From IMG/VR virus record IMGVR_UViG_3300044811_000050: a DNA stretch of 64,000 nt. One strand, written 5' to 3'. The translations under genes were made by a program, and so were the position numbers. Positions 1 through 64,000 of this stretch are shown here, piece by piece. The DNA is from a virus. The first letter of the stretch is position 1. Every line of letters starts with the position of its first letter. Below the pieces are notes generated by a model. It was not told where the DNA came from, searched no databases, and saw nothing but the letters and a program-made list of their open reading frames with translations.

Positions 1-168
1 CTTTAATACATAAAGAAGAATTAGAGAGTGGTCTCAGAGGGTATTGTGTTTGTTTAATGTCAGACGCTGTCTCATTCAAAGCGAAGCTATGGGGGGCAAA
101 CCTCCTCGCGCTTAGCAACGCTAATGACCGCCGCTAACGACCTGGCCCGGGATCCCCGACGAACTGGG

Positions 169-210
169 CTGACGAAAGAGCTTGGCGGTGTCAGCTTGTC
201 AGGGTAGGGT
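169..210 (+). promoter_or_regulatory. Repeat promoter/operator element upstream of DinG
   Basis: CTGAC-GAAAGAGCTTGGCGGT-GTCAG-N10-TAGGGT; matches the window-wide consensus. Confidence 0.75.
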
Positions 211-251
211 GAGACCTTGAAGCACCGACCCCGAACCTGAGGGAGCACCCC

Positions 252-2213
<1,962 letters not shown>

Positions 2214-2468
2214 AGCTAGGGTGTTGTTTGCCCTCCGGCAACGGAGGGTATTCAACAGCCATTCAGCCATGTCCAACGGTTCTCGACACCAATTGGACAA
2301 TCTGGCACTCTACGATCAGTTTCTTACTGGACCCGCCTGAGGGAACCATTTCAAATGATGGCGCTATTCGATGGGCTGGTTCGCTTTATGACCAGAGACA
2401 CCACGCCTCGATGGGCGCACCCGCTCATCGAGGCGGTCCGCCGTATCGAGAGAAAGGTCAACACGATC

Positions 2469-2837
2469 ATGGCACTCGACTTGGACGTCCTCCACCGGAT
2501 TCTGGTGGGGGCGCAGTTCCTCGCTGACCGGGAGAAGGCTAATCAGCAGAAGATCGCCGATCTGACCACGCAGCTCACCGCCGCTCAGGATCAGCTCGGC
2601 CAGGCGACGGCCGCCGAGGCGGCCGAGGACGAGGCGGAGCAGGCGGCCAACACGGCCGCGACCACCGTGGCCGACACGATCGACTCGCTGGTCAAGGGCC
2701 CGGACACTCCGACCGTGGAGCAGCCCGCCGACCCGGGCCAGGTGGCCGACGTGGTCACCGGCGACGCGCCAGTTGTCGTGACCGACCCGGGCCCGACCGC
2801 CGACACTCCGCCCGACGCCGCGCCTTCGGTGGAGTAA
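2469..2837 (+). CDS. Hypothetical acidic coiled-coil protein
   Basis: RBS-like GAAAGG before ATG 2469; GC3-rich codons; start could be 2355. Confidence 0.65.
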   Translation: MALDLDVLHRILVGAQFLADREKANQQKIADLTTQLTAAQDQLGQATAAEAAEDEAEQAANTAATTVADTIDSLVKGPDTPTVEQPADPGQVADVVTGDAPVVVTDPGPTADTPPDAAPSVE

Positions 2838-2915
2838 GTCTGATCTCTCCGCGTTACCTGACATCCCTGTGCTCGTTATGGAGCACAGGGATGTCGCGCG
2901 TTCGGAGGAGATGAG

Positions 2916-3698
2916 ATGACGACCGAGGCCAGCGATTCCGACGCGATCGGCCCACCGGAGCTGCCTGCCAGCCCGGCGCTGCCCGAGGGCAATCCATCGA
3001 CCGCGCAGGCGGAACCGGCGATCGGGGTGGCCACCGTGGTGTCCGGGCTGACCCTGCTGGTCGACGGGCTGATCGCCTTCGGGCTGGTGACCATCACGCC
3101 CGACCAGAAGGTCTACCTGCTGGGCTTCATCGGGCTGATGGCCCCGCTGGTCGTTGGGTTCATCACCCGGGGCAAGGTGTTCTCCCCGGCCACGGTGAAG
3201 GCTCTGATCGACTACTACCAGCGGATGCATCAGGACACCACCAGCCAGCTGATCGCGGCTCGCGCGGAGAACGGCGCGGTGCAGGCGGTGGCCAGCGCGA
3301 TCCAGGCCGTGGTGCCCGCCCCCGCGCCGCCCCCAGAGCCCGCCCAGCCGCCGGCTTCGGCCCAGCCGGTCACCCAGCCCTGGCTGCCGGAGTACGACCA
3401 GTACGAGCCCGCTCAGGCCCCGCCGCCGGTGGAGACTGAGCGTGCTGTGCCACGGCAGATGCCGGTCTACCCGCCGCGCGAGTACTACTACGGCCCGCCG
3501 CCGCCCGCTGAGCAGGTCTACGGCCAACAGGCTTACGGCCAGCAGCAGGGTTACGGGCACGGTCCCTCCGGCTGGGAGCCGCCGGAGCAGAAGAATCGTT
3601 CAGCGGAGGCTGAGCCCCGGCAGGCCGAAACCCGGCAGTTCGACCCCCGCCAGGGCGACCCTCGTAACCCTGGGCGACATGCGGCTGGCAACCAGTAA
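2916..3698 (+). CDS. Holin-like membrane protein with Pro/Gln-rich tail
   Basis: GGAGGAG RBS; two hydrophobic segments followed by RGKVFSP, a pattern typical of actinophage holins; disordered C-terminus. Confidence 0.55.
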   Translation: MTTEASDSDAIGPPELPASPALPEGNPSTAQAEPAIGVATVVSGLTLLVDGLIAFGLVTITPDQKVYLLGFIGLMAPLVVGFITRGKVFSPATVKALIDYYQRMHQDTTSQLIAARAENGAVQAVASAIQAVVPAPAPPPEPAQPPASAQPVTQPWLPEYDQYEPAQAPPPVETERAVPRQMPVYPPREYYYGPPPPAEQVYGQQAYGQQQGYGHGPSGWEPPEQKNRSAEAEPRQAETRQFDPRQGDPRNPGRHAAGNQ

Positions 3699-3818
3699 CA
3701 CGGCGTAGCGAGAAAACTCGTTACCCGAAACGCTTGGTGTCAGGGGTGTGTGGCATTATCTTGGTGATCGGAAGTGAAGCACGCACCACAACGTCGAACC
3801 AGAGACGGGATGATCACC

Positions 3819-4508
3819 ATGACTGAGCCCACCGCACAGCCCACCTCGCCCACCACCGACCTCGTTGCCACCGGCGGCAAGCTGGCCGCCGTCGCGGGCC
3901 AGACCATCCGGGGTTTCCTCGCCGGCTTGTCCAAGGCGGACGCCAAGGCGACCGAGCGGCCCGAGCCGGTGCTGCCGGCGCCGGTGGTCGTGACCGATGA
4001 CCAGCGCAAGGCGTTGGATGCCCTGGCGGACGCCACCGCCGCGCTGAAGTGGCCCACCAAGCGGCGCGCGCTGAGCGCGGCCGAGCGGACCGCCCTCGCG
4101 GAGTACCTGGTCACGGTCAAGGAAGTCGACAAGCTGGTGACGCAGGCCAAGGAGAGCTTGCGGACCGCGCTGTTCAACGACCTGGACGTGGAGGCCGAGC
4201 TGGACGGTACGGCCGATGAGAGCACCCCGCGTGACGGCAAGGGCTTCTACCTGCTCGCGGCGACCCGCCCCGGCTACGCCCGGGAGGTCCGTTCCGGCAC
4301 CCCGTCGGCGGACGCCCAGGAGCTGGCCCAGCTGGACGTCGAGGGTGCCATCAGCCACGAGGACTACCTCGCGGCGACCAAGCAGGTCCGGGTGGTCTCC
4401 GAGGAGGGCTTCCTGCGCCTGGTGGCCCGCAAGCCCCACCTGCTGCCGGCGCTGCGCCGGGCGGTGAAGCTCTCCCGGGCCGCCAGCGTCTCGCTGAAGC
4501 TCAAGTAA
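3819..4508 (+). CDS. Hypothetical phage protein
   Basis: Long ORF with genome-typical codon usage. Confidence 0.7.
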   Translation: MTEPTAQPTSPTTDLVATGGKLAAVAGQTIRGFLAGLSKADAKATERPEPVLPAPVVVTDDQRKALDALADATAALKWPTKRRALSAAERTALAEYLVTVKEVDKLVTQAKESLRTALFNDLDVEAELDGTADESTPRDGKGFYLLAATRPGYAREVRSGTPSADAQELAQLDVEGAISHEDYLAATKQVRVVSEEGFLRLVARKPHLLPALRRAVKLSRAASVSLKLK

Positions 4509-4517
4509 CCATCAGCT

Positions 4518-4558
4518 TGGCCTGGGTCTTCGTAGGAGGGGGACGAAGACCCAGGCCA
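4518..4558 (+). promoter_or_regulatory. Perfect 16-bp hairpin with SD-like loop (terminator or translational control)
   Basis: TGGCCTGGGTCTTCGT-AGGAGGGGG-ACGAAGACCCAGGCCA. Confidence 0.6.
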
Positions 4559-4577
4559 CTCCCCAGGAGGGGGCCCA

Positions 4578-4943
4578 ATGCCTGAGCCGATGGTCTTGGC
4601 CACCCCGGAAATGATCACTCCCGGGGACAGCGAGTTCTGGACCAGCCCGGACATGTACGACTCGATCCGGCACCACCCCGCGTTCCGGATCTCCGAGACC
4701 GCGCGAGCCTTCTACGGGATGTCGCCGGGCTGGCTGCGCAAGCACGTCAAGGTGGGTTACGAGTGGGACGGCCAGCTGTGGCAGCCGCCCCGCACGGCGA
4801 CCAACGACATGTACTTCCGGCTCTTCGACATCGAGCTGTTCGCGCACATCTTGGCCGAGGAGCACGTGATCAGCGGCCAGCATCTGAAGTTGACGGTGAC
4901 CATCGTGAAGAGCGTGGCCCAGCTCAACCACTTCATCGTCTGA
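4578..4943 (+). CDS. Putative winged-HTH (MerR/excisionase-like) DNA-binding protein
   Basis: FRISETARAFYGMSPGWLR helix-turn-helix pattern followed by a wing; strong RBS. Confidence 0.55.
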   Translation: MPEPMVLATPEMITPGDSEFWTSPDMYDSIRHHPAFRISETARAFYGMSPGWLRKHVKVGYEWDGQLWQPPRTATNDMYFRLFDIELFAHILAEEHVISGQHLKLTVTIVKSVAQLNHFIV

Positions 4944-4953
4944 AAGGAGCGTC

Positions 4954-5454
4954 GTGACCAGCGGAGACATCCCGATCTGCGGCTACCGCGAGGAGGCTCT
5001 CGGCGTGTGCCGAACCGCCCGGATGACGCGTCCGGACGGTCGTTTGGCCAAGCGGTGCGAGAAGCATGATCTTCCGCGCTACGCGGTCTGCACCGGGTGC
5101 GCGGGGGAGGCGATCGGGGAATGTGGAGCGGGGCTGCGCAACGGTCAAGGCTGCACCGCGCCGGTCTGCGAGAACTGCCGGCACCTGCCCGAGGACGACA
5201 CCCACGGCAATGCCCCGCCAGGCGCGTTCGCCGGCCAACGCCCCGGCCCGAAACCGGCCGACTTGGCCCGCGCTGGGATGATCGAAGCGTTGGCGACCGC
5301 GCTGGAAGACCTGGATCAGCGTCACTACATCAAGATCAACCCCGCCCTGGATGATGGCGCTCAGCGGGTCGCCGGGGTCCTGGTCGATGAGCTGGCCACC
5401 CACGTGCTGGTGCAGACGGTGGGCGGCATCATCTCCGGGCAGGTGAACTCGTGA
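4954..5454 (+). CDS. Cys-rich (zinc-binding) hypothetical protein
   Basis: AAGGAG RBS; multiple CxxC/CxxH motifs. Confidence 0.65.
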   Translation: MTSGDIPICGYREEALGVCRTARMTRPDGRLAKRCEKHDLPRYAVCTGCAGEAIGECGAGLRNGQGCTAPVCENCRHLPEDDTHGNAPPGAFAGQRPGPKPADLARAGMIEALATALEDLDQRHYIKINPALDDGAQRVAGVLVDELATHVLVQTVGGIISGQVNS

Positions 5455-6398
5455 CCGGCACCGCCCTTCTGGTCGACGGCCAGAACCTCTTCATGAGATC
5501 AATGTTCGCCGCGCGGCACTCCCAGATGTCCGCCCACGGGGTGCCCACCGGCCCGCTGGTGCTGTTCATCAACTCGTTGGCGCTGCACGTGCGCCGGGAG
5601 GAGCCGAGCCGGCTGGTGATCCTGTGGGACGGCGGGACCAGCGCCGCGCGAACCCGCGCGCTGCCCAGCTACAAGGCCCGCCGCCGCCCGGTGCCCGAGG
5701 AGGAGAAGCGTTTCCGCGACGACTCCGCCGAGCTGGTCGCCCGGTTCTGCGCGCTGGCCGCCGTGCCCGGCTTCCGGCTCACCGGGGTAGAGGCCGACGA
5801 CCTGATCGCCGGGGCCTGGGCCAGCCTCCGGCCCGCCGACGCGGAGAAGATCGTCGTCCTCAGCTCCGACAAAGACTTCTTGCAGATGCTCGGCGCGAAC
5901 CCCCACGGCATCCCCACCGAGCAGCTGCGGCTGTCCAGCGCCGGCACCCCCACCGACCGCTGGACCGAGGCCCGGGTCACCGCCGAGCTGGGCCACACGC
6001 CGGCGCAATGGCCCCTGGTGACCGCGCTGGCCGGAGATACCGGGGACGGGGTGCCCGGCCTACCCGGGATCGGAGTGGTCAGGGCGATGAAGCTACTGAA
6101 GGCCGCCAACTGGGATCTGGCCGAGGCGGTAGCCACCCGAGGTGAGGATGATCGGAAGCTGGTCGAGGCGTGCCGGTTCTGTGTGGACCTGCGGGCGCTG
6201 CCCCCGCTGCCGGTCGCGGTGCCCCCGTGGCGGCCGTCCAGGCAGGACTCTCCGCTGTGGCCGGGATTGATCGAGTTCCTCTCGGCCTACGAGCTGCGGG
6301 ACATCCAGGACCGTATCCAGGACGGCTCGCTGTGGTCAGATCGTGACCTGATCACCGCCCCGACCCCCGGCGGCAACGTCGATGACAGGGCTGGGTAG
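5451..6398 (+). CDS. 5'-3' exonuclease/flap endonuclease (PolA N-terminal PIN fold)
   Basis: LLVDGQN, WDGG, YKARR, EADDLI, SSDKDFLQ, H3TH motif LAGDTGDGVPGLPGIG. Confidence 0.9.
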   Translation: MTGTALLVDGQNLFMRSMFAARHSQMSAHGVPTGPLVLFINSLALHVRREEPSRLVILWDGGTSAARTRALPSYKARRRPVPEEEKRFRDDSAELVARFCALAAVPGFRLTGVEADDLIAGAWASLRPADAEKIVVLSSDKDFLQMLGANPHGIPTEQLRLSSAGTPTDRWTEARVTAELGHTPAQWPLVTALAGDTGDGVPGLPGIGVVRAMKLLKAANWDLAEAVATRGEDDRKLVEACRFCVDLRALPPLPVAVPPWRPSRQDSPLWPGLIEFLSAYELRDIQDRIQDGSLWSDRDLITAPTPGGNVDDRAG

Positions 6399-6658
6399 TG
6401 ATGTTTCTTGTTACCGAGAAGTGTCTTGCTCCCGTTCACCGCTTAAAACGATGCGGTGGTCTACGAGAATCCTTGCTGGTACCCGGATCGCTCGATACGG
6501 TCAGCCGCCGTACCTTCCCGGGGCACCAACTCCCGGAAAACCCCCTGGATCTCTCGGGCTTCAGGGCTACCTGCACGTCTAGCAAGCGGTGGTGGTTCCG
6601 CCCGGCCTTGACTGGCCGGGACCGGGCGGAACAACCCTCGCTCTACCTGGAGGCCCTC

Positions 6659-7027
6659 ATGGGGAGTATTGAAACTCCGGGTAATGGCGTGCTGCCGGAC
6701 GGGCTGCTGATGGTTCTGCGGCAGCTCGCCGAGACCGTGAAGCATGGTCGGCGCGTGACGTTCCAGGTAAGAAGTGCTGAGTCGGTCACCGGCTATCTAG
6801 CCGGGATTGACGAGACGCATTTCTTTGTGCTCGCTCCTGAGGGGGAGCGAGTACGGCTCTTATTTGTGACGCGTGACGCAAGTCCCGTCTTCGAAGTGCA
6901 TCCAGAATCAACGTATCAAGATGAAGAACAACATCCATATATGGAACGCATTATCGGCAAGTTCCGGAGTGCGATAATCAACCGCATTCTGGTGCCTGGC
7001 GACTCCGACGCTAGAAAGGCCGGCTGA
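6659..7027 (+). CDS. Hypothetical protein, possible Sm/LSm-like fold
   Basis: GGAGG RBS before ATG 6659; VTFQVRSAESVTGYLAGIDETHFFVL resembles the Sm1 pattern; lower GC. Confidence 0.55.
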   Translation: MGSIETPGNGVLPDGLLMVLRQLAETVKHGRRVTFQVRSAESVTGYLAGIDETHFFVLAPEGERVRLLFVTRDASPVFEVHPESTYQDEEQHPYMERIIGKFRSAIINRILVPGDSDARKAG

Positions 7028-7032
7028 ACTTC

Positions 7033-7458
7033 ATGTTCGACTTCGAAACCGATCTCGATGTGGCCCGCTCCCAGGGTCAGCGCACCATCCGTGTCTCCAC
7101 GTCCGCCCCGAGGGTGCGGGAGACCGTGACCGTGACCCGTGACGAGACGTTGGCCACCGAGGTGCGCACCACCGATGTCGGCAAGAACCCTGCTGAATGG
7201 AATTGGGAAGACCTCCGGAACTACGTGGTCCGGCAGATCCAGACATTCCACGGGGAGTTCCCCATCGACCAGATGAAGTTGAGCGGCATTTTCAAGGGCT
7301 TCCTGCGCCGGCACGGCGCCATGGCCGGCCCGATCGCGGTGGCCGCCTTCGACCTGCACCACGGCCGCTGGAAGGGCGCCCCGATCTCAGTCACCCGCTT
7401 CTGCGCGGGCTCGGACCCCTACTTCGCCGAGCCCATCAAGCGCAGCCTGCTCGGTTAG
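7033..7458 (+). CDS. Hypothetical protein (possible replication initiation partner)
   Basis: ORF directly upstream of the DnaC-like gene; typical codon usage. Confidence 0.65.
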   Translation: MFDFETDLDVARSQGQRTIRVSTSAPRVRETVTVTRDETLATEVRTTDVGKNPAEWNWEDLRNYVVRQIQTFHGEFPIDQMKLSGIFKGFLRRHGAMAGPIAVAAFDLHHGRWKGAPISVTRFCAGSDPYFAEPIKRSLLG

Positions 7459-7491
7459 TCGAGCGGGGATCCACTACCCGGGGGCGCCGCC

Positions 7492-8340
7492 ATGCCCCGC
7501 CTACAGGAGATCACCATGCATGAGTTGCCGGCGCTACCCCGCGCCATTCCGATCTTGCCCACGGTCGACAGCGAACGGCTGCGCGACCTGCACCCCGGGC
7601 TGCCGGTCAGCCCCCGCGACTGCGTCACCTGCAAGGGCACCGGACAGTTCCGCTGGTACGACGAGGCTGGCGAGCCGACCGACTGGAAGTGCAACTGCGA
7701 GGAGCAGTTCATCCTGCACCGCTACTTGCTGGCTTCCGGGGTCGCGCTGCACTACCAGCGGCTGCGCTGGGATGACGCGGAAGGTGTCCCGAACGATGTC
7801 TTGGATGTGATCCAGGACTACATCGACAACTGCGATGCCTACGTACAGGCGGGGCTCGGCCTGGTGCTCTGGGGCAGGGTCGGTACCGGCAAGACGCTGC
7901 TGGCCAGCCTGCTGCTGAAGTCGCTGCTGGAGAAGGGCGTCCGGGGCCAGTTCGTCACCTTCCACACCATGCTGGACATGTTCACCGCCGGCTGGGAGCA
8001 GAAGGAAGCCAAGGTCTGGTTCGAGCAGCGGATCACCCACGCCGACGTGCTGGTGCTCGACGACATCGGCCGGGAGCACGAGGGCCGGCGGACCGCCATC
8101 GCCGAGTCGACCTTGGACCACGTGTTGCGCAGCCGGGTGGCCGCCGACAAGCCGACCATCATGACCACCAACCGCAGCCCCGACGAGCTGGGCACGCTGT
8201 ACTCCGGCAACGCGCTGAGCCTGCTCTCCGAGTCGGCCATCGTGAAGGAGTTCCGGGGCGCGGACTTCCGGCCCGAGCACCAGACCCGGAAGATCACCGA
8301 GGCCAAGGCCCGGCTGACCCGACCGATCGTGCTGTCATGA
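7492..8340 (+). CDS. dnaC: DnaC/IstB-like AAA+ helicase loader
   Basis: CxxC..CxC zinc motif, Walker A GRVGTGKT, Walker B VLVLDDIG, TIMTTN. Confidence 0.88.
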   Translation: MPRLQEITMHELPALPRAIPILPTVDSERLRDLHPGLPVSPRDCVTCKGTGQFRWYDEAGEPTDWKCNCEEQFILHRYLLASGVALHYQRLRWDDAEGVPNDVLDVIQDYIDNCDAYVQAGLGLVLWGRVGTGKTLLASLLLKSLLEKGVRGQFVTFHTMLDMFTAGWEQKEAKVWFEQRITHADVLVLDDIGREHEGRRTAIAESTLDHVLRSRVAADKPTIMTTNRSPDELGTLYSGNALSLLSESAIVKEFRGADFRPEHQTRKITEAKARLTRPIVLS

Positions 8341-9659
8341 TCCATCCCGAGCAGGTGCTGCTGGAGCACCTCAACGACCCCGAGTCCCTGGACTACCTCT
8401 CCCAGGAGGGCTTCCACCAGAGCGTCAGCCTGGCCGTGGTGCCCACCGAGCTGGTCCGGAAGATCACCGGCTGGGCGATCTCCTACTACTGGGAGAACGG
8501 CCGCAAGGTCGGCCCGTCCCACGAGGCCACCAAGGAGACTTGGGGTGATCAGATGGAGGCAATGGAGATCGCCTTCGGTGACCCCACCGACGAGATTGAC
8601 TCCATCGAATGGGCGGTGCAGGCGCTGCGGTCCCAGTACGCGGTCAGCCAGTCCCAGAAGCTCAACCGGGAGATGGCGACGAGGGTGGCGCGGGCCGATC
8701 AGACGGGCAAAGTTGAGGCGATCATCGACGGCGCCCGCGAATTTCATCGGCTCGTCCAGGCGCTGTCTTCCCGGCGGGATGAGTCCGAGGCCGGGCTCGC
8801 CTTCGAGGCCGCCGTGTTGCGTCATGAAGATCGTCGCGTCAGCGGCCACCATCAGCACGGGCTCACCCTGGGCATGGATCTGATCGACAACCACACCCTG
8901 GGGGTGCACCCCGGTGAGCTGGCGGCGTTCGCCATGACCACCGGCGGCGGCAAGAGTTGGATCGCCGGCAAGGTGCTGCTCAACGAGTGGAGACGCGGCC
9001 GGCGGGCCGTGCTGGTCACCCTGGAGAACGACCTGGAGATGACCTCCGACCGGCTGGCCTGCATGTACGCCCACGTCGACTACACCCGTTGGCAGCGCGG
9101 TGAGGCCAAGGACGACGAGGTGTTCCGGGTGCTGGAGGCCGCCGAACAACTCAAGGCCAGCGAGCACCAGCCGGTCATCACCATGATCCAGGCGAACGAG
9201 CGCGACCCGCTGTCCATCGTGCGCCGGGCGCACACCCTGGGCGCCGAGAGCCTGATCGTCGACCAGCTCTCCCACATCGAGTCGGTGCCGGGCACCAAGA
9301 GCCGGGAACGGCACCAGCAGGTCGCCGAGATCATGCGCGAGCTGAAAGCACAGATCCGCGATGACGCGGTCGGCCGGTTGCCCTGCCTGCTGCTGGCCCA
9401 GATCAACCGGGCGGGCCGGGACGCGGCCCGCAAGAGTGGCCGCTACGAGCTGGAGCACCTGGGGCTGTCCACCGAGGTGGAGAACACCGTCGACCACCTG
9501 TGGGCCGGGTACCAGTCCGCTGATCATGAAGTCCTTCAGCGCGCGGTGTGGCAGTTCCTCAAGTTCCGGCGCGGGCCCAAGGTCGACTTCGACATGCGCT
9601 GGCGTCTGGACGTCGGTGACATCCGCGCGCTCAACGTGGCCGAGCGGGACTCGACATGA
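8337..9659 (+). CDS. dnaB: DnaB-like replicative helicase
   Basis: Walker A TTGGGKS, VTLEND, LIVDQL, LLAQINR, KFRRG arginine finger. Confidence 0.9.
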   Translation: MIHPEQVLLEHLNDPESLDYLSQEGFHQSVSLAVVPTELVRKITGWAISYYWENGRKVGPSHEATKETWGDQMEAMEIAFGDPTDEIDSIEWAVQALRSQYAVSQSQKLNREMATRVARADQTGKVEAIIDGAREFHRLVQALSSRRDESEAGLAFEAAVLRHEDRRVSGHHQHGLTLGMDLIDNHTLGVHPGELAAFAMTTGGGKSWIAGKVLLNEWRRGRRAVLVTLENDLEMTSDRLACMYAHVDYTRWQRGEAKDDEVFRVLEAAEQLKASEHQPVITMIQANERDPLSIVRRAHTLGAESLIVDQLSHIESVPGTKSRERHQQVAEIMRELKAQIRDDAVGRLPCLLLAQINRAGRDAARKSGRYELEHLGLSTEVENTVDHLWAGYQSADHEVLQRAVWQFLKFRRGPKVDFDMRWRLDVGDIRALNVAERDST

Positions 9660-9841
9660 GCGACCACCAGCACCACTACGTGCCCGCCGTGCACACCAAG
9701 GGCAGCGATCTTCGCTGGGAGCGCCAGCTCACCGCTGTCCCGCGCTATGCCTTCCGGTGCGCCTGCGGGCATGTGGTCTGGATGGGCATCGAGCAAGCCT
9801 CCGCCGAGGGTTTGATCTTCGTGGTGGGGAGGCTGGCATGA
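9656..9841 (+). CDS. Small hypothetical protein (CxC/H motif)
   Basis: ATGA overlaps at both ends with dnaB and primase. Confidence 0.6.
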   Translation: MSDHQHHYVPAVHTKGSDLRWERQLTAVPRYAFRCACGHVVWMGIEQASAEGLIFVVGRLA

Positions 9842-10872
9842 GCGACGTCTTCGAGCCGGCGTTCCTGCCTGATCAGGAGAAGCGTGAGCTGTGCGAGGGG
9901 CTGCTGCGCGAGTTCGGGGTGACCCGGTGGCGGTCCACCGAGAAGGGCGAGTTGATCCATTCCTGCCCGATCCCGGGCGGGCACCGCAACGGGGACAAGA
10001 ACCCCTCGGCCAGCCTCAACTACAAGAAGTTGACCTTCAACTGCCTCGGCTGCGGTAGCCGGGGTGGGCTGCTGTTCTTCATCGCCCGGTGCCGGGGAGA
10101 AGACGCTCAGGGCGTCCGTGACTGGCTCGGTGAAGCCACCGGCACCGGCGGCCACACCATGGACTTGGGGCGCCTCCTGGAGGTCCTGGACGCCCTGGAG
10201 GCGCCCTCCGCGCCGCCGCCCCCGATCCCTCGTTTCGCCGCTTCGATGCTGGACCCGTGGACCCGCTGGCCGATCCACCACCCGTACCTGACCGACCCGT
10301 TGCCAGAGGGCCGGGCCTGCCCGCCCGAGACGCTGTCCCGCTTCAAGATCGGCTATGCCGAGGACTACGCGATGGGCGGCGACCGGGGCGCTCAGGAGCG
10401 CATCGTCATCCCGCTGTTCTGGCGCGGTGACCTGGTCGGCTGGCAGGCCCGCCGGCTCAACCCCTACGAGGAGCCCAAGTACAAATTCAGCCCCGACTTC
10501 CCCCGGGACCGGACCCTCTACAACCACCATGGCGAGCGCGAGGCGCTGGTGGTGGAGAGCCCGCTGTCGGTGCTGCGCCATTACCACCACGTGCCGGGGA
10601 TCTTGTCCACCTTCGGCGCCCAGGTGACCGAGGCCCAGATCCGGCTGCTGCACCGCTACGACCGGGTGGTGCTGTGGTTCGACAACGACGACGCCGGCTG
10701 GCAAGCCACCCGCTCGGTGGGCACCGCATTGCTGCCGTTTTGCGACGTGTGGGCGGTGGAGAGCCCTTTCGAGGCCGATCCTGCCGAGCTGGACGACACC
10801 ACGCTAGAAGGGTTGATAGAGGGTGCTGTGCCGTTCGCGGTATGGGCCCCTCCGAAAACTCTTGTTGGTTGA
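9838..10872 (+). CDS. dnaG: DNA primase (zinc finger + TOPRIM)
   Basis: CPIPGGH..NPS..FNCLGC zinc finger, IVIPL..VGWQARR, KY, VVES, WFDNDDAG, DPAE; ATG at 9838. Confidence 0.9.
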   Translation: MSDVFEPAFLPDQEKRELCEGLLREFGVTRWRSTEKGELIHSCPIPGGHRNGDKNPSASLNYKKLTFNCLGCGSRGGLLFFIARCRGEDAQGVRDWLGEATGTGGHTMDLGRLLEVLDALEAPSAPPPPIPRFAASMLDPWTRWPIHHPYLTDPLPEGRACPPETLSRFKIGYAEDYAMGGDRGAQERIVIPLFWRGDLVGWQARRLNPYEEPKYKFSPDFPRDRTLYNHHGEREALVVESPLSVLRHYHHVPGILSTFGAQVTEAQIRLLHRYDRVVLWFDNDDAGWQATRSVGTALLPFCDVWAVESPFEADPAELDDTTLEGLIEGAVPFAVWAPPKTLVG

Positions 10873-10885
10873 CATGAGAGGGTGC

Positions 10886-11041
10886 ATGATGGGTTTCCGG
10901 AAGTTCGGTGAAGAGCAGAGAATCATTCCGGTGAAGGAAGACGTTGACCCGCAGGGGATCAACGTCACCGCCGCCAGGGAAGACGACGAGCGGGTTTCAC
11001 CCGAGGAGATCCTCAGAGAGGGGGACGACGAGATTAGATGA
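10886..11041 (+). CDS. Small acidic hypothetical protein
   Basis: GAGGGTG RBS; overlaps next start (ATGA). Confidence 0.55.
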   Translation: MMGFRKFGEEQRIIPVKEDVDPQGINVTAAREDDERVSPEEILREGDDEIR

Positions 11042-11862
11042 GCGTCACCGCCATGAAGATCACCCAGCGGCCCGTCCCGATGCACTACGTCGAGACGCCG
11101 CTGCTGTCCGGGCTCGGGCCGGCCAATTGGTCGACCTGTACCGAGCTGGTTCCGGACCCGGTGATCATTCATGACGGCAACTTCTACTACCGTGCGCTGG
11201 GGTTCGCGTGGCCTTTCCTGGGGATCACCCGGGCGATGCTGCGGGACGCCTACCAGGAACGTGGGGGACCGGACGACGAGTTCATGACCTACGCGTTTAA
11301 AAGGCTCTGGGATACCGATTACCGGCGGTGGTACTCCCGCCTGGAATTGGGTGACGCCGACATTGACGAGTATTTCTGGACGAGGGTGCGACTGGCTGCC
11401 GCGCAGGAAGCCGCGAGGCGTTCCGTAGAGCAGCGCAGGATCGTAACCAAGTCCGAAGTGCTCGACAGCTGGGGTATCGCGCACGGGGATCACGAACCGA
11501 TTGAACCGGTCGTCGATGGGGGACGACCGGCTGGCGATGGCCAACCCGATGAAGAACTGTCGGGAACGCCCGATACGGTCCGCAGGCCGTGGGCGTGGGG
11601 TTACTACCGCTGGCGTACTGACTGCTCGGAAATCGAGCGGTTGGAGCGCTGGCAGGTGCTGCTACTGACGGCGGCACGACGGGCGGGGCTGCGGACCCAC
11701 CTGTGTACGGGCTTCGTGGGGCAGGTTCTCCAGGAGGTGATCACCGGCCGCCTCGGCGACCACTACGTGATCTTCCTTCGGGCGGACGTTCAGCCCACCG
11801 AGGAGCTGGCGACCAACGCGGTCGCCACCGTGATGATGTTGTTGACACATGACAGGAGTTGA
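11038..11862 (+). CDS. Hypothetical phage protein
   Basis: Long ORF coupled to both neighbours. Confidence 0.7.
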   Translation: MSVTAMKITQRPVPMHYVETPLLSGLGPANWSTCTELVPDPVIIHDGNFYYRALGFAWPFLGITRAMLRDAYQERGGPDDEFMTYAFKRLWDTDYRRWYSRLELGDADIDEYFWTRVRLAAAQEAARRSVEQRRIVTKSEVLDSWGIAHGDHEPIEPVVDGGRPAGDGQPDEELSGTPDTVRRPWAWGYYRWRTDCSEIERLERWQVLLLTAARRAGLRTHLCTGFVGQVLQEVITGRLGDHYVIFLRADVQPTEELATNAVATVMMLLTHDRS

Positions 11863-12989
11863 TGATGGTCGATATTAGGGGCGCGATTGCTCAGGGGGCC
11901 GATCAGGCCGAGCAGATGGTCCAGGACAACAGGCCCGGAGGCAGCTTCGAGAAGACCGACTGGTTCGGCCTGGAGGACAAGGAAACGATGATCTTGCGTT
12001 TCCTGCACGACCACGACGAGTGGTACAGCGTGATGCAGCACGTGTTCACCGCCACCCGCCCGGCCCCGCCGGACTACCCGGCGGACCGCACCTGGCCCAA
12101 GCAGATGGGCGCGGTGTGCCGCAAGACCAAGCAGTTCGCGCCGTTCTTCCCGGACGGGTGCTACATCTGCGACCACATGCACGAGGTCCGGCCCAACCCG
12201 AAGACCAAGAACAAGAAGTGGTTCCCCGCCGTGCGGCTGTGGGCCATCGCCGTGGTGCGCGAGGAGGTCCGGGCCACCAACGCCGCCGAGGCCGAGCGCT
12301 ACGGCGTGGGCGTCGGGCAGGTGGCCGGCTACCGGGACGCCGAGATCGAATCCGACGAGATCGGCGAGGACGGCAAGCCCACCGGCAACAAGGTGATGAA
12401 GAAGCGGACCGTCGTCGTAAATATGGCGTGGAAGAACTTCTACAGCCCGCTTCAGGGCTACGCCAACGTGTACGGCACCGTGTTGGACCGGGACTACCAC
12501 ATCACCCGGAAGGGCTCGGGTACCGACACCGACTACATGATCGTGCCGATGAACCCGATCACCCGGTCGGACGGCACCGTGCTGGACCTGCGCACCACCA
12601 TGGAGGTGGTCGGAGGCAAGGAGACCGGGCGGACCCGCAAGCAGGCCTACCTGGAGGACTTCTCCCCCGACCCGATCCAGCTGATCGAGGACCGGCTGTC
12701 CGACGACCTGTTCGACAAGTTCTTCGACGACCGCCACGCCTACCCCGAGTTCAAGGGTGGCAACAAGGAGGACGGCGACAAGGGATCCGCGCCGGCCGCC
12801 GGCTCGTCCCAGAACGGTGCGGCGAAGGAGGCCCCCTCGGAGGCCGACCAGCAGGGGGTCAAGGACCGCCTGGCGGCCATGCGCGCCCGGGTGAAGGGCG
12901 ATCACGTGCCGGCCGCCGAGGAGGAGCCGCCGGCCGAAGAGAGGCAGCCGGCCACAGTCGCCGCCGGCCGACCGAGCGAGTTCGACTAG
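11862..12989 (+). CDS. Single-stranded DNA-binding protein (T4 gp32-like)
   Basis: ILRFL, C..CYIC zinc ligands, RDYHITRKGSGTDTDY, acidic tail ending EFD; lies before DnaE. Confidence 0.75.
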   Translation: MMVDIRGAIAQGADQAEQMVQDNRPGGSFEKTDWFGLEDKETMILRFLHDHDEWYSVMQHVFTATRPAPPDYPADRTWPKQMGAVCRKTKQFAPFFPDGCYICDHMHEVRPNPKTKNKKWFPAVRLWAIAVVREEVRATNAAEAERYGVGVGQVAGYRDAEIESDEIGEDGKPTGNKVMKKRTVVVNMAWKNFYSPLQGYANVYGTVLDRDYHITRKGSGTDTDYMIVPMNPITRSDGTVLDLRTTMEVVGGKETGRTRKQAYLEDFSPDPIQLIEDRLSDDLFDKFFDDRHAYPEFKGGNKEDGDKGSAPAAGSSQNGAAKEAPSEADQQGVKDRLAAMRARVKGDHVPAAEEEPPAEERQPATVAAGRPSEFD

Positions 12990-12992
12990 GAG

Positions 12993-13045
12993 CACCCGGC
13001 CGAGGGCGTCCGTCTGAGCCACCAGACGGACGTCCCGGCCCGGTG
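12993..13045 (+). promoter_or_regulatory. Long hairpin between SD and dnaE start
   Basis: CACC..GGGCGTCCGTCTG-AGCCAC-CAGACGGACGTCC..GGTG, flanked by AGGAG and TCGGC-ATG. Confidence 0.6.
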
Positions 13046-13050
13046 TCGGC

Positions 13051-16000
13051 ATGAGCTACCGACTGATCGAGCAGCGTCCTGATCAGCACGAGACACCCGC
13101 CGAGGTAGGAGGACGCACCTACCCCGTGCCGTCCATCGTTGAGGATGACGATGGGCTCCGGCTACTGCTGACCCGCAATCTGTGGGTTCCGGTTGACCTT
13201 TGGACCTGGGCGAGCGCTTCTGGCGCCGTCGCCCTGATCAACGTCGAGCGGATGCTCTACGTGCTGGCCAGCGACTTCGCCGAGCACCACACCGAGAATC
13301 CGAAGATGCGCGGGCTGGTGCTCGCGGAGAACCATTGGCACCCCTACCGGCCCGGGATGACCTACCTGGAGATGGCCGGGGTACAGCACACCGACCGCCA
13401 GGACGCCGCTCTGGCCGCGCAGGGGCTGGCCGAGGAGGACCTGGAGGATCTCGGCGAGTTCGTGCACCTGCACACCCACAGCGAGTACTCCCCGCTGGAC
13501 GGGGTGACCGGCCTGGACGACATGATGAAGATCATCGTCGATGACGGGCAGCGAGCCATCGCGGTCACCGACCACGGCAACGTCGCCGCGCACCCGGCGC
13601 TTCAGCTGGCCGCCGACAAGGCCGGTGTCCGGCCGATCTTCGGCATGGAGGCCAACTTCGTCGATGACCGGACGGTCAAGGGCGCCGAGGTACGCGGCGC
13701 CTACTGGCACCTGGTGCTCTGGGCGATGAACGACACCGGGCTGCGCAACCTGTGGGCGATGTCCACCGAGGGCTACGGCGAGGAGGCCTTCTACGCCCGG
13801 CCCCGGATCGACTGGGACACCCTGGAGCGCCACGCCGAGGGCGTGATGGTCTCCACCGCGTGCGAGCGCGGCCCGGTCGCCCAGCCGTTCCTGGACGGCA
13901 ACGAGGAGCGGGCCCTGGCCAACCTGGGCCGGCTCCAGCAGATCTTCGGTGACCGGCTCTACGTGGAGATCCACACCAACGGTCGGGCGGAGACCCGGCG
14001 GGCCAACGAGTGGTTGGTCAAGATCTCCGAGGACCGGAACCTGCCGATGGTCGCGGTGGTGGACAGCCACTACGGGCGGGCCTGCGACCAGCACACCCAT
14101 CGGGTGTGGCTCTCGGTGCAGACCAACGACGACGTGTCCGACGACAACGGGCTGTTCGGCGGTGGGCACGACTACCACCTGATGACCGCGCAGGAAGTCC
14201 GGGAGGCGCTGAGCTACCTGCCCGGCCCGGTGGTGGCTGAGGCCATGCACAACACGGTGCGGGTGGCCCGGCGGTGCACCGCGAAGATCGAGCCGCAGGT
14301 GCACCAGCCGGTCTACTCCAAGCCCACCGACGAGTGGCCCGACCCGGTGGCCCACGACGTGGACCGGCTCTGGGCGATGGTCATGGACCGGTGGGCCGAT
14401 CGTGTGCCCACCAACCGGGATCAGGACGCCTACCTGGCCCGGGTGGACCGCGAGATGACCCTGTTGGTCAAGAAAGGCTTCTGCGGCTACTACCTGATGG
14501 AAGCCGACCTGGTGAACTGGGCCAAGGATCACGGCATCCTGGTTGGCCCCGGCCGGGGCTCCGGCGGTGGTTCGTTGATCGCCTTCATCACCCGGATCAC
14601 CGAGATCGACCCGGTGGAGCACGAGCTGCTGTTCGAGCGGTTCCTGACCGAGGGCCGCAACTCCCCGCCGGACTTTGACATTGACTTCCCGTCCTCGAAG
14701 AAGAGCGAGCTGTTCGACTACGTGGCCGAGCGGTGGGGCGCGGAGAACATGGCGATCGTCGGGACCCACCTGCGGCTGAAGAGCAAGGGCATTCTCAACG
14801 ACATCTCCCGGGCGTTGAAGAGCACCCTGCCCGAGGACTACTACGTCGACTTCCGGAAGATCGCCGAGATCGTGAGCGAGGCCGAGGCGGGCACCGCCGG
14901 GCTGGGCATGTCCTGGGAGGACCTCTGGATCCAGCACGGTGACCAGCTCGACCCGTACCGGGAGAAGTACCCCGAGGTGTTCCGCTACGCCGACGAGCTG
15001 CACGGCAAGCTGAAGACCTTCGGCACTCACCCGGCCGGGGTGATCATCTCCACCGAGGGCTCGATCGTCGACTCGCTGCCCCTGCGCCGGGGCGCCGAGG
15101 GCGGGCCGATGGTCTGCCAGTTCGACATGGAGGCGCTGGACCGGCTCGGTTACGTCAAGTTCGACCTGCTCAACCTGCGCACCCTGGACACCCTTCAGAT
15201 GTGCGTTGATCTGATCAAAGAGACTACCGGGGAGTGGGTGGACCCCTACGGCTGGCGGCACGACGAGCAGTACGCCGACCCGCAGATCTTCGACGAGATC
15301 TCGGCCGGCTGGACGCTGGGTATCTTCCAGATCGAGACCCAGTCCGGCACCCGGCTGACCCGCCGGTTCCAGCCGCAGACGGTGGCCGAGCTGGCCGATG
15401 TGATCACCCTGGTCCGGCCCGGTCCGATGCGCTCCGGGCTGACCGAGACCTACTTCCGGCGGCGCAACGGCGAGGAGGAGGTCAACGTCCCGGACCCCCG
15501 ACTGGAGCCGGTGCTGGTCAAGACCAACGGCTGCATGCTCTACCAGGAAGACATCATGCGGATCTGCATGGAGCTGGCCGGCTACGACAGCAACGAGGCC
15601 GACGAGGTTCGGAAGATCCTGGGCAAGAAGAAGGTCGACAAGGTCGCGGCGGCCGGCTCCCTGTTCGAGACCCGGGCGGTGGAGAACGGCACCGACCCGA
15701 TGGTGGCGCACCTGCTCTGGGAGCAGATGGCCGAGTTCGCCAAGTACTCGTTCAACCGGGCGCACGCGTTCGCCTACGCGATCTTGGGGATGTGGACCGC
15801 CTGGTTCAAATTCCACTACCCGATCCAGTTCCTGTGCGCGGCGCTGTCCACGGTCAAGGAAGAGCGGATCGCCGAGTTCGTGGAGGAAGCCCGGCGGATG
15901 GGCTACAGCATCCAGCCACCGGACATCAACGAGTCCAAGGCCGGATTCACCGCCTCGGCGATGGCGGTCCGTTACGGCTTCCTGTCCATCAAGGGGATCG

Positions 16001-16833
16001 GGGAGTCGGCCTCGGATGCCATCCTGGCCGGTCAGCCCTACACCGGCTGGGAAGACTTCCTGGAGCGCAAGACCAGCAAGTGCAACTCCGGGCACGTGCA
16101 GCTGCTGGCCCAGATCGGCGCGTTCGACTCGCTGGTACCCAACCGCCGGTGGCTGCTGAAGCTGCTGGAGATCGACAAGATCGCCGGCTCGGACCGGTGC
16201 CAGCACAAGACGAACGAGCCGGTACTGATCACCGGGCAGCTGTCGGTGGGCGAACCACCGGAGCCGGAGACCCAGCTGCTGCCGTGCGCCTACGACTGGC
16301 CCAGCGAGCCGCGCGAGCCGAGCCGGCAGGCCGGCCGGTTCAAGAAGGCCAAGCCGCTGCCCAAGAAGTGCTTCCGGGGCTGCCGGCAGTTCACCCCAAC
16401 CGCGCCGCCCACCTCGGAGGAGGTGGCGCCCTTCACCGACGAGGACATCCGTCGGATCGAGATCGACACACTCGGAGTTTTCCTGTCCTCCACCCCGTTC
16501 GACCGGATCCCCGAGGAGGACCGGGCGGCGTGCTCCACGGCGGTGGAGGTGCTCTCCGCTGAGCCCGGGGAGTACATCGTGCCGGCCCTGATCCGCACCG
16601 TGCGGCGCACCAAGGACCGCCACGACCGGGACATGGCGTTCGTCAAGCTGGCCACCGAGCGTGGCGAGCTGGAGGCCGTGGTGTTCAGCGGTGAATACGC
16701 CCGCTACCACAAGATGCTGACCGCCGGTCGCCTGGTGTTCGCCGCCGTGAAGAAGACCTACCGGGGCTGCAATCTCACCCTGCTGGAGGACCTAGACACC
16801 TCCACCGCCAAGCAAGGAGAAGATCACCAATGA
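13051..16833 (+). CDS. dnaE: DNA polymerase III alpha subunit
   Basis: PHP motifs HLHTHSEYS, VTDHG, DSHY; GPGRGSGGGS; PDFDIDF; HPAGVI; VKFDLL; YSFNRAH; C-terminal OB fold. Confidence 0.97.
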   Translation: MSYRLIEQRPDQHETPAEVGGRTYPVPSIVEDDDGLRLLLTRNLWVPVDLWTWASASGAVALINVERMLYVLASDFAEHHTENPKMRGLVLAENHWHPYRPGMTYLEMAGVQHTDRQDAALAAQGLAEEDLEDLGEFVHLHTHSEYSPLDGVTGLDDMMKIIVDDGQRAIAVTDHGNVAAHPALQLAADKAGVRPIFGMEANFVDDRTVKGAEVRGAYWHLVLWAMNDTGLRNLWAMSTEGYGEEAFYARPRIDWDTLERHAEGVMVSTACERGPVAQPFLDGNEERALANLGRLQQIFGDRLYVEIHTNGRAETRRANEWLVKISEDRNLPMVAVVDSHYGRACDQHTHRVWLSVQTNDDVSDDNGLFGGGHDYHLMTAQEVREALSYLPGPVVAEAMHNTVRVARRCTAKIEPQVHQPVYSKPTDEWPDPVAHDVDRLWAMVMDRWADRVPTNRDQDAYLARVDREMTLLVKKGFCGYYLMEADLVNWAKDHGILVGPGRGSGGGSLIAFITRITEIDPVEHELLFERFLTEGRNSPPDFDIDFPSSKKSELFDYVAERWGAENMAIVGTHLRLKSKGILNDISRALKSTLPEDYYVDFRKIAEIVSEAEAGTAGLGMSWEDLWIQHGDQLDPYREKYPEVFRYADELHGKLKTFGTHPAGVIISTEGSIVDSLPLRRGAEGGPMVCQFDMEALDRLGYVKFDLLNLRTLDTLQMCVDLIKETTGEWVDPYGWRHDEQYADPQIFDEISAGWTLGIFQIETQSGTRLTRRFQPQTVAELADVITLVRPGPMRSGLTETYFRRRNGEEEVNVPDPRLEPVLVKTNGCMLYQEDIMRICMELAGYDSNEADEVRKILGKKKVDKVAAAGSLFETRAVENGTDPMVAHLLWEQMAEFAKYSFNRAHAFAYAILGMWTAWFKFHYPIQFLCAALSTVKEERIAEFVEEARRMGYSIQPPDINESKAGFTASAMAVRYGFLSIKGIGESASDAILAGQPYTGWEDFLERKTSKCNSGHVQLLAQIGAFDSLVPNRRWLLKLLEIDKIAGSDRCQHKTNEPVLITGQLSVGEPPEPETQLLPCAYDWPSEPREPSRQAGRFKKAKPLPKKCFRGCRQFTPTAPPTSEEVAPFTDEDIRRIEIDTLGVFLSSTPFDRIPEEDRAACSTAVEVLSAEPGEYIVPALIRTVRRTKDRHDRDMAFVKLATERGELEAVVFSGEYARYHKMLTAGRLVFAAVKKTYRGCNLTLLEDLDTSTAKQGEDHQ

Positions 16834-17879
16834 CCGCCAACAAGGCCGCCATCCGGGCGTTCGAGCAGAAGTTCGCCAAGCGCTTCGGCGAGCACACCCT
16901 GGTCCGCAACCGCACCCGCCAGGTGGTGAGCACCGGCTCGCTGCTGCTCGACCATCGCCTGGGCGTGGGCGGGCTGGTGGTGGGCCGCTGCTACGAGAGC
17001 TGGGGCGCGCCCAGCATCGGCAAGACCACCATGAACCTGCTGATGATCGCCCAGCAGCAGCGCACCTTCCCGGACCGGATGATCGGCTGGGTCGACGTGG
17101 AGCGCAGCTTCGACGAGACCTGGGCCAGGGCCCACGGGGTGGACATCAACCGGCTCTGGCTGGCCGAGCCGGACACCGCAGAGGAGGTGTCCGACCAGGT
17201 GCGGGACTTCCTGGACTCGGGGCTGTGCAGCTACGTCTGTGTCGATTCGATCGGTGCGCTGATCTCCCAGAAGGAGATCGAGAAGGATGCCGCCGATCAT
17301 GTGGTCGGCACCGTGGCGAAGATCGTCACTCGGATGATCCGGATGGCTTCGCCGGCCGCCAGCCGCAACAACGCGACCTTCCATGTGATCAACCAGGTGC
17401 GGGCCAACATCAGCGCCTACGGCCCGGACACTTCGCCCGGCGGTGGCTTCGCTCTCCAACACGGCACCACCGCGCAGATGCACTACAAGCCGACCGGCGA
17501 GTCCCCGCCGGTGATCGGCGCGGGCAAGGAACGCCAGGTGGTCGGCAAGGTGATCAACATCCTGGTGGCCAAGAACAAGGTCGCCCCACCGAACCGTTCG
17601 GCCATGATCACCCTGACCAACCAGCCGACCGCCGAGTTCGGTCCGATCGGGATCGACCGAGCGTCCGAGGCGTTCCAGCTCGCCGACCAGCTCAGCCTCT
17701 GGAACGAGCGCAAGAGCAGCTACTACACGCTGCTGGACGGCAGCCGGCACAACGGCCAAGACGCCGTGTGCACCTACCTGCGTGGTCACCCGCAACTGAT
17801 CGACGACATCCGCGAGCGAGCCCTGGCCACCGTGGCCGACACGGTGATTACCGACGAGCTGAAGGAGGGCACGGCATGA
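16830..17879 (+). CDS. recA: RecA-like recombinase
   Basis: STGSLLLD, GAPSIGKTT, VDVE, VDSIGAL, INQVR, PGGGFAL, KNKVAPP. Confidence 0.95.
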   Translation: MTANKAAIRAFEQKFAKRFGEHTLVRNRTRQVVSTGSLLLDHRLGVGGLVVGRCYESWGAPSIGKTTMNLLMIAQQQRTFPDRMIGWVDVERSFDETWARAHGVDINRLWLAEPDTAEEVSDQVRDFLDSGLCSYVCVDSIGALISQKEIEKDAADHVVGTVAKIVTRMIRMASPAASRNNATFHVINQVRANISAYGPDTSPGGGFALQHGTTAQMHYKPTGESPPVIGAGKERQVVGKVINILVAKNKVAPPNRSAMITLTNQPTAEFGPIGIDRASEAFQLADQLSLWNERKSSYYTLLDGSRHNGQDAVCTYLRGHPQLIDDIRERALATVADTVITDELKEGTA

Positions 17880-18310
17880 TCGACCTGTTCAGCCTGATGC
17901 TGGGCGTCTACGCGGTGGCTGCGTGCATGGTGTTCGCCGGCCTGGTCGCGTTCGCCTGGCGCTGGGTCAACCGGCGCATGAAGCTCCGCGAGGTGCGCCT
18001 GGCACAGCCCGCGCCACCGGCGGGTGGCGGGCTCTTGGCGACGTTCTCCCCGGAGATCACCGAGCTACCCAGCGAGCAGCCCCGCATCGTGCCCTGCCTT
18101 GGTCTCCCGGAGCAGGTCGAGTACCACCCCGAGGATTACGTCGAACCGCTGCGATGCACCTTGGGGTTCCGCTGTGACGATGCCTTCCTCTCCGCCGGAG
18201 AGACCTTCACCAAGATCCCCTGGGTGGGTGACCCGCAGGGGCGCTTCCTGGTGATCTGCGCGCAGGACATCTGGCGGATGAACCCGGCCCAGGAGGTCCC
18301 CCGTGGCTAA
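17876..18310 (+). CDS. Membrane-anchored hypothetical protein
   Basis: GGAGGG RBS, ATG 17876, N-terminal hydrophobic helix. Confidence 0.65.
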   Translation: MIDLFSLMLGVYAVAACMVFAGLVAFAWRWVNRRMKLREVRLAQPAPPAGGGLLATFSPEITELPSEQPRIVPCLGLPEQVEYHPEDYVEPLRCTLGFRCDDAFLSAGETFTKIPWVGDPQGRFLVICAQDIWRMNPAQEVPRG

Positions 18311-18683
18311 GGACCCCACCACCCGGGATCTCTCGGACAAGCACGCCGACTACATCGCCGATCTGTTCGGCGCGCCGGTGCAGCGTGGCTCGGGCAACCA
18401 GCCCAACCGGCCCACCGACAACCGGATGCGGATCGGTCGGCACACCCCGATCGCCTTCGCCTTCGAGGGCAAGGCCACCCGCAACCGTTCGCTGTCGGTC
18501 TCGTTGGCCGACTGGCGGAAGGTGTGCGAGCAGGCCCACGGGCTGCGCCCGGCGATGGCCTACCGGTTCTACCGGCCGGACAACCTACTCGTCCCCGAGG
18601 CCGACCTGATCGCGGTCAAGGCTGACGACTTCGCCGAGGTCCTGGAAGGGGCCAACCTCTACGCGGAGATGAGGTTCCGGTGA
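18303..18683 (+). CDS. PD-(D/E)xK nuclease, Holliday junction resolvase-like
   Basis: QRGSGN..D..FEGKAT..S.SV motif. Confidence 0.7.
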   Translation: MAKDPTTRDLSDKHADYIADLFGAPVQRGSGNQPNRPTDNRMRIGRHTPIAFAFEGKATRNRSLSVSLADWRKVCEQAHGLRPAMAYRFYRPDNLLVPEADLIAVKADDFAEVLEGANLYAEMRFR

Positions 18684-19435
18684 CCGCGATCCGGGACAGC
18701 TTCAAGGCCACCTTGCGGGCCATCCACGACGACAAGGTGCTCACCCCGATCACCCACGCGGTACTGCTCGATCCCAAGTTCAAGGGCTTCACCGTCGATG
18801 TGGAGGCCTGGACACCCCGGCCCTACGACGGGATGTTCCACCCGAGCACGCACGCCGAGTGGACCACCTTGCAGCTCTACTTCTACCTGACCCAGCCCAA
18901 CCTGCTGGAGGTCGAGCAGATGGGGCTGACCTCGGTGCTGGCCATCACCCAGGGCAAGTTCTGGCACAGCTTCCTGCAACTGCTCTGGCTGGCCCACGGG
19001 GTGCTCACTCAGGACGAGGTGCCGCTGCGGGACGAGCTGCATAACCGCATCGGGCACATGGACGGCAAACTGACCGACGGCGACGGGCTGGAAATCAAGA
19101 CGATCAACGACTTCAAGCTGCCCAAGATCTTCGACGCGGACACCCTGCGGGTGCTCAAGCCCGGCTACTACGCGCAGACCCAGGACTACCTGGACATGGC
19201 CGGGCTCACCGCGATGCGCTACTTCATGATCTCCACCAGCTACCCGTACCCGACCAGCGAGTTCGTGGTGCCCGCCGACCCGCCGTTCCAGGCCGCGCAA
19301 CGGGCCAAGTACCGCGCGGCCATCGACGCGGCGGCGGGCACTCGGGCCCTGCCGCAGCCTTGCTGCGCGCTGAAGTCGGCCCAGGCCCGGAGCTGCCCCG
19401 TTCGGGGCGCGTGTGACATCGGGAGGGCCTCGTGA
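18680..19435 (+). CDS. Cas4/RecB-like PD-(D/E)xK exonuclease
   Basis: HPS, GKFWH, GHMDG, LEIKT, QTQDY, C-terminal Cys cluster. Confidence 0.8.
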   Translation: MTAIRDSFKATLRAIHDDKVLTPITHAVLLDPKFKGFTVDVEAWTPRPYDGMFHPSTHAEWTTLQLYFYLTQPNLLEVEQMGLTSVLAITQGKFWHSFLQLLWLAHGVLTQDEVPLRDELHNRIGHMDGKLTDGDGLEIKTINDFKLPKIFDADTLRVLKPGYYAQTQDYLDMAGLTAMRYFMISTSYPYPTSEFVVPADPPFQAAQRAKYRAAIDAAAGTRALPQPCCALKSAQARSCPVRGACDIGRAS

Positions 19436-20058
19436 AGACCCTGGATGACTTCGCCCCCGGTGCCGCGCCGACCCGTAGGCGGGCCAAGGCCAAGCCGGAG
19501 TGGCGCCCGCCGACGTTGGCCGACCTGTTCGTCTGCCGGGTGCTGGCATTTGACCCGTCGTTGAGCAGCACCGGCTTCGTGGACATGGAGTTCACCGGCA
19601 CCGAGCTGTTCGTGCACCACGGGGAGACGTTCACCGGCCAGATCCAGCCAAGCCTGACTGGCTGGGCAAAGGACTTCCATGCCGCTGAGGACCTGCGCCG
19701 GCAGTTCTATGACCGGTTGTCCCGCTACCAGGGGGTGGATGTGTCCGTGGTGCACGAGGCGCCCCCGTTGGGCGGCGGCAAGCTGGCTTCCCCCGAGTCG
19801 GCGATCCAGGCTTCGCTGATGCTGCGGGTGGCGGCCCACGATCTGGGGATGGCCGTGTTGCCGATGGTGCGCACCCAGGACCACAAGCGCCTCACGGTGA
19901 ACCAGGCGAACGCGAAGAAGCAGGACTACCACCGGCTGCTCAAGCCGCTCCTGGAGGAGCTGAGCCCCGGCTGCCTGTCGATCATTACCAACGAACACCA
20001 GCGGGACGCGGCCGGGGTCGGGCTTGCCGTCATGCTCAGAGGGAGGGTGGACCGGTGA
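19432..20058 (+). CDS. RuvC-like resolvase (RNase H fold)
   Basis: VLAFDPSLSSTGF, VVHEAP, NAKKQD, NEHQRDA. Confidence 0.75.
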   Translation: MKTLDDFAPGAAPTRRRAKAKPEWRPPTLADLFVCRVLAFDPSLSSTGFVDMEFTGTELFVHHGETFTGQIQPSLTGWAKDFHAAEDLRRQFYDRLSRYQGVDVSVVHEAPPLGGGKLASPESAIQASLMLRVAAHDLGMAVLPMVRTQDHKRLTVNQANAKKQDYHRLLKPLLEELSPGCLSIITNEHQRDAAGVGLAVMLRGRVDR

Positions 20059-20732
20059 ACGTGCGGGCCAGCGGCAAGACCGCTGATGAGGAGGCGCTCG
20101 ACGAGATCCGCAAGGACGTCGACAAGCCAGCCGAGACCGAACTGCCCGAGGAGCGCGAGCGCAGGTTCCGGTTTCCCGGCTTCTCCCGGATGCGCACCGA
20201 CTGGTACGGCGAGGACGCCATGACGATGACCAGGGTGCACACCACCGTGGACAACGTCATCAATGATCAGTTCAAGGACCTGCTGGCCATCCGCCAGGAG
20301 CTGTACGACCTGGTGCGCCAGCCGGAGATGTTCCAGGGCGCGCCGCGCCGGGACGTCTACGGCTGGATCGTCTGGGCGCGCGACGAGGACGGCAACTACC
20401 AGGAGGACTGGAGTCGTCTCGGCCACAAGGAGCAGGAACGGTTCCTGTTCTTGATCACTACCCGGCTGTTCGAGTGGAAGGAGCGCGAAGACAGGCTGTG
20501 GGCCGAGTCGATGATGGCCAAGACGCAATGGGAGGAGGCATTCTCCACCGGCTGGCAGGCCACCGAGGGGGCTCGCCCCACCGAGGGCGACAAGACCGCC
20601 AATGGGCGCTTGACCAGCCAGGAAGAGCGCTACTTCGCCATCTTCCAGACCTACCTATCCCGCCGAGGGGAATCCCTCGTGGAGGGGATGAAAATGTTGG
20701 CCCAAAGGATAAAAGACGTGCACACGGCATGA
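20055..20732 (+). CDS. Hypothetical helical phage protein
   Basis: Coupled ORF; last 11 aa are duplicated at the end of the next gene. Confidence 0.75.
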   Translation: MNVRASGKTADEEALDEIRKDVDKPAETELPEERERRFRFPGFSRMRTDWYGEDAMTMTRVHTTVDNVINDQFKDLLAIRQELYDLVRQPEMFQGAPRRDVYGWIVWARDEDGNYQEDWSRLGHKEQERFLFLITTRLFEWKEREDRLWAESMMAKTQWEEAFSTGWQATEGARPTEGDKTANGRLTSQEERYFAIFQTYLSRRGESLVEGMKMLAQRIKDVHTA

Positions 20733-21292
20733 TCAGGAAGCCTCCCCACCCTTTGATCAACGAGGTCCGTGACGGAAAGATCATCTGCGTTCGCTGCGAG
20801 GAGTGGAAGCTACCGGAGGAGTTCTCCGCATCTCCCAGGATGAAGCGAGGATTGCACTCCTGGTGCACGAGCTGCCAGACGGGGTCTCAGCAGACCAGGG
20901 TGGCGGACCCGGTGGTGCGCGAGAACATCAACTCTCGTCGGCGGGAGACCTACGATGCTGAGATGCGCCGCGCCTACCGCGAGGAGCGCTACGAGACGAT
21001 CCGGCTGATCGAGCGTCGGTATCACCTGAAGAGCAAGTACGGGATGACGCCGGAAGAGTATGACTTGATGGTGGCTGAACAGGAGGGCCGCTGTCGTATC
21101 TGCAAAGACGAGGTCGACCTGCTTTACGTCGACCATTGTCACACCACCCTAGTTCGGCGTGGTGGGCTCTGCGACGGCTGCAACTTCGGCCTGGGGCACT
21201 TCAAGGACGATCCTGCTCGGCTGCGCGCGGCAGCCGATTACTTGGAGGAGTTCCAGTTGGCTCAGCGCATCAAGGATGTGCACACCGCGTAA
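20729..21292 (+). CDS. Endonuclease VII-family homing endonuclease
   Basis: CxxC..CxxC, KYGMTPEEYDLMVAEQEGRCRIC, VDHCH, RGGLCDGCNFGLGHFKDDP. Confidence 0.9.
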   Translation: MIRKPPHPLINEVRDGKIICVRCEEWKLPEEFSASPRMKRGLHSWCTSCQTGSQQTRVADPVVRENINSRRRETYDAEMRRAYREERYETIRLIERRYHLKSKYGMTPEEYDLMVAEQEGRCRICKDEVDLLYVDHCHTTLVRRGGLCDGCNFGLGHFKDDPARLRAAADYLEEFQLAQRIKDVHTA

Positions 21293-21585
21293 CCCTTACC
21301 ATAGTGTCGAATCGTTATCTAAGAGGGGGCCCGCCTTGCCGGGGTGACCACCTCATGTAATCGTGACCTCTTAGAGCCGGGAATGTGCTCGCCCCACCTA
21401 CTGGGGTTTCGGACCTACGGCCAGGGAACCGGGTGTGCATGGTCTGAGGTGATTGACACCATTCCCCTCTGGCGACCCCGAGCCGTCCTGTTGACGCCGG
21501 TCGCTCACGGTTCTCTCCGCTCCCCGTTGCGGATCCCCCGCTCGATCGTTGGACCTCCCATGCTCCCCCGCATCTTCGCTGGAGC

Positions 21586-22323
21586 GTGCGGGTGACCGCC
21601 GTTCCGGCCAGCGATCGGATCTCGGAACTCCGAGACCTGTTCCGGTACCTGTCCGAGTTTCGGGCCTGCCACGAGCTGACCGGCCTGGAAGACATCACCA
21701 CCCCGTACGGCAACACCTGGTCGTTGTGGGACCTGGAGTACCTCTACCGGGCCGCCTGCGAGCGGCTCACCATGCGCCAGCAGCAGGCCATCACGCTGTG
21801 CCTGATCCACGGCATCAAGGAGTCCGACGCCGCCGAGCTGATGGGTGTCTCCCGGTCCAACCCGGTGATGATGTACGCCTCGCTGGGCATCCAGCGGCTG
21901 CTCGACATGATCGACTATGGCGAGCTGGACCGCTTCAACAAGCCCCGGCTGCGACCCGAGGACGCCAGTCGCCGCCGCGAGATAATGATCAAGGAACTGG
22001 CGCAGATCATCACGTCCAAGATCATTGAGATCAACGGCTGCTGGCTGTTCCCCAACCGGTTCTCCCGCCCGCCCAGGGTGCTGCTGCGCGCCCCGCAGAC
22101 CAGCACCGGCTACATCCTGGTCTCCCCGATGCAGATCCTCTGGCAGGACCAGATCGGTCCGGTACCCCCGGGCTGCCGGGTCGAGCACCAGATCGCCATC
22201 CCGGCGGTCTCCATCGCGTGCGTGAACCCCATCCACGGTGAGCTGATCATGTCTGCCCAGCGCAAGGCCTGGCTCCAGTCGCTCGCCAAGCAGTACATCC
22301 GATCAAGAGAGGTGTCGGCATGA
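21586..22323 (+). CDS. Sigma-70 region-4-like DNA-binding protein fused to a degenerate HNH domain
   Basis: LTMRQQQAITLCLIHGIKESDAAELMGVS HTH; C-terminal NGCWLF..GPVPPG..EH..CVNPIH. Confidence 0.7.
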   Translation: MRVTAVPASDRISELRDLFRYLSEFRACHELTGLEDITTPYGNTWSLWDLEYLYRAACERLTMRQQQAITLCLIHGIKESDAAELMGVSRSNPVMMYASLGIQRLLDMIDYGELDRFNKPRLRPEDASRRREIMIKELAQIITSKIIEINGCWLFPNRFSRPPRVLLRAPQTSTGYILVSPMQILWQDQIGPVPPGCRVEHQIAIPAVSIACVNPIHGELIMSAQRKAWLQSLAKQYIRSREVSA

Positions 22324-22649
22324 GCGAAGTGGTCCGCTGCGGCGTGCATCCCCATCTGGAGGCGGTGGCCAACGAACTGATCTTTGGCTCGCTGAAGGGG
22401 GTCACCAGTCAGAGCGCCAAGTCCGACGTGCTGACCCCCTGGAAAGAGCAGGACCGGCGCAGCCGGGAGGTGCAGTCCGTCACCGGCAGCGTGGACCCGG
22501 CGCTGCGGAGGGGGATGTATCACCGAGCGGCGAACACCGTGCAGACCCACCTCAACGCCCGCGACGGGGTGGCCGGGATGACCGGCGGCACCCATTCCGA
22601 GATGCGGGACGACTGGCCGGCCTGGGGCGGCCCGCTGGGCGCGGCATGA
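22320..22649 (+). CDS. Hypothetical protein
   Basis: GAGGTG RBS, ATGA overlaps. Confidence 0.65.
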   Translation: MSEVVRCGVHPHLEAVANELIFGSLKGVTSQSAKSDVLTPWKEQDRRSREVQSVTGSVDPALRRGMYHRAANTVQTHLNARDGVAGMTGGTHSEMRDDWPAWGGPLGAA

Positions 22650-23365
22650 CCCGCAGACGGCCTCGTAACTCGGCGACGGTCAGCGAGTTCCGCCAGTCGA
22701 TGGTGCAGGTCCGGATCGGCAGCCGGACCTACGACGCGGTCTACCAGACGAACTGCCACACCTGCACGCACCCGGCCCGGATGTTGATCGAGGAGAAGAT
22801 CCTCCAGAACTTCTCCTTCCGGTCCATCGCCGAGCTGTACTCGCAAAAGACGATCGAGGGCGAGGGCGGCCGGCCGATCACCCTGCCCAAGATCGGCCAC
22901 ATGTCGATCTACAACCACTTCCACAACGGGCACATGCCGCTGGAGGCGGCCACTCTGCGCAAGATGGCCGAGCGCCGCGCCCGGCAGATCGGCCACCAGT
23001 ACGAGGAAGCGGTCGATCAGTTCGTCGACCACATGGTGCTGGCCGAGGCCACCATCGCCCGGGTCTACGACCGGATGGTCAAGGGTGAGATCGAGCCGGA
23101 GGTCCGCGACGGCCTGGCGGCGGCCAAGCTGATGGCCGACGTGGAGGCCGAGCAGTCCGCCGGGCTGGACTCGGAGGCCTGGAGCGAGGCCATGTCGGTC
23201 TACTTCGAGACCGCCCGCCACCACATGGACGAGCAGACCTGGACGCGATTCACCGCCGATCTTCAGGTCAACCCGATCCTGCGGGCGCTGGAGCGCCGCC
23301 TCAACCCGGGCATGACGGTCGACGGCGAAGTGGCCGAACCGCTGCCCCTCAAAGGAGCCTCATGA
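22646..23365 (+). CDS. Hypothetical protein, possible terminase small subunit
   Basis: CHTC..HFHNGH zinc-HTH N-terminus, helical C-terminus, upstream of terminase. Confidence 0.55.
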   Translation: MTRRRPRNSATVSEFRQSMVQVRIGSRTYDAVYQTNCHTCTHPARMLIEEKILQNFSFRSIAELYSQKTIEGEGGRPITLPKIGHMSIYNHFHNGHMPLEAATLRKMAERRARQIGHQYEEAVDQFVDHMVLAEATIARVYDRMVKGEIEPEVRDGLAAAKLMADVEAEQSAGLDSEAWSEAMSVYFETARHHMDEQTWTRFTADLQVNPILRALERRLNPGMTVDGEVAEPLPLKGAS

Positions 23366-23715
23366 GCATCGACCTTTACGATCATGACCTGATCGCCATC
23401 GACCGGGGCCCGGTGGCCTGGATGACCCGTCACCAGGGCAGTTCGATGAGCTTGGAGAACTTCCGCCGGGCCGCCGAAGAGCAGTTCGCCGAGGTCGGTT
23501 TCCGGGCCACCGTGAAGTGCTACGAGACGAACGAGTCCGGCACCTACGCGTTCGACATCGAGATCAACGGTCGGATCGAGCAGCACGCCTTCGACTTCGA
23601 CCGCCAGGTGCACGAGGTGACCAACGGGGTGCTGCTCGGTGAGGCCGCCGGCACCATCAAGACCTCCGAGGCGATGAAGAACGTCGACCTGAAGGGGCAC
23701 AAGTGCGGTGGGTGA
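23362..23715 (+). CDS. Hypothetical protein
   Basis: AAAGGAG RBS, ATGA overlap. Confidence 0.7.
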   Translation: MSIDLYDHDLIAIDRGPVAWMTRHQGSSMSLENFRRAAEEQFAEVGFRATVKCYETNESGTYAFDIEINGRIEQHAFDFDRQVHEVTNGVLLGEAAGTIKTSEAMKNVDLKGHKCGG

Positions 23716-23851
23716 TCCGCGCGGTCGGCGCCCTCTTGGCCGCCGCCGTCGGTTCCGTGCTGTTGGTCGCCGCCTTCTGCGCGGTCGCCCAGGGCCTCAG
23801 GCGGGTCCTGGACGACCATTGGCACCACTACGGGCTGGATGACCCCAGCGA

Positions 23852-25870
23852 GTGCCGCCGGGCCCCGTGACGAGCGCTCAGCGCCCCGGACGGGCGGCCA
23901 AGACGATGCTGCGCCCCACCGACTATCGGTTGTGGGCGGGGCTCGACGTGCCCGATCCGATCACCTTCGTGGTCAGCCCGGGGTGGCTGGACCGCCCGCA
24001 GCTCTACCCCCGCCAGGCCACCCTGCTCAAGGTGATCTTCCTGCGGGAGGACCTGTTCACCGACTACGACTACCAGGTGGTGGCCGAGTGGGAGGACAAC
24101 TTCCGGCGGACCGGCAACAACGGGATCACTCCGGGGATCCTGGACCGGATGCGGCACCTGCGTGAGCACGGCTACAGCCACTTCCGCGAGGTGTTGCTGG
24201 TGATGGGTCGCCGCGCCGGCAAGGGCTACGTCTCCGCGCTGGCCATGGCCTACGTGCTGTGGCGCTACGTGAGCCGGAGTGATCCGCAGGGCTACTACGG
24301 GGTGGACCGGGACAAGCAGCTGGCCTGCTTCATCTATGCCGGCAAAAAAGAGCAGGCTAGGGAAAATCTCTGGAAGGACCTCGCCAACGTCATTCTGAGC
24401 GCGCCCTGTTTCACCGAATACGTGTCCCGGCCGATGGGGGAAACGCTCACCGTCTACGCCCCGAATGATTTCCTGCGGATGCGCAAGCGGGAACAACGCG
24501 GCATTGTCACCGCCGCCGATCAGGCCACCTTCACGATTCAACCGAAGGAAGCGACCCTGATGTCCGGCCGTGGCCCGGCCAGCTTCATGCAGGGCTACGA
24601 CGAGATGGCGCACCAGGTGAGTGCCGGCGGCGCGGCGCGCTCCGCCGAGGAGATCTACGGGGCGGCTACCCCGGCGCTGGACCAGTTCAAGAAGGACGCG
24701 TTCATCATCGAACCCAGCTCGCCCTGGCAGATGATCGGCCAGTTCTACACGAACTGGGAGAACAGCCTGGCTACCGACGCCGCCACCGGGCAGCCGATCT
24801 ACCCCGAGATGATGATGGTGCAGCTCACCAGCTGGGACATCTATCAGGACTGGCAGCAGGCCCATGAGCTGGACCTTTTACCCTCCGATTACCTGGGTGA
24901 CCTGAAGGAGTACCAGGACCAGCCGCACCCTCAGATGATCCGGCTGAAGGGTGCCATCCAGGACTACGACGACGGGATGCGCCGGCTGGAGCGGGCCAAC
25001 CCGGAGACCTTCTCGGTCGAGCGGCTGAGCCATTGGCAGGCCACCATCGACGCCTACCTGGACCCCAAGAAGATCGACGCCGTCTTCGGGCCCTACCGGG
25101 ACGAGGCCCTCCAGATGAACCGCAGCGGGGTGCTGTCCGTGTTCTACAAGGGACACGCGGACCCCAGCTTGGCCAACGCCAACTTCGGGGTGGCCATCGC
25201 GCACCCCGAGGTCGACGACGAGGGCTTCACCCATTGCGTGTTCGACTACATCTCGCATTGGAGCCCCACCGACTTCGACGACAACACAATCGACTACGTC
25301 CAGATCGAGCAGGAGCTGTGGGAGCTGGTCCAGGACTTCAAGACCGACGAGTTCACCTTCGACCAATGGAACTCGGCCAGCGTCATTGCCCAGCTCAAGA
25401 AACGGGTCTACGAGGCCAAGTTCCCGAAGCGGGTGCAGATCTACGAGCAGACCGCCACGGTGTCGCACAACTGGAAGCGCGCGGAGAACTTCAAGATCTC
25501 CATCAACCAGGGCTGGGTGCACGCCCCGTTCTACGAGCTGGCCGCCATGGAGCTGCGGTTCCTCCAGCTCAAGAACGGCAAGGTGGAGAAGCAGGAGACC
25601 GGTCCGGTGACCACCAAGGACGTCGCGGACTGCATGTTCGAGTGCGTCTGGAAGATCCTCGGCGACCAGGTCGGCGCGTTCATTGGCGGCAAGCTCAACC
25701 AGCTCCCGCTGGGCGCCAACGCGCAGGGCGGATTCAACCCGTATACCCGCGAGATGGAGCGCCCCGAAGTGATGAACCAGCTCGGTGGCCTGCACCGGCG
25801 GGACTTCATGGCCCGGGGCGGCCGGATGAACCCGGCCCGGTCGGCAAGCCGAGGTGGGCGCCGTCGTTGA
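23852..25870 (+). CDS. terL: Terminase large subunit
   Basis: LYPRQ Q-motif, Walker A MGRRAGKG, KKEQA, Walker B YDEMAH, SSPW, nuclease HADPS, FDQWNS, KDVADC; start uncertain. Confidence 0.85.
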   Translation: MPPGPVTSAQRPGRAAKTMLRPTDYRLWAGLDVPDPITFVVSPGWLDRPQLYPRQATLLKVIFLREDLFTDYDYQVVAEWEDNFRRTGNNGITPGILDRMRHLREHGYSHFREVLLVMGRRAGKGYVSALAMAYVLWRYVSRSDPQGYYGVDRDKQLACFIYAGKKEQARENLWKDLANVILSAPCFTEYVSRPMGETLTVYAPNDFLRMRKREQRGIVTAADQATFTIQPKEATLMSGRGPASFMQGYDEMAHQVSAGGAARSAEEIYGAATPALDQFKKDAFIIEPSSPWQMIGQFYTNWENSLATDAATGQPIYPEMMMVQLTSWDIYQDWQQAHELDLLPSDYLGDLKEYQDQPHPQMIRLKGAIQDYDDGMRRLERANPETFSVERLSHWQATIDAYLDPKKIDAVFGPYRDEALQMNRSGVLSVFYKGHADPSLANANFGVAIAHPEVDDEGFTHCVFDYISHWSPTDFDDNTIDYVQIEQELWELVQDFKTDEFTFDQWNSASVIAQLKKRVYEAKFPKRVQIYEQTATVSHNWKRAENFKISINQGWVHAPFYELAAMELRFLQLKNGKVEKQETGPVTTKDVADCMFECVWKILGDQVGAFIGGKLNQLPLGANAQGGFNPYTREMERPEVMNQLGGLHRRDFMARGGRMNPARSASRGGRRR

Positions 25871-26086
25871 GATCACCAATCTCTAGACGGTTCCTCCTGA
25901 CAAACGATATCCTCGCGGTGCCCCACATGGGCTTTGCGGTCACCTTTGGCGGGGTGACCGCGCGAAAGCACCGGACGGCTCGGGTTTGTGGTGATCCCCG
26001 AGTCTCCGGTGCTCAAACCCTTCGTGCTTTGCCCTTCGGGCCTTACCGTGAGCTGTCGATTAGACATCAGCTGAGGGGATTACCGC

Positions 26087-26620
26087 GTGGACGCGGACGA
26101 GATCGAAGTGGGTAAGAGCTACGCCTATGTGGCCCAGGGTCATCAATCCGGCCCGCATCACCCGGTACGGGCGGTGGTCACCGCCGAGCCCGAGGGCGGC
26201 TACGCCGAGGTCACCCTCTACTTTCCTGACACCGGTCAGGACGGCGGCCGGGTGAAGACCCGCGAGCTGGTCGGTGAATGGGATGCCGAGCCGGTCAACC
26301 AGCAGTACGCCGCCGCCCGGCAGGCCGCCCACGACCGGGGCGAGACGCTCACCTGGGAGCACATCGCCGAGCGGCGCTACGCCGAGGTCGCCCGGCAACG
26401 GGCGCTGGCCTCACGCCTGTTGCGGTTCGGAATCCAGCGCGAGGCTCGGCCCTACGCCGGGCGCGGCGGCAGCTCCACCAAGCCCCACGACGTGGATCTC
26501 CAGCTCAACTACGACGAGATCGAAAAGCTGCTTGACGCCGCCGAACGCGGGCCCGGCACACCGGCCCCTTTCGCCGGGGCATTCACCCCGCCAGAAACGG
26601 TTGACGTAAACGCTGGGTGA
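26087..26620 (+). CDS. Hypothetical protein (SH3-like N-terminus)
   Basis: GAGGGG RBS before GTG; typical codon usage. Confidence 0.65.
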   Translation: MDADEIEVGKSYAYVAQGHQSGPHHPVRAVVTAEPEGGYAEVTLYFPDTGQDGGRVKTRELVGEWDAEPVNQQYAAARQAAHDRGETLTWEHIAERRYAEVARQRALASRLLRFGIQREARPYAGRGGSSTKPHDVDLQLNYDEIEKLLDAAERGPGTPAPFAGAFTPPETVDVNAG

Positions 26621-26642
26621 TCGCCAGTAGACCCCGTAAACT
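26601..26642 (+). promoter_or_regulatory. Repeat promoter/operator element
   Basis: TTGAC-N17-GCCAG-N9-TAAACT, then CCGAACCGGAGG leader. Confidence 0.65.
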
Positions 26643-26685
26643 AGGTTCTGTAAGGCACCACCAGGACCGAACCGGAGGTCTTCCG

Positions 26686-27180
26686 ATGACCCGCTACGAC
26701 GCGCAGAACCAGCCAGCCGATCTGTTCGACAGGTACGGCCTGTACGCCCGCTACGACGCGTCCAGCCAGACGTACGACCGGGACCGCGCTCGGAGTCGTC
26801 CCGTGCGCCAGGCCCGCCGGACCCAGCGCGCCGCCACCCCGAAGGGTTCGATCGTGGGGCGCCGGCTGTGGATCGTCGGCCTGCTGGAGCTGCTCTACAT
26901 CATCTTCTTCATCCTGGCGCCGGCCATGCAGGGTGCCGAGATGGCGGACGGCGCCACCGGCGGGGTCCTGGGCTTCCTGTTCTTCACCGCACTCGGCACC
27001 TTCGCCACCAGCTTCCTGGTGTGGTTCGCCCGCAGGGACGACGAATCGGGCGGCGTGTGGTCCCGCAACGCCCACACGGCGTTCCGGCTGGGCCTGCCGA
27101 TCATCGGCACCACCTACCTCGCCTACAAGGGCAGCGTGGGTGTCGCCCGGCACCTGCACCGCGTAATCACCAAGGACTGA
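26686..27180 (+). CDS. Membrane protein (about 3 TM)
   Basis: CCGAACCGGAGG leader before ATG 26686; three hydrophobic segments. Confidence 0.75.
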   Translation: MTRYDAQNQPADLFDRYGLYARYDASSQTYDRDRARSRPVRQARRTQRAATPKGSIVGRRLWIVGLLELLYIIFFILAPAMQGAEMADGATGGVLGFLFFTALGTFATSFLVWFARRDDESGGVWSRNAHTAFRLGLPIIGTTYLAYKGSVGVARHLHRVITKD

Positions 27181-27248
27181 CGTGCCTGCCATCTCCGCCG
27201 TGAGCCCGCCTCAAGAGGTGAGGGGCGACTCACGGCGGGAGGCTGTTT

Positions 27249-28037
27249 ATGCCCAACGCGGTCGACGTGTTGGCGGGTGGTGGCATCGCTCGTGCGGCCG
27301 AAGTGATCGAGCTGGCCGGGGCGGCCAAGCTGGAGCTGGCCTGCGCGGTGGTGCTGCTGCTGAAGGAGAGCGGCGGCGGGGCGAACCTGTTCGGCCACGA
27401 CGGGGTGCCCGACGGTGGTCAGTACGTCAAGGGCGGCCCGGTGGATCAGGCCAGCTACGCCCGGTACAAGGCGTGGCGCCAAGCCGGCTCCGGCCGGATG
27501 CAGGGCGTCGGACCCTGCCAGCTGACCTACTACACCATCCAGGACCAAGCCGACGCCCGTGGCGGCTGCTGGGACTGGCGGGTGAACTGCGCGGTCGGCT
27601 TCGACCTGCTGGCCACCCAGATCCGGACCAAGGGCGTGCAGGACGGCTTCCGGGCCTACAACGGCGCGGGGCCGGCGGCCGAGGCCTACGGCCGGGACGC
27701 GATGGCCCGGCTCGGGATCTGGCGACCCCTGCTTTCCGGGGTCTCCACGACGGTCTTGGTCTCCAACGTCACCCCGGCCTCCAGCGGCGCGGACAGCTTG
27801 CCGGACCTGGCCTACGGGTTGATGAACAACCCGGGCGTGGCCAGCCTCCAGCGCTTCCTCAACGCCTACAACTGGCGTCCCGCGCTGCCGCTGCTGCCGG
27901 CGACCGGGAACTACCTGGATCAGACGGTCAACGTGCTCCGGCAAGCGCAGGCCCAGATGGGCGTGCGGGGAGGCGACGGCCGCAACGTGGGACCGGCGAC
28001 CAAGGCCGCGCTGTGGCGGCGCGGCTGGAGAGGCTAA
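27249..28037 (+). CDS. Endolysin-like protein (lysozyme-like domain + peptidoglycan-binding domain)
   Basis: KESGG, GVGPCQLT, AYNG motifs; C-terminal VASLQRFLN..GPATKAAL. Confidence 0.75.
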   Translation: MPNAVDVLAGGGIARAAEVIELAGAAKLELACAVVLLLKESGGGANLFGHDGVPDGGQYVKGGPVDQASYARYKAWRQAGSGRMQGVGPCQLTYYTIQDQADARGGCWDWRVNCAVGFDLLATQIRTKGVQDGFRAYNGAGPAAEAYGRDAMARLGIWRPLLSGVSTTVLVSNVTPASSGADSLPDLAYGLMNNPGVASLQRFLNAYNWRPALPLLPATGNYLDQTVNVLRQAQAQMGVRGGDGRNVGPATKAALWRRGWRG

Positions 28038-28046
28038 GGAGAGACC

Positions 28047-28202
28047 ATGATCGTGTTCGGAGTGATCTTGCTATTGATCGGCTGGCTGACCGGGATCGGC
28101 ATCCTCTACACCGTGGGGGCGATCCTGCTGGTGGTCGGCCTGGTTCTGCTGCTGCTCGGCTCGGTGGGCCGGGGCATTGGCGGGCGGCGCTGGTACTACT
28201 GA
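28047..28202 (+). CDS. Small 2-TM membrane protein (DUF6131-like)
   Basis: AAGGAG RBS; MIVFGVILLLIGWLTGIGILYTVGAILLVVGLVLLLLGSVGRGIGGRRWYY; below the ORF-track cutoff. Confidence 0.75.
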   Translation: MIVFGVILLLIGWLTGIGILYTVGAILLVVGLVLLLLGSVGRGIGGRRWYY

Positions 28203-28861
28203 TGAAGCTCCGCGCGTGTCTGCCCGCTGTGGCGCTGACCGTCCTGCTGGCCGCGTGCGGCTCAGCTCCGGTGGTGTCGACTCCAGCGCCAGCGCAGGGA
28301 TTCAGCGCGCCAGCATCAACGACCGGGTTCGGCACGGCGGTGCCGCCGATCACTCCTGCGGTGATCGTGCTGCCGGCGTCGATCCACGTCACCGGCACGT
28401 ACCCGAAGACCTGCCATGCGATCAACCTGGGTGGCGGCGCGCTGGGTCCGGACCCGAGGTGCACCCCGGGCGCGGCCACGGCGGCGGTCACCCAGGCCAA
28501 CATCAAGACGACGATCTGCAACCCGAGTTGGCGGACCGGCTCGATCCGGGCCCCGCAGTCGGAGACCGGCCGGGTCAAGAAGCTGGCCATGATCGCCTAC
28601 GGCCTGCCCGCCAGCTCGATCGGCACCACCGAGCTGGACCACCTGGACTCGCTGGCGTTGGGCGGGTCCAACGACGTGCGCAACCTCTGGCCCGAGCCCA
28701 GCGACATCCCCGGCGCCGGGTTCCGCAACCGCAAGGACGACGTGGAGAGCAAGTTGCACGCGGCGGTCTGCCGCGCGCTGCGGCCGGTCCTACTGGCCGA
28801 CGCGCGTGCCGCGCTGGCCGCGAACTGGACCACGGCGCTGACCCGGTTCGGCCTGAAGTGA
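28202..28861 (+). CDS. Lipoprotein with HNH-like nuclease domain
   Basis: Signal peptide with lipobox LAAC; ELDHLDSLALGGSNDVRNLWPEP..KDDVE. Confidence 0.75.
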   Translation: MKLRACLPAVALTVLLAACGSAPVVSTPAPAQGFSAPASTTGFGTAVPPITPAVIVLPASIHVTGTYPKTCHAINLGGGALGPDPRCTPGAATAAVTQANIKTTICNPSWRTGSIRAPQSETGRVKKLAMIAYGLPASSIGTTELDHLDSLALGGSNDVRNLWPEPSDIPGAGFRNRKDDVESKLHAAVCRALRPVLLADARAALAANWTTALTRFGLK

Positions 28862-28877
28862 TCGAAGGGATACGGGA

Positions 28878-29627
28878 GTGAGACACCTCAGCCAGAGCTG
28901 GCGGATGGCACGGGTCGGAGCCACCGGCGCGCGGTTCCAGCACTTTTTCCTGCCCGAGGACCCGGACGAGGCCCATCGCGCGTTGGTACACCTGACCCGC
29001 ACCGCGCACCGACGCGTGGCCGCCGGCAGCTACGAGCACGGCCGGCTGCACGACCTGGTGGCCAACGAGGGGTTCAGCCACCACCCGCTGCACGGCGCCG
29101 CGCCCAGCACCGGCTACATGGCCGCCTACGACGCCCCGGAGGGCTCCGGGCAGGCCGTGACACACCACATCAGCCAGATCACCCCGGAGCACATCGCGGC
29201 GCACCGAGCGGCCATCTCCGAGCACCTCGATAAGGGGGCTTATCAGGGCGGATGGCACGACACCGCCGACGGGAATGTCTACCTGGACGCCTCGCACCAC
29301 TTCGACGACAAGCATTCGGCGCTGAACTTCGCCGGGCACCAGCAGCAGAAGGCGATCTTCAACCTGCATGACTTCTCCGAGCACTTCCTGAACCCCCGGC
29401 AGGACCCGCTGGCGATGAAGGACCACGAGGCGTGGAAGGCCCGTTACGCCGACACCGGCACCGAGCCGCACCCGGCGTTCCACAGCTACGCGCACCGCTA
29501 CCCGAACACCCCCGAGCAGGACGAACATTGGAACCTGCACAGCAAGGGCGCGATGGCCGGCCGCCCGGTCGGGCAGTTCCGCTCCGCGCGCTACGTGGAA
29601 GATCAGCTCCGTAGGCGGCGGTCATGA
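28878..29627 (+). CDS. His-rich hypothetical protein
   Basis: Long ORF; GYMAA..YQGGWHD..VYLDAS..QKAIFNL core. Confidence 0.7.
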   Translation: MRHLSQSWRMARVGATGARFQHFFLPEDPDEAHRALVHLTRTAHRRVAAGSYEHGRLHDLVANEGFSHHPLHGAAPSTGYMAAYDAPEGSGQAVTHHISQITPEHIAAHRAAISEHLDKGAYQGGWHDTADGNVYLDASHHFDDKHSALNFAGHQQQKAIFNLHDFSEHFLNPRQDPLAMKDHEAWKARYADTGTEPHPAFHSYAHRYPNTPEQDEHWNLHSKGAMAGRPVGQFRSARYVEDQLRRRRS

Positions 29628-31633
29628 GGGTCGCTAGCAATGACCTGCCCGGTGGCGCGGAGTTCCACTTCACCCCGAGCCCGGCCCGACACATCCACCA
29701 CGAGCTGGAGCTGCATGCCCGGGGCCAGCAGCTGGGCAAGCTCTCCTGGGGCCAGGACGGCGATATCAGCGGCGTGGAGGTGCACCACCAGCACCGGCGC
29801 CAGGGGATCGCCACCGCGCTCTACACCCGGGCGCACGAGCTGTCCCGCGAGCACCGCATCGAGCCGCCCGGCGCCTCGGTCTTCCAGACCGGCGCCGGCC
29901 ACGCCTTCCGGACCAGCTTCGACGTGGGCGAGCGGCCCGACGTCAGCCACATCCCCACCCACCTGCACCGAGGCGCCGGGGAGCACGACACCGACCTGCA
30001 CGAGCACCTGATCAAACACCACTACCCCGCCTCGGCGGACATGGTGCACAGCTGGGACCAAGAGACCGCCGAGAAGGCCCACGACCAGATCAGCCGGTTC
30101 AGCCCGTGCGGCTGGGGCAAGACCGGAGCGATGGAGGGCGACGCGATGGCAAGTGACGCCGACCAGCTCAAGTTCCACCACGAGGAGTGGCAGTCCGGCG
30201 GCTCGCTCTACCCGAACGAGGAGAGGATCACCGCGCACCACCCGGAGCGCGGCGCGGTGGGCTCCGTGCACTTCCTGCGGGGCAAGCGGATCAACTCACC
30301 GATCCTGATCAAGAAGCTGGATATCGGCAAAGATCACCGGCGGCGCGGTTACGGCTCGGCCCTGATGGACCAGCTCCAGGCCCAGTACCCGAAGGCCAAG
30401 ATCAACCACGGGGACCGCACCGACGACGGCAAGGCCTGGTGGAAGAGCTACGGCCAGGGCGCGGACCGGCGAGGTCGGACCAGCAGCCGCCCTTTTGACC
30501 ATGCGGCACGACTCGGCGACGGCCGGATCTGCCAGGGCTGTGCCGGGATCGGTGAGCTGCACGACGGTCACGAGTGTGGAGCTTGCGACGGGTCCGGCCG
30601 CGACCCCGAGTGCATCTGCGGCCGAGAGGTGGCCAAGCAACCCGGCGAGGACTGGTGGTCGCACCTGGACGGCTCGATCAGCCACGACTACGAGGACAAG
30701 GTGCCGCAGGACGAGCACGGCCCCCTCGGGGTGGCCGACTGCATGCGGATGCTGGGCAAGACCGAGCTGCCTACCAAGAGGCTGTTCGGCCCGACCTACG
30801 GACTCGACCACCGGCTGTTTGACGGGGACTGCCTGCGCGACGACGTCACCGAGTACGTGCTGGGCACCCTGGGTCGGTTCTGGGAGCCGCTGTACGGGCC
30901 GAACTGGCGCAAGTGGGCCCGGGTGTACCTGGCCGGCTCGGAGGCCTCTGAGTGGACCTCAGAGACGCTGGAGGGCAACAACGACTTCGATGTGCTGATC
31001 GGCATCGAGTACGACGACATGCGCGACGACATGAAATCCCGGCCGGGGCTGGACACGCTGTTCGGGATGATGAGCGACGAGCAGGTCACCAACGCGCTGA
31101 ACCAGCAGTTCCGGGCCGGGCTGATCCCGCACACCGACCCGGTGATGATCTCCATCGACGGCCAGGAGACCGGCCCCTGGAGCAACACCTGGTATGTGAA
31201 CCAGGACAGCTGGGACATCACCAAGATCAAGCCCTACGCGGCCTACGACGTCACCAACCACCGGTGGGCGGTGCGCCCGCCGCACCTGCCGAGTTGGGAT
31301 ATCAGCCAGTTCCCCGAGGGCCACGCGCTGGTGCAGGAATGCAAGGCGGTGGAGGCCTACGTGCGCGCCGTGCTGCGCCTGCCCGAGCCTTACCGGGCCC
31401 AGCAGGCCGACTCGCTCTGGAAGCACCTGCACGGTGACCGCAGCCGGGCGTTCGGCCCGCAGGGCGAGGGCTGGTACGACCCGGGCAACGTGCTGGAGAA
31501 GTTCCTGGACCAGAAGGGCATCTGGGAGCCCCTCGCCCAGGCCCACTTCGACGCGGTGGCCGACCCCAGCCGGCTGCTCGCTCCGAGTGACTGGTCGAAC
31601 GACCCCGTCTCGGTTACGGCGCCGCCTCGTTGA
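29624..31633 (+). CDS. Multidomain protein: two GNAT domains, Zn-binding segment, Pol-beta nucleotidyltransferase
   Basis: VHHQHRRQGIATALY and IGKDHRRRGYGSALM acetyl-CoA motifs; CxxCxGxG twice; LAGS..DFDVLI. Confidence 0.75.
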   Translation: MRVASNDLPGGAEFHFTPSPARHIHHELELHARGQQLGKLSWGQDGDISGVEVHHQHRRQGIATALYTRAHELSREHRIEPPGASVFQTGAGHAFRTSFDVGERPDVSHIPTHLHRGAGEHDTDLHEHLIKHHYPASADMVHSWDQETAEKAHDQISRFSPCGWGKTGAMEGDAMASDADQLKFHHEEWQSGGSLYPNEERITAHHPERGAVGSVHFLRGKRINSPILIKKLDIGKDHRRRGYGSALMDQLQAQYPKAKINHGDRTDDGKAWWKSYGQGADRRGRTSSRPFDHAARLGDGRICQGCAGIGELHDGHECGACDGSGRDPECICGREVAKQPGEDWWSHLDGSISHDYEDKVPQDEHGPLGVADCMRMLGKTELPTKRLFGPTYGLDHRLFDGDCLRDDVTEYVLGTLGRFWEPLYGPNWRKWARVYLAGSEASEWTSETLEGNNDFDVLIGIEYDDMRDDMKSRPGLDTLFGMMSDEQVTNALNQQFRAGLIPHTDPVMISIDGQETGPWSNTWYVNQDSWDITKIKPYAAYDVTNHRWAVRPPHLPSWDISQFPEGHALVQECKAVEAYVRAVLRLPEPYRAQQADSLWKHLHGDRSRAFGPQGEGWYDPGNVLEKFLDQKGIWEPLAQAHFDAVADPSRLLAPSDWSNDPVSVTAPPR

Positions 31634-31673
31634 GCGGAGTGTGACCGGCTCCCCGACCTGGAAATGGTTCCCC

Positions 31674-31835
31674 ATGAAGATCAAAGTTCAGATCCTCGGT
31701 TTCACCATCGTCTCGCTGAGTATCGAGCGCGGCGAGGACGGCACCTTGGAGAACCTCGGCGAGATCGCCGACAACATGGCCGAGTTCGCCCGCTCCCCGA
31801 TCGGCGGCTGGTGGCACCGCCGCCACCGCGACTGA
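31674..31835 (+). CDS. Small hypothetical protein
   Basis: ATG 31674 MKIKVQILGFTIVSLSIE..; fills the gap. Confidence 0.45.
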   Translation: MKIKVQILGFTIVSLSIERGEDGTLENLGEIADNMAEFARSPIGGWWHRRHRD

Positions 31836-31845
31836 CCCCGAGGAC

Positions 31846-32340
31846 ATGACCATGACCGCTCCCCCACCCGGCACCATCGGCCTGACCTCCACCCCCGACC
31901 TGAGCGGTGCGATCATCCGGCTCGGCACCCGGTCCCCGATCAACCACGTGTTCATCGTGCTGGCCGGTGGGCAACTGTTCGAGGCCCGCCCGTCCGGCGC
32001 CGGACTCAACAATCTGTCCCGCTACCCGCACGCCAGCTTCCGCACCGACATCATCCCCACCGACGAACAACGCGGCGCCATCATCGCCAGCGTGACCGGG
32101 CTGATGGGCACGCCGTACAACTGGTTGGACATCGCCGCGCTGAGCTGGTGGTGCCTGACCGGCAACCGGGTGCCGGTGAAGGTGCAGCGGCGGATCGAGG
32201 ACACCAAGACGTTGATCTGCTCGCAGCTGGTGGATCTGGTCTACGAGCGCGCGGGTATCCACCTGTTCGATGACGGCCGGCTGCCCGGCGCGGTCACCCC
32301 GGGCGACCTGATTGACTGCGTGCCGGTGCTCGCGGCCTGA
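31846..32340 (+). CDS. Permuted papain-like amidase (YiiX/YebB NlpC/P60 family)
   Basis: INHVFIV (His) precedes GTPYNW and LICSQLV (Cys); VTPGDL. Confidence 0.8.
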   Translation: MTMTAPPPGTIGLTSTPDLSGAIIRLGTRSPINHVFIVLAGGQLFEARPSGAGLNNLSRYPHASFRTDIIPTDEQRGAIIASVTGLMGTPYNWLDIAALSWWCLTGNRVPVKVQRRIEDTKTLICSQLVDLVYERAGIHLFDDGRLPGAVTPGDLIDCVPVLAA

Positions 32341-32360
32341 GGGACCCCGGACACACAAAC

Positions 32361-32382
32361 AGCCCCGCGATCCCCCGGGGCT
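32361..32382 (+). terminator. Probable intrinsic terminator
   Basis: AGCCCCG..CGGGGCT hairpin after stop codon. Confidence 0.5.
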
Positions 32383-32513
32383 GCTTGTGCTGAGATTTTG
32401 ATGCAAGGAGCGATTTACAGGGTAGGGACCGACAATTGATCTATGTCGTCGGGGGTGTGTCGGGTACATTGAGCGCTAGTTCGTATCCGACCCATCCGAA
32501 CCGGAGGATGACC

Positions 32514-32909
32514 ATGAGCATGCCGTTGTTCCAGGGTGTCATGGGCGCAGAGCCCTATGAGCCACCCGACTATGACGAGATCGAACGCGAGCAGGATCGG
32601 GTCGACGCCAGGGAGCGGCGCCCGACGCGCCGGGTCTCCTACACCCCCGCCCCGGTGTCCGAGGACGAGCTGGCCCAGATCAAAGAGGACATGCGCCTCA
32701 CCCGGACCCAGATCACCCCGGACACCCTGCGCCACGCGCTGGAGGCCGAGGAGATCCGCAAGGCGCTGCGCCATTTCGGCATCCGCTCGCTCCGCAAGGT
32801 CTCCGCCACCCGAGACTTCCAAGGCGTGGTGAAGCTGACCTTCGACGAGTTCCGCGTGCTGGTGGAGCGGCTGCTGCAAGAAGCCTCGGTATCTGAGAAA
32901 GACGACTGA
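32514..32909 (+). CDS. Hypothetical protein
   Basis: CCGAACCGGAGG leader upstream. Confidence 0.7.
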   Translation: MSMPLFQGVMGAEPYEPPDYDEIEREQDRVDARERRPTRRVSYTPAPVSEDELAQIKEDMRLTRTQITPDTLRHALEAEEIRKALRHFGIRSLRKVSATRDFQGVVKLTFDEFRVLVERLLQEASVSEKDD

Positions 32910-32943
32910 AACCCTGGGTGGTCCTCAGGTGAGCGTTTAAGGT
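32902..32943 (+). promoter_or_regulatory. Repeat promoter/operator element (degenerate)
   Basis: ACGAC-TGAAACCCTGGGTGGTC-CTCAG-N9-TAAGGT. Confidence 0.55.
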
Positions 32944-32975
32944 CAATGACTCATGCGCTCCCCGGAGGATCTTCC

Positions 32976-33233
32976 ATGTCGCAGAACTACCGCTGGGTCC
33001 TGACGCACGCCGAGGCCGACACCGGGCACTACGCCCGCGCTGACCAGCAGCCTGGCCATCGGTCGATGTGCGGCGAGGCCACCATCGGGCCGGACTGGAA
33101 CGGGCCGGTCGACGAGTACGACCGGCCCGCCGGGGTGCTCGCCTGCGGGCCCTGTGTGGTGGAGAAGATGGCCGACGCCGGGCAAATCAAACTGGTCCGC
33201 ACCACCGGCCGTCGGATGATTCCTGCCGGCTGA
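32976..33233 (+). CDS. Small zinc-finger-like protein
   Basis: CCGGAGG RBS; H..MCG..CGPC. Confidence 0.65.
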   Translation: MSQNYRWVLTHAEADTGHYARADQQPGHRSMCGEATIGPDWNGPVDEYDRPAGVLACGPCVVEKMADAGQIKLVRTTGRRMIPAG

Positions 33234-33329
33234 GCGTTACCCTCCGCGCTATCAGTCGTTGTGATCAAGGTAATGGTCTATTGATCACACGCGATAGCAA
33301 GGGAAGCTCCCCGCTCCCCCGGAGGGATC

Positions 33330-33803
33330 ATGACTCGTAACATCCGACTGGCCGCCGCCGGACTAGTGGTGGCCTTCGTAGTGGTCATCCTGGGTGTGGT
33401 CTCCCTGGTCCAGGCCCCCGCCGCCAGGGCAGACACCACCCTGATCAACGTCTGCAAGGCGACCAACCTGTCCGAGGTCAACCAGGCCATCGGGGACTCC
33501 ACGATCGACAACACCCTGGCCCTGGTGGATGTCCAGCTCAAGCCGATCACCGACCTGGTGGTCAAGGTCGGCGACACGGTGAAGGTCCGGGACGGGGTGA
33601 CCCTGACCGACGTGTTGGCCAAGCTGAAGTGCGAGACCACCGAGGTCACCACCACCGAGACCCCGACCCCGACCACGCACCACAAGCGTCATCACCACCA
33701 CTCGTCCAGCTCGCCCAGCAGCTCGTCGTCCAGCTCGTCGAGCAGCAGCTCCAGCGGCCCGGTGACCGCGCCTCCGGTGGGTGGGGCGGAGACCGGCGGA
33801 TGA
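33330..33803 (+). CDS. Secreted protein, probable class F sortase substrate
   Basis: Signal peptide (ARA-D), Thr/His/Ser-rich linker, C-terminal PVGGAETGG; overlaps sortase start. Confidence 0.75.
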   Translation: MTRNIRLAAAGLVVAFVVVILGVVSLVQAPAARADTTLINVCKATNLSEVNQAIGDSTIDNTLALVDVQLKPITDLVVKVGDTVKVRDGVTLTDVLAKLKCETTEVTTTETPTPTTHHKRHHHHSSSSPSSSSSSSSSSSSSGPVTAPPVGGAETGG

Positions 33804-34411
33804 GGGCGGCGCTCGCGGGCCTGGTTGCCCTGCTGAGCGTCGCTCTGGCCGGCTGTGGGGGTTTGCCGCCGGTGGCCGGCCCGAGCAGCTCCACGGTCAG
33901 CACAGCGCCGACGGTGGCCGTTCAGCCGCTGGTCCCACCGCAGCAGGTCGAGGTCCCTAAGATCAATGTCTCCCAGGGTCTAGTGGCCACCGGGCTCAAC
34001 CAGGACAAGACCGCCGAGGTGCCGCCGGTCACCCAGCCGTTGCAGGCCAGCTACCTGGACTGGGCGGACACCCAGGCGCCGATCCGGCCGATCGTGATCT
34101 TCGGACACATCAACGGGCGCAACGCCGCTGGTGACCATGTGCCAGGGATCTTCGCCCACCTGGGCCAACTGGCGGCCGGCGACGACGTCATCGTGCGCTT
34201 CGCCGACCAGTCGGTGCAGTACTACAAGGTGACCCGGGTCGAGCAGGTGCCCAAGTCAGGATTCCCGACCGACGAGGTGTATGGCCCGCCGCAGGGGCTG
34301 CCGGCCGATGTCCCGGCGCGCTCGCAGATCCGGCTGATCACCTGCACCGGGTTGTTCGACCCCGGGTCCCGCAGCTACAAGGACAACCTGATCGTTTATG
34401 CCCAGCAGTAA
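33800..34411 (+). CDS. Class F sortase (lipoprotein)
   Basis: Lipobox LAGC; IFGHING, GIFAHLGQLAAGD, KSGFPTDEVYG, RLITCTG.FD..YKDNLIVYA. Confidence 0.9.
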   Translation: MRAALAGLVALLSVALAGCGGLPPVAGPSSSTVSTAPTVAVQPLVPPQQVEVPKINVSQGLVATGLNQDKTAEVPPVTQPLQASYLDWADTQAPIRPIVIFGHINGRNAAGDHVPGIFAHLGQLAAGDDVIVRFADQSVQYYKVTRVEQVPKSGFPTDEVYGPPQGLPADVPARSQIRLITCTGLFDPGSRSYKDNLIVYAQQ

Positions 34412-34522
34412 AGATCGAGTCGCCGGGTTGTAGGGCCGCCGACGCACGCTCTTATGTGCTCTGTAGATGAGCTGCCCTCGGGCACCCCACGAGGTTCATT
34501 CGATCGGAGCAGAGACGACTGG

Positions 34523-34564
34523 CTGACGGAATGACTTGGTCCTGTCAACCTCAGGCGGTACGGT
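34523..34564 (+). promoter_or_regulatory. Repeat promoter/operator element
   Basis: CTGAC-N16-GTCAA-N10-TACGGT, then CCGAACCGAACCGGAGG. Confidence 0.75.
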
Positions 34565-34606
34565 AGGTCGACCAAGCTCTTTCCGAACCGAACCGGAGGT
34601 TCTCTG

Positions 34607-34948
34607 ATGACCCGATCCATCGTTGCCGTCGACCCCGACGCGTTGACCACCTACGTGCGCCGCACCCAGATCGCTGTGCGGGTACATGCCCGCGACGGCT
34701 TCGTGGTCGGCACCCTGATCCGCGTGAAGTACACCCCCGAGGGCGCCACGAAGGATGCCCTGCGGTGGGCGGCCCGCTGCTCCCCGATGGCGTTCTCCAC
34801 CAGCGGACTGGGCATCGTGCCCAAGTCGCTCTACGCGCCGGTGCCGGGTTCGGTCTACTTGCCCGGGCGGCACACCACCCAGCTGGCCGCCCAGCTGGAG
34901 CTGGAGAGCTACCTGCGCGAGCGCGACGCGCCCGGCCTGGGCACCTGA
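34607..34948 (+). CDS. Hypothetical protein
   Basis: Follows repeat promoter and leader. Confidence 0.7.
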   Translation: MTRSIVAVDPDALTTYVRRTQIAVRVHARDGFVVGTLIRVKYTPEGATKDALRWAARCSPMAFSTSGLGIVPKSLYAPVPGSVYLPGRHTTQLAAQLELESYLRERDAPGLGT

Positions 34949-34968
34949 CAGAACCGCTGACCTGCACA

Positions 34969-35010
34969 ATGACAAAAAGCCTTGCCGCTGGCAGGGTGGT
35001 CGTGTAGCTT
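34969..35010 (+). promoter_or_regulatory. Repeat promoter/operator element driving the tRNA array
   Basis: ATGAC-AAAAAGCCTTGCCGCT-GGCAG-N10-TAGCTT. Confidence 0.7.
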
Positions 35011-35087
35011 GATCTAGCGGGACCGACGGCGCGGACGCTGCCAGAGCACGAAACCTGGTTGCGTCCGCTCCGTAAGCTCGCACACAA

Positions 35088-35161
35088 CGGGACGTAGGCC
35101 AATTTGGCAGGCCACCGGTTTCGGGAACCGGAGACTGGAGGTTCGAGTCCTCCCGCCCCGA
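35088..35161 (+). tRNA. tRNA-Pro(CGG)
   Basis: Cloverleaf; CCGGT-TTCGGGA-ACCGG; TTCGAGT. Confidence 0.9.
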
Positions 35162-35172
35162 CGCTAGAGCAA

Positions 35173-35256
35173 GGCCCTGTGGCGAAATTGGCAGACGCGC
35201 TGGATTCAGGATCCAGTTCCCGGGAGGGAGTGCGGGTTCAACCCCCGCTGGGGTCA
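35173..35256 (+). tRNA. tRNA-Leu(CAG)
   Basis: CTGGA-TTCAGGA-TCCAG; long variable arm. Confidence 0.9.
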
Positions 35257-35274
35257 CGCGAGACAACTGAACAC

Positions 35275-35346
35275 GCCGATTTAGCTCAGCGGAAGAGCGG
35301 CTGCCCTACAAGCAGCGGGCCGGGAGTTCGATCCTCTCAATCGGCA
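35275..35346 (+). tRNA. tRNA-Val(TAC), C at position 33
   Basis: GCTGC-CCTACAA-GCAGC; acceptor GCCGATT/AATCGGC. Confidence 0.85.
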
Positions 35347-35391
35347 CTAGGGTCATACGCGCCCTATGTTTCATGACAACTCCATCCACTT

Positions 35392-35464
35392 GGGGCCTTA
35401 GCTCATCTGGTAGAGCGCCTGTTTTGCAAACAGGAGGCGCCCGGTTCAAGCCCGGGAGGTTCCA
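35392..35464 (+). tRNA. tRNA-Ala(TGC)
   Basis: CCTGT-TTTGCAA-ACAGG; G3-U70 pair. Confidence 0.92.
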
Positions 35465-35563
35465 CGAGGTGCTGCGCTGGGCAGTACATGCCAGCGGCCA
35501 ATACGACCACTCCTCCACGGAGGGTGGCGTCGGCCGTATCCCCCTCGGGGGAACCCAGCCCCC

Positions 35564-35637
35564 GTCCTCGTAGCTCAGACGGATAGAGCGTCAGTTTCCG
35601 AAACTGAAGGCCGCAGGTTCGAGTCCTGCTGAGGGCA
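35564..35637 (+). tRNA. tRNA-Arg(CCG)
   Basis: TCAGT-TTCCGAA-ACTGA. Confidence 0.92.
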
Positions 35638-35706
35638 CAACGGCCGAGGTGGGCGGCCGGTCTCCTCCGTTGGAGAGGACAAGGGTCTCAGACTCCCCAC
35701 CACCAC

Positions 35707-35781
35707 GCCTCCGTAGCTCAGCTTGGTCAGAGCGGCGCACTAGTAATGCGCGGGTCCGGGGTTCGAATCCTCGCGGTGGCT
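35707..35781 (+). tRNA. tRNA-Thr(AGT)
   Basis: GCGCA-CTAGTAA-TGCGC; canonical D and T arms. Confidence 0.88.
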
Positions 35782-35856
35782 CGTTCCGTAGCCGGTGCCC
35801 TGGGCGCCGGCTTCCAGCCATCGGCCCTGATGGTGCGGAGTACCAGGGCCATCCAT

Positions 35857-35930
35857 GGGGTACTAGCTCATCTGGCTAGAGCGTCTCTCTTCCAAAGAGA
35901 AGGTGCGGGGTTCGAGACCCCGGTGCCCCT
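35857..35930 (+). tRNA. tRNA-Gly(TCC)
   Basis: TCTCT-CTTCCAA-AGAGA; U73. Confidence 0.88.
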
Positions 35931-35955
35931 CAAACGCTCGTGCGCACGAGCGTCA

Positions 35956-35999
35956 GCCGGGTCGTGGGTTCAATTCCCTGCTGGTTGCAGCGACTCGGC
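35956..35999 (+). ncRNA. Candidate minimal tRNA-elbow mimic (T-loop then D-like loop)
   Basis: GCCGGGTCG/CGACTCGGC stem enclosing GGG-TTCAATT-CCC and TGC-TGGTT-GCA. Confidence 0.4.
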
Positions 36000-36006
36000 G
36001 CTCCAA

Positions 36007-36080
36007 GACCTCGTAGATCAATCTGGTAGATCACCTGGCTCTCAACCAGGAGGCTGCGGGTTCAAATCCCGTCGGGGTCA
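36007..36080 (+). tRNA. tRNA-Glu(CTC)
   Basis: CCTGG-CTCTCAA-CCAGG. Confidence 0.92.
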
Positions 36081-36102
36081 CATACGACCGCAAGGGGGTG
36101 AT

Positions 36103-36525
36103 ATGCCGTACAAGGATCCAGCTCAACAGCTCGCTTACCAGAACGCTTGGATGCAACGGCGGCGACAGGAATGGATTGAGGAGAACGGTCCATGTGTGGA
36201 CTGTGGCTCCCAGGAAGATCTTACCGTTGATCACAAAGATGCTAGCGAGAAAATCACTCATCGTGTTTGGAGTTGGTCTCAGCCTCGTCGTGATGAAGAG
36301 CTAGCTAAGTGTGTGGTGAGGTGCGAGTCCTGCCACAAGGTGAAGACCCGGTTGAATCGGGAGACTGGAGGCGGGCAGAGTAGCGCCTCGATTGAGGTTG
36401 CTAGGGAGATTCGCCGGCTGTATGCCAGAGGTGGCGTGAGGCAGACGGATCTGGCTCGACAGTTCAGGATTTCTCAGCGAGCCGTTTCGGATATTATTAC
36501 GAATCGTCGCTGGGTAGAATTTTGA
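36103..36525 (+). CDS. HNH homing endonuclease with C-terminal HTH, inside tRNA array
   Basis: CVDCGSQEDLTVDHKD..KCVVRCESCHKVKT; QTDLARQFRISQRAVSDIITNRRW; GGGGTG RBS. Confidence 0.88.
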   Translation: MPYKDPAQQLAYQNAWMQRRRQEWIEENGPCVDCGSQEDLTVDHKDASEKITHRVWSWSQPRRDEELAKCVVRCESCHKVKTRLNRETGGGQSSASIEVAREIRRLYARGGVRQTDLARQFRISQRAVSDIITNRRWVEF

Positions 36526-36532
36526 TACGCAC

Positions 36533-36610
36533 AGCGCAGTTGCTCTGATGGATAGGGGCGGCCTGCCTTTCAAGCAGGATACGACGCGGGTTCGAGTCCC
36601 GTCTGCGCTA
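36533..36610 (+). tRNA. tRNA-Glu(TTC), atypical
   Basis: CCTGC-CTTTCAA-GCAGG; A1-U72; enlarged D and variable regions. Confidence 0.8.
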
Positions 36611-36690
36611 CGAAGGGTCTCGCGCTGGGCGCGACCTGTTCGGCCCGGGGTTCGCGCCTCCACCGAGCTGGCCAGTCGGGACCCTGTTAC

Positions 36691-36764
36691 GGGCATGTAG
36701 CTCAGCTGGTTAGAGCGCGTCGCTGATAACGACGAGGCCGCAGGTTCAAATCCTGCTGTGCCCA
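36691..36764 (+). tRNA. tRNA-Ile(GAT)
   Basis: CGTCG-CTGATAA-CGACG. Confidence 0.93.
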
Positions 36765-36776
36765 CGCAAGGAACAC

Positions 36777-36848
36777 ACCCCGGTAGCTCAGAGGAAGAGC
36801 ATCCGCCTCTTAAGCGGAGGGTCGAGATTTCGAAATTCTCTCGGGGTA
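36777..36848 (+). tRNA. tRNA-Lys(CTT)
   Basis: TCCGC-CTCTTAA-GCGGA; T53-T61 mismatch. Confidence 0.85.
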
Positions 36849-36899
36849 CTAGCGGCACGGTCAGCTGCTTGCTGACGGCAGAGATCGCGCCGCTTTCAC

Positions 36900-36972
36900 G
36901 TCCTGCTAGCTAAATGGATACAGCGCCTGATTACGGATCAGGAGAGTGGGGGTTCGAGTCCCTCGCAGGACA
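36900..36972 (+). tRNA. tRNA-Arg(ACG)
   Basis: CCTGA-TTACGGA-TCAGG. Confidence 0.92.
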
Positions 36973-36976
36973 CTTT

Positions 36977-37051
36977 GCCTCCGTAGCTCAGTCCGCGCAG
37001 AGCCACGTGCTTTTACCACGAGGGTCGGGGGTTCGAATCCCTCCGGGGGCA
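36977..37051 (+). tRNA. tRNA-Lys(TTT), atypical D loop
   Basis: CGTG-CTTTTAC-CACG; D loop lacks GG. Confidence 0.8.
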
Positions 37052-37056
37052 CGCAA

Positions 37057-37140
37057 GACCTGGTGGCGTAATTGGCAGGCGCGCCGGATTCAAGCTCCGG
37101 TGTCCGTAAGGACGTGTGGGTTCAACTCCCACCCGGGTCA
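37057..37140 (+). tRNA. tRNA-Leu(CAA)
   Basis: CCGGA-TTCAAGC-TCCGG; variable arm GTCC-GTAA-GGAC. Confidence 0.9.
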
Positions 37141-37153
37141 CGCAGCACATTAT

Positions 37154-37228
37154 GGGAGCGAGCGCAGGCTGAGTCGACTGGTCTCCAAAGCCGGTTCGTG
37201 CGGGGTTCGAATCCTCCCGCTCCCGCCA
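37154..37228 (+). tRNA. tRNA-Trp(CCA), atypical D arm
   Basis: CTGGT-CTCCAAA-GCCGG; encoded CCA. Confidence 0.8.
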
Positions 37229-37229
37229 T

Positions 37230-37301
37230 TCCGGTGTAGCTCAGCGGCAGAGCCCTCGATTGTTAATCGAGTACGCGTAGGTTCGAATCCTTCCACCGGA
37301 G
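37230..37301 (+). tRNA. tRNA-Asn(GTT)
   Basis: CTCGA-TTGTTAA-TCGAG. Confidence 0.92.
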
Positions 37302-37303
37302 CT

Positions 37304-37380
37304 GTGAGTGAAGCCGAAGGAGACGAGGCGCCGGGTTGTGGACCCGGTCGAAGCGGAGGCAGGTTCCGTCACTCACCCCA
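37304..37380 (+). tRNA. tRNA-His(GTG), non-canonical T loop
   Basis: CCGGG-TTGTGGA-CCCGG; T loop GGCAGGT; C73; encoded CCA; no G-1. Confidence 0.8.
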
Positions 37381-37381
37381 C

Positions 37382-37460
37382 GCCGACGCGCATTGGCGAG
37401 CAAAGCGGACTGTAACTCCGTGGCCTTCGGGCCTTGCAGGTTCGACTCCTGACGGCGGCA
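37382..37460 (+). tRNA. tRNA-Tyr(GTA), atypical D arm
   Basis: GCGGA-CTGTAAC-TCCGT; variable arm GGCC-TTCG-GGCC. Confidence 0.82.
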
Positions 37461-37473
37461 CGCAAGATCACAT

Positions 37474-37549
37474 TAGGCAGCGGGTTGCCGGCATCCCATC
37501 CTGGTTCTGAGCCAGGGCCACGTAGGTTCGAGTCCTACCTGCCTAGCCA
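37474..37549 (+). tRNA. tRNA-Gln(CTG), atypical
   Basis: TCCTGG-TTCTGAG-CCAGGG; TAGGCAG/CTGCCTA; encoded CCA. Confidence 0.82.
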
Positions 37550-37550
37550 A

Positions 37551-37622
37551 TCTCCCGTGATGCAATTGGCAGCAGAGCGGTTTTTGGTACCGAGGATCCT
37601 GGTTCGAGTCCAGGCGGGAGAA
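37551..37622 (+). tRNA. tRNA-Gln(TTG)
   Basis: CGGT-TTTTGGT-ACCG; TCTCCCG/CGGGAGA. Confidence 0.85.
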
Positions 37623-37710
37623 CGAGAGGAGCGGGGTGAGATGAGGGGGGCCCGCCGCGACGACTAGGGCAGACCGCGAGGGCTGTCGAACCGGCTGAGG
37701 TCGTCAACAT

Positions 37711-37748
37711 GGAAGCGTGGCCGAGAGGCCTAAGGCAGCGGATGCTAA
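37711..37748 (+). pseudogene. 5' half of a canonical tRNA-Ser(GCT), truncated at the anticodon loop
   Basis: GGAAGCGTGGCCGAGAGGCCTAAGGCAGCGGATGCTAA with no matching 3' half; HNH starts 10 nt later. Confidence 0.7.
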
Positions 37749-37757
37749 GATTGGCTC

Positions 37758-38222
37758 GTGTCAGCAGGATCAGAGGCAGTAGAGCGGTTCCGAGCCAGAC
37801 GGCGCGCTGAAGCCAAGGCCGTGCTCGGGGGTCGATGTCAGGGTTGCGAGACTCAGGAGGATCTGGAGTTTCATCACGTCGACCCTGCAACGAAGCTGTT
37901 CTCGATTAGTTCGGGCCTCCAGAAGTCCAGGGAGGTCTTCTTCGCGGAGGTGGCGAAGTGCCAACTCCTGTGTACCGACTGCCATGCCGAGGAGACCCGG
38001 AATGGCTACCGCCTGACGTGGGCGGTCGTGGACGAGATCCGATCCCTGGTCGGTCTCACGCAGGTAGAGATTGGTCGCCGGTACTGCCTACACCAGACAA
38101 CGGTGGGTCAGATCCTGAGCGGCCGTAGATGGAATGACCGGCATAGGCGAGCCAGCCCGACTGCTGATCGGGTCATCTGGGAAACTGGATGTGTAGGTTC
38201 AACTCCTACTCATTCCGCGTAG
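37758..38222 (+). CDS. HNH homing endonuclease with C-terminal HTH; ORF reads through tRNA-Ser
   Basis: CQGCETQEDLEFHHVDP..KCQLLCTDCH; TQVEIGRRYCLHQTTVGQILSGRRW. Confidence 0.85.
   Translation: MSAGSEAVERFRARRRAEAKAVLGGRCQGCETQEDLEFHHVDPATKLFSISSGLQKSREVFFAEVAKCQLLCTDCHAEETRNGYRLTWAVVDEIRSLVGLTQVEIGRRYCLHQTTVGQILSGRRWNDRHRRASPTADRVIWETGCVGSTPTHSA
38131..38217 (+). tRNA. tRNA-Ser(GCT), atypical, overlapping HNH ORF
   Basis: GGAATGA/TCATTCC; GCCCGA-CTGCTGA-TCGGGT; variable arm ATCTGG-GAAA-CTGGAT; G73. Confidence 0.82.
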
Positions 38223-38231
38223 TACGACAAT

Positions 38232-38317
38232 GGAAGGTACCGACCAACAGGTGGTCACCCGGCTTCGAAACCCGGTGGCGGGGGCAAACCCCGGGCGTTC
38301 AACTCGTCTACTTTCCG
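38232..38317 (+). tRNA. tRNA-Ser(CGA) with probable 8/4 fold
   Basis: GGAAGGTA/TACTTTCC; GACC/GGTC; TTCGAAA loop; variable arm CGGGG/CCCCG; GGCG-TTCAACT-CGTC. Confidence 0.78.
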
Positions 38318-38320
38318 CAA

Positions 38321-38419
38321 GGACGTCCGAGGGTTCGACACCCTCCACACACGCTGCGCGCGGCGTGTCCACCCCGGGTCCGTACACCCCGGGAGTGAGC
38401 CCCGGGTAGGGGGTCGTCC
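38321..38419 (+). ncRNA. Candidate circularly permuted tRNA-like RNA (YrlA-like topology)
   Basis: GGACG/CGTCC outer stem; T arm first, closed acceptor-like domain, D arm CCCC-GGGTA-GGGG last. Confidence 0.5.
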
Positions 38420-38424
38420 GTCTT

Positions 38425-38495
38425 GTCGCTGTGGCCGAACGGCTAGGCCCACGCCTGCAAAGCGTGTCACCGGGGTTCGACTCCCCGCTGCGACT
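38425..38495 (+). tRNA. tRNA-Cys(GCA)
   Basis: CACGC-CTGCAAA-GCGTG; U73. Confidence 0.9.
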
Positions 38496-38541
38496 CTGGT
38501 CCACCCCGAGAGTCCTTCGGGATGCAGGGTTGGACCTTCAA

Positions 38542-38613
38542 GGTTCCGTAGCTCAGGGGTAGAGCATCCGCTTGTCACGCGGAAGGTCGAGGGTTCGAAA
38601 CCCTTCGGGATCG
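38542..38613 (+). tRNA. tRNA-Asp(GTC)
   Basis: TCCGC-TTGTCAC-GCGGA; G73. Confidence 0.92.
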
Positions 38614-38614
38614 C

Positions 38615-38693
38615 TGCGGCGTAGGGAAGCTCGGTCCATCCCGTCGGCCTCATAAGCCGAAGATCGTCGGTTCGAATCCGACCGCCGCTACCA
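38615..38693 (+). tRNA. tRNA-Met(CAT), initiator-like
   Basis: 1:72 mismatch, GCGGCG acceptor, TCGGC-CTCATAA-GCCGA, encoded CCA. Confidence 0.88.
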
Positions 38694-38694
38694 A

Positions 38695-38770
38695 GGGTCT
38701 GTAGCTCAACTGGCAGAGCACCGGTCTGAAAATCCGGAGGTTGGACGTTCGATTCGTCCCGGTCCCACCA
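38695..38770 (+). tRNA. tRNA-Phe(GAA)
   Basis: CCGGT-CTGAAAA-TCCGG; encoded CCA. Confidence 0.9.
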
Positions 38771-38837
38771 GGAATCCTTGTTGGAGTGCCGGAGGCATGA
38801 GTTAATGCTCTTGGCTTCGACCCCATGGAGGAAACAC

Positions 38838-39674
38838 ATGCCCCGATTCCGTCGGTTTCTGGCGCTCATTGCGGCGCCATTAATAGCCTTGACTTTGACC
38901 GCCCTTGTTGCCCCGGCTGCTTTCGCCGCTGACGAAAAACCCGGCATTGCCTTCGGTGCCCCGTGTGCCCAGGTCCAGATCATCGTCATCCCGGGCAGCC
39001 ACGAGACCAAAGAGTTGACCAAGATGGACAACGCCGCGAAGGGTGTCCTGGTCAACGTGGTCAGCACCCTGGAGGAGAGGTACCAACGCAAGGTCCGGGC
39101 GCACTACATCGGCTACCCGGCGAAGATCGCGTCGATCATCAACATCGGCAGCCAGAAAGATCCGATCGTGACGGTCAGCTGGGACTACACCCAGAGCAGG
39201 GCGAAGGGCTACCAGGCCACCTGGATGACGTTGAAGTACTACCGCAAGCAATGCCCGGCCACGAAGTACATCCTGACCGGGTACTCGCAGGGCGCGCACA
39301 TCGCGGGCGACCTCACCGCGACCATCTCGAAGGAGAACCAGCCGATCCCAGCCAGCTCGCTGATCTCGGTGCGGCTGCTCGCGGACCCCGCGCGCACCGC
39401 GTCCTTCTCCCGGCTGGTCGGGATGGGTACCGGCGGTAACGGTGGCGTGCTCGGGCACCGCACCTTCGGCTCCCTGAACAACCGGGTCACCGAGTACTGC
39501 GTCAAGGGGGACGCGATCTGCGACTTCACCCTGCGCAACCTGGTGAACTCCGCCGCTAACGGGGGTGGCACGCACACCCAGTACGACGGCACCTACGTCC
39601 CGGGCACGCAGACCACGATGACCATGCGGATGAAGGCCGACATCATCGCCGACGTGCTGAACGCTCGGCTCTAG
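38838..39674 (+). CDS. Secreted cutinase-family serine esterase
   Basis: GGAGG RBS, signal peptide AFA-A, CPATKYILTGYSQGA, LLADP, CVKGDAIC, HTQY. Confidence 0.9.
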   Translation: MPRFRRFLALIAAPLIALTLTALVAPAAFAADEKPGIAFGAPCAQVQIIVIPGSHETKELTKMDNAAKGVLVNVVSTLEERYQRKVRAHYIGYPAKIASIINIGSQKDPIVTVSWDYTQSRAKGYQATWMTLKYYRKQCPATKYILTGYSQGAHIAGDLTATISKENQPIPASSLISVRLLADPARTASFSRLVGMGTGGNGGVLGHRTFGSLNNRVTEYCVKGDAICDFTLRNLVNSAANGGGTHTQYDGTYVPGTQTTMTMRMKADIIADVLNARL

Positions 39675-39680
39675 AGTGCC

Positions 39681-39710
39681 GGCGCGAGGGGGTTTCGGCC
39701 TCCTCGCGCC
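39681..39710 (+). terminator. Hairpin after cutinase (terminator or processing stem)
   Basis: GGCGCGAGGGGG-TTTCGG-CCTCCTCGCGCC. Confidence 0.55.
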
Positions 39711-39716
39711 ATGCTC

Positions 39717-39789
39717 GCCCCTGTAGCTCAGCGGACAGAGCTGTCGCCTTCTAAGCGAAAGGTCGCAGGTCCGAATCCTGCCGGGGGCA
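39717..39789 (+). tRNA. tRNA-Arg(TCT)
   Basis: TCGC-CTTCTAA-GCGA; T loop TCCGAAT. Confidence 0.88.
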
Positions 39790-39921
39790 CGGTCTGAATA
39801 GCTCGGGACTGGCGTGCAACCGCCCGGGTGATGGTCAGATGCGGTATCCGTGAGGACCGTGGCTAGGGCCGACCCGATGCACCGGGGCGGCCCTGGTCGG
39901 TATGTGGATGGAGTTGTCGGG

Positions 39922-40218
39922 TCAGCGGTTCCAGCTGCCCCACCAGCCGTGGTGGTTGTCGCCCCACCAGCCGTGGTGGTGACCGTGGTGGTGACCGTGG
40001 TGGTCACCGCAGTCGTCCCTCCAGTCGTCGTGCCAGTCGTTCCTCCAGCACCGGCGGTTCCAGTCGTCGCTGGTCTGCACGACGCTGGCGAGCACGACCG
40101 GGCTGGAGGTGACCGTCGGCGCGCTCGGCGTGGCGGCCACGGCCGGCGCTGCGGTGGCGAGCCCGCCGCCCAGCAGCGCTGCGGTGCTCGCGGCGGTGAC
40201 CAGCATTCTGGTGATCAT
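39922..40218 (-). CDS. Small secreted His/Trp-rich protein
   Basis: AAGGGG RBS on minus strand, signal peptide, DDW and HHG repeats. Confidence 0.7.
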   Translation of the reverse strand: MITRMLVTAASTAALLGGGLATAAPAVAATPSAPTVTSSPVVLASVVQTSDDWNRRCWRNDWHDDWRDDCGDHHGHHHGHHHGWWGDNHHGWWGSWNR

Positions 40219-40318
40219 GTGACATGCCCCCTTCGAAGTGGGCGGGCGACGTTACAGCCGGATGGGGTGAATGTGATGGATTGCGCGTGATTGCACTCGA
40301 CAGCCCGAGGCAACTCGC

Positions 40319-40360
40319 CTGACGAAAACCCTTGGTGGTGTCAGGGTCATCGGGTACTGT
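40319..40360 (+). promoter_or_regulatory. Repeat promoter/operator element (consensus copy)
   Basis: CTGAC-GAAAACCCTTGGTGGT-GTCAG-N10-TACTGT. Confidence 0.85.
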
Positions 40361-40401
40361 CGGATCTGTCAGCTAGACCGAGTCCGAACCGGAGGACCCT
40401 C

Positions 40402-41154
40402 GTGAACGTCACCAACATCGCCACCGACCACCCGAAGCTCGCCCAGATCCGCGCCCTGCTGGCCAAGGCCGAGTCGACCGAGTTCCCCGAGGAGCGCGAC
40501 GCGCTTCAGGCCAAGGCGTTCGCCCTGCTGGCCAAGTACGGCATCGACGAGGCGCTGGCCTACGCCGAGGACCACCGCGACGAGACCCCGACCACCGTCG
40601 ATATCAAGATCGACAACCCGTACTCGCACCGCAAGGCCAACCTGCTGGCCTGGATCGGCAACGCGCTGGGCTGCAAGAACGTCACCTGGAGCCACGGCAA
40701 GCAGATCACCCACGTGGTGCTCTACGGCTTCGCCTCCGACCTGGAGCGCGCCGAGATGCTCTACACCTCGCTGCTGCTACAGGCCACCAACCAGCTCGTG
40801 CACATCACCCCGCCGTGGCACTCCAACGACACCACCCTGGCCTACCGCAACGCCTGGTTCCAGGGCTTCGCCATCACCGTGGCCAAGCGCATCCAGCAGG
40901 CCGAGCAGGGCGCCCGCCAGGACGCCGTACAGGCCGACGCCGGCCCCGTCGGCACCTCCGTGGAGCTGGTGCTGGTCGAGCGTAAGGACCGGGTGCAGCG
41001 CTACTTCGAGGAGGCCAACCCCAAGGTCAAGATGCGCAAGTACAGCAAGTCCCGCTCCCGGGACGGCCGCAACGAGGGCATCGAGGCCGGCCGGCGCGCC
41101 GACATCGGCCAGCGCCGGGTGGACAACCCGAGCCGGCGCGCCGTCGGATCCTGA
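40402..41154 (+). CDS. DUF2786-domain protein
   Basis: LAQIRALLAKAESTEFPEERDALQAKAFALLAKYGID; YRNAWFQGFA; GIEAGRRADIG. Confidence 0.8.
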   Translation: MNVTNIATDHPKLAQIRALLAKAESTEFPEERDALQAKAFALLAKYGIDEALAYAEDHRDETPTTVDIKIDNPYSHRKANLLAWIGNALGCKNVTWSHGKQITHVVLYGFASDLERAEMLYTSLLLQATNQLVHITPPWHSNDTTLAYRNAWFQGFAITVAKRIQQAEQGARQDAVQADAGPVGTSVELVLVERKDRVQRYFEEANPKVKMRKYSKSRSRDGRNEGIEAGRRADIGQRRVDNPSRRAVGS

Positions 41155-41192
41155 CGAAAACCCTAGGTGCTGTCAGGGTGAGCTGGTATGGT
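41151..41192 (+). promoter_or_regulatory. Repeat promoter/operator element
   Basis: CTGAC-GAAAACCCTAGGTGCT-GTCAG-N10-TATGGT; contains upstream stop codon. Confidence 0.85.
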
Positions 41193-41232
41193 TCACCTTG
41201 ACAGCAACACCCCGTCCGCACCGGAGGACACC

Positions 41233-41625
41233 ATGACGATCACCATCCGCGCCGCGAAGCTGGCGCTCGGTATTGGTCGCCCCGCCGAGTCCTATCCGCA
41301 TCGGCCCTCTGACCGCCGCCTGTTCCGGTCCGCGCACCTGAAGTCTTGGTCGCACCGGATGCGGTTCGGGTGGGTGCTCAGCTGGGACGGCCCGTACCGG
41401 CATCGCGCCATCGGTATCGCGGGCTCGGACTGGGACAACGGGGACTGGCTGGGCGGTCAGAGTTGGCACAAGCACGGCCCCTTCGTCGTCTGCCGATCCG
41501 GCCGGCGTGGCTCGCTGCGCAGCGACCGCCGGTTCACCCGCGTGATGGGCTGCACCTGCCCGCAGCGTGGCCTGCTCTGGCCGATCGGCCACACCCACCC
41601 CGCCGACTGCCCCATCAACGACTGA
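41233..41625 (+). CDS. Hypothetical basic Trp/His/Cys-rich protein
   Basis: CCGCACCGGAGG leader. Confidence 0.65.
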   Translation: MTITIRAAKLALGIGRPAESYPHRPSDRRLFRSAHLKSWSHRMRFGWVLSWDGPYRHRAIGIAGSDWDNGDWLGGQSWHKHGPFVVCRSGRRGSLRSDRRFTRVMGCTCPQRGLLWPIGHTHPADCPIND

Positions 41626-41663
41626 CCGCCCGTCCAACCCGAACCGAACCGGAGGTTCCGATC

Positions 41664-41765
41664 ATGTGCGACACCACGACCGAGAACGCCCCGTGTCGGG
41701 ACGTTTTCATCATTGATCAAATCGCAATCTGCATCGAGCAGTTGCTGGAAGAAGACGAGGACTAG
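41664..41765 (+). CDS. 33-aa acidic peptide
   Basis: CCGAACCGAACCGGAGG leader before ATG 41664. Confidence 0.55.
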   Translation: MCDTTTENAPCRDVFIIDQIAICIEQLLEEDED

Positions 41766-41771
41766 ATCATC

Positions 41772-42017
41772 ATGGCCATCACCAACCCGTGCGAAGGCTC
41801 CGGCCAGCACCCCACCCGCCGCCGGATCACCGGCCGCGACCTCGGCACGAAGTTCGGCGGCAGGAAGATGGGCAAGTGCCCGGTGGAGGGCTGCGACGCT
41901 CGGGTCACCGCCAACGGCCGACTGGCCAAGCACGAGGTCAACTCCGGCGAGTTCGACCGGATCGTGCGGGCCCACGCGGCCGAGCCGGCGCGCAAGTCAC
42001 TCTGGGGCGGCTACTGA
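41772..42017 (+). CDS. Small zinc-ribbon protein
   Basis: CEGSG..CPVEGC..H. Confidence 0.7.
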   Translation: MAITNPCEGSGQHPTRRRITGRDLGTKFGGRKMGKCPVEGCDARVTANGRLAKHEVNSGEFDRIVRAHAAEPARKSLWGGY

Positions 42018-42067
42018 GCCCCCACCGATAGTCCCCCGACAACCCTGATCGAACCGGAGGTCAAACC

Positions 42068-42355
42068 ATGTCCGTCACCGTCAACATCGTGCTCAGCTAC
42101 GCGGAGGTCGTTACGGCGATCAAGAAGGGCGAGAAGGTCACCCTGCTCCGTGAGGATGGCACCAAGATCATTGGTACCCTGCGGAATCTCACCCCGGCCG
42201 AGGGCAGCGCCTACCACCTGCCGGCCGGCGGAGACCTGCGCACCGCCTGGGTGTGGATCACCACCATCTCGGGCTTCGAAACCTGGATCAAGTTCACCGA
42301 GCTGGTGGAGCTGCGCGAGAACGGTGCGGTCGCCTGGCACATCTACTCCAGCTAG
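42068..42355 (+). CDS. Hypothetical protein (SH3/Sm-like beta barrel possible)
   Basis: CGAACCGGAGG leader. Confidence 0.7.
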   Translation: MSVTVNIVLSYAEVVTAIKKGEKVTLLREDGTKIIGTLRNLTPAEGSAYHLPAGGDLRTAWVWITTISGFETWIKFTELVELRENGAVAWHIYSS

Positions 42356-42372
42356 AGATCGACACGATGAGC

Positions 42373-42414
42373 CTGACGAAAACCCTTGGTGGTGTCAGGC
42401 TCGTCGTGTATCGT
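42373..42414 (+). promoter_or_regulatory. Repeat promoter/operator element
   Basis: CTGAC-GAAAACCCTTGGTGGT-GTCAG-N10-TATCGT. Confidence 0.85.
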
Positions 42415-42454
42415 AAGCCTTGTTCGCACCACCGAGTCCGCACCGGAGGACATC

Positions 42455-42874
42455 ATGCCGATCCCCACCCAGGCCCAGGTCGTTGAGGCCGTTCGTCGGG
42501 CCTACGCCCAGGAGTGGCTGCGCCACACGCCGGGCTGGAAGTGCTCGGTGTCCGCTGCCAACGCCGGCTGGTACGTCCGCAACGGCATCAACACCACCCA
42601 GGTGTTCAACGAGGCCGCCCGCGCTGGGCTGGTCGACATCACCTACGACGGCGGCAACATGGTCTTCGTCGTGCCGCTGGGCGCGCCGGACCGCAAGGAC
42701 CGCGAGTTCACCTGCTCCGCTTGCGGCCTGGAGGTGGCCAAGTATTTCCACGCTGATGGCGGGTTCACCTGGATCAGCAAGAAGAACACCCCCACCCTTT
42801 TCGGCGGCGAGGCGCCCGAGGGCTCCTGCTGGAAGTCCGCGAGCAAGACCCACGTCGTCAGCCAGGAGGCCTGA
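42455..42874 (+). CDS. Hypothetical protein with C-terminal zinc motif
   Basis: CCGCACCGGAGG leader; CSACG..C..H. Confidence 0.7.
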   Translation: MPIPTQAQVVEAVRRAYAQEWLRHTPGWKCSVSAANAGWYVRNGINTTQVFNEAARAGLVDITYDGGNMVFVVPLGAPDRKDREFTCSACGLEVAKYFHADGGFTWISKKNTPTLFGGEAPEGSCWKSASKTHVVSQEA

Positions 42875-43350
42875 TGCGGCCCCTGCGGAAGCGCCGCCGG
42901 CCACCCATCGAGTGGGTCTTCGATGACGGGGGCCGCGCGGCGGCCGGCTACAAGGGGCTCGCGGGGGACTGCGTCACCCGGGCCATCGCCATCGCCACCG
43001 AGCAGCCCTACCAGGAGGTCTACGACGAGCTGAACCACGCCTGGCAGCTGGCCTGGGCGGACCTGCCCGTCGCTGAGCGCCCCTCTGCCAGCGCGCGCAC
43101 CGGGCTGCCCCGCTGGGTCTACGACGAGTACCTGAAGGGCCGAGGCTGGGTCTGGACGCCCACCATGGGCATCGGCACCGGCTGCCGGGTGCACCTGCGC
43201 CGCGATGAGCTGCCCGCCGGCCGGATCATCGCCCGGGTGACCAAGCACATCTGCGCGGTCATCGACGGGGTCATCCACGACACCCATGACCCTTCGCGGG
43301 AGGGTCAGAGATGTGTTTATGGCCTGTGGCAGCCACCGGCCGATGGGTAA
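42874..43350 (+). CDS. Phage protein, papain-like (C39-type) Cys-His-Asp pattern
   Basis: GDCVTRAIAIA..KHICAVIDGVIHDTHD. Confidence 0.7.
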   Translation: MRPLRKRRRPPIEWVFDDGGRAAAGYKGLAGDCVTRAIAIATEQPYQEVYDELNHAWQLAWADLPVAERPSASARTGLPRWVYDEYLKGRGWVWTPTMGIGTGCRVHLRRDELPAGRIIARVTKHICAVIDGVIHDTHDPSREGQRCVYGLWQPPADG

Positions 43351-43789
43351 GCGCAAGCATGATCTCGGTAGTCATGCGGATCGGGATTATCGGTATCGAA
43401 CCTGGAACAACATCAGAGGTCGATGCCTCCGCCCCTCCGATTCGGCTTGGCCCAACTATGGCGGCCGGGGGATCAGGATGTATGGGCCGTGGCAGGAAGA
43501 TCCAGCCGCGTTCATCGCCTGGCTTGACGAGCATCTGGGACCGCGCCCTGAAGGTCACACTCTTGATCGAATCGACAACGACGGTCACTACGAGCCCGAC
43601 AATCTCAGGTGGGCTACTCGGTTTGAGCAGGGGAGAAATACTCGGATGAACAAGATCACGGTTGAGATAGCCAGAAAAATCTTGGCTGATCCACGCACCT
43701 TGGTCGCGCTTGGTGAGGAGTACGGGGTTAGTCACGAGACCATTCGTAGAGTCAGATGTGGGACCTGGTGGGGATGCGATCAGATATAG
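43343..43789 (+). CDS. HNH homing endonuclease
   Basis: YRTWNNIRGRC..YGGRGI..TLDRIDNDGHYEPDNLRWAT; C-terminal HTH; lower GC. Confidence 0.88.
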   Translation: MGKRKHDLGSHADRDYRYRTWNNIRGRCLRPSDSAWPNYGGRGIRMYGPWQEDPAAFIAWLDEHLGPRPEGHTLDRIDNDGHYEPDNLRWATRFEQGRNTRMNKITVEIARKILADPRTLVALGEEYGVSHETIRRVRCGTWWGCDQI

Positions 43790-43796
43790 CCACGCC

Positions 43797-43838
43797 CTGA
43801 CGAAACTCCTTGGCGCTGTCAGGGTTGTCTGATAGCGT
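43797..43838 (+). promoter_or_regulatory. Repeat promoter/operator element
   Basis: CTGAC-GAAACTCCTTGGCGCT-GTCAG-N10-TAGCGT. Confidence 0.85.
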
Positions 43839-43877
43839 AAGCCTTGTCAGACCGACCGAACCGCACCGGAGGTTCCG

Positions 43878-44174
43878 ATGTCCCGCACCGACCGCAGCCG
43901 CCCCACCCGCCGTCAGACCTGGATCGCTATCGAGCGTGACGCTCAGGGCAATGTTCGCCTCGCCTACGACGAGTTCGGCAACCCCGTCACCGAGGTCGTT
44001 GACCGCGAGGTTGGTCACCGCAAGGGCCTGAACCCCCGCAAGTCCCAGACCGCCTACCACCGCACCGCCAGCAACCGCCTCGACCGCCGTGACGCCCGCC
44101 GCCAGCTGCGCCGTGACCCCGACTCGGTCTCCAACCGGGCCCGCAAGAACGACTCGGTCTGGATGGCCACCTGA
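43878..44174 (+). CDS. Small Arg-rich protein
   Basis: CCGAACCGCACCGGAGG leader. Confidence 0.75.
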   Translation: MSRTDRSRPTRRQTWIAIERDAQGNVRLAYDEFGNPVTEVVDREVGHRKGLNPRKSQTAYHRTASNRLDRRDARRQLRRDPDSVSNRARKNDSVWMAT

Positions 44175-44180
44175 TCTATC

Positions 44181-44223
44181 CTGACGGAATACCTTGTCGG
44201 GTGCCAGGCACGACGCGTACAGT
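44181..44223 (+). promoter_or_regulatory. Repeat promoter/operator element
   Basis: CTGAC-N17-GCCAG-N10-TACAGT. Confidence 0.75.
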
Positions 44224-44266
44224 CGGGCCTGGCACACGCATGACCAAGCCGAACCGGAGGCACTCC

Positions 44267-44536
44267 ATGGCACGCACGACCCAGAAGGATCGAGACGCGG
44301 CACTTCACCGCGAGGTGGCGCTGAAGCGCGCTCTGCTCGCCGCCCTGAGCCACCGGGACCTGTTGGTCCTGGCGAGGGCCGCCGAGGCCTACGCGCAGAT
44401 CCTGAAGGTGGTCGACACGCACCACCCGGACCCGGACATCCGCGACGACGCGGCCCGGCTGCCGGAGCTGGCCCAGATCTTGTTGGAGGCCAACGCCGCC
44501 CGGGTCTTCCTGGAGGAGGGTGCCTCCGGTGGCTGA
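44267..44536 (+). CDS. Hypothetical protein
   Basis: CCGAACCGGAGG leader. Confidence 0.7.
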   Translation: MARTTQKDRDAALHREVALKRALLAALSHRDLLVLARAAEAYAQILKVVDTHHPDPDIRDDAARLPELAQILLEANAARVFLEEGASGG

Positions 44537-45539
44537 TCAGATCAGTCCCCGAGACGTCTTGGACCTTCAGGGTGACCTGGCCGAGCGGCTGGAGGACCCC
44601 ACCAGCTCGCTGTCCACCTACCTGGACCTGGTGGCTCATAACCAGGGTGTCATCCCCGAGGGCAAGCACATCGCAGGTCTGGTGTGCGAGCACCTGATCA
44701 CCGGGCGGGCGTTCCGGGTGGCGCCCAGCATGACCGACGAGCTGATGCGCCGGGCCCTCGACATCGACACGCTGCCGACCGCCGACCGTTTCGGCTTCGA
44801 GATGCGCCCGCCCCGACACCGGGGCTTCGTGGTGTTCGAGGAGCCCATCCGCTACATCGAGGCCCGCTCCCGAGGGCAGGTCATCCACGTCGTGGAGTGG
44901 GGCCTGACGTCGAGCAAGGACGGCACCCGGGGCTATCTGATCACCGCCTGGGGCGACATCAAGCGGGAGATCGACGAGGTGCTGCTGGACCACGGGGCCA
45001 ACCTGGATGACCGGTGGCGCGAGTGGTGGACCCCGGTCAACCATGAGAACAAGTTCGGCCGGTGGGCGCCGGTGATAACCAACTTCCTTTCCTTCGGCGG
45101 TCGGGTCGGCGTGCCCACGCTCAGGATTACCGAGGAGCACGCGGAGATGATCCGTGCCGCTGGCCAGGTGCCCCACTACGACGTCCCGAACTCCGACCGC
45201 TGGTGGGTCGCGCTCTGGCAGCTACTCAACGAGACCGTGGAGGTCGAACACCGCGTCGAGCCCACCACCCCGCACACGCCTCGGTCCGTCCAGGGTCGGG
45301 GCGTGCGACCTGAGGTGACCGTGGTGACCCTGCGCCGGCCCAGCTGCCCGACGCTGCACCCGGGCACCGGTATCAAGCGCACCACCCGCACCTGGGTGGA
45401 GGGTGGCTACGAGCAGACGTTCTGGACGGGCAAGGGCCGCCAGACGCCTGTCCGGCGAACCGTCGCCGGGCATTGGTCGGTGGGTGACGACAGCCTGCCG
45501 ATCAAGAACAGACCGAAAGTTTATGACCTCCGCCGATGA
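44520..45539 (+). CDS. Hypothetical phage protein
   Basis: Long ORF; VTVVTLRR..WVEG..VAGHW C-terminal pattern; start may be GTG 44529. Confidence 0.7.
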   Translation: MPPVADQISPRDVLDLQGDLAERLEDPTSSLSTYLDLVAHNQGVIPEGKHIAGLVCEHLITGRAFRVAPSMTDELMRRALDIDTLPTADRFGFEMRPPRHRGFVVFEEPIRYIEARSRGQVIHVVEWGLTSSKDGTRGYLITAWGDIKREIDEVLLDHGANLDDRWREWWTPVNHENKFGRWAPVITNFLSFGGRVGVPTLRITEEHAEMIRAAGQVPHYDVPNSDRWWVALWQLLNETVEVEHRVEPTTPHTPRSVQGRGVRPEVTVVTLRRPSCPTLHPGTGIKRTTRTWVEGGYEQTFWTGKGRQTPVRRTVAGHWSVGDDSLPIKNRPKVYDLRR

Positions 45540-46111
45540 GTAAGGACGTGATTCCGATGGGCCGACCGGTCCGTGAACTGCCGGAGCAGGCTGTGCTGGA
45601 GCTGCGCCGGCTGTATGCGATGGACGAGACCCATCTGCTGGATGCGTATCTCCGGGCCCTGGCCGAGGCCGGCTGGGGCTATCAACCATCAGCCACGGTG
45701 CTGGGGGTGGCCCGCCAGACCATCCACCAGCGCGTCCTGAGGGGCTCGTTGGAGTGCGAGGGGCTGCCCGAGGTCCCCGCGCTACCCACCCGACCTGAGC
45801 GGCCCGCACCGCCCACTCTGAGCCGAGAACAGGTCAAGCGGTTGCGGGCGCTTCAGGCTAAGGCGGTCAAGCTGAAGGGCCACCACAAACCCGACGATCC
45901 CCGGCGGCAGGCCTCGGAGGAGCTGAGCCGCTTCATCGACGAGCTGACCCGAGTGGAGATCAGTTACAAGGAGATCGGCGCGGCCATCGGGGTCCAGCCG
46001 ATGACGGTGCGGGCCCGGCTGAAGCGCCATGGTTACCGATTGACCAATCCCACGCTCAAGCCCTACGGAGGGCACCGACCACAGGAGGCCACCAATGCCC
46101 ACGCGTCGTGA
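45536..46111 (+). CDS. Tandem-HTH DNA-binding protein
   Basis: GWGYQPSATVLGVARQTIHQRV and ISYKEIGAAIGVQPMTVRARLKRHG. Confidence 0.75.
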   Translation: MSKDVIPMGRPVRELPEQAVLELRRLYAMDETHLLDAYLRALAEAGWGYQPSATVLGVARQTIHQRVLRGSLECEGLPEVPALPTRPERPAPPTLSREQVKRLRALQAKAVKLKGHHKPDDPRRQASEELSRFIDELTRVEISYKEIGAAIGVQPMTVRARLKRHGYRLTNPTLKPYGGHRPQEATNAHAS

Positions 46112-46337
46112 ATTCCCGCTCGACCGCAGCGCTATGTTCAGCGCCCTGCTGGAGCTGAGCCCGAAGTACGGGAAGCTCGACAGCAAGGTGGGCGAGCGGA
46201 TCACCACCGAGGCCCTGGCGGCCTGGCGGGACACGACCGGCGGCAACATGTTCGACTTCGCCAAGGAGTGGATCAAGACCGAGCGCAAGGACCTGCTGCC
46301 GCTGCACACCGGGAGGCCCTGGTCGAATCGCCCCTGA
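46095..46337 (+). CDS. Hypothetical protein
   Basis: AGGAGG RBS; stop codon lies within next repeat. Confidence 0.7.
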   Translation: MPTRREFPLDRSAMFSALLELSPKYGKLDSKVGERITTEALAAWRDTTGGNMFDFAKEWIKTERKDLLPLHTGRPWSNRP

Positions 46338-46375
46338 CGAAAACCCTTGGTGATGTCAGGCTGGTCGTGTAGATT
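46334..46375 (+). promoter_or_regulatory. Repeat promoter/operator element
   Basis: CTGAC-GAAAACCCTTGGTGAT-GTCAG-N10-TAGATT. Confidence 0.85.
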
Positions 46376-46413
46376 GGTCCTTGCAACACCGAATCCGAAC
46401 CGGAGGATTGATC

Positions 46414-46965
46414 ATGGGCTGGATCACCATGCACCGCGACAAGGGCCAGAGCAACGACGAGTTCTTCCGCGCCGAGTTCCCGAACACGCTGGGACGCGAC
46501 GGCGAGATCCTCGCCTCGTCCACCATCAAGGGTGTCTACTACGCCGCCGTGCGCACCCACGAGACAGGCCAGGTCTGGGCGTTCATCGCCCTCACTTCTC
46601 GGGCACCGCGTAGCCACCACAACTTCGGCTACAAGGACCAGGACGAGACCATGGGCATCGGCGATTACGACGCCCCGGCCAAGGTCCTGGATCTGCTCAC
46701 CGAGACCGACAACGAGTACGCCCTGGAGTGGCGCGCCGCGTGCCGCAAGCGGGCCGCCACCAAGGCCGCGCTGCCGAAGCTGAAGACCGGCGACCGGATC
46801 CGGCTGCCCCGGGGCGCGACGTTCATCGTCGGCGGCGCCCGGGTGGACGCCTTCGAATTCGAGTTCTGCCACCACAGCACGTTCCGGGCGCATGTCGAGG
46901 GGCACAGCTTCCTGGTCCGGCTGCCCAACTGGAAGACCAGCGGCGTCGAGCTGGTGACGGCCTGA
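46414..46965 (+). CDS. DUF6927-like protein
   Basis: MGW.., VYYAAVR, FGYKDQDETMG..DAPAKVLDLLT..YALEWRAACR. Confidence 0.75.
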   Translation: MGWITMHRDKGQSNDEFFRAEFPNTLGRDGEILASSTIKGVYYAAVRTHETGQVWAFIALTSRAPRSHHNFGYKDQDETMGIGDYDAPAKVLDLLTETDNEYALEWRAACRKRAATKAALPKLKTGDRIRLPRGATFIVGGARVDAFEFEFCHHSTFRAHVEGHSFLVRLPNWKTSGVELVTA

Positions 46966-47216
46966 TGGACCGGGACTACGACGAGATCGTCCGGGTGGAT
47001 GCCAACGGGGTGGGCATCACCCGCCGCGACTGCCCGGCGGTTGACTTCCCGGTAGACACCCGTGTGGAGCTAGCCGGCGTGGCGCAGGTCCTGGGTACCG
47101 TGGTCGGCCCGCTCTCCAGGCCCCCGCACGGACTCCGCTTCTACGTGCTGGTCCGGTGGGACATCGACCCCGAGAACATCACGTGGCAACACGTGGACGG
47201 GCTCCGCACCATCTGA
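46965..47216 (+). CDS. Small SH3-like protein
   Basis: TGATG coupling; FPVDTRV..GTVVG..VLVRWD. Confidence 0.6.
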   Translation: MDRDYDEIVRVDANGVGITRRDCPAVDFPVDTRVELAGVAQVLGTVVGPLSRPPHGLRFYVLVRWDIDPENITWQHVDGLRTI

Positions 47217-47232
47217 GGGCGAGGAGATCATC

Positions 47233-47484
47233 TTGAAGACGCAACAGCGGATCGTGGTCGACGGGGTCACCGTGGTGCACGTGGGCCCGTTCGCGCCCGG
47301 CGACCGGGGCTCCCTGGTGGCCACTTACGCGATCACCGCGCGTCCGCCGGAGAACTGCCCGTTCGGCGAGCGGCCCTACTCGACCCACCTGCTGGTCTGG
47401 GACGACATGAACCGGTGGCTGCTGCGCGATGGCCACTACGACCTGACCTTCGAGGCCGCCGAGCAAGACCTGGAGCGCCGCTGA
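47233..47484 (+). CDS. Hypothetical protein
   Basis: GAGGAG RBS; GHYDLTFEAAEQDL. Confidence 0.65.
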   Translation: MKTQQRIVVDGVTVVHVGPFAPGDRGSLVATYAITARPPENCPFGERPYSTHLLVWDDMNRWLLRDGHYDLTFEAAEQDLERR

Positions 47485-47741
47485 TGGGCAGCCTGTACCT
47501 GGTGGGCGGGGTGTCCGTGCCGGCGGCCATCACCTGGTTTGCCTTCAGGGAGGTCACCGTGAAGGTCGACTCACCGCCGCTGCCCCGGGAGAGGTTGGCC
47601 CGAGGTGGTCCGTTCGGGGCTCGACTGACCGAAGAGGACGGCACGATGCACCAGGGCCAGGCCTTCCTCACCCACTCCGAGATCACCCCCGAGCGGGAGC
47701 GCTACACGCTGCTGGTCATGGTCCAGGGATGGGAACCCTGA
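47484..47741 (+). CDS. Hypothetical protein
   Basis: TGATG coupling at both ends. Confidence 0.55.
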   Translation: MGSLYLVGGVSVPAAITWFAFREVTVKVDSPPLPRERLARGGPFGARLTEEDGTMHQGQAFLTHSEITPERERYTLLVMVQGWEP

Positions 47742-48505
47742 TGGCTATCCCCTGCAAGGACCGGGCCCGGCACCGCCCCACCGCGTGGGCGGTGCTCGAT
47801 CGCAACTGGTGCCGAGAGAGCAGCTATAGCCAGGGCTGGCCCACCCCGGGCGCGCACACCCTGGCTTGCTCGGTTTGCCATGTGGCGTGGCGCTCACGGG
47901 CCAAGTACGCGGACGAGCTGCCCACCGTCGAGGATGCCAACCCCATCGCGCGGAGGATCGCTGAGCTGGTCGAGGAGTACCCCCGGCTGGTCGAGCTGAC
48001 CTACTGGAACCAGCCGGCCGCGTTGGCCGGAGCCAACCCGTTCCTGCGCAGCGTCGGCACGCGGCTCACCTCCGGGAGCACGCTGAGCGGCAAGCAGATC
48101 CTCGTCGCGGACAAGATCATCGACGGCTGGGTGTGGCAGCTCAACGAGGCGGCCGAGCAGGCGGCGGTCATGCGGGCCCGCAGAGAGGCCCTGGGAGAGC
48201 GCCTGGCGCCCGTGGGCCCGCAGGTGGTCGTTGGCACCGTGGAGAAGGTCTGGACGCCGGAGCGGCACGCTGACGCTCTGGTGGACCCCCTGCCGAGGAT
48301 GGAGCTGCGCGCCGATCAGGGCTTCACCGTGGAGGTGACCGTGCCCAAGGTGCTGCGGCAGGCGCTCAAGCCGAGCCGGCTGGTGGGCCGGCGGGTGGAG
48401 CTGCACGCCAAGCTGAAACGCAATCCGGATGATTGGACGATGGCCTGGGGCAGCAACCCGTTGCAGAGGACCGCGCTGCTACCCAGCAACGCCGCTTTGC
48501 TATGA
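47741..48505 (+). CDS. Hypothetical protein with C-terminal OB-like domain
   Basis: CSVC motif; TLSGKQI; VVGTVEKV. Confidence 0.65.
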   Translation: MAIPCKDRARHRPTAWAVLDRNWCRESSYSQGWPTPGAHTLACSVCHVAWRSRAKYADELPTVEDANPIARRIAELVEEYPRLVELTYWNQPAALAGANPFLRSVGTRLTSGSTLSGKQILVADKIIDGWVWQLNEAAEQAAVMRARREALGERLAPVGPQVVVGTVEKVWTPERHADALVDPLPRMELRADQGFTVEVTVPKVLRQALKPSRLVGRRVELHAKLKRNPDDWTMAWGSNPLQRTALLPSNAALL

Positions 48506-48611
48506 TCAGTTCGCTCGAATCGGCCATGCGCTCCCCGCGTTCATGTTCCGTGCGCTGAGAGCAGCCGTGTGGGTCAGATGCCCACACCCCGTTTCGTGCC
48601 CCCCGAAAAGC

Positions 48612-48646
48612 GAGCCGGCTCCCAGGAAGGCCCTGGGAGCCGGCTC
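48612..48646 (-). terminator. Intrinsic terminator between convergent genes
   Basis: Perfect 15-bp stem GAGCCGGCTCCCAGG/CCTGGGAGCCGGCTC with short U tract on the minus strand. Confidence 0.75.
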
Positions 48647-48652
48647 TACGTA

Positions 48653-49399
48653 TCAGGACTTGCCGCGTAGCTTGCGCTGGCTGCGGCTGTGCGCGCCCTG
48701 CTTGGCTGCCTTGAGCCACTCCGGGAAGGCCGAGTCGAACAGCAGCGGCGGGAAGTCGTCGTCGACCCGCCGGCCCATCTTCTGGGTCTGCGCGGTGGTG
48801 CGCTCCTGCACCCAGTAGCCGCCCCGGCTCATCGTGAACGGCCGCTTGACCTTGCCCAGGAAATCGAACTGATCACCCTTGGCGGCATTCGGGTTGAACC
48901 AGTTCGCGGTGACGAAGTTGGACACCGAGATCTTCTGGCCGCCCACCGCGATGTCGTAGCTGTCGGACTGCACCGGGTCGCCCACCTCCCAGGCCACCAG
49001 GAAGCCCCGACCGGAATCCGCCCAGCCCGAGCAGAATTCGTCGCAGAACATCTCCAGCACCTCGTGGGAAATGACGCTGGAGGCGGACAGCTGGCCGGTC
49101 AACTTCCCGCCGCCGTTGTCCAGCACGGGCTTCACCGAGGACACCCCGTAGATGTGGTCGTTGGCCTCGGAGGTGTGCCAGCCCAGCGCCTGCGGATCGT
49201 CCTGGACATCCACCACGTCGATCACCTTGGTGTTCTTCTGGGGAGTCTTGGTGAACACCACGGGGACCGGGGCGTAGCCGGTCAGCGGAGCGCAGTCCCG
49301 GGAGATCTGAAGGGCGCAGGCATTGGCCACCAGCTGCACCTCGGCATCGGCCATCAACTTGCTGTGATTGGTCAGGTAGATCGTCGGATCCATGGGCAT
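48653..49399 (-). CDS. Putative zinc metallopeptidase-like protein
   Basis: ALGWHT, SHEVLEMFCD, WEVGDPVQ; GC3-rich on minus strand; own terminator. Confidence 0.7.
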   Translation of the reverse strand: MPMDPTIYLTNHSKLMADAEVQLVANACALQISRDCAPLTGYAPVPVVFTKTPQKNTKVIDVVDVQDDPQALGWHTSEANDHIYGVSSVKPVLDNGGGKLTGQLSASSVISHEVLEMFCDEFCSGWADSGRGFLVAWEVGDPVQSDSYDIAVGGQKISVSNFVTANWFNPNAAKGDQFDFLGKVKRPFTMSRGGYWVQERTTAQTQKMGRRVDDDFPPLLFDSAFPEWLKAAKQGAHSRSQRKLRGKS

Positions 49400-49484
49400 C
49401 GGGGAGGCTCCAGGGTCGGGGGATGAACCACCGGGAAGATAACCGGATGATCCTGAGGATGGCCCGCCGGCTGGTCAAAGTCCG

Positions 49485-49526
49485 TTGACGAAAACCCTTG
49501 GCCCTGTCAGGGTGCTCGTGTAATGT
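49485..49526 (+). promoter_or_regulatory. Repeat promoter/operator element
   Basis: TTGAC-GAAAACCCTTGGCCCT-GTCAG-N10-TAATGT. Confidence 0.85.
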
Positions 49527-49532
49527 GAGCCC

Positions 49533-49681
49533 TGTTCGGAAAACTCCACAGAGCGAAGCCGCAGCATGGCCGTGAGCGTCAGACACCCTGAGGGGCCAAC
49601 CTGGCAATGCTCGGGAAGACGTGGCCGACATACCGGAATCACACCCCCTGCTCCCGCTTAGCTCTTGGAGTTTTCCGAACA
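49533..49681 (+). ncRNA. Candidate ~150-nt structured RNA beginning at predicted +1
   Basis: Perfect 16-bp terminal stem TGTTCGGAAAACTCCA/TGGAGTTTTCCGAACA plus nested stems. Confidence 0.6.
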
Positions 49682-49711
49682 CCTGAGTCCGAACCGCACC
49701 GGAGGTTCCCC

Positions 49712-50653
49712 GTGAACGTCACCACCGCTTCCCCCGCCGAGATCGACACCGAGATCTACCGGCTGGAGGTCGAGCTGGGCCGCGCGAGCGTCAGCGTGGA
49801 CAGCGCCCGCGACATCGTGCGCAGGGCCATCGGCCAGGAGGTCACCCGCGAGCGCAGCATCGTCCGAGGCCGCAGCCAGCACCGCGAGGTGTGGCCGACC
49901 AGCTGGGTCACGGCCGAGCAGACCGCCCGCGAGCTGGACCCGGCCACCGAGTCCGCCGACTGGCGCCTGGTGCACTACAGCGGCGTCAAGACCGTCGGTG
50001 CCGCGCTGGCCGCCCTGGACGCCCTGGAGGCCAAGCGGACCGAGCTGCGCGCCGCGCTGGCCCCGCTGTACGCCCGCTACAACGCCGAGCGCTGGAGCCG
50101 GGTCTTCCTGGTCACCAACAGCAACGGGCACGTGCACAGCCACACCCGCTGCCGCAACTGCTACGACACCACCACCTACTACTGGGTGACCGAGCTGTCC
50201 GGCGCCACCGACGCCGAGGTTGTCGCCCAGGCCGGCGGCCAGAGCTGCCTCACCTGCTACGACTCGGTCCGCGAGCAGATCGACGCCAACCGGGAGTGCC
50301 GGATCGAGGAGCCGGCCAAGCGCAAGTCCCGCGAGGAGCGCGAAGCCGCCGCCAAGGCCCGTGCCGAGAAGGCCGCCGCCAAGGGCATCACCACCCCGGA
50401 CGGGCAGCCGCTGGTCATCCAGAAGCGGGGTGACCGCCACGGCGAGACGATCAAGACCGCGCGGGCCGCTCAGATCGAGCTGGTGAGCTTGCTCTGGTAC
50501 GCCAAGCACTACGGCGCCAACTCGGCCCAGCCGGAGGCGGTGGCGGCCCTGGAGGCGGCCCTGGCCCACAAGAACGGCACCACGGTGGAGCAGGAGCGCG
50601 AAGCCGCTCAGGTGCGCCTGGCGGCCCGCGAGAAGCGGGAGGCCCGCTACTGA
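49712..50653 (+). CDS. Hypothetical phage protein with zinc motif
   Basis: Leader CCGAACCGCACCGGAGG; WSRVFLVTNSNGHVHSHTRCRNC..CLTC. Confidence 0.75.
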   Translation: MNVTTASPAEIDTEIYRLEVELGRASVSVDSARDIVRRAIGQEVTRERSIVRGRSQHREVWPTSWVTAEQTARELDPATESADWRLVHYSGVKTVGAALAALDALEAKRTELRAALAPLYARYNAERWSRVFLVTNSNGHVHSHTRCRNCYDTTTYYWVTELSGATDAEVVAQAGGQSCLTCYDSVREQIDANRECRIEEPAKRKSREEREAAAKARAEKAAAKGITTPDGQPLVIQKRGDRHGETIKTARAAQIELVSLLWYAKHYGANSAQPEAVAALEAALAHKNGTTVEQEREAAQVRLAAREKREARY

Positions 50654-50741
50654 GAGCGGCAGGCCGGCCGAGCGCCCATGGGAGGTGCTCGACCGGCCTC
50701 GCTAGGTTAAGACAGGTAATGATCAAAAGAAGGAGAGCGCC

Positions 50742-50933
50742 ATGCCGAAGTACCGGGTGGATTTCCTGGACTACCGGAACATGCCTGGCTGGGACCGCAA
50801 GAAGTGGCCAGCGCAGCGAGACCTGATCGTGGAGGTGCAGGCACCGAACATGGAGTCGGCGCGAAGGATCGCATTGGAGCAGGCCCATCACCTCCTGGCG
50901 GACCCTCGCCTCGGTGAACTGAAGCCCGTCTAG
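50742..50933 (+). CDS. Small hypothetical protein
   Basis: AAGGAG RBS; MPKYRV..VEVQAPN..ARRIA. Confidence 0.65.
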   Translation: MPKYRVDFLDYRNMPGWDRKKWPAQRDLIVEVQAPNMESARRIALEQAHHLLADPRLGELKPV

Positions 50934-51015
50934 GACCTGACCGGGGCCGCCCCTCGGGGTGGCCCCGGCCTGTGCGAGTGCCCCCGAGCCGAGTGAAGGA
51001 GTGAAGGGAGCAACC

Positions 51016-51390
51016 ATGGATGCCCCACCGAAAGTGATGATCTCTCTAGGCGAGGCCGTGGCGATCCTGCACGGGATCGCGCTGTTCCCCGGCTTGACCA
51101 TGCCGGGGCTCGCCGAGGCGATGAGCTTCCTGATCCAACGCGAGCTGCGGACCCCCTCGGCGATGCGCGCGGCGATGCCGCTGTGCCGGCGTGTGCTGCT
51201 CGACCAGCACCCCTGGCTGGATCGGATCATCGTGCCGTTCAACCGGCTCGTGCAGGGTGACCAGGTCTACCTGTGGTGCTGGCGCGACGCCGTGGAACAT
51301 CGCCACCGCGAGCACCTGGTCGACGGGAAGAGCCTGGTGGTGGAGACGGTGGACGCCAGCGACGTGGTCTTCGAAGATCTTCTGGATTGA
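51016..51390 (+). CDS. Hypothetical protein
   Basis: AAGGGAG RBS; LLDQHPWL. Confidence 0.65.
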   Translation: MDAPPKVMISLGEAVAILHGIALFPGLTMPGLAEAMSFLIQRELRTPSAMRAAMPLCRRVLLDQHPWLDRIIVPFNRLVQGDQVYLWCWRDAVEHRHREHLVDGKSLVVETVDASDVVFEDLLD

Positions 51391-51391
51391 C

Positions 51392-51433
51392 GTGACGAAA
51401 ACCCTTGGCGCTGTCAGGCTACCCGTGTAATGT
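51392..51433 (+). promoter_or_regulatory. Repeat promoter/operator element
   Basis: GTGAC-GAAAACCCTTGGCGCT-GTCAG-N10-TAATGT. Confidence 0.85.
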
Positions 51434-51474
51434 GAGCCCTGTCAGCAAGACCCGCGCCGAACCGGAGGCACGAG

Positions 51475-52020
51475 ATGAGCACCACCACCCGCCGTCAGAT
51501 TGGTCGCAACACCAACCGCGAGGGCCAGATCGCCAAGGCCATCGAACTGATCGCGGAGATGCGCGAGATCAACCCCGAGTGGGTCGAGGAGCGGCGCGCC
51601 GAGATGAACGGCCGCTGGACCCAGGGCACCTGCACCTTCGAGTACGTCTCCGATCAGATCACCGCGATGATCGACGCCAAGCGGGCCAGCCGCCAGGTCT
51701 CCGCCCACCAGAACGTCCCGATGGTTTCCTCCGGCCGCTACGCCTTCGGCGAGGAGGGCAACGTCAAGTACTACCGGGTGGTCAATGACGGAGGCAGCTA
51801 CAACGTCTTCCGCTACCAGTCCGACACCCAGCACCAGATGACCGCCCCCATCGCCATCCTCAACGTGCTCCGCGCCATCGCCCGGGACACCGAGCCGGTC
51901 GCGGCTTTGCGGTGGGCCACCGGGATGAAGCGCTGCTGGGCCTGCGGCAAGAAGATCCACGACGAGAGCAACCCCTACTACAGCCAGGGTCTCGGACCGG
52001 ATTGCGGCAAGAAGGGCTGA
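51475..52020 (+). CDS. DUF6011-like zinc-finger protein
   Basis: CWACGKKIHD..S..GLGPDCGKK. Confidence 0.7.
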   Translation: MSTTTRRQIGRNTNREGQIAKAIELIAEMREINPEWVEERRAEMNGRWTQGTCTFEYVSDQITAMIDAKRASRQVSAHQNVPMVSSGRYAFGEEGNVKYYRVVNDGGSYNVFRYQSDTQHQMTAPIAILNVLRAIARDTEPVAALRWATGMKRCWACGKKIHDESNPYYSQGLGPDCGKKG

Positions 52021-52176
52021 CGAAAATGCAGGGGAAATGCCCCGGAATGCTCGAAGCCTTGATGGCGACGATCAGGACGGGGCATACTCCTGGGTGTGTT
52101 GACAATCCCCGGCATGACGGGGGTCGGAAACGGGTCCGGAAACATACCAGCACCCCAGGGAGAAGGAGACATTCAG

Positions 52177-52575
52177 GTGCCGATAATTCAACGTACCGAG
52201 AAGCTGGATGACATTGAGTACGGCAAGGGCAACGAGGTCCCGGCCACCGAGGAACGCACCCTCGCGGTCGGCGGCCAGCAGTACCGCACCTACCTGACCG
52301 CCGAGAATGCGAAAACCTTCGACGACGACCTGGCCCGGTGGACCGAGCACGCCGAGAAGGTGTCCACCAGCAAGGCCCGCCGGCAGGGTCACAGCCATGG
52401 CGGGGGTGCTGGGACCAGCAACGTGGCGCGCCGGCCGCAGGACAAGTCCGCCGCCATCCGCGCGTGGGCGATGACGCAGGAGTTCAACCCGCCGGTTTCG
52501 GAACGAGGACGCATCCCGGACAAGGTGGTCCAGGCCTACTACAAGACCTTCCCCGAGGAGCGGGACGCGTCTTGA
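52177..52575 (+). CDS. lsr2: Lsr2-like nucleoid-associated protein
   Basis: DDI..AT..VGGQQY..LTAENA dimerisation domain; IRAWA..VSERGRIPDKVVQAY AT-hook domain. Confidence 0.88.
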   Translation: MPIIQRTEKLDDIEYGKGNEVPATEERTLAVGGQQYRTYLTAENAKTFDDDLARWTEHAEKVSTSKARRQGHSHGGGAGTSNVARRPQDKSAAIRAWAMTQEFNPPVSERGRIPDKVVQAYYKTFPEERDAS

Positions 52576-52650
52576 CACCCGGGGGAGGTGCCAGCCCGGC
52601 ACCTCCCCCACCACCGGCCGCGCCAACGGCCTGACCCGAAGGAGATCACC

Positions 52651-53040
52651 ATGACGAACAAGACCAACGAAGACCTGCTGGCCGAGGTGCTCACCGAGAC
52701 CCGCGCCACCATGGCGCTGAGCGCGGCCGTGGTGCACGCCCAGGGCAAGCTGGACGAGTCCCCGGACGCCTCCGGCGTGATGGTGCAGCCCAGCGCGCTG
52801 CGCGCCCTCCTGGCGGCGCTGAAGGCCCCCGCGCCCCGCGAGCGCTTCGACCCCGAGGTCAAGGACGAGGCGGTGCGCCGGGTTCAGGCGCGCATCGACC
52901 AGATGACGGCGGCCGGCCGGCCCGAGGCCGAGATCAACGAGCTGCGGCAGTTCGGACTCGACGAGCTGGCAGAGATCGACTTCACCGAGGACCCCGAGGT
53001 CTGGGAGATGCTCGACGCGCTGATGTTCGGCGGGCGGTGA
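52651..53040 (+). CDS. Hypothetical acidic protein
   Basis: AAGGAG RBS. Confidence 0.7.
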   Translation: MTNKTNEDLLAEVLTETRATMALSAAVVHAQGKLDESPDASGVMVQPSALRALLAALKAPAPRERFDPEVKDEAVRRVQARIDQMTAAGRPEAEINELRQFGLDELAEIDFTEDPEVWEMLDALMFGGR

Positions 53041-53222
53041 TGGCGCTCGAAGTGATCGTGCACGACAACGTCACCGGGGAGACCAGCGACGTCCAGACCA
53101 TCCCCACCGACGGTTACCTGGTGATCACCGATGGGAATGCCTACGTCTCGTTCCACGCCTCCCATGCCAACGGCACCGAGCAGTTCGTGATCAAGGTCGA
53201 CAAGGAAGAGGCTCCCCGATGA
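53040..53222 (+). CDS. Small hypothetical protein
   Basis: Coupled ORF. Confidence 0.6.
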   Translation: MALEVIVHDNVTGETSDVQTIPTDGYLVITDGNAYVSFHASHANGTEQFVIKVDKEEAPR

Positions 53223-53563
53223 TCGTTTGGCTGGTGGTACTCAGCGCGCTGTTGCTGGTGCTGGCCTATGGCTACGGGCGGGTGCTGGCGAGCACACGTC
53301 GCCTGACCCACTACGCGGACAGCTGGTCGAAACAGCACGAGCGGCAGCTGAACGAGCACACCACGTCGATCAGGCGGAATGGCGAGTCGATCGCCGGCCT
53401 GGACGCGGCCATGGAGATCCTGCTGGCGGCGATGCTGCGGACCGACCGCAAGACGCTGCGCGAGCAGCTGAAGGGGGCCCTCGGTGATTTCGACACCGGT
53501 CCCGAGGTCAACCTGAAACGCATTCGCACCAAGATCCGCGAGAACGAGCGGGGCGCCGGATGA
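53219..53563 (+). CDS. Membrane-anchored coiled-coil protein
   Basis: N-terminal TM helix, ATGA overlaps. Confidence 0.65.
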   Translation: MIVWLVVLSALLLVLAYGYGRVLASTRRLTHYADSWSKQHERQLNEHTTSIRRNGESIAGLDAAMEILLAAMLRTDRKTLREQLKGALGDFDTGPEVNLKRIRTKIRENERGAG

Positions 53564-53790
53564 GCATCATCTTCGGGCACGAGGGCGGTGAGTCGGGGCG
53601 ACCCTACGTGATCAGCACGGAGGGGATCACCTACGCGGAACTCGACCCGACCGCCACGCCGTGCACCAGCTGCGGTACCTCTTACGAGAACTGCCAGCTG
53701 GCGATTTACATGGCCGAGGTCGACCTGACTCGGGCCTGCTGCGACAACTGCGTGCTGAGCAACACGCACCCGCCCCAGGGAGGTGGCTAG
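53560..53790 (+). CDS. Small Cys-rich protein
   Basis: CTSC..C..CCDNC..H. Confidence 0.6.
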   Translation: MSIIFGHEGGESGRPYVISTEGITYAELDPTATPCTSCGTSYENCQLAIYMAEVDLTRACCDNCVLSNTHPPQGGG

Positions 53791-54244
53791 GTTGCCGACC
53801 CTCAAGTACTCCACCGCCGTACCGGTCGCCCGCACGGTCGGCGAGGTGCAGCAGATGCTCGCCGTGGCCGGCGCCGAGTCGGTGGCCGTGCGCTACGCCG
53901 ACAAGCGCCCGATCGGGCTGGGGTTCACCCTGAGCACCCCGCACGGGCCGCGCTCGTTCCTGCTGCCGGTGGACGTCGAAGCGGTGCACAAGCTGCTGCT
54001 GAACCAGGAGCGGGCCGGCGAGTTCAAGCGGGCCGCCCGGGGCGCCTACACCACCCCCGAGCATGCTGCCCGAGTGGCCTGGCGGGTACTGCGCGACTGG
54101 TTGGCCGCCCAGCTCGCAATGATCGAATCGCAGATGGCCAGCATTGATCAAATCATGCTCCCCTACCTGCTCACCGAGGGCGAGAAGACCTTGTATCAGC
54201 TCTACCGCGAGCGCGAAGCGCGGGCGATCGAAGGGGGCCCGTGA
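53783..54244 (+). CDS. Hypothetical phage protein
   Basis: GGAGGT RBS; HAARVAWRVLRDWLAAQLA..MLPYL. Confidence 0.75.
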   Translation: MARLPTLKYSTAVPVARTVGEVQQMLAVAGAESVAVRYADKRPIGLGFTLSTPHGPRSFLLPVDVEAVHKLLLNQERAGEFKRAARGAYTTPEHAARVAWRVLRDWLAAQLAMIESQMASIDQIMLPYLLTEGEKTLYQLYREREARAIEGGP

Positions 54245-54394
54245 TGGGGCTTGAGGGTGATTTCACCTCCGGGCTGGCGGCCGGCCGGCAGGAAGCGGCG
54301 GACCAGCTCCGCGAGCTGGCCGACGAGGCGGAAGAGACCGACCCGTCGCTGCCCACGCTCCTGGAGCGCATGCGCAAGCTCGCGGAGGCTCTCG

Positions 54395-54580
54395 ATGACT
54401 GAGGACAACTATCCCCGGGTCGAATGGCACGACGCCGATGATCCACGCACCGAACGGGATCATTCCGTACGTCATGTCGTCATCGGCCGGGACACGCCAC
54501 CAGACGTTGTCCGCCGGGTCGCCGAGGAGACGGGTTGCATCCCCCGCTTCTTTGACGAGATGGGCTCGCCTGATGACTGA
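54395..54580 (+). CDS. Small hypothetical protein
   Basis: GGAGG RBS. Confidence 0.5.
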   Translation: MTEDNYPRVEWHDADDPRTERDHSVRHVVIGRDTPPDVVRRVAEETGCIPRFFDEMGSPDD

Positions 54581-55142
54581 CGACGCGCGCTACCAGGAGC
54601 TGATCGACCAGGGACACCCCGAAAATGTTGCCCGGCATGTGGTCACGCGAGGGCTGACCGACCAGCAGGTGGGACTGATGGTGGCCGCCGGGTTGTTCCC
54701 TCGGCCGAGCCGGCGGCCGTTCCCCGACGAGCCGGCTGAGTTGCATGCCCGGGTGGCTGAGCTGGAGGCCGTTGTTGCCGGCGAGGAACAACGGAACGCT
54801 CAGCGCGACGCCGTCGCTGAGGTATCGGCGGCATATCGAGCCGAGTGGGGGCGTCTTCAGGCCCGGGTCGCCGAGTTGGAGGCGGCGCTGACCCACATCC
54901 TGGAGCTGATCGAGTATCAGGACCGCCCAGTCGCGCAGATCAAGATCCGTGCCCGTATGGCGCTGGCCAAGGGGAGAGCGGCCGTGAGTGACGAACTGAC
55001 CCGGTGCACCTGCGAGCCGAAGCCGACCGGTGAGGCCCCGGACGAGCCGGACTACGACTGCCCGGTGCACGGGGAGGGTCCGCCACCCAAGCGGGACCCG
55101 GCCAAGGACATACCGCTGATCAACGGGGAGCCGGCGTTCTGA
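54573..55142 (+). CDS. Hypothetical coiled-coil protein
   Basis: ARVAELEA repeated twice; C-terminal CTC..CPVHG. Confidence 0.6.
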   Translation: MTDDARYQELIDQGHPENVARHVVTRGLTDQQVGLMVAAGLFPRPSRRPFPDEPAELHARVAELEAVVAGEEQRNAQRDAVAEVSAAYRAEWGRLQARVAELEAALTHILELIEYQDRPVAQIKIRARMALAKGRAAVSDELTRCTCEPKPTGEAPDEPDYDCPVHGEGPPPKRDPAKDIPLINGEPAF

Positions 55143-55251
55143 TGACCATGGCGACCTGGGTGAGCTGCGTGGTGCCGCTGACGGCCGGCGGCACCGCGCT
55201 GGGTGTGTGGTTGGTGAGCAGGTCGTGAAGCCGACCAAGGAAGGTGACCCG

Positions 55252-55461
55252 ATGACCAAGCAGTACAAGACCCTCGCCGAGCAGCAGCAGCTGATGCGCG
55301 CCGCGCTGGTCATCCTGCGTACCCGCGAGCAGGACCGGATCACCCGGGGAATGCGCGCGTCGCTGACCTTCGCCATCGCCGATCACGAGGGTGCCGGCAA
55401 CCAATGTGGTGACTGCACGTCGGTGGAGACCGCGCGCAAGATCGTGGCGGGTGAGCTGTAG
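55252..55461 (+). CDS. Small hypothetical protein
   Basis: GGAAGGTG RBS. Confidence 0.55.
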   Translation: MTKQYKTLAEQQQLMRAALVILRTREQDRITRGMRASLTFAIADHEGAGNQCGDCTSVETARKIVAGEL

Positions 55462-55797
55462 ATGACCTGGTCACGTCGTGCTCAACGGGCGCTGGCGCCG
55501 CCCCCTCGGGACTCCTACGAGGTGGTGCCAGCCGAGCCCATCTACGACGCGGAGATCGTGGACAGCGGTGTGGTCGCGCTGCGTCCGCAGTACCTTCCCC
55601 GCCGCCCCGAAACGGTCGACGACGGCGGCATGGGCATCGTGTTCCCGTACCTGCGCTGCAAGGAGTGCGGGATGCAGGTCACCAACGTGACCAAGTTCGA
55701 GCTGGAGTGGTCCAAGCCCTGCCCGCTGTGCATCAAGTGCCCGGAGTGCCGGGACCTGTGCAAGTCGGATCAGGTCACCCACGGGTTCGAGGAGTGA
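55462..55797 (+). CDS. Zinc-finger hypothetical protein
   Basis: CKEC, CPLC, CPEC. Confidence 0.6.
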   Translation: MTWSRRAQRALAPPPRDSYEVVPAEPIYDAEIVDSGVVALRPQYLPRRPETVDDGGMGIVFPYLRCKECGMQVTNVTKFELEWSKPCPLCIKCPECRDLCKSDQVTHGFEE

Positions 55798-55923
55798 CGA
55801 CACCGTTGCGCCCCCGTCACACCTTGATCATGAACCCGGACAACAAACCCGTCACGCATACCTAGTTTTCTCGTTATCAGATGGTGAGTGATCACCTACC
55901 CCGACCGAATTGAGGCTCCCCAC

Positions 55924-56136
55924 ATGAGTGCTATCGACCTAGTCATAACCACCCGGCTCCCCGAGCTGCTGCAAGCCATGGTCAACGCCCTGCCCGAGGT
56001 GAGGTGCGAGGTGGTCCAGGGCAGCTTCGACGGCACCAAGTGCACGCTGCGGGTGCACACCAACACTCGCTTCGCGCACTACCGGATCGTTCAGCAGGGC
56101 TACGGGGACGTCCTGGAAGTGCGGCCGGCGGCATGA
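55924..56136 (+). CDS. Small hypothetical protein
   Basis: GAGG RBS. Confidence 0.55.
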   Translation: MSAIDLVITTRLPELLQAMVNALPEVRCEVVQGSFDGTKCTLRVHTNTRFAHYRIVQQGYGDVLEVRPAA

Positions 56137-56390
56137 GCCTCATCTACCGGGTCAGCCGCAAGGTCTCCCCCTGGATCTGGGTGCCCCTCGCCACGATCAC
56201 CATCGTGGTCAGCAGCTACGTGGGGGTCATGGCCACGCTGTACGTCACCGAGTCCCATGGCTGGTGGTGGCTCCCGCCCTGGATTTTCGGACTGGTGGGC
56301 GCGATCGTCGGCTACGCGGTGGCCGCGATCCTGATATTCGCTCCGCTGGGGATGTTGCGACGACGGAGGCAGGTCGATGAGCAGCGGTGA
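56133..56390 (+). CDS. 2-TM membrane protein
   Basis: ATGA overlap; two hydrophobic helices. Confidence 0.65.
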   Translation: MSLIYRVSRKVSPWIWVPLATITIVVSSYVGVMATLYVTESHGWWWLPPWIFGLVGAIVGYAVAAILIFAPLGMLRRRRQVDEQR

Positions 56391-56775
56391 CCAGGGCTGG
56401 GAGCAGCGCATGGCCGACCGGGCCAAGGAGCGCGAGCGGGTCCGCCGAGAGCGGGACCCCATCGAGCGCCGGGAGCGTTACGAGCGGCGCAACCCGGACC
56501 TGCTCTGGCTCAATGGCTATCCCCGGGACGACCTGCGGCATGCCTGGGTGGTCGGCACCCGCCGCTGCATCGGCTGCGGCTCCATCCAGGGCTGCGCGGC
56601 CTACGTGCTGGTGGAGGGTGCCGAGTATCCGCCGGAGCCCACCTGGCCGTTCACCCCGGATGCCTGCCCGGTGTGCCTGAGTTCGGAGCCCTGGACGATG
56701 CTCCAGGTCGACCTGGGCGAGCCCGGCTCGACCAGCTATCCCCGGACGGAGCTGCGGGAGCTGCGCGATGAGTAG
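56377..56775 (+). CDS. Hypothetical protein with CxxC pairs
   Basis: GGAGG RBS; CIGC, CPVC. Confidence 0.6.
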   Translation: MSSGDQGWEQRMADRAKERERVRRERDPIERRERYERRNPDLLWLNGYPRDDLRHAWVVGTRRCIGCGSIQGCAAYVLVEGAEYPPEPTWPFTPDACPVCLSSEPWTMLQVDLGEPGSTSYPRTELRELRDE

Positions 56776-56947
56776 TCGGTCAGGAGTGAAGCGCGCCGAC
56801 ACCCGGCCTGGCTACGCGTACTGGAAGGCCAAGCGGCCCGAGGAGTGTGTGGCGTGCCCGGACCCGATCGAGGTGGGCCAGGAGATCATGAAGGCCTATG
56901 CCGGCGGGTATGTGCACGTGATCTGTCCGCATTTGTCCCGCAGCTGA

Positions 56948-56989
56948 CTGACCGAAATGCTTCGTCCTGTCAGGGTGAGCTGCTACGGT
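56948..56989 (+). promoter_or_regulatory. Repeat promoter/operator element
   Basis: CTGAC-N16-GTCAG-N10-TACGGT, then CCGAACCGGAGG. Confidence 0.75.
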
Positions 56990-57046
56990 GGACCTGTTCA
57001 CCACGCACTCACTACCGACTCACCAGACCGAACCGGAGGTCTTCCG

Positions 57047-57193
57047 ATGACTAGGCGCGACAACGACAGGGCGCGCGGGCGCCTCTACCCCCAGTCCCTC
57101 GGCACCCGCTACGGCTGGCTGCTGATCCTCCTCAGCTGCCTGGCCATGGCCGTGGTGGGCGCGGTGGCGCTGCACGCGGCGGGTGTCAGGTGA
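57047..57193 (+). CDS. Small 1-TM protein
   Basis: Leader before ATG 57047. Confidence 0.6.
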   Translation: MTRRDNDRARGRLYPQSLGTRYGWLLILLSCLAMAVVGAVALHAAGVR

Positions 57194-57654
57194 ACGGCGG
57201 GAAGGCTGCGATGAATGAGCCCGAGTACGAGATCGACTTCTCCAGATTCCTGCCTCCTCGCATCGGCCGGGTCCGGGCAACCATCACGTTCGTCTCCATC
57301 TGGCTGGCCTCGGCGGCCATGGGGATGGGGCTGACCAATGTGTTCAACGCGCTCTTCCCCCAGCAGGGCCCGGAGGTGGGCGTGATCGTCACTCTGCTGG
57401 CCACCACGGCCAGCCTGTGGCTGCTGCTGTGGCTGATCGTGATGCGCCGGTGGTGGCGCGTTGACGACCCCAGCGGGACGGAGATCGCCGAGCGCAGGGC
57501 CGAGAGCATCAGGCGTGCTCAGGAGGCTCTCGACGCCGTCGAGTGGCGTAACCAGCTACAGCGACACGCGCTCCGGAAGCAGGGTCTCCTGCCGGCAGAC
57601 CCCGCCGCCGACGCCGCGTGGAAAGCCATGAACGACATCCCGAGGTTGCGATGA
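57190..57654 (+). CDS. 2-TM membrane protein
   Basis: Two hydrophobic segments. Confidence 0.65.
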   Translation: MNGGKAAMNEPEYEIDFSRFLPPRIGRVRATITFVSIWLASAAMGMGLTNVFNALFPQQGPEVGVIVTLLATTASLWLLLWLIVMRRWWRVDDPSGTEIAERRAESIRRAQEALDAVEWRNQLQRHALRKQGLLPADPAADAAWKAMNDIPRLR

Positions 57655-57860
57655 CCAGCGCGGTGATGACCTGCACCAAGGGGATGTACCGCCACGAGTC
57701 GCAGGCCCTGGCAGCCGGTTTCAGCGCGCGGCGACGCAACATCTCCCCTGGCTGGGGAATCACGGCCTACCGGTGCGATACCTGCCGGCTCAAGGACGAC
57801 AAGCGTGCCTGGCATTGGGGCCACAAGCGGCCGAAGCGGAAAGGCGGGAGACGTCGATGA
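57651..57860 (+). CDS. Small basic zinc-finger protein
   Basis: C.K..AYRCDTC..WHWGH. Confidence 0.65.
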   Translation: MTSAVMTCTKGMYRHESQALAAGFSARRRNISPGWGITAYRCDTCRLKDDKRAWHWGHKRPKRKGGRRR

Positions 57861-58144
57861 CGATCTTCTTGTGCGGCCAGGACGAGATCATCGGGAAGAA
57901 CCATTGCGTGGAATGTGACGGCTGGCTGGGCGCACACCCGATCGAGAACAACGGCTTCCGGTTCTGCGACGAGGACTGCATTGCCTCCTACCAGGCCAAC
58001 GCGTCCGCCATGTCGCGCGAGTCCCACGTGCACATGAGAGACCTGATGTGCGAGTGCAAGATCTGTACGGCCGCCGGCCACCCGACCGAGGCCGAGCGTG
58101 CCGAATGGGCCGCCTACCAGGCCCAGTACGGCAAAGACGCATGA
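57857..58144 (+). CDS. Cys-rich (TRASH-like) protein
   Basis: CVEC..FCDEDC, CECKIC. Confidence 0.65.
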   Translation: MTIFLCGQDEIIGKNHCVECDGWLGAHPIENNGFRFCDEDCIASYQANASAMSRESHVHMRDLMCECKICTAAGHPTEAERAEWAAYQAQYGKDA

Positions 58145-58686
58145 CCGGCGCGCCTACGCACGGGCACACCCGTGGTCCCGTTGGGGGCATACGGACGTCT
58201 CGCACCTACAACTCGTGGCTTGCGATGCGGCAGCGCTGCTACTACCCGAACCACGCGAAATACCCGAAGTACGGCGCGCGGGGGATCACGGTCTGCGATC
58301 GGTGGCTTGAGTCGTTCGACGCGTTCCTCACCGACATGGGTGAACGGCCTGAGGGTCGCACGCTTGATCGAATCGACAACGCCGGCAATTACGAGCCTGA
58401 TAACTGTCGGTGGGCAACGCCCGCTGAGCAGACCGCGAACCGCACCATGGTCCCGTTCGATCCGGCGACGCGGCCGGCAGACCCACTTGGGCACAAGTAC
58501 GCCGGTGCCAATCTGGCTAACCGCAGCAACGGGAGTCGTCGCTGCCAGGCGTGCTCGCGGGCCCGTGCCCGAGTTGATCGAGCACGTGCTCGCGGCATCA
58601 CGCTCGACTTTCGAACGGAGGCGCACCGCGCCTATATCGAGATCATGGGAGAGGAACCGCTCCCTAGCTCTAGCTCTACGATTTGA
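58141..58686 (+). CDS. HNH homing endonuclease
   Basis: TYNSWLAMRQRC..YGARGITVCDRW..TLDRIDNAGNYEPDNCRWAT; C-terminal GHKY..RRCQAC. Confidence 0.9.
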   Translation: MTGAPTHGHTRGPVGGIRTSRTYNSWLAMRQRCYYPNHAKYPKYGARGITVCDRWLESFDAFLTDMGERPEGRTLDRIDNAGNYEPDNCRWATPAEQTANRTMVPFDPATRPADPLGHKYAGANLANRSNGSRRCQACSRARARVDRARARGITLDFRTEAHRAYIEIMGEEPLPSSSSTI

Positions 58687-58720
58687 TCTCCCCTACGACC
58701 CACCTACGGAGGACCCAACC

Positions 58721-59005
58721 GTGAAGACCTGGAACCGCGCCCCCTACCAACCCACTCACCACGCCCGCCATGCCCGCAAGGTCGCGCCACCCGGCGGGCG
58801 GGAGATCGCGGTGTTCCTGGTCGCCGCCATCGTGCTGGTCACGGTGGCCATCGTGACCGCGATCCGGGTGGTGGACTGGCAGAACCCGCACGCGCTGCGC
58901 TTCGTGTTCGGCTGGCCCGGCCTGTGGCTGCTGCTGGCCGGCATGGCCACCGGCATGCTGTACCGGCGGGTGGCCCGTCACGCTGTGGCCCGGAGGGGCC
59001 GATGA
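58721..59005 (+). CDS. 2-TM membrane protein
   Basis: GGAGG RBS before GTG 58721. Confidence 0.65.
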   Translation: MKTWNRAPYQPTHHARHARKVAPPGGREIAVFLVAAIVLVTVAIVTAIRVVDWQNPHALRFVFGWPGLWLLLAGMATGMLYRRVARHAVARRGR

Positions 59006-59589
59006 ACGCGCCCTACGTGGACGTGGTGTTCGACGGGCCCCCTGGTGCCCAGTCGGGCCGGTTCATCGAAGCCGAGGACGAACACGGCTGCGGCACCCGG
59101 GCCGGCGAGTGGATTGACCGGGGCGACGGCACCTGGGCGCTGCGCATCCAGGTGCCCGTCGAAGAGAAGCTCCAGGCCGCCAGCGAGCTGCTCTCCTCCC
59201 GTAACGCTCTCCACGACGCCCTGAGCGGGCTCGTACGGCTCCTGCGCGGCCCGAAGACCGCAGAGCACCCGAAACGCCTGAACGAGGCTCTGGGGCACGC
59301 TGAGCGGGCGCTAGCGGCCAAATCGCTGCCCCCGGACACCGCCGTGACCCAGGTCATCGACGCCTGGCGGAGCATGCGGACCCATCCGTCCCGCCCGGTG
59401 CTCAGCTGCGCCCCGATACTGCGGCAGCTGCTGAACGAGCTGGTCGACCAGACCGACCAGCGGCCCGAGCCGGACGGCACCGTGTACGGCATCCGACCGC
59501 ACCTCCCGGTGACAGCGGAGGATGACGCGCGGATGAAGCGGCTCGCGGAGCAGTCGTGGCCGCAGGGGTCGGGTGAGTTCCGTCCGTGA
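59002..59589 (+). CDS. Hypothetical protein
   Basis: VVFDGPPGAQSGRFIEAED..GEWIDRGDGTWALRI N-terminal motif. Confidence 0.65.
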   Translation: MNAPYVDVVFDGPPGAQSGRFIEAEDEHGCGTRAGEWIDRGDGTWALRIQVPVEEKLQAASELLSSRNALHDALSGLVRLLRGPKTAEHPKRLNEALGHAERALAAKSLPPDTAVTQVIDAWRSMRTHPSRPVLSCAPILRQLLNELVDQTDQRPEPDGTVYGIRPHLPVTAEDDARMKRLAEQSWPQGSGEFRP

Positions 59590-59858
59590 GTCGCTCGGAC
59601 GGCAACGATCTCAAAGTGCTGGTCAAGCTGGCCAGCGAGCCGTCCCGGCTGTCCTGGCCGGTGGAGACGTTCATGCACCGCTCCGGCTTCGTGGTCGGCC
59701 TGCACGGCGGCGAGATCAAAAGCAACGGGGCCGGCGGCTACCGGGCCCTGATGCGCTGCGTGGCCGCCGGCTGGGCGGCCGAGGGCGCACCCGCCGAGTA
59801 CACCCTCACCCAGCGCGGCTACCGCGAGCTGGAGCGCCGCCGGCAGGCCGAGCCATGA
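59586..59858 (+). CDS. Small winged-helix-like protein
   Basis: AAGW..YTLTQRG wing pattern. Confidence 0.55.
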   Translation: MSRSDGNDLKVLVKLASEPSRLSWPVETFMHRSGFVVGLHGGEIKSNGAGGYRALMRCVAAGWAAEGAPAEYTLTQRGYRELERRRQAEP

Positions 59859-60051
59859 CCCACCGGACACCCGATGGCCGCCGACCCAGCGGCAAGCAGC
59901 TGGACTACCAGCGCGAACGGCTCCCCCGGGTCGACCCCGAAGCGAAGACCTGGCCGCTCCCCTGGCAGGCCTACGGCCTCGAACTTCAGCGCGCTCGACC
60001 GTGGACGCGCTGGGCACATCACCGACGAATGCGAAGGGCAGGGCGAACTTT

Positions 60052-60411
60052 ATGATCACTACCGAGCAGAATCAGCCGGAAGTCCCCTCTGATCAAATCA
60101 CCGAGTGGAGCGAGCTGGTCGACGCGGATGTCCGCTGGCGAGAGGCCACCCCTTGGGTGATGTCCGACGCCGCCGTGTACGCCTACCCCGGGCCCCGGAG
60201 TAACTCCCGGCTGACCTGCTACCGAGGGCGCGTCCTCGGCCTGGGTCGGATGGTCGGAGGTTTGCACTCGGGCCTGGGCTTGACCATCGACGTAGCCGCG
60301 CGGACCGCCGAGCCTCGGCTCTACACGATCCGGCTGGGCAGCATCGCCCGCATCGAGCCCTGGGATCCCGACCAGCAAGGGCCCGGCATCGACGAGGATT
60401 TCGCGCTGTGA
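60052..60411 (+). CDS. Hypothetical protein
   Basis: ORF coupled to the next gene. Confidence 0.55.
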   Translation: MITTEQNQPEVPSDQITEWSELVDADVRWREATPWVMSDAAVYAYPGPRSNSRLTCYRGRVLGLGRMVGGLHSGLGLTIDVAARTAEPRLYTIRLGSIARIEPWDPDQQGPGIDEDFAL

Positions 60412-60683
60412 CCAGGGAAGAAGTCGCCGGCTGGGTCAATGACATCGCCCGCTGGATCGAGAAGGGTGCCGCGCTGGTTCTCGGCGTGCTGGTGGTGGTC
60501 AGTCTGTATCGGGTGCTATCCGGAACGAGCTTGCGGGATGCCATTCCCTACCCGCAGGTCTGGTGGCCCATCGGCGTCGGTATCGGGATGACGCTCTTGC
60601 AGCTGATCATCAACCGCGTGTTCCCACCCGAGGAGGAGGGCCCGGAAACAATATCAACTGAGCAAAACGCGGAAAACCTCTGA
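60408..60683 (+). CDS. 2-TM membrane protein
   Basis: GAGG RBS; two hydrophobic helices. Confidence 0.65.
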   Translation: MTREEVAGWVNDIARWIEKGAALVLGVLVVVSLYRVLSGTSLRDAIPYPQVWWPIGVGIGMTLLQLIINRVFPPEEEGPETISTEQNAENL

Positions 60684-60763
60684 CCTGCGAAAAGAGACGC
60701 CTCTTCCCGGGGTCAGGACACCCACCTTCGAGGGGACAGCAAGATCATGATGGTGATCGTCTA

Positions 60764-61078
60764 GTGAGCTACCTCGTGCACGCTTTCCCGGTCTCTCTCG
60801 ACCCGGACAACCCGTGTTCGATCAGCCTGCCGAAGGGCGCGCGGATCGTCGGGGCGTACGGACCGGAGCATGGCGCCGGGCACGCCACCGCCCAGGTGGT
60901 GGCGCTGTCTTGCACGGAGAACCCGGGCGAGGAGCGACGTCGGTTCGTCGCCGTGAAGCTGGGCTCGACCATCGAGACGACCGTGCGCGCCGAGCGATTC
61001 CAGCTCATCGGGCTGGTGCACGCCATCCGACCAGGCGGGATCAGCCTGCCCTGGGTGATCATGGAGGTCAGCGCGTGA
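60764..61078 (+). CDS. Hypothetical protein
   Basis: ISLPKGARIV..ERRRFVAVKLG. Confidence 0.6.
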   Translation: MSYLVHAFPVSLDPDNPCSISLPKGARIVGAYGPEHGAGHATAQVVALSCTENPGEERRRFVAVKLGSTIETTVRAERFQLIGLVHAIRPGGISLPWVIMEVSA

Positions 61079-61422
61079 GTGACGAGCTACTGCGACGGGT
61101 GGTGCGTAAGCACGGCTCGGGAAAGATCCACGTGGTGGACGCGCCGCCCGGCACGTTCGGCCGGTACAAGTGGATCGGCCCGTGGTTCACCGGCATCGCG
61201 CTGCCGGTGGTCACCGTGTGCGGCGTCGAGCTGCGCGGCAAGGACAGCGTGGCGGTCTGCATGGAGGCCTACACGAGGATCGGCTGCTCGCCGTGCCGGC
61301 GGCTGAGCCAGATGGATCGGGCCGGCGACGACAACGGCGCGCTACCCGAGGGCCACCCGCTTCAGGGGGTGCCCGACCCACCGGACCGCCCCCGGCCGCC
61401 CGGGATGGGGAAGGCCCGGTGA
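61075..61422 (+). CDS. Hypothetical zinc-binding protein
   Basis: GGAGG RBS; H..CG..CSPC. Confidence 0.55.
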   Translation: MSDELLRRVVRKHGSGKIHVVDAPPGTFGRYKWIGPWFTGIALPVVTVCGVELRGKDSVAVCMEAYTRIGCSPCRRLSQMDRAGDDNGALPEGHPLQGVPDPPDRPRPPGMGKAR

Positions 61423-61649
61423 GTACGTCGCCGGACAAGAGCCGGTGGTCCACCCGCTACTACCGGAGCGAGTGCCCTGAGCTGGTGTTCACGATGAAGA
61501 CCAACGGGCCGGACGATCGGAAAGACCCACCGGAGGGCACCAGACTGCCGTGCGTGCTCAGCGAGCACGACGAGCACCCGCTACGGCGCATCTCGCCGGA
61601 GGAGTTCGCGCGACTCAGCGAGGACGACGACGAAGACGACGACGATTAG
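61419..61649 (+). CDS. Small protein with acidic tail
   Basis: GTGA overlap; C..C..H..H. Confidence 0.5.
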   Translation: MSTSPDKSRWSTRYYRSECPELVFTMKTNGPDDRKDPPEGTRLPCVLSEHDEHPLRRISPEEFARLSEDDDEDDDD

Positions 61650-61735
61650 AACCCTCCAACGCGCGCCCGCGCGTACACGCGCACGTGAGCGGAGACAACT
61701 TTGATTCGTATGGCTAACAACCGAGGAGGGAACCG

Positions 61736-62110
61736 ATGACCACTAAGATCAAATCGCCGTGTTGTGACGAGCGAGTGTGCCAACGCGAGCAGCCGATCAA
61801 GCTCTGGCGGGAGGCGGCGAAGGACGGCCAGCCGGCTCGTTGGTTCGCGGCGACCCAGTACATCGACCACGGGCCGGGCGCCGCGATCGAGCCGCTGCAA
61901 CGCCACCAGCTCGGCCAGGAGGACACCTGGCTGCTGGAGCTGGGCTGGCAGGCCTTCGCGGAGAAGGCGGCGGCCGAGCAGGCCAAGCAAGCGCCCGCCG
62001 CCCCACGCAAGCCCTCCAGCAACCCGCAGCTCAACATCGACCACCTGTCCGGGGAGCACCTGAGCCCGGTCGCGGGCTGCCCGCGCTGCTCGGCTGAAGC
62101 GCGGCCATGA
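61736..62110 (+). CDS. Hypothetical protein
   Basis: GAGGAGG RBS. Confidence 0.65.
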   Translation: MTTKIKSPCCDERVCQREQPIKLWREAAKDGQPARWFAATQYIDHGPGAAIEPLQRHQLGQEDTWLLELGWQAFAEKAAAEQAKQAPAAPRKPSSNPQLNIDHLSGEHLSPVAGCPRCSAEARP

Positions 62111-62307
62111 AGATCGTTCAGCCGGACATGCACAGCGTCCTGATCGAGCTGACCTTCCTGGAGGCGATCGGGCTCTACATGCTCTGCCTCGGCGTGGACA
62201 ACCCCGACACCAACCCCGACCGCCGCCCTGGCGATCTCCCGATCGGTGAGGCAGAGACGGTCCGTTCCGCCCTCCAGATCCGGCTGCGCGAGATCGTGGA
62301 GGCCTGA
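62107..62307 (+). CDS. Small hypothetical protein
   Basis: ATGA overlap. Confidence 0.55.
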   Translation: MKIVQPDMHSVLIELTFLEAIGLYMLCLGVDNPDTNPDRRPGDLPIGEAETVRSALQIRLREIVEA

Positions 62308-62315
62308 GGAGCGCC

Positions 62316-62798
62316 ATGACCGAGACAGAGCTGGGCCCGGCCATCCGGTCGGTGCACCGCCGGGCCACCCTGGTGCACGAGGGCGGCCACGCCGTGGTGC
62401 ACATGGCGTTGGGTAACCGGTTCGACCACGTGATCATCCTCGGGGACAAGTCCGGCCGGGTGAACGCCAACGAGGCCGAGTGGGACGCCAACGAGCCGGG
62501 CAAGGAGCGCGATTACGCGGTCGGCATCGCCGCCGGCCTGATCGCCGAGCTGCTCTGGCTGCGCGCGGCCCGGCACACGGAGCTGGAGGGGCTGGCTCGG
62601 GACGGCGCGGAGTGGGACGCCCACCTGTTGCGCTACTACGCCCGCCGGGGCGGCTTCGGGATCAATGCGGCGAAGGCCGAGGCGCACGACAAGGTCATCA
62701 AGAACTGGTCGGCGATCCTGCGCACCGCCGCCGTGCTGCACCGGGCGAAGACGATGGGGTACGGCCGGGTGCGGTCGGTGGCCGGGGCCGTGCGATGA
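62316..62798 (+). CDS. Stand-alone M41/FtsH-like zinc peptidase domain protein
   Basis: LVHEGGHAVV (HExxH), AAGLIAE, distal Asp. Confidence 0.75.
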   Translation: MTETELGPAIRSVHRRATLVHEGGHAVVHMALGNRFDHVIILGDKSGRVNANEAEWDANEPGKERDYAVGIAAGLIAELLWLRAARHTELEGLARDGAEWDAHLLRYYARRGGFGINAAKAEAHDKVIKNWSAILRTAAVLHRAKTMGYGRVRSVAGAVR

Positions 62799-63070
62799 GC
62801 GTGACGAACGAGCGGATCGAGGCCAAGCTGCGCTACTGGGCCGACACCTTCCGGGCTCGCCGCCATCACGAGCTGAGCGCGGCGGCCTGCATGGTCTGGG
62901 CGGTCGGTGAGATCGACCGGTTGCGCGCCGAGCTGATGCGTCGATCTGATCATAGGACTCGGTGGGGTGAGGACGGCGCGGCGACCGTGGGTTGCGACTG
63001 CACCCACGAGATCCGCCAGCACACCGCCCGGGGCTGTCGAGACTGCGAGTGCGTGGGTCGGCGGGTGTGA
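62795..63070 (+). CDS. Small Cys/His-rich protein
   Basis: CDCTH..H..CRDCEC. Confidence 0.55.
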   Translation: MSVTNERIEAKLRYWADTFRARRHHELSAAACMVWAVGEIDRLRAELMRRSDHRTRWGEDGAATVGCDCTHEIRQHTARGCRDCECVGRRV

Positions 63071-63333
63071 TGAATGCCAGGCACCGCCACCCACGCCGAG
63101 CCAGGTTCCACCCGTTCCGCATCCAGGCGGTGATCCTGTTCGGCTGGTTCCTCGGCACCACGCTGCGCAGCCTGGCGGTCATGTTGGGGGTGCCAGCGGG
63201 CTGGCAATGGACAGCCAGCCTGCTGGCTGTGCTGGTCACCCTCCTGGTGGTCTACTGCGCCTCGACGTGGTGGCTGGAGTACCCGCCCCCGGATCCGATA
63301 CCTGAGGACTCACCTCGGCCGGGTGGTAGCTGA
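63070..63333 (+). CDS. 2-TM membrane protein
   Basis: TGATG coupling; hydrophobic helices. Confidence 0.55.
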   Translation: MNARHRHPRRARFHPFRIQAVILFGWFLGTTLRSLAVMLGVPAGWQWTASLLAVLVTLLVVYCASTWWLEYPPPDPIPEDSPRPGGS

Positions 63334-63498
63334 CGGGGTCGGTGGCCCGATCTCGGGAGGTGGCTCGTTGCGTTCCCGCCGCCCCTTCGCCAATACCCGC
63401 TCCCGCACCTTCAGGTTGAGTTCTTCCACGCGCATCCCGACGGCAAAGCCGACCACGAATGGCGTACCGATTAGGGCAACCAGAACCGTCACGTCCAT
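63310..63498 (-). CDS. Small 1-TM protein on minus strand
   Basis: GAGGGTG RBS on minus strand; TM helix then basic region. Confidence 0.5.
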   Translation of the reverse strand: MDVTVLVALIGTPFVVGFAVGMRVEELNLKVRERVLAKGRRERNEPPPEIGPPTPSATTRPR

Positions 63499-64000
63499 GA
63501 CGATCACACCCTCTGTGACTTCTTCGGGGGACCGACGTATCCGCTGTCGTTCCGCCCGGGATACGTCGCCCCCGGCGCCGCGCGAGCCGATGATCGGCAC
63601 GTGTCCGGAGAGGAAGAGTAGCTGGTCAGCGGGGTCTTCAGCTAGAACGAGACGCGGCGGTCATGTAACCGTGACCACGCAATTTTCCGAACTGTCCTCA
63701 CCAGAACTCTGGGCAGGCTGACGGAAGCATGCGAGACTGGCAGGCAACGAACCACCACCTCCGAACCCGAGGAGACGGATGAGACCCATGACTACCCGAG
63801 ACAGCCTCCCGCCGAAACGCCTGCGGGACACGCCGCTGCCGGAGTGGACCCGCCGCGAGCGCGAGACGTACGAGCCCGAGGGCTACGTCTGGGACCGCGA
63901 CGGCCAGCGCTGGCTTCGAGAGGACTGAGCCATGCACGTCTTGCAGATCATCGGCCTGGTGCTGACCGGGGCGGCCGTGCTCGCCGTGGTGGTGGCCTAC

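Follow-up and report, generated by a model that had tools for sequence, protein, structure and literature searches.

A 149-bp inverted-repeat element in one leader of a repeated phage promoter: a candidate MITE-like or foldback insertion

The DNA that we analyzed (hereafter the window) is a 64 kb stretch of an actinobacteriophage-like genome with a G+C content of 66.7%. It contains a replication module with genes for a helicase, a 5'-3' exonuclease, a DnaC/IstB-like loader, a primase, DnaE, and RecA. The IstB-like match at 7459-8340 is read as a DnaC-type loader because it is located in this module. The window also contains a tRNA array with 21 tRNA matches, followed by a run of small gene cassettes that are each headed by the same repeat of approximately 45 bp. 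The protein encoded directly 3' of the tRNA array (38730-39674) has a cutinase domain (PF01083, E 3e-15) and is similar to the LysB esterases of phages whose hosts are mycolic-acid bacteria. A 672-aa protein encoded at 29615-31633 has two GNAT acetyltransferase-like regions and is unusually large for a phage GNAT protein. The positions 43544-43630 and 58345-58431, 14.8 kb apart, form an 87-nt direct repeat with 76% identity that may represent two related inserted genes.

The leader examined here lies between two divergently oriented genes. The gene on the minus strand (48653-49399) is predicted to encode a protein of 248 aa with no Pfam or PHROG family. This protein has 125 homologues that include proteins from Streptomyces, Embleya, Kitasatospora, and Yinghuangia at 42-45% identity. 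The host of the phage is uncertain because the LysB-like cutinase contrasts with these named homologues, all of which are from Streptomycetaceae. Between this gene and the convergent gene at 47729-48505 (plus strand) is a perfect 15-bp stem with a 5-nt loop (48612-48646) that resembles a bidirectional terminator, and similar perfect hairpins occur at 2860-2895 and 4518-4558. The gene on the plus strand (49712-50653) is predicted to encode a phage protein of 313 aa that matches phrog_15500 (E 7e-33) and phrog_2433, with no Pfam family and no relative in the PDB. Its homologues, at 51-78% identity, are in metagenomic contigs. A Shine-Dalgarno (SD) sequence, GGAGG, is present at 49701-49705 and is followed by a GTG start codon at 49712 (together 49701-49714). 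Homologues that begin with MNIT or VNVT at the equivalent place support this start.

Upstream of the 313-aa gene and in the same orientation is a copy of a dispersed repeat (TTGACGAAAACCC; 49485-49526) that is a putative promoter/operator. This copy has a -35-like hexamer, TTGGCC (49498-49503), a 17-nt spacer, and a -10-like hexamer, TAATGT (49521-49526). The repeat occurs 9-11 times in the window, always on the plus strand, where 0.01 copies are expected by chance, and it also precedes homologous genes in related phages. We call it a promoter because of its general architecture, in which a TTGGYN hexamer is followed by a TAnnnT hexamer after 17 nt. A simple scan for the sigma-70 consensus made no promoter call at the 49485 copy.

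The distance from the -10-like hexamer to the start codon is 185 nt in the 49485 cassette compared to 32-43 nt in 21 others, which are 12 other cassettes of the window and nine from related contigs. This agrees with the original prediction, made from the sequence alone, that the spacing at this cassette is about 185 nt. A sister cassette on the same strand (51392-51477) has the same promoter and an ordinary 41-nt leader. It is identical to the 49485 cassette over exactly 19 nt (49517-49535 and 51424-51442), after which it continues with a normal leader; the prediction had likewise described this cassette as sharing a sequence and then lacking the element. Across the 21 cassettes, which come from four phages, the spacing is very uniform and is mostly 38-43 nt. 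Most leaders also contain a half-site-like motif, TGTCAG or TGACAG, at about +3 to +10, and the extra sequence occupies exactly the position of this motif. Examples of the promoter repeat in the window are at 40319, 41151, 42373, 43797, 46334, 49485, and 51392, and there are others in the related contigs L018-L023.

The extra sequence is an element of 149 bp with 59.7% G+C (49533-49681) that is bounded by a perfect terminal inverted repeat. It begins 7-10 bp downstream of the -10-like hexamer, where transcription of the leader is predicted to start. The outermost 16 bp of the two arms (49533-49548 and 49666-49681) are 100% complementary, as had been predicted along with a start 7 nt after TAATGT, and they enclose 117 nt. 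Arm-to-arm alignment extends the left arm by 18 imperfectly matched nt (49533-49566) and the right arm inwards to the same extent (49648-49681), with 30 of 34 positions identical, three mismatches, and one indel. The identity is thus perfect at the outer ends and decays inwards. Between the arms is an interior of 81 nt (49567-49647) that has no significant structure or similarity; blastn and tblastx comparisons with the window and the related contigs gave only chance matches. No other perfect inverted repeat of at least 16 nt with a loop of more than 20 nt and a span of up to 400 nt is present in the 64 kb, and 30 shuffled sequences contained a mean of 0.03 such repeats. The element is non-coding and its length falls within the 50-800 bp of MITEs, while its 16-bp perfect ends exceed the minimum of 10-15 bp for MITE terminal repeats. 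The only open reading frame inside it is 31 codons long, has no SD, and has its ATG within the stem. We considered whether this reading frame is an upstream ORF, or whether the 313-aa protein has an N-terminal extension from an ATG at 49607, and rejected both since the homologues start at the equivalent of 49712 and the ORFs have no SD.

The same promoter repeat is found in four contigs from related phages (L018, L019, L020, and L023). The copy that adjoins the divergent gene in L023 and L019 is 87-91% identical to that of the window over 103-139 nt. A protein that is 89% identical to the divergent-gene protein (P0016) anchors the orthologous locus in L023. By alignment, these two promoters are clearly orthologous to the promoter of the window, and in both contigs the promoter and leader are intact and short (39 nt). 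The leader in L023 reads GTAATGTGAGCCCTGTT-AGCC-AGTCCGAACCGCACCGGAGG, and both flanks are common to the window. At the position of the four nucleotides AGCC, the window has 149 nt (49537-49685), a net gain of 145 bp. The homologues of the 313-aa gene in L018, L019, and L023 have their own promoter copy with a 40-nt leader, and the element is absent from the leaders of this gene in all four contigs. Because the closest relatives found have the same promoter and the same gene with short leaders, the alignments show an insertion that is specific to this lineage, with a net length of +145 bp. This bears out the proposal that extra sequence had been inserted, since both the sister cassettes and the orthologous cassettes of all four contigs are without it. 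Presence/absence polymorphism at orthologous sites, as found here, is also one of the features that define MITEs.

The window differs from its relatives in a second way. In the relatives, 2-5 small genes encoding proteins of about 60-135 aa, together with a second promoter copy, lie between the divergent gene and the homologue of the 313-aa gene (890-2128 on the minus strand of L023, 1636-2540 of L019, and 1110-2705 of L020), and these are missing from the corresponding region of the window (49400-49712). The leader of the window is chimeric. As far as the SD it is a leader of the first type, and its 5' portion agrees with the first of the two L023 leaders (AGTCCGAACCGCACC). It then passes into the beginning of the distal gene, and the coding start agrees with that of the gene located three genes further on in L023. 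The two leaders of L023 share an identical 28-nt stretch around the SD, and the join in the window falls inside this stretch. From these alignments, the loss of the small genes is consistent with a deletion by recombination between leader repeats. The palindromic insertion is a difference separate from this deletion, or possibly one that is linked to it. We rejected the idea that the element is a decayed remnant of the small genes, as neither blastn nor tblastx detected similarity between them. Other leader repeats occur in the window: identical 26-nt stretches of SD leader (GACCGAACCGGAGGTCTTCCGATGAC) are found 30 kb apart at 26665-26690 and 57026-57051, with near copies at 34586 and 42047. 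Repeated SD leaders such as GACCGAACCGGAGGTCTTCCGATGAC would be substrates for the type of deletion that appears to have occurred at the 49485 locus.

The original prediction described the element as a highly structured RNA. The whole element folds at -69.5 kcal/mol, with z = -4.6 compared to shuffled sequences, and the pairs AGAGC/GCTCT, AAGC/GCTT, and AGCA/TGCT that the prediction listed are present in the minimum-energy fold. The description is overstated, as the 81 nt between the arms fold no better than shuffled sequences (plus strand, z = -0.06; minus strand, z = +1.39). The interior fold is also ill-defined, with a frequency of 0.008 for the minimum-energy structure. The fold signal comes only from the terminal arms. 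The minus strand (-74.6 kcal/mol) and the plus strand (-68.8 kcal/mol) have two G-U pairs each, and because the two strands fold alike there is no sign of selection on the transcribed strand. By the generic criterion for structured RNA, which combines interior folding beyond chance with a preference for the transcribed strand, we found neither property. The rod-like fold is an automatic consequence of the inverted ends. The element does not have the appearance of an RNA that selection has shaped.

Searches of Rfam found no family at the gathering score and nothing relevant at E values up to 10, in line with the earlier remark that no match to a known family could be made. The best match was to a plant miRNA hairpin (E 0.14) and only reflects the long stem. 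When the full leader was folded, the element closed on itself and the SD, 20 nt downstream, was unpaired with the element. We found no terminator-like site after the stem. Because the SD is unpaired with the element and there is no terminator-like site, a riboswitch or attenuator reading is unsupported, and an intrinsic terminator or attenuator was rejected for lack of such a site. A retron msr-msd was also considered and rejected: there is no reverse transcriptase (RT) gene, the downstream gene (phrog_15500) has no RT domain, and the upstream gene has no family. The prediction that the element is a non-coding RNA or a riboregulator of the downstream gene is therefore unsupported, given the lack of an Rfam match, the chance-level interior, the absence of strand asymmetry, and the free SD.

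We looked for further copies of the element and for a parent element. There is no second copy in the rest of the window, and BLAST searches of 50,697 phage records and 72,556 plasmids returned no similar sequence. In IMG/VR, neither protein searches nor searches for the inverted-repeat pair or the promoter pattern found relatives. A scan for the exact inverted-repeat pair in 185,579 species genomes (GTDB) and 241 million metagenome records (JGI contigs) gave 16 loci, all of which were unrelated and consisted of simple GGAAAAC-type repeats or coding DNA. BLAST searches were also made against approximately 800 actinobacterial genomes (401 of Streptomycetaceae and 401 sampled at the class level), with a Streptomyces genome reached via a homologue of the divergent gene. 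These gave only chance fragments of 22-49 nt from different parts of the query, as did the three unpublished genomes in the class-level set (G432, G652, and G755), where the fragments were at chance level; none of our conclusions depends on these three in particular. Two small actinobacterial genomes had 26 nt in common with the right arm at a site within a purH-like coding region, and this match was dismissed as chance. When a 15-mer from the repeat end was searched with one mismatch allowed, no genome had more than two isolated matches. An insertion sequence sharing these ends was not found in the window, the phage and plasmid records, IMG/VR, the GTDB species genomes, the JGI contigs, or the approximately 800 actinobacterial genomes. 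The alternative raised in the original prediction, a multi-copy MITE with target duplications, was likewise not found, and the collections searched contained no second copy. The candidate target duplications are CC(C/T) around an element with TG...CA ends, CG around a shorter element, and CCTG offset by 2 nt, and each of these needs an extra indel relative to the empty site in L023. The TGTT at the outer end of the left arm is native leader sequence that is also present in L023.

We hold, with about even confidence, that the element, at the predicted start of the transcribed leader, is an orphan, non-autonomous MITE-like or foldback insertion or else a palindromic fragment that was captured. 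Several observations argue for this reading. These are the intact short leaders of the L023 and L019 orthologues and of the homologous gene in L018, L019, and L023; arms that are perfect outermost and decay inwards, as in transposon ends; a fold signal that is confined to the ends and alike on both strands, with no RNA family; no credible coding capacity; and a size, repeat length, and non-coding nature that fit the working definition of prokaryotic MITEs. Against it are the lack of a second copy or parent insertion sequence in the collections searched, the lack of a clean target duplication, and the lack of a transposase among the 28 proteins of the window that were scanned. In addition, with native TGTT at the left end, microhomology-mediated capture or in-situ inverted duplication fits as well as transposition. 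A non-mobile rearrangement scar, in which template switching or microhomology-mediated end joining either generated the inverted repeat in situ or captured a foreign fragment, is an unlikely but distinct explanation in which the same event would also have removed the small-gene cassette of the relatives. Because the left arm starts with the native TGTT, native sequence is present in inverted form at the right end, and a paralogous leader at 42373 has TGTTCG. Together with the chimeric leader joined within the 28-nt stretch identical in both L023 leaders, the lack of a clean target duplication, and the lack of other copies in the collections searched, this argues for a scar. Against a scar, the interior of approximately 115 nt matches neither the small genes of the relatives nor anything in the window, and recombination between the identical leader repeats explains the deletion without any insertion. 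Lastly, the presence of the element in a single lineage could reflect an assembly artefact, to which we give almost no weight. A Logan contig from run SRR24887493 is identical over 6314 bp that include the element, although it may share the sample of the window and so is perhaps not independent, and a 149-bp insert with a unique interior is not typical of an assembler chimera.

The remaining explanations concern what the element does. It is possible, if doubtful, that it has been exapted, regardless of its origin, as a cis-acting leader module whose duplex of approximately 30 bp has been retained for its effect on the expression of the 313-aa gene, either as a 5' stabilizer against RNase E/J-type decay or as a putative RNase III processing site. 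The first nucleotide of the stem is 0-2 nt from the predicted +1, the duplex is longer than two helical turns and leaves the SD free 20 nt downstream, and the loss of the small genes before the 313-aa gene means that its expression context has changed here. For the Correia elements of Neisseria, binding by RNase III with cleavage or protection is documented (PMC2649163). On the other side, the closest relatives have the same gene and the same promoter without the element, the interior structure is at chance level, and the direction of any effect is not predictable. We consider it quite improbable that the element is a new kind of mobile RNA-hairpin module that targets the transcription start, or a third, TGTCAG-like operator half-site, of the phage regulon and gives an early mRNA a fully base-paired 5' end. 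With such an end, the message could escape the 5'-end-dependent nucleases of the host or its RNA-sensing defences, or RNase III could release a stable 150-nt double-stranded decoy. Highly improbable is a trans-acting phage non-coding RNA that is freed from the leader and acts as a rod-like decoy similar to 6S or Y RNA, as the original prediction proposed, or a ligand-sensing riboswitch. A long closing stem with an internal loop directly behind an early-gene-like promoter is in its favor, whereas no 6S, Y RNA/YrlA, Ms1, or riboswitch model matched at E values up to 10, the interior is unstructured, no homologues were found in the collections searched, and no terminator or processing signal follows the stem. 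A closing helix of 30 bp is also atypical for aptamers, and there is no expression platform, with the SD never paired with the element.

If the element is a MITE-like or foldback insertion, it would have landed in one copy of the repeated promoter of the phage, in the leader of the 313-aa gene. We infer from the sequence where transcription starts, how the element might move, and how it might affect expression. Should the promoter be active as predicted, the mRNA would begin with a closed hairpin in which a near-continuous duplex of about 30 bp caps a loosely folded loop of approximately 80 nt. About 20 unpaired nt and then the free SD would follow. The hairpin would be expected to protect the 5' end of the mRNA from 5'-end-dependent RNases or to be cleaved by RNase III. 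We do not expect it to switch translation, and its effect could be neutral. The closed module leaves the SD unpaired, as would fit a tolerated insertion.

The element resembles several known systems in part. MITEs are known in viral genomes but are rare, occurring in 0.01% of viral sequences in one survey (PMC11602168). Like the MITEs of that survey, the element is short (149 bp), non-coding, and intergenic, has terminal inverted repeats of at least 16 bp, and is present or absent at orthologous sites, in this case in a phage genome. Unlike them, it is present as a single copy with no clean target duplication of 2-10 bp, and has no related copy or autonomous insertion sequence in the collections searched. 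Among mycobacteriophages, the MPME1 and MPME2 elements are also small insertions with inverted ends that are present in some actinobacteriophages and absent from close relatives. MPMEs are about 440 bp long, contain a small ORF, and recur in many phages. Our element had no BLAST similarity to any of the phage records searched.

In its expected mode of action, the element has its closest analogues in the Correia elements of Neisseria and the ERIC/IRU elements of Enterobacteria, which are approximately 100-155 bp long and have long inverted ends. When such elements are located in 5' leaders, they are co-transcribed and form long hairpins that can be cleaved by RNase III or that alter mRNA stability. 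The resemblance is functional only: the element has no sequence similarity to either family in the searched collections and is not a member of them. A genome can contain hundreds of Correia or ERIC elements, whose conserved cores include IHF sites, and Correia elements have a TA target duplication; none of these features is seen here. The predicted hairpin is also similar to the RNase III hairpins of the T7 R sites and the lambda N leader in being an irregular duplex of at least two helical turns in an early-type leader with a free ribosome-binding site downstream. Those sites are conserved in their phages, whereas our element is absent from the closest relatives and its duplex is a prediction. 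With 6S RNA and the bacterial Y RNA YrlA it shares a long closing helix and an internal loop. It differs from these RNAs in having no covariance-model match, no conserved bubble, no Ro-binding helix, and no conservation, and in being embedded in an mRNA leader. Because there is no sign of selection on the RNA and no relatives of the element were found, no new RNA class is revealed.

If the reading of the element as a MITE-like insertion holds, it would join the few MITE-like insertions on record for phage genomes. It would also provide a small, clean natural experiment in which sibling phages have the same promoter and gene but differ in the presence of a 30-bp hairpin at the 5' terminus. This contrast could serve to measure the effects of a 5' duplex on the fate of mRNA in actinobacteria.
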